From Kiritimatiellota bacterium (lineage in GTDB: Bacteria > Verrucomicrobiota > Kiritimatiellia > Kiritimatiellales > Tichowtungiaceae), in the NCBI GenBank assembly GCA_014381785.1, contig JACNKZ010000029.1:55107-87106 (forward strand): 32,000 bases of DNA, read 5' to 3'. The first letter of the stretch is position 1. Each line of letters starts with the position of its first letter. Below the pieces are notes generated by a model. That model saw only the letters and a program-made list of their open reading frames with translations, made no database searches and was not told where the DNA came from. Both the position numbers and the translations under genes were made by a program. This document shows, in pieces, positions 1 through 32,000 of the stretch.

Positions 1-2
1 AT

Positions 3-122
3 GAGTATGCCGAGGGCGGGCGGGGACTCGCCATCACCAACATTGCCGCGGATTCTGTTGAGCGCTATAGACGCGATTCTAAGAATGTTGTAAGCTACCT
101 TTTCAGGGGACAGTCTGACTAA
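3..122 (+). CDS. 3' end of an unidentified CDS entering from the left window edge
   Basis: Frame 3 is open from the window edge to TAA 120-122 (...EYAEGGRGLAITNIAADSVERYRRDSKNVVSYLFRGQSD*). Its stop overlaps the ATG of the next small ORF (TAATG). Only 39 codons are visible, so the product cannot be identified. Confidence 0.25.
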   Translation, partial: EYAEGGRGLAITNIAADSVERYRRDSKNVVSYLFRGQSD

Positions 123-238
123 TGAATGAATCAGTATATCAGGCACGGCTTGAGCTGTTTAAAACGCTGAATCTACCTGTCTCAAGGGCGGATATGAAAC
201 GCCTGCGCTGGCGTCAGCGTAGCCGCCTGCTGCTGTGA
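122..238 (+). CDS. hypothetical 38-aa basic peptide (uncertain whether translated)
   Basis: ATG 122 to TGA 236-238: MNESVYQARLELFKTLNLPVSRADMKRLRWRQRSRLLL*. The start overlaps the upstream stop (TAATG). It is in the same frame as the downstream sugar transferase, separated from it by the TGA. No recognisable motif. Confidence 0.2.
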   Translation: MNESVYQARLELFKTLNLPVSRADMKRLRWRQRSRLLL

Positions 239-247
239 GAAGGGGCG

Positions 248-856
248 TTGAGAAGTCTGCTGGTGATCAAGCGCATCATTGATGTAATCGGCAGCCTGGT
301 GGCGATTGTATTGTTCATGCCGCTTTTCCTGATCACTGCGCTATGCATCGTTATCGAAGACGGCTGGCCGGTTCTGTATGTGCAATCGCGAATAGGCATC
401 AATGGCCGCGTGTTCAATTTCTACAAATTCCGGTCCATGCGCCGGGACGCCGACCGCATCAAAGAAGAGCTGATGAAACAGAACGAATCGAAAGACGGCG
501 TGATTTTTAAAATGAAGCATGATCCCCGTGTAACCCGGGTCGGGCGGTTTATCCGCCGCTTCAGTATTGATGAGACCCCGCAATTTTTCAACGTACTCGC
601 TGGCGACCTCTCACTGGTCGGCCCGCGCCCGCCCATTCCGTCCGAGGTGGCGCAGTACACCCTCGCGGACCGCAAACGACTCCATGTGAAGCCGGGCCTG
701 ACCTGCCTGTGGCAGGTCGAGGGCCGCTCCGAAATCCCTTTTGATCAGCAGGTGCATCTGGATATGGAATATATCCATAGTCGGAGCCTCTGGACTGATA
801 TTCGAATTATGTTTAGAACAATTCCTGCGGTTCTGCTGGGCCGCGGAGCCTATTAA
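248..856 (+). CDS. small monotopic polyprenyl-phosphate phosphoglycosyl transferase (Bac_transf / PglC-WbaP C-terminal type)
   Basis: 202-aa ORF with TTG start at 248 (GTG 263 is an alternative; an in-frame TGA lies at 236). It has an N-terminal re-entrant helix (KRIIDVIGSLVAIVLFMPLFLITALCIVI), KFRSM, HDPRVTRVGRFIRRFSIDETPQ (Asp-Glu dyad) and LSLVGPRPP. These are the hallmark motifs of bacterial sugar transferases. Confidence 0.9.
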   Translation: MRSLLVIKRIIDVIGSLVAIVLFMPLFLITALCIVIEDGWPVLYVQSRIGINGRVFNFYKFRSMRRDADRIKEELMKQNESKDGVIFKMKHDPRVTRVGRFIRRFSIDETPQFFNVLAGDLSLVGPRPPIPSEVAQYTLADRKRLHVKPGLTCLWQVEGRSEIPFDQQVHLDMEYIHSRSLWTDIRIMFRTIPAVLLGRGAY

Positions 857-870
857 AAGGAGAAGAGAAA

Positions 871-1215
871 ATGAGTGTTACCTGTACAAACGAAAACGGC
901 ACCGGAATCATCAACCTGTCCGGACCCCTCACTGCCGCAACAGTTGAAGCGTTCCGCGAACAGCTTACCGCATGGCAGGCCGGCGAGCCCGATGTGAAAA
1001 ACTTTGTATTTGATCTGTCCGCCGTGGACTTCATGGATAGTGCCGGTCTCGGCGCGCTGATTGCGGCGTTGAAACGCATTACCGAGCGCGGCGGCGACAT
1101 GAAGCTGGCCTGCTTGCAGAAAAAACCCCGTATGGTCTTCGAAATCACCCGCGCCTACAAAGTGTTCGAGATCTACGACACAGTCGAAGAAGCCGTTAAA
1201 GTCGCCGGCGCATAG
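871..1215 (+). CDS. single-domain STAS protein (SpoIIAA/RsbV-like anti-sigma-factor antagonist)
   Basis: AAGGAG RBS 8 nt upstream of ATG 871. The 114-aa protein carries DLSAVDFMDSAGLGALI, the STAS signature with the conserved Ser in a DSxG context. Length is typical of stand-alone STAS proteins. Confidence 0.85.
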   Translation: MSVTCTNENGTGIINLSGPLTAATVEAFREQLTAWQAGEPDVKNFVFDLSAVDFMDSAGLGALIAALKRITERGGDMKLACLQKKPRMVFEITRAYKVFEIYDTVEEAVKVAGA

Positions 1216-1238
1216 GCGCATGGGGTTGTGACGGCTTG

Positions 1239-2669
1239 ATGAAGGCAGTATTCTATACCGGCGGTAAAAAGCCGTGGGCCGATGAGATGGGCAACCGGCC
1301 CTGGGCGTTACTGCCGGTCGGAGGCCATCCCCTGTTGAGTTATTGGCTCGAGCTGTGCGTCGATCTCGGCATCAATGACGTTCAGATCGTTTTGGGGCAG
1401 GATGCTGAGTACATTGAGCTGTTCTGCGGAGACGGCGGGCAATGGGGGCTGAACATCGACTACAGCTTCATCTTTCCGGATGATTCGCCGCAGGACTATC
1501 TCGCCCGCGACCCGCTTCGCTGGAGCGAAGGGCTTTTCTTTTTGAGTGATGCTCTATTCCCCCGCCGACTGGAGAACTTCACCCCGGCGGGTCTGAAAGA
1601 GCTGCTTGCCGGATGCTGTGTCAGCAACGAAGACGGCCCCGCGTTTTTCCTCAGCCCAAACAGTGAGGACATCGCCGCATTTATCCAGGACGGCCAATAC
1701 GCTCAGTCAGCCTGCAACCTGCCCGGCAGCATCGGGCTGGACGTCACCTTGATTCGCGACGTGTCCCATTACTACGAGCTCAACATGGCTGTCGTTCACG
1801 GAGAAATGGATCGCTATCTCTCCAGCGGCTATTCCACCGCGGATGGCGCTTCAATCGGTTATAACGTCATCACGCCGTCATCGGTCACCTTCGCGCCGCC
1901 GCTGGCCATTGGGAATAACTGCCGCCTCGGGGCGCTTTGCTCCATCGGTACCGGAACCGTCATCTCCGACCACGTTCTGATCGATCAGCAGTGCGAGCTG
2001 TCGGAATGCATCATCCTCTCCGACACCTACGTCGGCCGGAATCTGGAGATCAAAGGGAAGATTATCGCGGGCAACCGCATCATTGATCCCGAAGACGGAA
2101 CGTATGTCGACATCGAAGATCCATGGCTGATCGCCTCGACCCGCTTACGCAAATCCTTTAGCGACGGGGTGCGCTCCGTGATCGGGCGGGGACTCGCGCT
2201 GCTTCTGATTCTCATTCAAGTGCTCCCCTTCCTGCTTTTGTACGGTTTGATCCGCGCACTCCGCCGCGGATCATTCATTGAAAAATCGGTATGGGGAATG
2301 AACGGCAGGCGCGTCACCACCTTACACTTTGCGGCGACCAAAGTGACGCCCGACCTGCTGATGATCATGTTCTACGGCGCATCGCTCGACCGCTTTCCGA
2401 AACTCATCGACGTACTCTCTGGCAAGCTTTGGCTGTGCGGGCAGGTGCCTCGAGAAAGCGAACCCCGGGCCTACACACTGAGGAACCGCTACTTCCCCGC
2501 GGTGTTCAGCTATTCAGATGCATTTCCGGAGATCGACGAACAGATGGATGCGCTCTACTACGCGCACACCCGCTCGATCATCGCGGACCTGCGGATTCTC
2601 TATCACGCATTCTTCAAGCGTTTTATCGAAGTGGAATCTGTCGCCACCATTACGAACGGATCGGCCTAA
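1239..2669 (+). CDS. membrane fusion protein: nucleotidyltransferase-like N-domain + left-handed beta-helix (hexapeptide) region + degenerate PGT-like C-domain
   Basis: The ORF track starts at TTG 1236; ATG 1239 (MKAVFYTGG...) is the likely start. The N-terminus resembles sugar-nucleotidyltransferases (LLPVGGHPLLSYWLELCVDLGINDVQIVLG...GDGGQWGLNIDYSF) but lacks the GxGTRL loop. The middle has imperfect hexapeptide-like repeats (IGNNCRLGALCSIGTGTVISDHVLIDQQCELSECIILSDTYVGRNLEIKGKIIAGNRII). The C-terminus has a hydrophobic helix (LALLLILIQVLPFLLLYGLIRAL) and LDRFPKLIDVLSGKLWLCGQVP, which parallels LDELPQLxNVLxGDMSLVGPRP. Confidence 0.75.
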   Translation: MKAVFYTGGKKPWADEMGNRPWALLPVGGHPLLSYWLELCVDLGINDVQIVLGQDAEYIELFCGDGGQWGLNIDYSFIFPDDSPQDYLARDPLRWSEGLFFLSDALFPRRLENFTPAGLKELLAGCCVSNEDGPAFFLSPNSEDIAAFIQDGQYAQSACNLPGSIGLDVTLIRDVSHYYELNMAVVHGEMDRYLSSGYSTADGASIGYNVITPSSVTFAPPLAIGNNCRLGALCSIGTGTVISDHVLIDQQCELSECIILSDTYVGRNLEIKGKIIAGNRIIDPEDGTYVDIEDPWLIASTRLRKSFSDGVRSVIGRGLALLLILIQVLPFLLLYGLIRALRRGSFIEKSVWGMNGRRVTTLHFAATKVTPDLLMIMFYGASLDRFPKLIDVLSGKLWLCGQVPRESEPRAYTLRNRYFPAVFSYSDAFPEIDEQMDALYYAHTRSIIADLRILYHAFFKRFIEVESVATITNGSA

Positions 2670-2672
2670 ACG

Positions 2673-2708
2673 TTCCAATGGCGCGTTTCGCGCCACAGGC
2701 GCTTGGAA
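2673..2708. repeat. TTCCAA...TTGGAA palindromic element enclosing a GC hairpin
   Basis: TTCCAA (2673-2678) and TTGGAA (2703-2708) flank the hairpin TGGCGCG-TTT-CGCGCCA (2679-2695). The element lies 4 nt after the stop of the fusion gene. There is no T-tract, so terminator function is uncertain. Confidence 0.6.
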
Positions 2709-2710
2709 GT

Positions 2711-2747
2711 TTGTGAGCCGAATTTTCCAAACATTGGAAACTCACAA
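2711..2747. repeat. nested palindrome carrying the TTTCCAA-N3-TTGGAAA core
   Basis: TTGTGAG-ccgaat-TTTCCAA-aca-TTGGAAA-CTCACAA. The same core is seen at 4353, 10576 and, as variants, at 7467 and 8249. Confidence 0.7.
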
Positions 2748-2802
2748 TCTATTCGCCTTCTCCGTTGGGAAAAGAGACTTTGGCGTCGATGTCGATAAGT
2801 GA

Positions 2803-2827
2803 CCATATATCGTATTACGATATATGG
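2803..2827. repeat. perfect 25-bp AT-rich palindrome
   Basis: CCATATATCGTA-T-TACGATATATGG, two 12-bp perfectly complementary arms around one central T. It sits in the convergent spacer between the fusion gene and the malic enzyme gene. Confidence 0.8.
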
Positions 2828-2856
2828 ACTCCGGCCGAGGCGTGTAGCCGGATTTC

Positions 2857-2888
2857 AACACTCCAATACTCCAGCGATCCACTACTCC
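2857..2888 (-). repeat. tandem octamer array (GGAGTNNN)x4, minus-strand reading
   Basis: The minus strand reads GGAGTAGT GGATCGCT GGAGTATT GGAGTGTT, starting 5 nt after the malic enzyme stop codon. It shares the 14-mer GGAGTATTGGAGTG with the array at 14604. Confidence 0.7.
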
Positions 2889-2893
2889 ATGTC

Positions 2894-4318
<1,425 letters not shown>

Positions 4319-4352
4319 CGTACCGATCCTCCGGCCCCGTACAAGTTCCAAC

Positions 4353-4369
4353 TTTCCAATGTTTGGAAA
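4353..4369. repeat. TTTCCAA-TGT-TTGGAAA palindrome
   Basis: Perfect 7-bp arms with a 3-nt loop, about 35 nt upstream of the malic enzyme start. Identical to the copy at 10576-10592. Confidence 0.7.
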
Positions 4370-4477
4370 TTGATGACGCCAGCGGCGTTACAGGCGGGCG
4401 GATCCCGACTCAAAAAAAAAGACACCCAATTATACGCACCCAACAGCTAAGACCCTCTTCCTAATAAACGCAGTCTC

Positions 4478-4507
4478 AATGATTTTGCTGTCCATGATTT
4501 TGTAAAA
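4478..4507 (+). repeat. ATGATTTTG-word element (copy 1 of 3)
   Basis: AATGATTTTGCTGTCCATGATTTTGTAAAA: two ATGATTTTG words 15 nt apart. It can be read as the 8-codon mini-ORF MILLSMIL* (4479-4505). Related copies lie at 17434-17462 (minus) and 17758-17789 (plus). Confidence 0.7.
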
Positions 4508-4737
4508 CATCTTCTATACAGGGCGTTTTTGGCCAAGGATCGAACTCTCAACGACACAAATCCGAGAAGAACCGGAAAATCGGCCTTTCGCCTTGTCTCC
4601 GTTGGGCGTTTGGGTAAAGTTTGCGGGCAATTTAAAGACGTTAGGCATTGGGCCTTAGACCTTAGGGGCAGGGAATGTTTCAGAGCTCTTCCTAAAGCCT
4701 CAAGTCTAAAGTCCAGGGCCTGTCCAAAGGACAATTT

Positions 4738-6021
4738 ATGAAAGAAGTGAAAATAGGAATTTTGGGGTTCGGCACGGTCGGCGCGGGCGTGGTCGAAGGC
4801 CTTTTGAAAAACGGTGAGCTGATGGCTCAGCGCACCGGCATTCGTCCGGTCGTGGCGAAAATTGCCGATCTGGATATCGAAACGGATCGCGGCGTGGCCG
4901 TGGGCAAGGGCGTCCTGACGACCGATGCGCTGGCCGTGATTGACGATCCGGACATTGATGTGGTGGTCGAGCTGGTTGGCGGCGTGACGTTTGCCAAGGA
5001 GTTTGTGCTGCGCGCGTTGAAAAACGGCAAGCCGGTGGTGACCGCCAATAAGGCGCTGCTGGCCGAAGCGGGCCGCGAGCTGTTCGAAGCCTCCGCAAAG
5101 AGCGGGGCGGGGCTTTACTTCGAAGCCAGCGTCGGCGGCGGAATTCCGGTGCTGCGCGCGCTTAAAGACGGCCTGGTTGGCAATCAGATTCAAAGCATGT
5201 ACGGAATTTTGAACGGAACGTGCAACTACATCCTGACGCGCATGGAGCGCGAGGGGCTCGATTTTGACACGGTACTGGCCGACGCCCAGAGGCTTGGCTA
5301 TGCCGAAACGCCGCCGGACCTGGATATTGACGGTATCGACACCGCCCACAAGGCGGTGCTGCTGGCTTCGCTTGCGTACGGCGCACCGGTTCCGATGGAG
5401 GCGTTCACGATCGAAGGGATCCGCGGGCTGTCGCATCGCGAAATTGAATATGCGGATGAGCTGGGCTATCGCATCAAACTGCTGGCAGTGATCCGCAATG
5501 TGGACGGACAGGTTGAAATGCGCGTCGAGCCTTCTTTTGTGCCGATGGATCACCTGCTGGCATCCGTGAATGATTCGTTCAATGCGGTGTTTGTTGAAGG
5601 GGATGTGGTGGGCGAAACGCTCTACTACGGCCGCGGCGCAGGACGTCTGCCCACTGCCAGTGCAGTGATTGGCGATATTATGGAGGCGGCGGAAGGCAAG
5701 GGCGGGGTGTGCGACTGGCTGCTGCATAACGAGAGTTTGCCGGTGCGCGGCGCCGAGGACATCTCGATCCGCTGCTATTTGCGCCTGTCGTTGAAGGATC
5801 AGCCGGATGTGATTGCAAAGGTCGCGCATGTGCTCGGCAAAAACGACATCAGTATCGCGTCAATTATGCAGAAGGAGCAGAACGCGGGCGAACAGGTTCC
5901 TGTGGTGTTTCTGACGCACAAAGCGCTCGAAAAGAATTTTGCCGCCGCGATGGAGGAGATTGAACTGCTTGATGTGGTCGACGGCAAACCCGTCCGCCTG
6001 GCCATTGAGGACTTTGAGTAA
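4738..6021 (+). CDS. hom: homoserine dehydrogenase
   Basis: AAGGA RBS 6 nt upstream. N-terminal Rossmann motif IGILGFGTVGAGV, then VTANKALLA, EASVGGGIPV, ILNGTCNYILT, and a C-terminal ACT-like region. Length is 427 aa. Confidence 0.93.
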   Translation: MKEVKIGILGFGTVGAGVVEGLLKNGELMAQRTGIRPVVAKIADLDIETDRGVAVGKGVLTTDALAVIDDPDIDVVVELVGGVTFAKEFVLRALKNGKPVVTANKALLAEAGRELFEASAKSGAGLYFEASVGGGIPVLRALKDGLVGNQIQSMYGILNGTCNYILTRMEREGLDFDTVLADAQRLGYAETPPDLDIDGIDTAHKAVLLASLAYGAPVPMEAFTIEGIRGLSHREIEYADELGYRIKLLAVIRNVDGQVEMRVEPSFVPMDHLLASVNDSFNAVFVEGDVVGETLYYGRGAGRLPTASAVIGDIMEAAEGKGGVCDWLLHNESLPVRGAEDISIRCYLRLSLKDQPDVIAKVAHVLGKNDISIASIMQKEQNAGEQVPVVFLTHKALEKNFAAAMEEIELLDVVDGKPVRLAIEDFE

Positions 6022-6027
6022 AAATTA

Positions 6028-6098
6028 ACCACGAAACACACAAAAGACACGAAAGGGGAGTCTGTTTTTATTTTCGTGTGGTTCGTGTATTTCGTGGT
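6028..6098. repeat. long imperfect hairpin built from inverted tandem nonamers (CACGAAANN)x3
   Basis: Left arm 6028-6054 is ACCACGAAACACACAAAAGACACGAAA. Right arm 6072-6098 is TTTCGTGTGGTTCGTGTATTTCGTGGT. 23 of 27 positions are complementary and the loop is 17 nt. It lies between the hom stop (6021) and the aspartate kinase start (6114). Confidence 0.75.
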
Positions 6099-6113
6099 CA
6101 GAAGGATCCAGTT

Positions 6114-7466
6114 ATGAAAGTTGTAAAATTCGGCGGGTCATCCGTCGCCAACGCGGAACAGATTTCTAAAATTATCGGGGTGGTTACCGCCGATGCGGAT
6201 CGCCGTATCGTGGTGGTTTCCGCACCGGGCAAGCGCTGCAAGGACGATACCAAGGTGACCGACCTGCTGATCGCGCTGGCCAATACCGTGCTCGCCGGAA
6301 ATGATTTCGAGAAGGAGCTCAACGCGGTGGTCGACCGCTATGCGGAGATCCAGCGCGAGCTCGATCTGCCCGCGGATGTGGTCGCCGTCATTGAAGCGGA
6401 TCTGCGCGGCCGGATTGCCGGGCGCGGCTCGAATAACCTTCAGTTTATGGACGCCATGAAGGCCGCCGGCGAGGATAACAGCGCCAAGCTGATTGCCGAG
6501 GCGTTCACCAAAGCCGGGTTCCCCGCCAAATACGTCAACCCCGGTGAAGTGGGCATGCTGTTGAGCGACGAGTTCGGCAACGCCGAAGTGCTGCCGGAAT
6601 CCTTTGAAAAGCTGGCCTCACTCAAAGACGCCACTGAAATCCTGATTTTCCCCGGATTTTTCGGTGAAACCAAAGGCGGGGAGGTCGCAACCTTTCCGCG
6701 TGGCGGATCCGACATTACCGGCGCAATTCTCGCGGCGGCGGTGAAAGCCGATGTCTACGAAAACTTTACGGATGTTGATTCGGTTTGCGCGATGGATCCG
6801 CGCGTGATCGATAATCCGCCGGCCATCGAAAGCATGACCTACCGCGAAATGCGCGAGTTGTCGTATGCCGGTTTTGGTGTGTTTCATGACGAAGCCATTA
6901 TTCCGGCCGTGCACGCCGAAATTCCAATTTGCATTAAAAACACCAACAATCCGTCGGCTCCCGGCACGATGGTGGTTCCGAGGCGTACGCCGGAGCATGG
7001 CTCTGTGGTCGGTATTTCCAGTGCGGGCGGCTTCTGTTCGATTTACATCGATAAATATATGATGAATCGCGAAATCGGTTTCGGCCGTCGCCTGCTTCAG
7101 ATTTTGGAAGAGGAGGGAATCTCCTTCGAGCATACGCCATCGGGAATTGACAACGTGTCGGTTATTCTGGCCTCGGCCAACATCAGTAATGAAAAAGAAG
7201 CGTTGGTGGTCAACCGCATTAAAGAAGAGCTGAAGCCCGATAACGTGACGGTCGAGCACGGCCTGGCATTGGTGATGGTGGTGGGTGAGGGTATGCACTA
7301 CACCGCCGGCATGGCCGCCAAAGCCACCGGCGCCTTTCGTGAAGCCGGTGTGAACCTGGAAATGATCAATCAGGGCGCATCTGAAATCAGCATGATGTTC
7401 GCTGTGAAAGATGACGACCGCGAAAAAGCGATCCGCGCCCTCGGCGCCGCCTTCTTCGGAATTTAA
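6114..7466 (+). CDS. lysC: aspartate kinase (monofunctional, ~450 aa class with C-terminal ACT domains)
   Basis: The ORF track starts at 6078. ATG 6114 (MKVVKFGGSSVANAEQ...) has GAAGGA 7 nt upstream and gives the canonical KFGGSS N-terminus. Other motifs: VVVSAPGK, GGSDITGA, and a C-terminal ACT region ending REKAIRALGAAFFGI. Confidence 0.9.
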   Translation: MKVVKFGGSSVANAEQISKIIGVVTADADRRIVVVSAPGKRCKDDTKVTDLLIALANTVLAGNDFEKELNAVVDRYAEIQRELDLPADVVAVIEADLRGRIAGRGSNNLQFMDAMKAAGEDNSAKLIAEAFTKAGFPAKYVNPGEVGMLLSDEFGNAEVLPESFEKLASLKDATEILIFPGFFGETKGGEVATFPRGGSDITGAILAAAVKADVYENFTDVDSVCAMDPRVIDNPPAIESMTYREMRELSYAGFGVFHDEAIIPAVHAEIPICIKNTNNPSAPGTMVVPRRTPEHGSVVGISSAGGFCSIYIDKYMMNREIGFGRRLLQILEEEGISFEHTPSGIDNVSVILASANISNEKEALVVNRIKEELKPDNVTVEHGLALVMVVGEGMHYTAGMAAKATGAFREAGVNLEMINQGASEISMMFAVKDDDREKAIRALGAAFFGI

Positions 7467-7485
7467 TTTTCCACACATTGGAAAA
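7467..7485. repeat. TTTTCCA-CACAT-TGGAAAA palindrome (variant of the TTTCCAA/TTGGAAA family)
   Basis: 7-bp arms with a 5-nt loop, immediately after the aspartate kinase stop codon. A half-site, ACATTGGAAAAAC, recurs at 7557-7569. Confidence 0.6.
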
Positions 7486-7487
7486 AC

Positions 7488-7509
7488 AATCGGGTGCAGG
7501 TTTTTCTAA
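7488..7509 (+). repeat. 22-bp direct repeat, left copy
   Basis: AATCGGGTGCAGGTTTTTCTAA, identical to 8136-8157. Confidence 0.85.
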
Positions 7510-7601
7510 ACACCTGTGGTGAGCGTGCCTGTCTTGAGTAGCGCCGAACGGTCGAAACATTGGAAAAACGGCTCTTTCCCAAAAACCGAGTGTGATGGAT
7601 T

Positions 7602-7620
7602 TTTGACCGGATAACAGGAT
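7602..7620 (+). repeat. 19-bp inverted repeat, left arm
   Basis: TTTGACCGGATAACAGGAT. Its perfect reverse complement is at 8076-8094. Weaker complementarity continues for about 10 nt inward. Confidence 0.85.
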
Positions 7621-7634
7621 CATCCGGATCAGGG

Positions 7635-8024
7635 CTAATCTTGTTGATCAAGTTTCTTTAAATCTCGCACTTTCCGCTTCACCTCCACCTTGGTCGCAGA
7701 AAAATTAAGAATTAACCCTATCTCTTTATGAGTTGCGGCTAGGTAATTCACTACTTGAATCTCGTGGGCGCGAACAATTCGTGTAACCGATTTCAGTTCG
7801 AGAATAATAATTCCTTCTACAAGAATATCTGCAAAAAACTCTCCAACGATCTCGTCGTTGTATTCAACACGGATCGGCACCTGTGACTCTGCCGCCAGCC
7901 CCGCCTTCTTTAACTCAATCATCAGACACTTCTCATATATAGATTCCAAAAAACCAAAACCCATTTTGTTATATACCTGATATGCGCATCCGATGATTTT
8001 TTCTATCAGTTCTTTATGTTCCAT
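7635..8024 (-). CDS. GxxExxY family protein (PD-(D/E)XK nuclease-like fold)
   Basis: The motif GFGFLESIYEKCL contains GxxExxY. ADILVEGIIILELK provides the D...ExK signature. The ORF track starts at 8036; ATG 8024 (MEHKELIEK...) has GGAGG 5 nt upstream. GC is lower than in neighbouring genes. Confidence 0.85.
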   Translation of the reverse strand: MEHKELIEKIIGCAYQVYNKMGFGFLESIYEKCLMIELKKAGLAAESQVPIRVEYNDEIVGEFFADILVEGIIILELKSVTRIVRAHEIQVVNYLAATHKEIGLILNFSATKVEVKRKVRDLKKLDQQD

Positions 8025-8075
8025 GCGGGCCTCCATTTGGCTGTGATGTTTCTTCTGATTTACTGGATCCTGAAC

Positions 8076-8094
8076 ATCCTGTTATCCGGTCAAA
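8076..8094 (-). repeat. 19-bp inverted repeat, right arm
   Basis: ATCCTGTTATCCGGTCAAA is the reverse complement of 7602-7620. Confidence 0.85.
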
Positions 8095-8135
8095 GTCTAG
8101 CCGCACTCAAGAAAACAGAGAATGACCCGGGAGAT

Positions 8136-8157
8136 AATCGGGTGCAGGTTTTTCTAA
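8136..8157 (+). repeat. 22-bp direct repeat, right copy
   Basis: AATCGGGTGCAGGTTTTTCTAA, identical to 7488-7509. Confidence 0.85.
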
Positions 8158-8248
8158 TCCCGATCATTCGGGACTCAGCTGTAAGCCCGACCCTTTCCCT
8201 AGACCCTTGAGACTTCGGGGTGGGCCTGCTTTCAGATTGCTTAAAAAA

Positions 8249-8263
8249 TTCCAGACTTTGGAA
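8249..8263. repeat. weak TTCCA...TGGAA palindrome (degenerate family member)
   Basis: TTCCAGACTTTGGAA, upstream of the thioredoxin-like lipoprotein gene. Confidence 0.35.
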
Positions 8264-8355
8264 CGGTTGTGCTAATCACCCGATCACGCTATCCTTGCGA
8301 CGTGTCAGTGGGGAGAACAGGCTGATTTTTTAACCTAAACAAATAGGAGAGCGGG

Positions 8356-8859
8356 ATGAAGAAGTTACTTACCTGTTTAGCAATTTTGGGATTTGCCGTC
8401 GCCATTGCTGGTTGTTCCGAACCGGCCTATGAGGACGGCACATCGCAAGAATATTCCGATATGCCGCTGGAAACTCCCGCCACGGGGGATGGATGGCTGA
8501 CTGATTTTGAAGCGGCCAAGCAGCTCGCCACGGAAAAAGGGCTGCCGATTTTGGCTGATTTCTCCGGATCGGACTGGTGCGGATGGTGCATCAGGCTGGA
8601 TAAAGAGGTCTTTTCGCAGGATGAGTTCAAAGCGTATGCTGAGGGCAGCGTTGTTCTGTTTCTTGCGGACTTTCCGCAGACAAAGCCGCAGTCAGAAGAG
8701 GTGAAGATGCAGAACGAAGCGCTGGCCGAAAAATATGGAATCCGTGGTTTTCCGACTGTGCTTCTGCTCGATGCTGAAGGTAACGTGCTGGAGCGGACCG
8801 GCTATCAACCGGGCGGCGCGGAAAAGTACGTTGAGCACATCAAAGACCTGCTGAAGTGA
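8356..8859 (+). CDS. thioredoxin-fold lipoprotein (CxxC)
   Basis: AGGAGA RBS 5 nt upstream. Signal peptide with lipobox (LAILGFAVAIAGC). The active-site-like motif DWCGWC and the GFPTVLLLD motif are typical of thioredoxin-like proteins. Confidence 0.85.
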   Translation: MKKLLTCLAILGFAVAIAGCSEPAYEDGTSQEYSDMPLETPATGDGWLTDFEAAKQLATEKGLPILADFSGSDWCGWCIRLDKEVFSQDEFKAYAEGSVVLFLADFPQTKPQSEEVKMQNEALAEKYGIRGFPTVLLLDAEGNVLERTGYQPGGAEKYVEHIKDLLK

Positions 8860-8861
8860 AT

Positions 8862-8936
8862 GTAGACGAGGCTTCCAGCCTCGTTTCGTTTGGCGGGGCG
8901 CATTGTTTTGCAAACGAGGCAGGATGCCTCGTCTAC
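8862..8936 (+). repeat. ACGAGGC-word element forming two local hairpins or one long-range stem
   Basis: Hairpin 1 pairs ACGAGGC (8866-8872) with GCCTCGT (8878-8884) and is followed by TTCGTTT. Hairpin 2 pairs ACGAGGCA (8914-8921) with TGCCTCGT (8925-8932). Alternatively GTAGACGAGG (8862-8871) pairs with CCTCGTCTAC (8927-8936). Confidence 0.65.
8866..8891 (+). terminator. possible weak intrinsic terminator after the thioredoxin-like gene
   Basis: A 7-bp GC-rich stem with a 5-nt loop, followed by the interrupted T-tract TTCGTTT. It lies 7 nt after the stop at 8859. Confidence 0.35.
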
Positions 8937-8967
8937 GATTGTTGGAAAATATAAGTGCACTGATGTT

Positions 8968-10557
8968 ATGAAAGCTTTTCGATTATTTTTTTCTGTTTTC
9001 GGAGTGTTGGCTTTGTCGGCGAATGCTCAGTTTGAGCAGCCCTATCAGTGGAGTCATTCGGTTGAGAAGGATCAGCTGGTCGTCGAAGTCGAGATTCCGG
9101 AGACGGCTTACCTCTATGCAGAGCAGACCGCTGTGGCGCTGGTGCCGGAGATTGAGGCGGTTGAGCGTCCGGTTTCTCACCCGCACACCGATGAATTCGG
9201 CACATCCGATATTTACGAAGGCGGGCAGACACATCGCTGGGTCTATCCCATTGATCCGAGTGCAACCTATACCATCCATATCAATTGGCAGGGATGCGGA
9301 ACTCCGGAAGGCGGCGGCGGAGCGGTCTGCTACCCGCCCGCTTCCGAAACTTTTTCTATTGATCCATTTGTAGGACACGCTTCCCGTATTCGGGAGCGTG
9401 TGTCAGACACAGGCTCTTTGCTTACAAAGAAGCCTGTCCTGCAAGTTTATGAGAATGGTTCCCTAATCGAACTGCTCGACCGCTTTGAGACGGTCCGCAC
9501 GGACGGCGGAATCAAAAATCCGGAAGAGTTTCTGGCGTTTCTGGATGTGGAGCAGGAGGTAAAATCCTCCTCCAGTCTTTTGGAAGGGAAGAACTTGTGG
9601 GTCATGATCCTTCTGGTTCTGCTCGGGGGGCTGGCGCTCAACCTGACGCCGTGCGTACTGCCGATGATTCCGGTGAACCTCGCCATCATCGGCGCGGGAT
9701 CCGAAGCGGCCACCAAGCGGCAGGGCTTTGTGCGCGGCGGCGTGTACGGGCTGGGTATCGCGCTGGCGTACGGGTCGCTGGGAGTGTTTGCCGTGCTGAC
9801 CGGCAGTAAATTCGGAACGCTGAATGCATCACCGATCTTTAATTTTATTATCGCCGGCGTTTTCGTCGTGCTGGCTCTGGCGCTGTTCGATGTGCTCCAG
9901 ATCGATCTGTCGCGCTTCGGTTCAAAATTCGGCATCTCCAATGAGAAGCGAGGGCGCTTGATCCCGGCGTTTACGATGGGTGTGGTCGCCGCGCTGCTGG
10001 CCGGTGCCTGCGTCGCGCCGATCGTGATCGCCGTCCTGCTGCAGTCCACCACCTTGTACGCAGCCGGAAATGTTGCGGGGCTTTTCCTGCCCTTGCTGCT
10101 TGGAGTTGGCATGGCGTTGCCGTGGCCGATCGCCGGCGCCGGGCTGACGGTTCTGCCAAAGCCCGGAATGTGGATGGTGAAGGTCAAGCACGGCTTCGGA
10201 ATTCTGATTATCCTGTTTGCCGCCTATTACGCCTGGCTCGGCATCGGCCTGTTGCCGAAATCCTCTTCCGGCGGGCAGTCAACGGAAGCGTCAATTGCTG
10301 AGCTGGAAGTGAAGTTGACCAAAGCTCTGGTTGACGGCCGCCCGGTCTTTATCGATTTCTGGGCCAGTTGGTGCAAAAACTGCCTGCAGATGGAAAAGAC
10401 CACCTTCAAAGATCCGGCGGTGAAAGAGCGGCTCCACGATTTCAACGAAATTAAATTTCAGGCCGAAGAAATCGGCGACCCGCAAATTAAGGCACTGCTT
10501 GACCGCTACAACCTGCCCGGCCTGCCTGGATACGTCATCTTGAAACCCATCCGATAG
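8968..10557 (+). CDS. dsbD: thiol:disulfide interchange protein DsbD (alpha domain + CcdA-like membrane core + C-terminal thioredoxin domain)
   Basis: The ORF track starts at 8890. ATG 8968 gives the signal peptide MKAFRLFFSVFGVLALSANAQ. The alpha domain has WQGCGTPEGGGGAVCYPP. The membrane core has LNLTPCVLPMIPV and GACVAPIV. The C-terminal domain has FIDFWASWCKNC. Confidence 0.88.
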   Translation: MKAFRLFFSVFGVLALSANAQFEQPYQWSHSVEKDQLVVEVEIPETAYLYAEQTAVALVPEIEAVERPVSHPHTDEFGTSDIYEGGQTHRWVYPIDPSATYTIHINWQGCGTPEGGGGAVCYPPASETFSIDPFVGHASRIRERVSDTGSLLTKKPVLQVYENGSLIELLDRFETVRTDGGIKNPEEFLAFLDVEQEVKSSSSLLEGKNLWVMILLVLLGGLALNLTPCVLPMIPVNLAIIGAGSEAATKRQGFVRGGVYGLGIALAYGSLGVFAVLTGSKFGTLNASPIFNFIIAGVFVVLALALFDVLQIDLSRFGSKFGISNEKRGRLIPAFTMGVVAALLAGACVAPIVIAVLLQSTTLYAAGNVAGLFLPLLLGVGMALPWPIAGAGLTVLPKPGMWMVKVKHGFGILIILFAAYYAWLGIGLLPKSSSGGQSTEASIAELEVKLTKALVDGRPVFIDFWASWCKNCLQMEKTTFKDPAVKERLHDFNEIKFQAEEIGDPQIKALLDRYNLPGLPGYVILKPIR

Positions 10558-10575
10558 CGTCCACCGGACGCGGAC

Positions 10576-10592
10576 TTTCCAATGTTTGGAAA
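10576..10592. repeat. TTTCCAA-TGT-TTGGAAA palindrome
   Basis: Identical to 4353-4369. It lies 18 nt after the dsbD stop. Confidence 0.7.
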
Positions 10593-10620
10593 AGTTTAAC
10601 CGCGAATCCACACGAATGGA

Positions 10621-10665
10621 CGCGAAAAAGCTCTTCGCACCCTCGGCGGCGCCTTCTTCGGAATT
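10621..10665 (+). other. 45-nt copy of the aspartate kinase 3' coding end (gene-end relic or repeat element)
   Basis: By hand alignment, 40 of 45 nt are identical to 7419-7463. The translation REKALRTLGGAFFGI compares with REKAIRALGAAFFGI. It is non-coding here, in the convergent spacer. Confidence 0.6.
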
Positions 10666-10713
10666 CAGGGATTCCACGCAGAGCCGCAGAGGTTTTGAAC
10701 CGCGGATGAAGGC

Positions 10714-10744
10714 AAAAAAGAGGGCTCGTGAGAGCCCTCTTTTC
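10714..10744. terminator. bidirectional intrinsic terminator
   Basis: AAAAAA-GAGGGCTC-GTGA-GAGCCCTC-TTTT. The stem is 9 bp (10719-10727 with 10732-10740), with an A-tract upstream and a T-tract downstream. It serves dsbD on the plus strand. On the minus strand it begins 10 nt after the FG-GAP gene stop. Confidence 0.75.
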
Positions 10745-10750
10745 AAACAC

Positions 10751-12619
10751 CTACTCCTCTGGCACCACGTGAATGGTATCGGATCCCGAGACGACATAGC
10801 CGTCATAGGTCAGGGCGCCCAGTGTACACTCTGCCTCGACCTCATATTCGCTGAGCTTCTCGGTATCGAGCTTGACCAACAGGTCGAGGTCGCTGTCGTC
10901 GTCAACGTCCACGAGGCTGGCCATCGGTTTGACGTCCTTTTTGCCGCGCAGTTCAACCAGACCATCGGAGAAGTCTTCTCCGCGCAGCGTGACCGTCAGC
11001 GGATCAATCGTTGAGGCGTCGAATGTCTCGTCGGTCAGAAAAGCCACCGGAATCACGCCGTGCGATCCCATGTTGATGCTGTTGATGTCGCTGCCGGGTT
11101 TGATGTCGATCTCCACTTCCATGAAACTGACCGTGACCGAGGTGATATCCGGCTCGCTGGCAAGGCCGGTTTCATTTCGGACCACCAGAGCGATATCCGT
11201 CTGGCCGATATCGAACAAATAAACAGCTGTCCCGGATGTTTCATCCACATCGTTGGACGGATTGCCATCACTGTCCGAATCCCAGGCCAGATTGAGATCC
11301 CACTCATAGGTGAGGGCACCGCCGTCCGGATCATAGGAGTCCAGCCCGTCAAGAGTGACCCGGCCCCCGACCCAGCTGATCGCATTTTCCACATATGGCC
11401 CGCCTGCATCTGCAACGGGTAACAGCTCAAACATATAGGCAGAACCGGATTTATAACCATTATCCTCATCATAACGAGCTCCCACGACGACATTTTCGCC
11501 TGAGATTGCCGCGTGAGTACCAAACTGATCGCCCGCAGCACCGTCACTGGCAGTCAGCTTGGCCACTTCAATCCAAGTTCCTGCAACACGTTCGAATAAG
11601 TATGCCGAGCCTGAGTTATAGCCATTATCATCGTCGTTATAGGAACCCACGATGGCATAGTCGTCTGATATTGATACAGTGAGGCCAAAACTGTCGTCTG
11701 CAACACCATCACTGGCGGTCAGCTTAGCCACCTCGGACCATGTCCCATCGCTGCGTTCAAAGAGATATGCTGCCCCCGTATGGTTGCCGTGATTTGGGGA
11801 ACCAACGATAGCATAGTCGCCCCAAGTCGCTGAGCTAAAGCTAAACGAGTCTCCAGCAGCACCGTCACTAGCAGTCAGCTTGGTAACTTCAGTCCAGGTT
11901 CCTGCGATACGCTCAAAGATGTAGACAGAGCCTGAGTCCAAACCTGTATCATCGTCATCCCTAGCCCCTACAATAACATGGTCGCCCGAAATCGACACGG
12001 AATAGCCAAACGCATCGAGATCCCCACCGTCACTGGCAGTCAGCTTGGTAACGTTAGTCCATACTCCATCGATACGTTCATAAATATAGGCAGAGCCAGA
12101 TTGAGAACCATGATCATCATCTCCTTCGGCTCCCACGATGGCATGGTCGCCTGAAATCGCTACGCAAGTACCAAACCAATCCCAAGCCTCGCCGTCACTG
12201 GCGGTCAGCTTGGCAACCTCGGTCCAGGTTCCGGCGATACGCTCAAAGATGTAGGCAGAACCCGATCTATAACCGTTATCACCATCGTTGCGAGCGCCAA
12301 CAATAACATAGTTTCCTGCAATGGATGCATGTATGCCAAACTCATCATAAGCAGCACCGTCACTAGCTGTTAGTTTAGTAACATTAGTCCATATTCCATT
12401 GATGCGCTCGAAGATGTATGCCGAGCCTGAGTTATAGCCACTATCATCGTCGTTATAGGAACCCACGATGGCATAGTCGCCGGAAATCGCCACGCGAGAG
12501 CCGAAAGAGTCTTCAGCCGCTCCATCGATGGCAAGTAGTTTTTGTGTTTCCACTACACCCGCGTTTGCCAGGCCAAGCCCTATGAAGCTTGTTATGCAGA
12601 ATGTGATTATCCTTTTCAT
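10751..12619 (-). CDS. secreted seven-blade FG-GAP (integrin-alpha-like) beta-propeller protein with a PKD-like domain and a C-terminal beta-rich domain
   Basis: Signal peptide MKRIITFCITSFIGLGLANAG. Seven repeats of 52-60 aa follow, with the pattern KLTASDGxxxDxFGxxVxISGDxAIVGxxxDDDxGxxSGSAYIFER. Then a PKD-like segment (PVADAGGPYV...LDGLDSYDPDGGALTYEWD). I saw no recognisable C-terminal sorting signal. Confidence 0.85.
   Translation of the reverse strand: MKRIITFCITSFIGLGLANAGVVETQKLLAIDGAAEDSFGSRVAISGDYAIVGSYNDDDSGYNSGSAYIFERINGIWTNVTKLTASDGAAYDEFGIHASIAGNYVIVGARNDGDNGYRSGSAYIFERIAGTWTEVAKLTASDGEAWDWFGTCVAISGDHAIVGAEGDDDHGSQSGSAYIYERIDGVWTNVTKLTASDGGDLDAFGYSVSISGDHVIVGARDDDDTGLDSGSVYIFERIAGTWTEVTKLTASDGAAGDSFSFSSATWGDYAIVGSPNHGNHTGAAYLFERSDGTWSEVAKLTASDGVADDSFGLTVSISDDYAIVGSYNDDDNGYNSGSAYLFERVAGTWIEVAKLTASDGAAGDQFGTHAAISGENVVVGARYDEDNGYKSGSAYMFELLPVADAGGPYVENAISWVGGRVTLDGLDSYDPDGGALTYEWDLNLAWDSDSDGNPSNDVDETSGTAVYLFDIGQTDIALVVRNETGLASEPDITSVTVSFMEVEIDIKPGSDINSINMGSHGVIPVAFLTDETFDASTIDPLTVTLRGEDFSDGLVELRGKKDVKPMASLVDVDDDSDLDLLVKLDTEKLSEYEVEAECTLGALTYDGYVVSGSDTIHVVPEE
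11417..12556 (-). repeat. seven tandem coding repeats (FG-GAP blades, mostly ~165 nt each)
   Basis: Residues 22-401 of the propeller protein. Blades 1 and 6 share a 64-nt stretch (12416-12479 vs 11600-11663) with a single mismatch. Confidence 0.85.
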
Positions 12620-12869
12620 TTTCTTACCTTCGTTAGAATTTAAAAAATACAGTGAGTTGCCGTTCGGATTGTGTTGCTGCTTCCCACGATAGAATCACCT
12701 CCTCTTCTTCCATAGTCGGTTATTCATCCAGTTGTACATCGACTCGGTAGAAGCATTTGCTGTCGGCGCTGCTGAAAAACAGCAGACAGGAAAAACTGGA
12801 AAGTAAAACTCTCAATAGGCACACCCCGTTCTTGAAACCCCACGGGTTCTTCTACTCTTCGAGAGGGCT

Positions 12870-12898
12870 TTGACAAGCAAAAAGACGGGTAGTTTATC
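12870..12898 (+). promoter_or_regulatory. possible sigma-70-type promoter for cimA
   Basis: A perfect TTGACA at 12870-12875, followed 17 nt later by the weak -10 candidate TTTATC (12893-12898). It lies about 100 nt upstream of the cimA ATG. The -10 match is poor. Confidence 0.3.
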
Positions 12899-12998
12899 GG
12901 CGTTTAAGGCGCCTCGGCTTTTTTCCTAAAAAACCGCCCTCAGGGCTTTGATTCAGGGGGGCAATTGTCTATCGTTCCCCCCTTTCGAGGTAAAGTTT

Positions 12999-14588
12999 AT
13001 GAGTAAAAAAACCATAGCAATTTATGACACAACGCTGCGCGACGGAGCGCAGGCGGAGGGAGTCTCTTTTTCCGCTGTCGCCAAGGTTCAGGTCGCCAAA
13101 CGGCTGGATGAGTTCGGTATTGCCTATATCGAGGGCGGTTTCGCCGCGTCCAACCCCAAAGATATGGAGTTTTTCCGCCTGATCAAAGAGGTGCCGCTGA
13201 AACATTCCAAGATCGCTTCTTTCGGCTCGACCCGCCGCGCGAACATCACCGCCGAAGAGGATAAAGGCCTCGCCGCGCTGATCGAGGCCGACACGCCGGT
13301 CTGTACCATTTTCGGCAAAAGCTGGCTTCTGCACGTCACCGAGGTATTGCAGACCACGCCGGAAGAGAATCTTGCCATGATCGCCGACAGCGTCCGCTTC
13401 CTGAAGGAGCACGGCAAAGAGGTGATCTATGATGCGGAGCATTTCTACGATGGCTACAAGGACAACCCCGAATACGCCATGTCCGCGTTGAAAGCCGCGG
13501 CCGATGCCGGCGCGGACTGTCTGGTGCTGTGCGAAACCAACGGCGGCGCTCTTCCTGAGGACGTGGCGGAGATCACCGCGGCCGTTGTGAACGAATTTGA
13601 TACGCCGGTCGGTGTGCATACGCACAACGATGGCGAGCTGGGCGTCGCCAATGCGCTGGCCGGTGTCAATGCCGGTGCGATGCATGTGCAGGGAACCATC
13701 AATGGAATCGGCGAACGGGTCGGCAACTGCAACCTCAGTTCGGTGATTCCCAATCTGATGCTTAAAATGAATGAAACCTGCCTGCCGAAGGCAGAAAATC
13801 TCAAGCAACTGCGTGCACTGAGCCTGTTTGTTTCTGAGCAGGCCAATATGCGCTCGAACACCCGCCAGGCGTTTGTGGGAGACAGCGCGTTTGCCCATAA
13901 AGCTGGAATGCATGTTGATGGTGTGCGCAAGGTGTCGCACAGCTTTGAGCACATCAATCCGGAGAGCGTTGGTAATAAACGCCGCATCCTGATCTCCGAA
14001 CTGTCCGGCGCCAGCAATGTGTTCCTGAAAGCCATCGAAATGGGGCTGGATGTGGACCGCAAGTCGCCCGAAGTCCGCGAGGTTCTGGCCCAGCTTGAGC
14101 AGATGGAAAAAGAAGGCTATGAATATGAGTCCGCCGATGCCTCCTTCCAGATGTTGATCAAGAAGGTGCTCAAAGAGCACAAGTCCTTTTTTGAACTCAA
14201 GAGCTTTAGCGTCACGGTGGATAGTCAGGGCGCAAACCCGGGCTGTCGCTCCAACGCCAATGTGAAGCTTTGCGTTGAAGATCAGTTTGTTGAAGCGAAC
14301 GGTTCGGGCGACGGTCCGGTCGATGCGCTCAATCACGCCCTGCGCGACGCACTTGCCAAATTTTATCCCACGATTGCCGATGTGGTCCTGCTGGACTACT
14401 CGGTGCGCATTCTCGACCCCGAAGAGGCTACCGCGGCTAAAACCCGCGTTCTGATCGAGTCGAGCGACGGTGAGAAAACGTGGGGCACGGTCGGCGTGTC
14501 GGAAAACATCATTGAAGCCTCCTGGGAGGCGCTGATCGACTCCGTCGAATACAAACTGTTCCTCGAGGAGGAGAAGACGAAGAAATAA
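12999..14588 (+). CDS. cimA: (R)-citramalate synthase (LeuA/CimA family, long form with C-terminal regulatory domain)
   Basis: The ORF track starts at 12948. ATG 12999 (MSKKTIAIYDTTLRDGAQAEGVSFS) has GAGG 8 nt upstream. IEGGFAASNPKDMEFF and HTHNDGELGVAN are typical of the citramalate synthase branch. Length is about 529 aa. Confidence 0.85.
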   Translation: MSKKTIAIYDTTLRDGAQAEGVSFSAVAKVQVAKRLDEFGIAYIEGGFAASNPKDMEFFRLIKEVPLKHSKIASFGSTRRANITAEEDKGLAALIEADTPVCTIFGKSWLLHVTEVLQTTPEENLAMIADSVRFLKEHGKEVIYDAEHFYDGYKDNPEYAMSALKAAADAGADCLVLCETNGGALPEDVAEITAAVVNEFDTPVGVHTHNDGELGVANALAGVNAGAMHVQGTINGIGERVGNCNLSSVIPNLMLKMNETCLPKAENLKQLRALSLFVSEQANMRSNTRQAFVGDSAFAHKAGMHVDGVRKVSHSFEHINPESVGNKRRILISELSGASNVFLKAIEMGLDVDRKSPEVREVLAQLEQMEKEGYEYESADASFQMLIKKVLKEHKSFFELKSFSVTVDSQGANPGCRSNANVKLCVEDQFVEANGSGDGPVDALNHALRDALAKFYPTIADVVLLDYSVRILDPEEATAAKTRVLIESSDGEKTWGTVGVSENIIEASWEALIDSVEYKLFLEEEKTKK

Positions 14589-14603
14589 GCGCCTTATCGG
14601 CGC

Positions 14604-14635
14604 GGAGTATTGGAGTGCCGGAGTGATGGAGTGCT
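14604..14635 (+). repeat. tandem octamer array (GGAGTNNN)x4
   Basis: GGAGTATT GGAGTGCC GGAGTGAT GGAGTGCT, starting 16 nt after the cimA stop. The inverse word CAATACTCC at 14667-14675 can pair with GGAGTATTG at 14604-14612. The valS Shine-Dalgarno GGAG (14677-14680) directly follows. Confidence 0.75.
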
Positions 14636-14686
14636 GAGAGCCCAATCATCCAATAATCCTTTAATTCAATACTCCATGGAGAATTT

Positions 14687-17362
14687 ATGAGCGAACTGCC
14701 GAAGAATTACGATCCGAAGAGTGTTGAAGAAAAGTGGTATGCCAAGTGGCTGGAGGAGAAAGCCTTCGCGACCGAGCCGTCCGACACGAAAGAGCCAGCG
14801 ACCATTGTGATTCCGCCGCCGAATGTGACCGGCATTCTGCACATGGGCCACGCGCTCAACAACACGATTCAGGATGTGCTCATCCGCTGGTGGCGCATGC
14901 AGGGCAAAAACGCACTGTGGGTTCCCGGAACCGACCATGCCGGAATCGCCACCCAGAATGTGGTGGAGCGCAAGCTCGCCAAAGAGGGCGTCAGTCGCCA
15001 TGACCTCGAGCGAGAAGCGTTTCTGAAAGAGGTCTGGGACTGGAAAGACGAATACGGCAGCACCATTATCAATCAGCTCAAAAAACTGGGTTCCTCCTGC
15101 GACTGGGACCGCGAGCGCTTCACGATGGATGAGGGGCTGAGCAAAGCCGTGCGCGAAGTGTTCTGCCGTCTCTACGAAAAAGATTTGATCTACCGCGGAA
15201 ACCGCATCATCAACTGGTGCCCGCGCTGCACCACCGCGCTGTCTGACGAGGAGAGCGAGCATGTCGAAACAGAAGGCGCGATGTATCACATCCGTTACGT
15301 CGTTAAAGGCGAAAAGCGCAAAGTGACTGTCGCCACCACCCGCCCGGAAACCATGCTCGGCGATGTGGCTGTGGCCGTCAGCCCGCGCGATAAGCGGTAT
15401 GCCGACCTTGTCGGAAAAACGCTGATTCTGCCGGTTTTGAACCGCGAAATTCCCGTGGTGGCTGATGAATACGTCGATCCCGAGTTCGGAACCGGCTGCG
15501 TGAAGGTGACACCGGCCCATGACCCAAATGACTATGAGATTGGTCTGCGCCACAAGTTGACGCCGATCAATGTGATGGATGATCACGGCGTGATGAACGC
15601 CGAAGCCGGGCCGTACGAGGGGATGGATCGTTTTGAGTGCCGCAAACAGCTGGTCGAAGATCTGAAATCCGGCGGGGTGCTTGAGAAAGTCGACAAGCAC
15701 ATGCACGCGGTCGGCCACTGTTACCGGTGCGCGACCGTTGTTGAGCCGCGTCTCTCCCCGCAGTGGTTTGTGAAAATGGAGCCGCTGGCCAAACCGGCCA
15801 TCGAGGCGGTCCGCAGCGGTAAAATCAAATTTGTACCCGAGCGCTGGAACAAGGTGTATCTCGAGTGGATGGAAAACATCCGCGACTGGTGCATTTCGCG
15901 CCAGATCTGGTGGGGACACCGCATTCCGGTTTTCTATTGCGATGTCTGCGGCCACGAATGGGCGGACAGAGAGTTGCCGGAAAGCTGTCCGAAATGTAGC
16001 GATGGCAACATCCGTCAGGACGAAGATGTGCTCGATACCTGGTTCTCGTCCTGGCTCTGGCCTTTCAGCGTGTTCGGCTGGCCGGAAGAAACGCCGGATC
16101 TCAAACATTTCTACCCGACCAACACCATTGCCACCGCTCCGGAAATCCTGTTCTTCTGGGTGGCGCGCATGATTATGGCCGGTATCGAATTCATGGGAGA
16201 CATTCCGTTCGACACCGTCTATTTCCATGGAACGGTCCGCGACGATCAGGGTCGCAAAATGAGCAAGTCGCTCGGCAACTCAATCAATCCGCTCGATATC
16301 ATCGACAAGTACAGCGCCGATGCGCTGCGGTTCAGTCTGATGATGCTGACGGCAACCGGACAGGATGTGTACATCAGCGACGAAAAATTTGAGCTGGGCC
16401 GCAACTTCTGCACAAAAATCTGGAACGCCGCCCGCTTCATGCAGATGAATGCCACGTCCGATGCCGCGCTCGATCCGGAGCAGATTGATCTCGGCACCAT
16501 GAGCCTCAGCCCGGACGATCAGCATATTCTCGCCAAACTCAGCGAGGCGGTTGAGAAAACCGAAGCCGCGCTGGAGAAACACCGCTTCAATGATGCCGCG
16601 CTAGCGATGTACGACTTTATGTGGCATCACTATTGCGACTGGTACGTCGAATACTCGAAAGGCGTCTTCCGCGGCGAGGACGAGCAGCGCAAGAAGGAAG
16701 TCGAGCAGGTGATGCATTATGTCTTCTCCACCGCCATCCGCCTGCTGCATCCATTCATCCCGTTCATCACCGAAGAGTTGTGGCATGGCATGGGGTACAA
16801 CGTGTCCAGCGAGTCGATTCAGACCGCGCCGTGGCCGAAAGCGCTGTCAGAAGAAGATCTGAGCGAGTGGGGCGTCGACGCGCGGATGGTCGAGTATGTG
16901 GATGCGAAGCACGATCTCATCCGCACCGGCCGCACCCTGCGCAGCGATTACAACCTGACGCCGCGCCAGCAGGCGAAATTCTTTATCCGCCCGCCGAAAA
17001 AAGAGATCGGCGATCTGCTTCGCGCGGATCTGGCCTCGGTTTCCTCGCTGCTCGGCGCGGAAGAGGTGACGGTCAACCGCGACTTTGTTCCCGAAGGCGC
17101 AATGCCCAGCGGCATCAGTCAGCTCGGCGCGGTCTATATGTCCATTGAAGGCCTAGTGGATGTGGAAGCCGAAATCGCCAAGCTGCGCAAACAGCTCGAT
17201 ACGGTGGAAAACGGAATTACCGGCATTGCGAAGAAGCTTTCGAATGAGGCGTTCGTGAAAAAAGCGCCGCCGGACATTGTGGCCAGCGAAGAAAAACGCA
17301 AAACCGAGCTGATCGAAAAGCGCGAAAAACTTCAAAAACTGGTCGACACACTCTCAGCCTGA
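14687..17362 (+). CDS. valS: valine--tRNA ligase
   Basis: 891 aa. HIGH-type motif PPPNVTGILHMGHAL, KMSKS motif (KMSKSLGNS), the editing domain, and a C-terminal coiled coil (EAEIAKLRKQLDTVE...). Confidence 0.97.
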   Translation: MSELPKNYDPKSVEEKWYAKWLEEKAFATEPSDTKEPATIVIPPPNVTGILHMGHALNNTIQDVLIRWWRMQGKNALWVPGTDHAGIATQNVVERKLAKEGVSRHDLEREAFLKEVWDWKDEYGSTIINQLKKLGSSCDWDRERFTMDEGLSKAVREVFCRLYEKDLIYRGNRIINWCPRCTTALSDEESEHVETEGAMYHIRYVVKGEKRKVTVATTRPETMLGDVAVAVSPRDKRYADLVGKTLILPVLNREIPVVADEYVDPEFGTGCVKVTPAHDPNDYEIGLRHKLTPINVMDDHGVMNAEAGPYEGMDRFECRKQLVEDLKSGGVLEKVDKHMHAVGHCYRCATVVEPRLSPQWFVKMEPLAKPAIEAVRSGKIKFVPERWNKVYLEWMENIRDWCISRQIWWGHRIPVFYCDVCGHEWADRELPESCPKCSDGNIRQDEDVLDTWFSSWLWPFSVFGWPEETPDLKHFYPTNTIATAPEILFFWVARMIMAGIEFMGDIPFDTVYFHGTVRDDQGRKMSKSLGNSINPLDIIDKYSADALRFSLMMLTATGQDVYISDEKFELGRNFCTKIWNAARFMQMNATSDAALDPEQIDLGTMSLSPDDQHILAKLSEAVEKTEAALEKHRFNDAALAMYDFMWHHYCDWYVEYSKGVFRGEDEQRKKEVEQVMHYVFSTAIRLLHPFIPFITEELWHGMGYNVSSESIQTAPWPKALSEEDLSEWGVDARMVEYVDAKHDLIRTGRTLRSDYNLTPRQQAKFFIRPPKKEIGDLLRADLASVSSLLGAEEVTVNRDFVPEGAMPSGISQLGAVYMSIEGLVDVEAEIAKLRKQLDTVENGITGIAKKLSNEAFVKKAPPDIVASEEKRKTELIEKREKLQKLVDTLSA

Positions 17363-17374
17363 TATTTTTGGACT

Positions 17375-17408
17375 GCGGTGATAAAAGTATTCCGTATCAC
17401 CGCTTTTT
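17375..17408 (+). terminator. intrinsic terminator of valS
   Basis: GCGGTGATA (17375-17383) pairs with TATCACCGC (17395-17403), giving a 9-bp stem and an 11-nt loop, followed by TTTTT (17404-17408). It lies 13 nt after the valS stop. Confidence 0.8.
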
Positions 17409-17433
17409 CCTGTGACCGAGTGCAGAAAAGAGA

Positions 17434-17462
17434 TTTACAAAATCATGGACGACAAAATCATT
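17434..17462 (-). repeat. ATGATTTTG-word element (copy 2, inverted)
   Basis: The reverse complement, AATGATTTTGTCGTCCATGATTTTGTAAA, differs at 2 of 29 positions from 4478-4506. The mini-ORF reads MILSSMIL* on the minus strand (17461-17435). Confidence 0.7.
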
Positions 17463-17757
17463 TTTGGGAGAGTTTAACCGCAAAAGAAAAGTGGGTATTT
17501 TTGTTTCGAAATATCGGGGTGCATGATAGCCCCCGGAAGTTTGAGCGCATTTTGGAATAGAAGTCTAAACTCGCCGGCGTTGTTCGGGCCAAAGAATGGA
17601 TTAGTAAAAAAGTGAATCTTGGGCTGGGCCTCTGGGTGAAATTGAGCGAGCCTGTTGACAAAAACAGGTGCACGGCGGCGATCGCACCTCTTTGGATGAT
17701 TATATTTGCGATGCGTGTGGTGAGCTGATGATTCGATAGTAAGAGTTCTGCGCTCTA

Positions 17758-17789
17758 AAATGATTTTGCCCTTAATAATTTTGTAAAAA
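17758..17789 (+). repeat. ATGATTTTG-word element (copy 3, diverged)
   Basis: AAATGATTTTGCCCTTAATAATTTTGTAAAAA. The mini-ORF MILPLIIL* (17760-17786) ends 15 nt before the lipA ATG. Confidence 0.6.
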
Positions 17790-17801
17790 TTCTAATCTGA
17801 A

Positions 17802-18683
17802 ATGAACGATTCAACCAATCAAAAAAAGCTGAGGCCCAAAGCGCAGCGGTTGCCAAAGTGGCTGCGCCGGCCGATCGCAACGGATGAAAGCTATCCGGAT
17901 GTGAGTAAGCTACTGGAGAGTCTTCAGCTCAATACGGTCTGCGCCAGCGCCAAGTGCCCGAACCGGCATGAGTGCTGGAACAGCGGCACGGCGACGATCA
18001 TGATTCTGGGCAACACCTGCACGCGCGGATGCCGTTTTTGCAATGTCACCACCGGAAAGCCGGGGCCGGTGGATCCGGGGGAGCCAGCGCGCGTGGCGGA
18101 AGCCGTCAAGCAGCTCCAGTTGCGTCATGTGGTGATTACCAGTGTAACACGCGATGATCTGCCGGACGGCGGGGCGCAGGCGTTTGCCGACACGATTTGC
18201 GCGGTAAAGAAGGTTTTGCCGGAGGCGATGGTGGAGGTGCTGACCCCCGATTTTGTGGAGCATCTCGACAGGGTGCTGGATGCCGGTCCGGATGTGTTCA
18301 ACCACAATCTGGAGACGGTGGCGCGGCTGCAGGCGGCGATCCGTCCACAGGCGAGTTATGAAACCTCGCTAGCAACCTTGCGCAAGGCGGCGGAGCGGGG
18401 CAGGGTGCAGGTGAAATCCGGCCTGATGCTCGGGTTGGGGGAAACCGACGAAGAGGTTTTCCAAACCTTGGGAGATTTATATAAAGCCGGCGTGCGATTG
18501 CTGACGCTGGGGCAGTATCTGGCGCCGACTAAAGAACATCATCCGGTTGAACGCTTTATTTCTCCTGAACATTTTGATGAACTGGCAGCACGGGCCCGGG
18601 AGGTCGGGTTTACCGGAGTGGCGGCGGGGCCGTTGGTCCGCTCCTCCTACCGGGCGGATCAGCTGGTGGCGAAAGAAAACTAA
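17802..18683 (+). CDS. lipA: lipoyl synthase
   Basis: Auxiliary-cluster motif CASAKCPNRHEC, radical-SAM motif CTRGCRFCNV, and a C-terminal RSSY motif. Confidence 0.95.
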   Translation: MNDSTNQKKLRPKAQRLPKWLRRPIATDESYPDVSKLLESLQLNTVCASAKCPNRHECWNSGTATIMILGNTCTRGCRFCNVTTGKPGPVDPGEPARVAEAVKQLQLRHVVITSVTRDDLPDGGAQAFADTICAVKKVLPEAMVEVLTPDFVEHLDRVLDAGPDVFNHNLETVARLQAAIRPQASYETSLATLRKAAERGRVQVKSGLMLGLGETDEEVFQTLGDLYKAGVRLLTLGQYLAPTKEHHPVERFISPEHFDELAARAREVGFTGVAAGPLVRSSYRADQLVAKEN

Positions 18684-19423
18684 TGACGACCATTCAACAG
18701 CGTAAAGAGGTGGAGAAGGTGGCGGTGCTCATTCCGGCTTACCGGGAGGAGAACAGCGTTGGGGAAGTCGTTATGGAAGCTCGCCGCTATCTGCCCGATG
18801 TGATTGTGGTGGATGATGCCTCCGGCGATGAGACAGCTCTGCGGGCGGAAAACGCCGGCGCCACGGTGATCCGCCGCGAAGAAAACGGCGGCAAGGGCGC
18901 GGCGCTGATTGAAGGTTTTCAGTATGTGTTGCAACACGGATTTGATGCCGTGATTGCGCTCGATGCCGACGGCTTCCATGACCCGAATCAGATTCCAAAA
19001 TTTCTGGAAACCTATCATCGGACTCACCTGCCGGTTCTGATTGGCAGCCGCATGGCGGAGCCGCATCTGGTTCCGCGGGTACGGCGCTGGAGCATTCGGG
19101 TGATGAGCTATTGGCTGAGCCGGCTGATGGGCGTTTACGTTCCCGACCCGCCCTGCGGGTTTCGTTTTTACCGTTGTGATGTGCTGCCGTTCCTGCTGGA
19201 AACCGGCTCGGCGCTTCCGGCGGAATTTGAAACGCTGCTGCACATCGCCTCGCGGCGAATTCGGGTCGGTTCGGTCCGGATCAGCAAAAAGCCGCATCGG
19301 CACAAGAGTTGGATTTCCCCGTTCCGCGACATCGTTCGGTTTATTCGGGTTTTGAAAAAACATTATCACAAAGCCCGCCGGGAAGGCTCGAGGATCCGGA
19401 TGGTGAGAGAGGACAATCTATGA
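18683..19423 (+). CDS. family-2 glycosyltransferase (DPM1/polyprenol-phosphate glycosyltransferase-like)
   Basis: VAVLIPAYREENSVGEVV, VVDDASGDET, ENGGKGAAL and the ALDADG (DxD-like) motif. The ATG overlaps the lipA TAA by 1 nt (TAATG). Confidence 0.85.
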   Translation: MTTIQQRKEVEKVAVLIPAYREENSVGEVVMEARRYLPDVIVVDDASGDETALRAENAGATVIRREENGGKGAALIEGFQYVLQHGFDAVIALDADGFHDPNQIPKFLETYHRTHLPVLIGSRMAEPHLVPRVRRWSIRVMSYWLSRLMGVYVPDPPCGFRFYRCDVLPFLLETGSALPAEFETLLHIASRRIRVGSVRISKKPHRHKSWISPFRDIVRFIRVLKKHYHKARREGSRIRMVREDNL

Positions 19424-20067
19424 GGCCCCGTTTTTTTCTTTTTGCACTGACCTGTCTGGTTCTGCTGGGCGCATCGCCCGTACGGGCGGAATCCGAAGCT
19501 CATGAATCGCGCGGCGAGAAAATCGCGGTCTGGCTGGAGGAAAAAGGGCTTTCGCGCAGCACAGCGGTTGCGGCGATTTCCACACTGCCGATTGTTGAGC
19601 TGCGCGGTGCGGTTCCGGTGGGAGTGAATGTCTTTCGCATGCCGTGGTGGCAGGTTTATCTGATTGCGGTGGCAGGGAATATGATTCCTATTCCGTTCAT
19701 TCTGCTGCTGCTCGGTCCGCTGTCCAGATTTTGCATGCGGTTCAAGATCGGGAAGAAATTTTTTGACTGGCTATTTGCCCGCACCCGCAAGAAGAGCGCG
19801 AGTATTGAAAAGTATGAAGCACTCGGGTTGACCATCTTTGTGGCCATTCCGTTGCCGGTGACCGGCGGCTGGACCGGTGCGATGGTTGCGTTTTTGATGG
19901 GGATTCCGTTCTGGAAAGCCATGCTCTACATTCTGCTCGGTGTGATGATTGCCGGTGCGATTATGACCGCCTTGTCGCTGTTGGGCTGGATGGGTGCGGC
20001 GATTGCCGGGGTGGTGCTGATTGGCTTGGTGGCGGCATCGCTGGCGAAGACATTCCGCCCCTGGTAG
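19420..20067 (+). CDS. COG2426 / 'small multidrug export'-like integral membrane protein
   Basis: The ORF track starts at 19309. ATG 19420 overlaps the GT2 stop (ATGA) and gives the signal-like N-terminus MRPRFFLFALTCLVLLGASPVRA. The ELRGAVPVG motif and four or more hydrophobic helices resemble the Sm_multidrug_ex family. The family assignment is from memory, not from a search. Confidence 0.65.
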   Translation: MRPRFFLFALTCLVLLGASPVRAESEAHESRGEKIAVWLEEKGLSRSTAVAAISTLPIVELRGAVPVGVNVFRMPWWQVYLIAVAGNMIPIPFILLLLGPLSRFCMRFKIGKKFFDWLFARTRKKSASIEKYEALGLTIFVAIPLPVTGGWTGAMVAFLMGIPFWKAMLYILLGVMIAGAIMTALSLLGWMGAAIAGVVLIGLVAASLAKTFRPW

Positions 20068-20145
20068 CACAGATAGTTTGTATGGATTCGCTTTTACTAA
20101 GATGAGTGAATTGGTTATGGTTCACGCAATCGGAGGAGATAACCA

Positions 20146-20397
20146 ATGACAGATGCAGAAATACTCGCGGCGGTTGAGAAAGTCATGGAAGAAGAGATCA
20201 GCCCGGCGCTGGCCAGTCATGGCGGCGGGGCGAAGATCGTTACTGTGAACGATGCCAAGGTGTACGTTGAGCTTCAGGGCGGATGCCGTGGATGCATGGG
20301 CGCGCGCATGACGATGAAAAACGGGATTGAACGCCTGTTTAAAGAGCGTGTCCCGGATGTGGTTGAAGTGATCGACGCCACCGATCACGACGAATAA
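20146..20397 (+). CDS. NifU C-terminal-domain (Nfu-type) Fe-S cluster carrier
   Basis: GGAGGAG RBS 7 nt upstream. The 83-aa protein carries ISPALASHGGGAKIV...LQGGCRGCMGARMTMKNGIE (CxxC). Confidence 0.88.
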   Translation: MTDAEILAAVEKVMEEEISPALASHGGGAKIVTVNDAKVYVELQGGCRGCMGARMTMKNGIERLFKERVPDVVEVIDATDHDE

Positions 20398-20581
20398 CTC
20401 TGATTTTTCATCCACGAAAAGAACTTGGCCCGCTAAACACGCGAAATGATCGCAAAAAAATAGTGGATCAATTTTCTCACATGGAGTCACAGAGCCACTA
20501 AGCGTCTACCCCAAAGCCTCTGTGCCTTCGTGACTTGAGCGAGGAACGAGCGGGTGTGAGGTTTCAGTCAACTGGGGCTGT

Positions 20582-21754
20582 TTAATCAGGTCGTTCGGTG
20601 CCGAAGTTGAAGGGGTCGACGTCTCTCTGATAGATGTCTGTGGCGGCATCGCTGGTGAGGGTGGTTGCGAACGTCCGGATGGCGTCTTTAATGACTTCCC
20701 TGGCAAAGGAGAATTTTTTCGGAACGGCATAGACAATATCGCCGGGCTGGAGTTGAACATCCATCGCGCGGCCGCCGATGATTTTGAATACTCGGGCTTT
20801 TTTCGAGTCGAACTGCGACATATCCATCAGCATGATTTTCGGGCGAACCGTGTTGCCGCGAATGATGAGGATGTGTCCGTCCGATGTGGCTGTGTTCATT
20901 CCGCCGGCCTGTACAACCGCGTTCATTAACGAGAGGCTGGAGTGGGCGAACTGCACGCCCTGCGGGCTGTTAAAGGAACCCAGTGCGTAGATTTTACGTT
21001 CCAGCGCGGAGGGGACGAAGATGATGTCGCCGCTTCGGATTTCAAGATTTTGTGTGGCGTCCGCTTCGTAGACGAGTTTTTCGAAGTCGATCGGAACGAC
21101 TTGTCCGCCGCGCACCAGGGTGGCGTGAGCCAGGTCGTGGATGTCTGCGCTAACGTTGCGGATTTCGCCGAGTTTGGTGCCTCCGGCTTTTGCAAGGGCG
21201 TCCAGCAGGCGCATGCGGCCTTCCAGCGGATATACCTGTGGGTATTTCATCTGGCCGAGAACGGTGAAGGTCTGGCTGCCGAAATGGTAGGGTGTGATGT
21301 TGAGGATGGCGTATTTGAGTTCTTCGCTCAGCCGGGCCCGCATGTCCTCGGTCAGCTCATCGATCGTGCGGCCGGCGGCGGGAACGGTGCCGACCATCAT
21401 GTAGGTGATGTTGCCAGCCGGATCGATCGGAAGCGTTCTTTGATTTTCCCCTTCTCCGTAACCGTAGATGGTGATTTCGAGCTCATCGCCGACGCCGAGG
21501 CGGTAGGGGCCGGTGTCGCGCTCCATGAGCAGTTGGGTGTCCTCTAGCGAACGGTCCGGGTTGAGTTGGATCCAGACGCCGGTTTCCATTTCGTCTAGCG
21601 TCAGGTCGCCCGCGTTGGGTAATTCGAGAACATTGGCGGGCAGCAGCTCGCGGTTGTTTTCAAGTTTCGGCAGGTTGTTCACGGAAGAACAGCCGGCAAG
21701 CACGCAGAGCAGAAGTAGCGTGGCGGAGAAGTCAGGAAGAATTTTTTGTTTCAT
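20582..21754 (-). CDS. outer-membrane polysaccharide export (OPX/Wza-like) lipoprotein, paralogue 2
   Basis: Lipobox LLLLCVLAGCSS. Poly_export-like segment YRLGVGDELEITIYG...IDPAGNITYMMVGTVPAAGRTIDEL. Repeated SLBB-like segments (GDIIFVP, GDIVYAVP). ATG 21754 lies 2 nt after the upstream gene's TGA; the ORF track uses GTG 21760. Confidence 0.85.
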   Translation of the reverse strand: MKQKILPDFSATLLLLCVLAGCSSVNNLPKLENNRELLPANVLELPNAGDLTLDEMETGVWIQLNPDRSLEDTQLLMERDTGPYRLGVGDELEITIYGYGEGENQRTLPIDPAGNITYMMVGTVPAAGRTIDELTEDMRARLSEELKYAILNITPYHFGSQTFTVLGQMKYPQVYPLEGRMRLLDALAKAGGTKLGEIRNVSADIHDLAHATLVRGGQVVPIDFEKLVYEADATQNLEIRSGDIIFVPSALERKIYALGSFNSPQGVQFAHSSLSLMNAVVQAGGMNTATSDGHILIIRGNTVRPKIMLMDMSQFDSKKARVFKIIGGRAMDVQLQPGDIVYAVPKKFSFAREVIKDAIRTFATTLTSDAATDIYQRDVDPFNFGTERPD

Positions 21755-21756
21755 GA

Positions 21757-22956
21757 TCACGGTATTTGGGTGCGGGTTTCGAGAAATCCGCCAGGGAAAA
21801 GATGTTCCCGGTTAATGTCGCTGGCGAACTCACTGGCGAAGGTATTGACGAAGGTGCGGACCATGCTTTTGACTACATTGCGGGTGAAGAGGAAGGATTT
21901 TTCAGGAACGAATACCACATCGCCGGCCTCTAGAAATACATCGTGCTCTCGTCCGCTCAGAATGTCCTGCAGATTGATTTTAAACACTTTCGGATCTTCC
22001 AGCGCATTCCGCAGAAGAACTACCCGTTTGATATCGGCGGAGTCTTCCAGATAGCCGCCGCTCCCTTCATCGATGCCGGTGATGAGCTGCACGAGTGTCA
22101 TGCCGGCGGTGTACGGCTGAGATTGCTGGCTGTTGACTTCGCCCATCAGATACACTTCGCGGCCGAGTGCCGAGGCGATATAGATGACATCTCCCGGGCG
22201 GACGTAGATGTCTTCCGAGAAGTCGTTTTCTTTCATGAGGGTGGAGAAATTGACCGGAATTTTTTCGGTTCCGCGCAGCAGCCAGCTTTTGTTGTAGTTA
22301 TGAATTTCAATGGTGTTGTCGTGGTAGCGCCCTTGTTCAATCCCTTTGGCCCGGGCGATGGCCTGCCGGACGGTGATTGAGGTTTCCAGCGGGTAGAGGC
22401 TGCCTTCGTTGACTTTTCCCAAAATGGCAAAGCGGTTGGAGATGAATTTTTTCGGGATGATGGAGACCTGCGGATTGTTGAACAAATGAGATAATTCATT
22501 TTCCATCTCGGCGGCGACTTCATCCGCCCGGCGGCCTTCGGCCTGAATGCCGGGGAGGAACATGTAGTAGAGTTTTCCGTCCGGGGCAATCGGGATGGCC
22601 TTGGCGACGGTGTCGATTTGGCCGAAAATGCCGACTTCCACCACATCGCCGACCTGTAGTTTTCGTTCTGCCGGGGAGTGAGGAATAAAGCATTCCGCCG
22701 GGAATTTAGAATTTTTCTGGGTCTGCGTGAGCTGTTCGGGCAGATCCTGACGAACCGGGCTGTTCGTCGCGGGGGGCAGCGGTTCCAGCAGGTCGTTACG
22801 AACCGGACTGTTCGTCGCGGGGGTTGGCGTGAGCGGTTCCAGCAGGTCGTCATGAACTGGGCTGTTCGTCGCGACGGGTGTTCCGGCGAACAGTGCGCTG
22901 CCGGTCAGAAAAAGGAACGCCCAGAGTCCGTTGATCAATAGGTTCTTATTTTTCAT
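21757..22956 (-). CDS. polysaccharide export (OPX/Wza-like) protein, paralogue 1, with a Pro-rich repeat linker and no lipobox
   Basis: The ORF track starts at 23181. ATG 22956 gives the signal peptide MKNKNLLINGLWAFLFLTGSALFAG. Poly_export-like segment LQVGDVVEVGIFG...IAPDGKLYYMFLPGIQAEGRRADEV. SLBB-like motifs GDVIYIA and GDVVFVP. The start overlaps the end of the upstream PCP gene by 11 nt. Confidence 0.85.
   Translation of the reverse strand: MKNKNLLINGLWAFLFLTGSALFAGTPVATNSPVHDDLLEPLTPTPATNSPVRNDLLEPLPPATNSPVRQDLPEQLTQTQKNSKFPAECFIPHSPAERKLQVGDVVEVGIFGQIDTVAKAIPIAPDGKLYYMFLPGIQAEGRRADEVAAEMENELSHLFNNPQVSIIPKKFISNRFAILGKVNEGSLYPLETSITVRQAIARAKGIEQGRYHDNTIEIHNYNKSWLLRGTEKIPVNFSTLMKENDFSEDIYVRPGDVIYIASALGREVYLMGEVNSQQSQPYTAGMTLVQLITGIDEGSGGYLEDSADIKRVVLLRNALEDPKVFKINLQDILSGREHDVFLEAGDVVFVPEKSFLFTRNVVKSMVRTFVNTFASEFASDINREHLFPGGFLETRTQIP
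22729..22872 (-). repeat. three tandem coding repeats (48 and 54 nt period) encoding ATNSPV(H/R)xDL(L/P)E(P/Q)L
   Basis: CGAACCGGGCTGTTCGTCGC (22751), CGAACCGGACTGTTCGTCGC (22799) and TGAACTGGGCTGTTCGTCGC (22853). Protein sequence: ATNSPVHDDLLEPLTPTP / ATNSPVRNDLLEPLPP / ATNSPVRQDLPEQL. Confidence 0.8.
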
Positions 22957-25510
22957 CGTCGGGGGGTTCCTCTGCGGATGGCTTTGCTTTTGCTTTTGAG
23001 TCTTTGAGCCATTGGTTGAAGGATTCCTCTTCCTCTGCGGTGAGTTCTTCAAGCCCTGTGTGATCGCCGCCTTTTGCCGGAGTTCCGGATGCTGGATTTG
23101 CTTCGTCATCATTAGCGGGAAGAGATGTTCTTTTTGCGGCAAATTCCTGCGGGGCGTCGGCGGGTTTGCGGAAACGGTCAAACAGGCTGCTAAGCGGGGA
23201 TCGGTGGTCAGCGAGATGCCGGATGGTGCGCTGCTGCCGGATGTCTTCCAAGTAGTATGGGTTGACTCGGTTAAAGATCAGTGCGCAGGGAACCAGTCCG
23301 CGATCCTCCATGAATTCCAGTCCGGCATCGACCAGCTTGCGGTCACTGACCGGCGAAGCGAGGACGTAGATGAGTTCATCCTGAAATGCGCCCACGGTTC
23401 CGGCCATTGGGTGATCCAGTACGGCGGGGATATCGGTGATGATCAGGTCGTACTGTTCCTGGAGCAGGTTCCACAGGCGCTTCATCGCAGGGGTTTTTAT
23501 CAGGTCGAACAGGTCGGCAGAGCTTTTCTGCACGCGGATCACATCGACGCCGTTGATATTTGAAATCATTTCCGGGAGTTGAGCCTTATCACGAAGATAG
23601 TCTTCAATCCCCATTTGCGGCCAGCCGATATCCGTCATATCAGGAAGGTGTGGATTGGGCTGTGTGTCGAAGCTGACAAGCAGCACCTTGCTGCCCAGTG
23701 AACTGTAGTAGCGAGCCAGATTAAAGGACAGCGTGCTTTTCCCCTCTCCGTCCAGAGAGCTCAGCAATCCGAAGGATTTTGCTTTTTTCCCAGATAGCAG
23801 AACATCGAGACGTTCAGCGATTTCGCGCAGGGAAGGGAGCAGAAGCGTATAGGCATCGTATTGTTCAAGGTTTGGAATTTCGACAATCGATGCCAGGCGG
23901 GGAGCACTGTAGGCTTTTTCGAGCTGTTGCTCTGTGCGGATTTTCGCATCCAGTAGCTCGATGATCAGCACCAGCAGCAGGCCGCCAAAGAATCCGAAAA
24001 CAAAGCCGAGCAACGGAACAATTTTTCCGAGCAGAGAGGAGTCTTCTTTTTCAGCAGAGGATGCCGGATTCAGCAGCCGGAAATCGGAAAGATTCGACTC
24101 GGATGTCATGCGGGCAGATTCTTCACCGGCTTTGAGCGTTTTATAGGTGGCATCCAGCCTGGCCCGGGTTTCAAGCAGGGCGGCGTACTCTTTTTCCAGG
24201 CGCGGCATGTCTTCAAATTTTCCATCCAGTGCAGCCAGTTCTTCTTCCATGTTCCGTATTTGACCGCGAACCACTTCCTCCTCAATGCGCAGCTTGAGCA
24301 GTTCTCCTTCCATTTGGCTCTTCAGCGGATTTTTCACGTAGGTGCGCTCGCGGGTGGCATCAAAGCTTCCGCTTTGAAGCATATTGCGGAGCTCTTCGAT
24401 TTCGCGCTCCTGCCGCTGAACCTTGGGATTATCGGCCGCATATTGTATGCGGGCCTGCAACAGCGCCGCTTCCGCATTGGAAATGCGGCGTTTAAGCGGG
24501 TTGTCTTCCTGAGCTTCGTCGAGCACTTCATCAGGAAGCGTGCTGATTTTCTTCACATATTCATTAATCCGGGTCAGCAGACCTTCATGAGTTACCTTTG
24601 AGATGCTCATGCGTTCAAGTAGAGCCGCCTGAGAGGAAAAGAAATTGTTCCACTGTGTGCTGATCTCCAAAAGTTGGTTTTCCAGTTGGAACGCTTCCAC
24701 CGCTTCGATGGCCACGGCAAGTTCCTGTTCCGCCGCTTCGCGCTGTGTGCGGAACTGTTGATATGCCGTAGCGGCCAGATCCCGGTAGTAATTTGCATTA
24801 TCGTCGATAATGATTTCAGCCAGTTTGTTGGCGGCGTTGATCGCGGTTTGTTCATCCGGCATATCTCGGATTTGAAGCGTCATGATATCCGATTTGCTCT
24901 GGGCGTCGAACGAGACACTGTTTTTCAGCGGTTTGAATCCGGTGAACCCCTCCAGCTTGCGGATATTCACCGGAGACAGAAGCATATCGACCAGCGTGTC
25001 CTGAGATAGCGGACGTAGCAGGAAAGAGGATCCCCGAGCGTCGATCTGTTTTTTTGCCGACTCGTTATAGATGATTGCAGATTCAGCAGAGTAGGAGACC
25101 CCGCCCTTCAGGCCGCGGGCTATCGGCAGAAAGAGAAGCATCAGGCCACAGGCGCAAAGCAGAACAAGCCAGAGGCGGCGGTACACTCCGCGTATGATTT
25201 TGATGAAATCCAGATCGCGGAAAAAGTCCTGAACGCTTATTTCATGGCGGATGCTGTGTGCGGACCGATTCGCTTCCGGAAGAGCTGCTTCGGTGGCCGG
25301 AGTTTGCGCGCGAGTAGAATGTGGCCGATCCAGTGTGGGGGGAATCGTGTCGAGATTGGCAAACTGGTCTTTGACCCGGTATTCCGGTTGGGTTGGGGCA
25401 GATTCCTGTGCTTCGGAGGAGGCAGGGGTCTTTTCTCCGGGCGATGCCTGCTCCGGCTGATTTGTTGCAGGGGTTTCGACGCCCAGATCGTCTTCCGGTT
25501 TGTCTCTCAT
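22946..25510 (-). CDS. polysaccharide co-polymerase (chain-length determinant, GumC/Wzc-like) fused to a BY-kinase-like P-loop domain
   Basis: 854 aa. Disordered N-terminus, TM1 (LWLVLLCACGLMLLFLPIA), a long coiled-coil periplasmic region, and TM2 (IVPLLGFVFGFFGGLLLVLIIELL). The cytoplasmic domain has Walker A (DGEGKST), an A'-like motif (VLLVSFD) and Walker B (YDLIITDIP). There is no C-terminal tyrosine cluster. Confidence 0.85.
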   Translation of the reverse strand: MRDKPEDDLGVETPATNQPEQASPGEKTPASSEAQESAPTQPEYRVKDQFANLDTIPPTLDRPHSTRAQTPATEAALPEANRSAHSIRHEISVQDFFRDLDFIKIIRGVYRRLWLVLLCACGLMLLFLPIARGLKGGVSYSAESAIIYNESAKKQIDARGSSFLLRPLSQDTLVDMLLSPVNIRKLEGFTGFKPLKNSVSFDAQSKSDIMTLQIRDMPDEQTAINAANKLAEIIIDDNANYYRDLAATAYQQFRTQREAAEQELAVAIEAVEAFQLENQLLEISTQWNNFFSSQAALLERMSISKVTHEGLLTRINEYVKKISTLPDEVLDEAQEDNPLKRRISNAEAALLQARIQYAADNPKVQRQEREIEELRNMLQSGSFDATRERTYVKNPLKSQMEGELLKLRIEEEVVRGQIRNMEEELAALDGKFEDMPRLEKEYAALLETRARLDATYKTLKAGEESARMTSESNLSDFRLLNPASSAEKEDSSLLGKIVPLLGFVFGFFGGLLLVLIIELLDAKIRTEQQLEKAYSAPRLASIVEIPNLEQYDAYTLLLPSLREIAERLDVLLSGKKAKSFGLLSSLDGEGKSTLSFNLARYYSSLGSKVLLVSFDTQPNPHLPDMTDIGWPQMGIEDYLRDKAQLPEMISNINGVDVIRVQKSSADLFDLIKTPAMKRLWNLLQEQYDLIITDIPAVLDHPMAGTVGAFQDELIYVLASPVSDRKLVDAGLEFMEDRGLVPCALIFNRVNPYYLEDIRQQRTIRHLADHRSPLSSLFDRFRKPADAPQEFAAKRTSLPANDDEANPASGTPAKGGDHTGLEELTAEEEESFNQWLKDSKAKAKPSAEEPPDDEK

Positions 25511-25883
25511 GTGTCTATCCGCCCGTTTTTTACCGCATCACAGCCATTCAGCTTGTTTTGCCATCGCGCCGCGCCTGTGATTACAAAGAATTGCTAAATA
25601 TCTTTTTGTATGTCTCTTGCCTCGCTTTCAGGTCATTTGCATAAGCTGTAAAGTGAACGCAAAATAACGACAGCCCATTATTTACGCTTTCTTAGGGCAT
25701 ATGGCAATAGGGGGGTTGTGCATATCCGTAGTGTCCGTTCTCTTCCGCAGAACCATAAGCGGGCCAACATACTGAGAATTTCGTTGGCAGCATAACCCGT
25801 CAACATGATGTTACCGACAGCGGATGAAGTCGTGCGGATAGGGATGGAGGTTTCCGGAAGCATCTGCCTCGTGCCGTGCATTA

Positions 25884-26708
25884 TTAGCCGAAGTGTTTTT
25901 CGATATCGCGAATAATCATGCTGACCATCTCTGCCGTCACCCGTTCCTCTTTCATCAGGCAGGCGCGGTCAACGGCCAGTTTGCAGATCCGGTTGATCTG
26001 GCGGGGGCATCCGCCGGAAAACCCATACAGGGCTTCAATGCAGTCTTCGTCGAAGACATCCATTTTGCCGGTACCGGCTGTTTTTAGTCGGTGGCGCACA
26101 TAGGGCGCCACTTCTTCGCGGCTCAGATGCTTTAAGTCATAAAACATGCCCAGCCGCTGATAAACCTGAGGCAGTGCGCGAAGCTTTTCTTTTAAATCAG
26201 GCTGTCCCGACAGAATGATCGTCATCACCGGCTCCTCCTGATTGTAGTTGGTGAGACACTTCAGCTCATCCAGACATTCTGTGCTCAGGAACTGTGCTTC
26301 GTCGAGGATGAGAATCAGGTGCTTGCCAATCGATGCGACTTTATTCGTCACCAACCGTTCGAATTCCTTCAGCAGAAAGTATTTCTCATGCGGATGAGTC
26401 GCCTCGTCCTCACCACGCAGCCGCTGGTTGATCTCGGCCAGGATGTGATCAAAGGGCAGGTGGGCGGTGTGGATCCGGATCGTTGTGTAGACATCTTTGC
26501 GCAGACGCGACCCCAGCACATTGAGCAGCATGGTTTTGCCGCTGCCGATCTCTCCGGCCATCGCGCCCATGCCCATGCCGCGATCCGATACCAGATAGAG
26601 CAGGCGGGCCAGCGCTTCGCCGTGAGCCTCGCTCTCAAAAAAGAACTGGGCCTCGCTGTTCGATTCGAACGGCGGTTTTCTCATTTCCCAGAATGATAAG
26701 TATTCCAT
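25884..26708 (-). CDS. ExeA/GspA-like AAA ATPase (of the type associated with PEP-CTERM/EPS loci)
   Basis: The ORF track starts at 26792. ATG 26708 gives MEYLSFWEMRKPPFE, matching the family's Y..FFGL...PF N-terminus. Walker A is GEIGSGKT and Walker B is LILILDEAQ. Confidence 0.82.
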   Translation of the reverse strand: MEYLSFWEMRKPPFESNSEAQFFFESEAHGEALARLLYLVSDRGMGMGAMAGEIGSGKTMLLNVLGSRLRKDVYTTIRIHTAHLPFDHILAEINQRLRGEDEATHPHEKYFLLKEFERLVTNKVASIGKHLILILDEAQFLSTECLDELKCLTNYNQEEPVMTIILSGQPDLKEKLRALPQVYQRLGMFYDLKHLSREEVAPYVRHRLKTAGTGKMDVFDEDCIEALYGFSGGCPRQINRICKLAVDRACLMKEERVTAEMVSMIIRDIEKHFG

Positions 26709-26906
26709 TTTAACGCAAATCCGATTGTTTCGCGGAGCATAGGTGAAGCCATTTGCTGTTAAAAGGAAAACCGGCAACCAAGTGCGCCTCAACGAATTCG
26801 ACGCCCCGGCCGCGCCGGCAGCGGAGCGGAGTGAGGTGGCAAAGCTTGGGAAAAGCGTTACATAGGAGATAGGGTCTGTGTTATAAAAAAGCCGAGGTGT
26901 TGTGAA

Positions 26907-27431
26907 ATGAGTGTTCCAGATACATTTTATGCGGTTGATGTTCTGTTCGGACTGTTTGTCCTGCTGTTCGGCGTGGTCGGCCTGCTGCGCGGGCTGGCCG
27001 ATGAGCTGGCCCGTCTGCTGGCGTTTGCTTTTTTGCTGTGCGGGTTTGCAGTTTTTTTTCCGGCGCTCACCCAGTTTGCCGCCCGTAACTGGGTTACGCT
27101 CTCGCTGGCGGCTGTTCAGGTGGTTGTGGGGCTGGTTTTGTGGATGAGCGCTATGCTGCTGTTCTTTATGCTACGCTTTTCGCTGAAGAAGTTGTTGTGT
27201 GAACAGGTTGATTCTCTGCTTAACAAACTGTCCGGCGCCCTGGTTGGCCTGTTATCCGGTGCCTTGCTGGGCCTGAGCGTCCTTTCTGTTGTGAGTCTGG
27301 TTCCGGACGAGTCCGTCTATCAGAAGCTCTCTGAGAAGTCAGTGGTCGGAGGCTGGGTATGTGAGCGAATGACGCCATGGCTTCATCCGCGGTTGATGGA
27401 GCTACCCGTATTTGATCGCGAAGAAAACTGA
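26907..27431 (+). CDS. cvpA: CvpA-family membrane protein
   Basis: 174 aa with four predicted hydrophobic helices. The N-terminal motif AVDVLFGLFVLLFGVVGLLRGLADEL is typical of colicin V production (CvpA) proteins. Confidence 0.7.
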   Translation: MSVPDTFYAVDVLFGLFVLLFGVVGLLRGLADELARLLAFAFLLCGFAVFFPALTQFAARNWVTLSLAAVQVVVGLVLWMSAMLLFFMLRFSLKKLLCEQVDSLLNKLSGALVGLLSGALLGLSVLSVVSLVPDESVYQKLSEKSVVGGWVCERMTPWLHPRLMELPVFDREEN

Positions 27432-29195
27432 ATGAAACAGATCCCCAGAGAAACCATTGATGAAATCCGGTCGCGCAACGATATTGCGGATGTGATCGGT
27501 TCGTACCTTTCTCTCAAGAATGCCGGCGGGCGCTTTAAGGCGCTCTGCCCGTTTCATAAAGAGAAAACTCCGTCGTTCACCGTGAGCCCCGACCGGCAGA
27601 TCTATCACTGCTTCGGATGCGACGCCGGCGGCGATGTGATCCGTTTTGTTCAGGAGTATGAGAAGGTCGACTTTATGGTCGCTCTGCAGATGTTGGCCGA
27701 CCGCGTCGGCATGGAACTGAATTTTGAAGACGGCGACGGCAAAAGCTCTAACAAACGCGAGCTGTTTAAAATTCACGAAGGGGTCGCGCAGCTTTATCAC
27801 CGCATTCTCATGGAGCATGAGAGCGGCGAGGCGGGCCGTGCCTATCTGGCCACCCGCGGGCTGAAGCCGGAAACCGTATCCGCTTTTCAGATCGGATTTG
27901 CTCCCGACCGCTTTGACGCGCTGGAGAAATGGGCCGCGCAACAGAAGGTTTCTGTGGAGCTCATGGAGCAGGCCGGGTTGATGGCCCGCTCGGAGCGGGG
28001 GTCGGTCTATGACCGCTTCCGCAAGCGGCTGATGTTTCCCATTCTCGATGAGGCGGGCCGGGTGATCGGCTTTAGCGGACGGCTGATTGATCCGGAGGAT
28101 AAGGGCGGCAAGTATGTGAACAGCCCGGAGACCCCGCTGTTCCGCAAAAGCCGCGTGCTGTTCGGAATTGATAAAGCCCGCCGGGCGATGGCTGACAAAC
28201 GCACCGCGATTGTGGTGGAGGGGCAGCTTGACTGCATCCGCTGCCACGAGGCGGGGATCACGCATGTGGTGGCCTCGCAGGGAACCGCGCTGACATCGGA
28301 TCACGCGCGGATGATCCGGCGCTATGCCGATGAAGTGGTTCTGGTGCTCGATGCCGATGCCGCGGGCCAGAAAGCGGCGTTGCGTTCGTCGGAGGCGTTT
28401 GTGGCCGAAGAGCTTAGTGTGCGGGTGGCCTCGCTTCCGCCGGGCGAAGATCCCGATTCGCTGATCCGTTCGCAGGGTGCGGATGCATTGCTTGCGAAAG
28501 TTAATGCGGCGGTTTCCGCGCTCGATTTCCTGATTGATTGCTCCGCGAAGACCGATAATTTAAACACCGAAGCGGGGCTGATGCGCGCGTCGCGCGCGGT
28601 GCAGAGTTTGATTGCCTGTGCGCCCGGTGCGATTCAGCGCGACCGCATGGTGCAGCGCGCCGCCGAGCGGTTGGGTCTTTCGCAGGCCGCACTGCGGCGC
28701 GATATGGCCCGCACGCAGCAGCGTCCGTCTCCCGTACAGCGGCAAGCCGCTGCGGAGAAGGAGCGGTCTGTTTCGCCGCCCGCGCATCATCCGTCTGCTG
28801 AAGTGGCGCTGGCGCAGTTGCTTTGCCTGCATCCTGAAGAGGTTTTCCCCGTGGTGGCCGACCATCTGCCGCTGGAGTATATAACCGATCCGGATTGCCG
28901 CCTTCTGGTGGAGTTGATGCTGGATGACCCCGCCAATTTAATGGAGAACATTCCCGCAGACCGGATGGCGGCGCAAAAGCTGGCGGTGAGGATCCAGATG
29001 AGAGATTCAAAAATGGTTGGAGATGCATATCAGCCAAAAGAGGCGGCTCAAGGTTATGTGATCAGGCTTTGGCAACAGGCGCTTGAGAGAAAGCGAAGAC
29101 AAGTCACGGCCGGGCCGGAGAGCGCCAGAATAAAATTGTTGCAAGTTAAGCTGGATCAAGGCTGGGAGTATGCGGTCGACTTTCTCGTGGTCTAG
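27432..29195 (+). CDS. dnaG: DNA primase
   Basis: CHC2 zinc finger CPFHKEKTPSFTVSPDRQIYHCFGCDAGGD. RNA polymerase core (KYVNSPETPLFRKS). TOPRIM motifs (VVEGQLD and VLDADAAGQKAA). The ATG immediately follows the cvpA TGA. Confidence 0.95.
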   Translation: MKQIPRETIDEIRSRNDIADVIGSYLSLKNAGGRFKALCPFHKEKTPSFTVSPDRQIYHCFGCDAGGDVIRFVQEYEKVDFMVALQMLADRVGMELNFEDGDGKSSNKRELFKIHEGVAQLYHRILMEHESGEAGRAYLATRGLKPETVSAFQIGFAPDRFDALEKWAAQQKVSVELMEQAGLMARSERGSVYDRFRKRLMFPILDEAGRVIGFSGRLIDPEDKGGKYVNSPETPLFRKSRVLFGIDKARRAMADKRTAIVVEGQLDCIRCHEAGITHVVASQGTALTSDHARMIRRYADEVVLVLDADAAGQKAALRSSEAFVAEELSVRVASLPPGEDPDSLIRSQGADALLAKVNAAVSALDFLIDCSAKTDNLNTEAGLMRASRAVQSLIACAPGAIQRDRMVQRAAERLGLSQAALRRDMARTQQRPSPVQRQAAAEKERSVSPPAHHPSAEVALAQLLCLHPEEVFPVVADHLPLEYITDPDCRLLVELMLDDPANLMENIPADRMAAQKLAVRIQMRDSKMVGDAYQPKEAAQGYVIRLWQQALERKRRQVTAGPESARIKLLQVKLDQGWEYAVDFLVV

Positions 29196-29396
29196 ATGTT
29201 TCCAGGCATTGCCACTGAACCATTCCCTCTGGTCATTATTAGGCCGTGCCGTTGGCAAATTATGTTTCCGCTTTGCTCCAACGCGTTGCCGTCGCAATTG
29301 CGCGTTGCAGGCGGGTCTCGCCTGCGGCTCGAGTGGAAAAGCGACTTGTTGCATCAGTCTTTATAGGCTAAAGTCTTCGGTTTAAACGGAGTGTTT

Positions 29397-30011
29397 ATGC
29401 GCATATTAATTGCAGAGGACGAAAAGGTAACTCGCATGCGGCTCGAGAAGACGTTGAGCCAGTGGGGGTTTGAGGTGGAGTCGGTTGCCAACGGCGAAGC
29501 GGCTTGGGAGAGGCTCTGCCAGCCGGATCCGCCGCGTATGTGCATTATTGACTGGTTGATGCCGGAGATGGAGGGGCCGGAGCTCTGTCAGCGTGTCCGC
29601 GATAAGTTCCCGGAAGAGTATTTTTACCTGATTATTCTGTCGGCCCGGCAGGGTGTGGATAATTTAATCGAAGGGCTGAGCGCCGGCGCCGACGATTATG
29701 TGACGAAGCCGTTTGTGGGACGCGAATTACGCTCGCGAATTGATGTGGGTGTGCGGGTGATTGGTCTGGAACGGATGCTGGCCACGAAGGTGCATCAGCT
29801 TGAGACCGCACTGGAAGATGTGAAGCAGTTGCGCGGTCTGCTTCCGATCTGCTCGTACTGCAATAAGATCCGTAACGACAACGATTATTGGGAACAGGTC
29901 GAAAGCTACATCACCCGTTTTTCCGAGCTGGAGTTCAGCCATTCCATTTGTCCGTCCTGCTATAAGGAGCATGTGGAGCCGATGTTGAAGCGCAAAAAGG
30001 AGAGTGAGTGA
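29397..30011 (+). CDS. response regulator: receiver domain + coiled linker + C-terminal four-Cys (CxxC...H..CxxC) module
   Basis: GGAG 5 nt upstream of ATG 29397 (the ORF track uses GTG 29391). Receiver residues: AEDE, IIDWLMP (phospho-acceptor Asp) and VTKPF. The C-terminal module is LLPICSYCNKIRNDNDYWEQVESYITRFSELEFSHSICPSCY. Confidence 0.88.
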   Translation: MRILIAEDEKVTRMRLEKTLSQWGFEVESVANGEAAWERLCQPDPPRMCIIDWLMPEMEGPELCQRVRDKFPEEYFYLIILSARQGVDNLIEGLSAGADDYVTKPFVGRELRSRIDVGVRVIGLERMLATKVHQLETALEDVKQLRGLLPICSYCNKIRNDNDYWEQVESYITRFSELEFSHSICPSCYKEHVEPMLKRKKESE

Positions 30012-31768
30012 GCTTAAGCGCCTTTCTCCAGAGTTTGTGCGGTCCGGCTGCCATGAAGGTGATGCATAACGATGCGACGCTTCCCTTGGCGCTGTCGACG
30101 TTTATTTGCGGAGCGGTACTGGTTTGGCTGGCGATGTATTTGCGGCGCAATGCGTCTGTTCGCAAAACCACCGACAATTATGAGCAGTCGCAGTCGCAGA
30201 CGCAACTCAAAGACCTTCTCCAGCACTCGCGGGAAGCGCTGTATAAATTTGATTTCACCACTGGGCAATTTGAGTACTTGAGTCCGGCCTGTTTAAGTTT
30301 AACCGGTTATGTTGCCGAAGAGCTCAAGCAAATGGGGCTGAACGAACTCTTGCAGTGTGTGCATCCGGAAGATCAGGAAAAGATTTTCCGGTTGATGACG
30401 GAGTTGCGCCGCCAATCGAAAGAACGGGAGTGGCAGGGGGTGGTGGAATATCGTTTTATGCACCGCGACGGGCAGTACCGTTCCCTGAGTGATCATTTGC
30501 ACGTGATTTACGATTCGTTCGGTGAGGCCCGGTTTATGGGCGGGTCGGTGCGTGATGTGACGCCAGCTGCGCGGCTGGAAGAGAGCCTGCGTGTGCTGGA
30601 GCGCAAATTCCATGAGAGTCAGAAGATGGCGGGTCTCGGGCTACTGTCCAGCGGAATTGCGCATGATTTTAATAATTTGATGACGGTGGTGCTGGGCAAT
30701 GCGGAACTGGCATTGCAGGAAAAAGATGGCGTAGCAAGCGGGCCGCTTGATGAAATTAAAAAAACCTCGTTGCGGGCGGCGGAGCTGGCGAATCAGATGC
30801 TGGTGTATACAGGAAAAACCACGCTGGTGGTTAGCAGTATAAACCTGTCTTCTGTGGTTCGGGAAATGGGTGCACTGCTGGATGTTTCGCTTTCGAAGAA
30901 AGTGGGCATCAAGTATTGCCTCTCAGAGGATATCCCGTTGATTCGAGGCGATGTGTCGCAAATCCGTCAGGTGGCGATGAATCTGATTACGAATGCGTCG
31001 GAGGCGATCGGGGATCGTCAGGGCGTCATTGCCATCGATATTCACGAGGTGTATCTCCGTCCGGGAGAGGTGGAAAATATGTATCCTGCGGGGAGTCTGA
31101 TGCCCGGACAGCATGTTTTATTGGAGGTTTCGGATACCGGCATCGGAATGGATGAAGAGACGCTCAACAGAATTTTTGATCCGCAGTTTACCACCAAGGT
31201 GACGGGGCGGGGTCTCGGGCTGGCCTCATTGCTGAATGCCGTGCAACGTCATAACGGTGCCGTGCAAGTTGAGAGCAAGATCGGCGAGGGAACTGTGTTT
31301 CGTGTTTATTTTCCGGTCGAGGAACGGGCCGCGGAAGAGGTCTCAGGAGCTCCTCTTGATTCGTATGAAAACTGGAACGGATACGGAGTGGCTCTGATTG
31401 CTGATGATGAGGAGGCGATTCGTGCGATCACCACCATCCTGCTTGAACGGAGAGGCTTCGAGGTGATTTCTGCGGCGGACGGCCTGGAGACGGTGGAGCT
31501 CTATACCCGGAACGCGGAGGATATAACCTTTCTGCTGCTGGACATTAATATGCCGGGCCTGAACGGGCTTGAGGCGGCATTGCGTATTCGGCACATCAAT
31601 CCCAACGTGCCGATTCTCTTCATGAGCGGATATCCCCGTGAAGAGGTAATGGAGCGGTTCGAGGATAAAGAGCACACGGATTTTATAAAAAAACCGTTCG
31701 AAATCGTCGCATTAACACAGGCCATCCGTTCTGTGATGGAAACCAACCCCAGAGGGCTGGCTCAATAA
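30008..31768 (+). CDS. hybrid sensor histidine kinase (TM - PAS - HisKA - HATPase_c - receiver)
   Basis: GTG 30008 overlaps the regulator stop (GTGA); ATG 30053 is an alternative start. TM helix LPLALSTFICGAVLVWLAMYL. PAS segment (FEYLSPACLSLTGY...VHPED). H-box GIAHDFNNLMT. N/G boxes (NLITNASEA, DTGIGMD, GRGLGLA). Receiver motifs (IADDEE, LLLDINMPGLNG, IKKPF). Confidence 0.9.
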   Translation: MSLSAFLQSLCGPAAMKVMHNDATLPLALSTFICGAVLVWLAMYLRRNASVRKTTDNYEQSQSQTQLKDLLQHSREALYKFDFTTGQFEYLSPACLSLTGYVAEELKQMGLNELLQCVHPEDQEKIFRLMTELRRQSKEREWQGVVEYRFMHRDGQYRSLSDHLHVIYDSFGEARFMGGSVRDVTPAARLEESLRVLERKFHESQKMAGLGLLSSGIAHDFNNLMTVVLGNAELALQEKDGVASGPLDEIKKTSLRAAELANQMLVYTGKTTLVVSSINLSSVVREMGALLDVSLSKKVGIKYCLSEDIPLIRGDVSQIRQVAMNLITNASEAIGDRQGVIAIDIHEVYLRPGEVENMYPAGSLMPGQHVLLEVSDTGIGMDEETLNRIFDPQFTTKVTGRGLGLASLLNAVQRHNGAVQVESKIGEGTVFRVYFPVEERAAEEVSGAPLDSYENWNGYGVALIADDEEAIRAITTILLERRGFEVISAADGLETVELYTRNAEDITFLLLDINMPGLNGLEAALRIRHINPNVPILFMSGYPREEVMERFEDKEHTDFIKKPFEIVALTQAIRSVMETNPRGLAQ

Positions 31769-31839
31769 CTGGCTGATATGCCTACGTGATGATGCCCGTT
31801 GCCCAGATTATGCCACTTCACGAGACTCCGTTTAAACGA

Positions 31840-31955
31840 TATCCCCGTGATGAGGCAACGGAACGGCTCGGCGATAAAGAGCATACGGATTTTATACAAA
31901 ACCGTTTGAAAGCATTTCCTTGACAATGGCTATTCGTTTTGTGGCGGGAGTCCCC
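31840..31955 (+). pseudogene. decayed duplicate of the last ~40 codons of the hybrid kinase gene
   Basis: 31840-31955 aligns by eye with 31631-31750 (TATCCCCGTGA...GATAAAGAGCA.ACGGATTTTATA...CCGTT.GAAA...). Identity is high, about 80%, over the first ~70 nt and lower after that. A 2-nt deletion in the A-run breaks the frame, which then hits a stop. Weak similarity may extend left to about 31795. Confidence 0.55.
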
Positions 31956-32000
31956 TTCAGAGAAGAGAAGGATAAGAGGCCCTTGTGCCGATGGGGTTGA

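Follow-up and report, generated by a model that had tools for sequence, protein, structure and literature searches.

GxxExxY nuclease-family genes lie between inverted arrays of tandem 8-9-nt repeats in a conserved unit of about 500 bp

Introduction

A small, AT-rich gene of the GxxExxY family lies in the lysC-trx spacer of a Kiritimatiellota bacterium, enclosed by a perfect inverted repeat and, farther out, by a perfect direct repeat. The question raised by this locus is which of these repeats belong to the gene and what role they might play. The only survey that names the family lists its function as 'Unknown' (PMC3424549). In our searches (E up to 0.001), GxxExxY/PDDEXK_3 proteins formed 14,748 clusters at 50% identity. 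The initial annotation had read the gene and both sets of repeats as a mobile cassette or a homing-type insertion. Here we analysed a 32,000-nt stretch of DNA that holds the locus (the window), together with the gene's relatives and their flanks.

Results

A GxxExxY protein under purifying selection

The gene was assigned on the basis of HMM scores, conserved residues, an AF2 model and dN/dS.

7635-8024, minus strand: intact GxxExxY / PDDEXK_3 nuclease gene, 129 aa

The 129-aa protein scored 138.4 bits against PF13366 (PDDEXK_3; cut-off 22) and 138.2 bits against TIGR04256 (GxxExxY; cut-off 35), which places it in the family, and an alternative upstream ATG at 8036 would extend it to 133 aa. 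Its GxxExxY motif reads G24-F-L-E27-S-I-Y30 and its putative active site comprises D66 and E76-L-K78; the motif and residues D66, E76 and K78 were invariant or nearly so in 43 relatives. The AF2 model (pLDDT 87) predicted a PD-(D/E)XK core, with Cas4 SSO0001, lambda exonuclease and Hjc as the nearest PDB folds, and a search by sequence for a solved structure returned spurious matches alone. Among relatives dN/dS was 0.04-0.10, with dS above 1 and synonymous sites saturated, and the protein is under strong, long-term purifying selection. It is the sole ORF of the unit and had no other Pfam match; no transposase of the DDE, Y1/HUH, serine or tyrosine type was found in the unit.

Several other identities were rejected. 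An integron gene cassette does not fit a solitary unit with repeats on both sides of its ORF and no integrase in the window. For anti-phage defence, PADLOC gave a weak partial match only (E = 0.003, 14.5 bits), and for a phage gene there was neither a PHROGs match nor a tblastn match in 50,697 phage records. Transport by plasmids was also set aside, as only 8 of 72,556 plasmid records matched; these were mainly replicons of 0.4-1.6 Mb, without exception typed as non-mobilizable. The motif ACAGGAUG, which we take to resemble the CsrB repeat, might have acted as a CsrA decoy, but there are lineages whose units contain no GGA, and pairing with the partner arm would hide the motif. A DnaA box was rejected for TTATCCTGT, which agrees with the consensus at the first six of nine positions only.

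Repeats and insert at the lysC-trx spacer

The spacer holds the following features around the gene.

7488-7509, plus strand: direct repeat copy 1 (AATCGGGTGCAGGTTTTTCTAA), native sequence beside the lysC-proximal palindrome
7510-7601, no strand: Segment B, the 92 nt that separate direct-repeat copy 1 from the 3' array
7602-7630, minus strand: downstream (3') array, reverse complement of the 5' array and other boundary of the unit
8025-8065, minus strand: 5' leader (ATCCAGTAAATCA...CATCACAGCC...GGAGG), between array and start codon, holding the ribosome-binding site
8066-8094, minus strand: upstream (5') array, outer boundary of the conserved unit
8095-8135, no strand: Segment C, the 41 nt that separate the 5' array from direct-repeat copy 2
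8136-8157, plus strand: direct repeat copy 2, which with 8125-8135 forms a terminator-like hairpin on the plus strand

The initial annotation had described the main features accurately. The gene is AT-richer than its surroundings (GC 0.39-0.42 against about 0.55, a difference of some 15 points), the 19-nt perfect inverted repeat lies at 7602-7620 and 8076-8094 (none expected by chance), 14 nt beyond the stop codon and 51 nt beyond the start, and the perfect 22-nt direct repeat lies at 7488-7509 and 8136-8157 (none expected in shuffles); even with 3 mismatches allowed, the window has no further copy. Around the 19-nt core the inverted repeat can be followed over 29 nt with 90% complementarity (7602-7630 / 8066-8094). 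A second, weaker inverted similarity of 12 nt that had also been reported proved to be a perfect 7-mer with scattered matches, its second arm beginning at 8100, not 8101; chance alone would give about 0.2 such 7-mers (an estimate for two short flanks), and we dropped it as a feature.

What had been called an inverted repeat is really a pair of tandem arrays. On the gene strand the 5' array is TTTGAC-CGGAT-AAC-AGGAT-GTTC-AGGAT-C, and its three CNGGAT units occupy 8067-8089; the 3' array, which begins 4 nt past the stop codon, has three units at 7607-7629. The 5' leader is kept among close relatives despite saturated synonymous sites. Segments B and C are part of the insert and lie outside the family-conserved unit. 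Segment B contains a degenerate TTCCA-N5-TGGAA palindrome and, at 7569-7588 on the minus strand, a terminator-like hairpin, and neither segment matched anything in 1.09 Mb of related loci that would mark it as shared element sequence.

The same repeats at the same spacing were present in all ten loci returned for the species (22 contigs, the others collapsed as similar places), so the arrangement is not an assembly artefact; the 890-bp spacer was identical across three aligned contigs. The gene was present in all ten loci, with no presence/absence polymorphism. A search of related genomes for a site with a single 22-mer was partly positive. Among trx relatives, L227 and L230 had short unrelated spacers, and L226 carried one partial copy (TGGAAAAACAACCGGGCGCAGG), consisting of the first 13 nt with the same left flank (22 of 24 positions identical) and joined directly to the sequence that follows the downstream region of the window's second 22-mer copy. 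Since L226 has one incomplete copy in these same surroundings, the direct repeat looks like a native target duplicated around a 626-bp insert. Relatives found through LysC (the nearest about 87-89% at the amino-acid level) yielded no empty site: there lysC is followed by leuA or other genes, and the spacers are unalignable. A second and older direct repeat, 45 nt of the lysC 3' end (7419-7463 / 10621-10665), brackets 3.2 kb with trx and dsbD, which indicates that long duplications belong to this spacer and not to the GxxExxY unit.

The conserved unit runs from array to array

Comparison of flanks among GxxExxY relatives identified the inverted repeat as a conserved unit boundary in most of them. 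Of 63 non-redundant GxxExxY loci, 52 had a flanking inverted repeat that surpassed all 100 shuffles, and the median arm was 27 nt long, ending 42 nt before the start codon and beginning 15 nt after the stop. The arms are inverted arrays of tandem 8-9-nt units, with the consensus TTTGAC-NGGAT-AAC-AGGAT-NNNC-NGGAT in the window. When the window was aligned with 7 unrelated loci, similarity ran from TTTTGACNGGAT to ATCCNGTCAAAA between unrelated flanks; homology between unrelated loci begins and stops exactly at the arrays. Likewise, the ORFs of L022 and L023 are 92% identical and their flanks are unrelated. The conserved unit is the segment of about 500 bp from array to array (about 7600-8096 in the window), not the 670-bp span between the outer ends of the direct repeats. 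The 22-nt direct repeat does not characterise the family: other copies do not share it and most have no direct repeat at all, so that direct repeats outside and inverted repeats inside, which had been put forward as the architecture, does not hold in general.

Distant members (48-56% identity) had units of other types, namely GCAGAT, ACAGAT, GCTGAT, GCGGAT, ACGGAT, GCAGAC and GGGATA. The nearest protein neighbour had the same unit type in 18 of 28 cases, and unit type partly tracks protein relatedness. Arms within an element were more alike than arms of different elements (21.1 against 16.3 of 26 positions, a difference reached in none of 5000 permutations), arrays and leader stay conserved although neutral sites are saturated, and ORF GC was below that of the flanks in all 44 of 44 loci. 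A screen of 1.1 Mb of collected loci for small ORFs within a strong inverted repeat returned 33 ORFs, 29 of them GxxExxY. The non-GxxExxY ORFs of this screen included an IS200-like Y1 transposase, a known analogue that served as a positive control. A 136-aa array-flanked ORF of L191 was considered as a possible relative and rejected, with no kinship detectable by hhalign against the single sequence.

The family also contained variants. Frameshifted or truncated copies occurred at L036, L056, L057, L110, L197 and L211, some members sit between two complete hairpins, and a Fusobacteria plasmid copy has direct, not inverted, arrays. The upstream host gene was co-oriented in 54 of 67 loci and usually ended 30-150 nt before the array. 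No sigma-70-like promoter was found in or near the unit, and reading of the sequences revealed no -10 partner at usable spacing for the TTGACC/TTGACA at the outer array end.

These results established the architecture, exact boundaries and conservation of the unit, its lineage-specific unit types, and selection on both the protein and the arrays; the native origin of the 22-mer and the existence of gene-less derivatives (below) are likewise established. The literature that we searched contained no description of this array-gene architecture.

The mobile cassette of the initial annotation survived in part. A discrete, repeat-bounded, AT-rich unit with the same ends does occur in unrelated contexts. 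No dispersed copies above 95% identity were seen, and among the 200 collected loci no dispersed pair exceeded about 92%; there is thus no sign of recent transposition. No fixed-length target-site duplication abuts the inverted repeats in the window or in other copies, where direct repeats are mostly absent and, when present, are 19-161 nt long at varying positions. Neither transposase-like catalysis, nor precise target duplication, nor a recent multi-copy burst was found.

Arrays and hairpins without the gene

The arrays are far commoner without the gene than with it. A search for the array by itself gave at least 120 occurrences, spread over many bacterial phyla and also present in archaeal MAGs; about 10% of these places adjoin a GxxExxY gene, and the rest are short hairpins or lone arrays. 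The window itself contains further gene-less arrays, of other unit types.

2854-2889: lone array of ACTCCA, complementary to the GGAGTNNN unit
6028-6098, no strand: gene-less hairpin in the hom-lysC spacer, 27-nt arms, 85% complementary, 17-nt loop
14603-14675, no strand: gene-less inverted GGAGTNNN arrays in the leuA-valS spacer, 27-nt arms, 70% complementary

The arms of the 6028-6098 hairpin are built of CACGAAA-type 8-9-mers and represent another unit type. Some gene-less arrays keep remnants of the leader or the ORF. At one orthologous site, directly after the same upstream gene, L020 has the full unit and L192 a gene-less hairpin. Nested arrays of several unit types were observed at 10598-10712 in the window and at L125.

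Discussion

By analogy, we lean towards reading the unit as a nuclease-plus-cognate-repeat element that resembles REPIN/RAYT or a minimal selfish element. The unit, which is about 500 bp long, conserved and widespread and is represented in the window by an intact copy, would have a PD-(D/E)XK nuclease and octamer arrays in place of a tyrosine transposase and REP palindromes. The arrays would be cis-acting sites to which the nuclease of the enclosed gene most likely binds, and which it possibly cuts, and gene-less hairpins and lone arrays would be decayed or non-autonomous derivatives of the unit. The window copy would have entered the lysC-trx spacer as a 626-bp piece, made up of the unit with 92 and 41 nt of extra flank, and its entry would have duplicated 22 bp of native sequence. 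Recognition of the arrays by the protein, and the manner in which the unit moves, are what we infer here. Several observations sit uneasily with this model. A DNA element that inserts freely should not have a co-orientation bias (54 of 67), which agrees equally well with a role in RNA, and proteins binding cooperatively along one face of duplex DNA would be poorly served by a period of 8-9 nt. The lack of near-identical dispersed copies, of regular target-site duplications and of presence/absence polymorphism within the species also speaks against it, as do the members with direct arrays or with two complete hairpins. A broader proposal, which we put forward tentatively, is that GxxExxY proteins are the catalytic partners of a class of unrecognised dispersed repeats, the inverted octamer arrays, which occurs across bacteria and now and then in archaea; each protein lineage would co-evolve with its own unit type, and gene-less arrays, those elsewhere in the window included, would be maintained or moved in trans, as a PD-(D/E)XK counterpart of REPIN/RAYT.

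An unlikely alternative places the function of the arrays in RNA. In that case the unit would be transcribed by read-through from the host gene upstream, and the two arrays would pair into a stem of about 27 bp around the ORF that processes, insulates or stabilises the GxxExxY mRNA, so that the arrays would matter as a stem and not as protein-binding sites, comparable to 23S rRNA intervening sequences and phage RNase III sites. Co-oriented upstream genes ending shortly before the array and the lack of a sigma-70-like promoter speak for this model; in the minimum-free-energy structure predicted for the 516-nt transcript, precisely this long-range stem forms the closing helix (z = -4.4), the arms are 81.4% paired against 78.1% in shuffles, and covariation was 0.128 against 0.083, with none of 500 shuffles as high. 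However, a stem alone leaves the 8-9-nt tandem period seen in every lineage unexplained, and invariant positions are kept as sequence with no bearing on pairing. Variable positions are often unpaired (in 4-8 of 16 sequences at the N of CNGGAT and in the spacer), lone arrays without a partner are common, and no credible Rfam match was obtained at E up to 10. Moreover, both genes next to the window copy run antisense to it, and transcription of this copy by read-through is therefore impossible.

Homing into palindromes, which we consider distinctly improbable, would make the gene-less hairpins the primary element and the cleavage target. GxxExxY would be a free-standing homing-type endonuclease gene that splits, and so protects, its own palindromic site, and would spread into empty hairpins via double-strand-break repair. 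The central position of the gene between two half-sites, the existence of empty hairpins, one of them at an orthologous position (L020 and L192), and pseudogenes and remnants that match the invasion-and-decay cycle of homing genes all agree with such a history. PD-(D/E)XK enzymes are commonly dimeric on symmetric sites, and I-Ssp6803I is a PD-(D/E)XK homing enzyme that supplies a precedent. The L020/L192 pair is explained equally well if L192 is a deletion derivative, and leader remnants in some lone arrays point to deletion. Homology arms of about 27 nt are also very short for recombinational repair, and a symmetric site predicts no orientation bias, yet 54 to 13 was seen. Finally, neither the arrival of hairpins at new loci nor the window insert (92 and 41 nt of extra flank, 22 bp duplicated) is explained by homing.

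The model of the initial annotation, in which the 670-bp span is a cut-and-paste cassette with 19-nt terminal inverted repeats and a regular 22-nt target-site duplication, draws on a perfect and statistically unexpected 22-mer, on the relative with a single partial 22-mer in native context and on host-sequence direct repeats elsewhere (41 nt at L011, 19 nt at L018), and is very unlikely given that the direct repeats lie 92 and 41 nt away from the inverted repeats, differ in length, position and sequence every time and are missing from most copies, that Segments B and C are common to no other copy, that the same spacer holds the older 45-nt lysC duplication, and that across the 71 loci examined no duplications of 20-40 nt recurred at a constant spacing from the arrays.

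The fixed architecture of gene, leader and lineage-specific inverted octamer arrays in most members tested gives an anonymous family a concrete hypothesis. The arrays are defined, synthesisable and assayable substrates, and thus a first testable lead for the large GxxExxY family. The results also highlight a class of intergenic repeat that recurs in PVC bacteria, Desulfobacterota, Nitrospirota and others, and such repeats can have consequences for the annotation of genomes, for breaks in assemblies and for regulation in intergenic DNA.

Comparison with known systems

Among known systems, ORF-bearing 23S rRNA intervening sequences (S23p / four-helix-bundle) likewise place a small ORF of a multi-copy family inside a long-range inverted-repeat stem; unlike them, the GxxExxY unit is not in rRNA, encodes another protein family and has tandem arrays as arms. 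Homing endonuclease genes such as that of I-Ssp6803I share a small PD-(D/E)XK gene in a site that is also found gene-less, and decayed copies, whereas GxxExxY genes lie outside any intron, intein or conserved host gene and their putative target is a dispersed intergenic palindrome, homing being hypothetical here.

BIMEs, which are built from REP palindromes, and the heptamer arrays of cyanobacterial STRRs consist of short tandem units and mosaics of repeat types in intergenic DNA, and the nested multi-type arrays of L125 and of window positions 10598-10712 resemble them. We know of no protein-coding gene described in association with STRRs.

Insertion sequences and MITEs, including IS200/IS605, are similar in having a gene-bearing unit with inverted ends, gene-less derivatives that keep those ends, pseudogenised copies, AT-rich composition and unrelated contexts. 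In contrast, the GxxExxY unit has no known transposase fold, no regular target-site duplication and no near-identical dispersed copies; its dS is saturated and its ends are multi-unit arrays.

REPIN/RAYT systems likewise combine a nuclease-type gene between inverted short repeats with gene-less dispersal of those repeats as hairpin doublets and singlets (PMC3116915, PMC3337134, PMC5581495). The GxxExxY protein differs in being PD-(D/E)XK (PF13366) and not an HUH/Y1 transposase (PF01797), and its arms are non-palindromic tandem 8-9-mers, whereas REPs are imperfect palindromes of 20-40 nt with a GTAG/CGTC tag. GxxExxY genes are described as multi-copy per genome and RAYTs are usually single-copy, and GxxExxY arrays span PVC phyla, Desulfobacterota, Nitrospirota and even archaeal MAGs. 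In both systems, on the other hand, different lineages of the associated protein go with different repeat sequences and the system persists without recent bursts, and a Y1 transposase of exactly this layout was caught by the same inverted-repeat screen. If the analogy is true, a lasting partnership of nuclease and repeat would have arisen a second time, independently, in GxxExxY genes and their arrays.

Inverted arrays bound a conserved unit of about 500 bp

The initial annotation had placed the GxxExxY gene in what looked like a repeat-bounded selfish or mobile cassette or a homing-type insertion, with direct repeats outside and inverted repeats inside. Both perfect repeats were borne out, with none expected in shuffles and no further sites in the window; at 90% complementarity the arms of the inverted repeat lengthen to 29 nt.

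GxxExxY gene and its repeats in the window
7488-7509 and 8136-8157: perfect 22-nt direct repeat
7602-7620 and 8076-8094: perfect 19-nt inverted repeat
7635-8024, minus strand: GxxExxY ORF, 129 aa

The extra 12-mer inverted similarity proposed at the same time amounted only to a 7-mer and scattered matches, roughly at chance level. The spacer was identical across three aligned contigs, and repeats and spacing were the same in all ten loci returned (22 contigs of the species).

Nearly all of 80 metagenome loci encoding relatives of the protein (48-87% identity) shared one layout, an array upstream of the gene and its reverse complement downstream. The upstream array had two to four units of 8-9 nt in tandem, with TTTTGAC-AGGAT-AAC-AGGAT-GGAC-AGGAT as the typical sequence. 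The flanking inverted repeat outscored all 100 shuffles in 52 of 63 non-redundant loci, in which the median arm length was 27 nt. Median distances to the gene were 42 nt from the end of the upstream arm to the start codon and 15 nt from the stop to the beginning of the downstream arm. When the window was aligned with seven unrelated loci, the limits of similarity fell precisely on the T-run/GAC in the upstream array and the GTC/A-run in the downstream array; everything outside was unrelated. Since similarity is confined between the two arrays, the conserved unit spans window positions ~7600-8096, or about 500 bp. The inverted-repeat ends of the proposed cassette are thus kept in most relatives, whereas its 670-bp direct-repeat span is not the conserved unit. 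Two loci of one metagenome (L022 and L023) carry ORFs 92% identical in DNA in unrelated contexts. On a plasmid of the cultured Fusobacteria bacterium ZRK30 (L224, 1200-1960), the array blocks of ~46 nt are direct, not inverted, so that flank layout differs within the family.

Screening 1.1 Mb for small ORFs with a strong flanking inverted repeat yielded 33, of which 29 were GxxExxY. One other, an IS200-like Y1 transposase (PF01797, 233 aa; L049, 429-1130) flanked by a 38-nt inverted repeat, has the known RAYT-type layout and served as an unplanned positive control. Another, of 136 aa (L191, 2484-2894), has CACAGAGG inverted arrays at both sides, no Pfam match, and a D...QVK motif that recalls PD-(D/E)XK; it may represent a second protein family with the same architecture.

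The protein, its composition and its orientation

The 129-aa product matched PF13366 (PDDEXK_3) and TIGR04256 (GxxExxY), both far over cut-off, in a family of 14,748 clusters at 50% identity. Its AlphaFold model was confident (pLDDT 87) and resembled generic PD-(D/E)XK cores, namely Cas4 SSO0001 (E = 7e-5, TM 0.59), lambda exonuclease and Hjc, with a weaker resemblance to tRNA-splicing endonucleases; E27, D66, E76 and K78 are conserved. No match was found in PADLOC, PHROGs or phage entries, and the protein is rare on plasmids. Some family members (P0241-P0244, P0246 and others) have 250-270 aa and two GxxExxY domains in tandem, which reflects either fusion of duplicates or gene calls that read through tandem units.

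The low GC of the gene was confirmed (0.39-0.42 vs ~0.55 in the surroundings). Because GC was lower in the ORF than on either side at all 44 loci compared (mean 0.43 vs 0.54), with ORF GC still following that of the host (r = 0.80), low GC is a property of the family; the deviant composition that had been noted is real but no mark of recent transfer. Comparison of the window ORF with its closest relatives gave dN/dS of 0.04-0.10 at dS of 1.0-1.9 or saturated, a distance at which arrays and 5' leader are still conserved, indicating that protein and non-coding ends alike are under selection.

The upstream host gene ran in the direction of GxxExxY in 54 of 67 loci, and the gene downstream did so in 46 of 64. 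Only in the window copy does GxxExxY stand antisense to both of its neighbours. No sigma-70-like promoter was detectable.

Repeat units and the nature of the arms

Distant members retained the array geometry with other units (GCAGAT, ACAGAT, GCTGAT, GCGGAT, ACGGAT, GCAGAC and GGGATA). Unit type was shared with the nearest protein neighbour in 18 of 28 cases, and the exceptions fell mostly among GCAGAT, ACAGAT and GCTGAT, which resemble one another. Unit type thus goes in part with protein relatedness. The two arms of one element were alike at 21.1 of 26 positions, as against 16.3 of 26 for arms of other elements, a difference reached by 0 of 5000 permutations.

A stem formed by the arrays at the RNA level is a rival reading, and the predicted RNA of the unit, if made, folds with the two arrays as closing stem. 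Pairing between arms was 81.4%, vs 78.1% in shuffles. Variable positions were often unpaired, and the GAC, GGAT and AAC-A-GGAT positions are invariant and therefore silent on pairing; the arm data thus fit a base-paired stem and a repeated protein-binding motif alike, without deciding between them. The tandem periodicity seen in every lineage is better explained by a binding motif.

Arrays without the gene

Scanning one genome per species for TTGACNGGATAACAGGAT returned at least 120 stretches. Hosts among the matches listed included Kiritimatiellia, Verrucomicrobiota, Planctomycetota, Lentisphaerae, Desulfobacterota, Nitrospirota, Nitrospinaceae, Hydrogenedentes, Ignavibacteria, KSB1 and Treponema. 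Two archaeal MAGs of Candidatus Methanoperedens (L118, L119) carry the TTGACNGGATAACAGGAT array as short hairpins, through either inter-domain transfer or mis-binning. By our own arithmetic, ~70 exact TTGACNGGATAACAGGAT matches are expected by chance in the whole collection, so a few single two-unit matches (e.g. L126, L159) may be fortuitous.

Among the matches listed, a GxxExxY ORF lay beside the array in only about one-tenth of the stretches; 37 of 84 array occurrences had an inverted partner, mostly 0-300 nt off, forming gene-less hairpins, and 47 of 84 were lone arrays. Leader or ORF remnants persist at some lone arrays (L110, L149, L150, L165), and frameshifted copies of the gene are present. 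L020 and L192 share an upstream gene, and at the orthologous site immediately behind its stop codon the complete unit stands in L020 and a gene-less hairpin in L192. Gene-less hairpins are amplified in tandem in L046 (periods 133 and 98 nt), at 3385-3791 and 5081-5392, about three times each and adjoining a GxxExxY unit; in L125 they are nested with other unit types.

Further gene-less arrays of tandem 8-9-mers, built of other unit types, occupy four or more of the window's other intergenic spacers; the lone ones have CGCGAAT, CGCAGAG and CGCGGAT units.

Other arrays and repeats in the window
2854-2889: gene-less array, complement of the GGAGTNNN unit
6028-6098: gene-less hairpin with CACGAAA units
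10598-10712: lone arrays
14603-14675: gene-less GGAGTNNN inverted arrays
2725-2739, 4115-4129, 4354-4368, 7469-7483, 8249-8263 and 10577-10591: TTCCA-N5-TGGAA palindrome (often TTTCCAAnnnTTGGAAA)

The palindrome, an intergenic dispersed repeat distinct from the arrays, occurs six times, at gene boundaries, vs 0.05 expected, and one copy abuts the first copy of the direct repeat. It recurs in apparent Kiritimatiellales loci (L128, four copies in 130 nt; L028, L018 and L228); it may act as an operator or terminator-like element, or belong to another repeat family. Between trx and dsbD lies a 25-nt inverted repeat (8862-8886 and 8912-8936), 92% complementary with arms 25 nt apart, each of which appears to be a small hairpin itself.

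The reading with most support is that the nuclease gene lies within its own cognate repeats and has many derivatives that lack the gene; homing into palindromes is a rival to it. The nuclease would recognise its flanking arrays, acting on either DNA or RNA.

Duplications in the lysC-trx spacer

The lysC-trx spacer (window 7467-8355) is a hot spot, hypervariable among relatives. It measures 95 nt in L230, where the LysC C-terminus is ~92% identical, and 116 nt in L227; it holds a glycosyltransferase/radical-SAM gene (831 aa) in L226 and an ECF sigma factor cluster in L228. In the more distant L091 and L093, lysC is followed by leuA, without trx-dsbD. The check for an empty site among these relatives was partly positive: L226 has a single partial 22-mer (13 nt). 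The L226 sequence 5' of trx is TGGAAAAACAACCGGGCGCAGG-CTC-GGCCTGCTTTCGGATTGCTT, the first part of which corresponds, with 22/24 identical, to the left flank in the window followed by nt 1-13 of the 22-mer and runs straight into sequence homologous to window 8219 onward. Given this window-like context, the simplest reading is that the 22-mer is native and was duplicated when a 626-bp piece (7510-8135) inserted, comprising 92 nt, the unit and 41 nt. The 92- and 41-nt segments had no match in the other loci.

The last 45 nt of lysC (7419-7463) recur, 89% identical, 3' of dsbD at 10621-10665, in frame and without a stop codon. This older repeat encloses a 3.2-kb stretch with the GxxExxY unit, trx and dsbD, and points to an earlier event at the 3' end of lysC, either a duplicative insertion or a rearrangement. 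With this second duplication present, long duplications are a trait of the hot spot; candidate routes are staggered-break fill-in, circle integration by short homology and templated repair. At other copies, most share the inverted repeat, but direct repeats of host sequence are rare and vary in length and position (41 nt in L011, 19 nt in L018, larger local duplications up to 161 nt), which argues against the cassette bounded by a target-site duplication envisaged in the initial annotation.

Comparison with known systems

The literature searched, whose coverage was incomplete, contained no description of the array-flanked GxxExxY architecture, and an earlier account may exist. A large orphan family gains a testable substrate. 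On membership tests the unit falls outside the IS elements, the integron cassettes and the RAYTs, although it would work like a minimal selfish element or like REPIN/RAYT systems, in which a nuclease is likewise paired with a dispersed cognate repeat.
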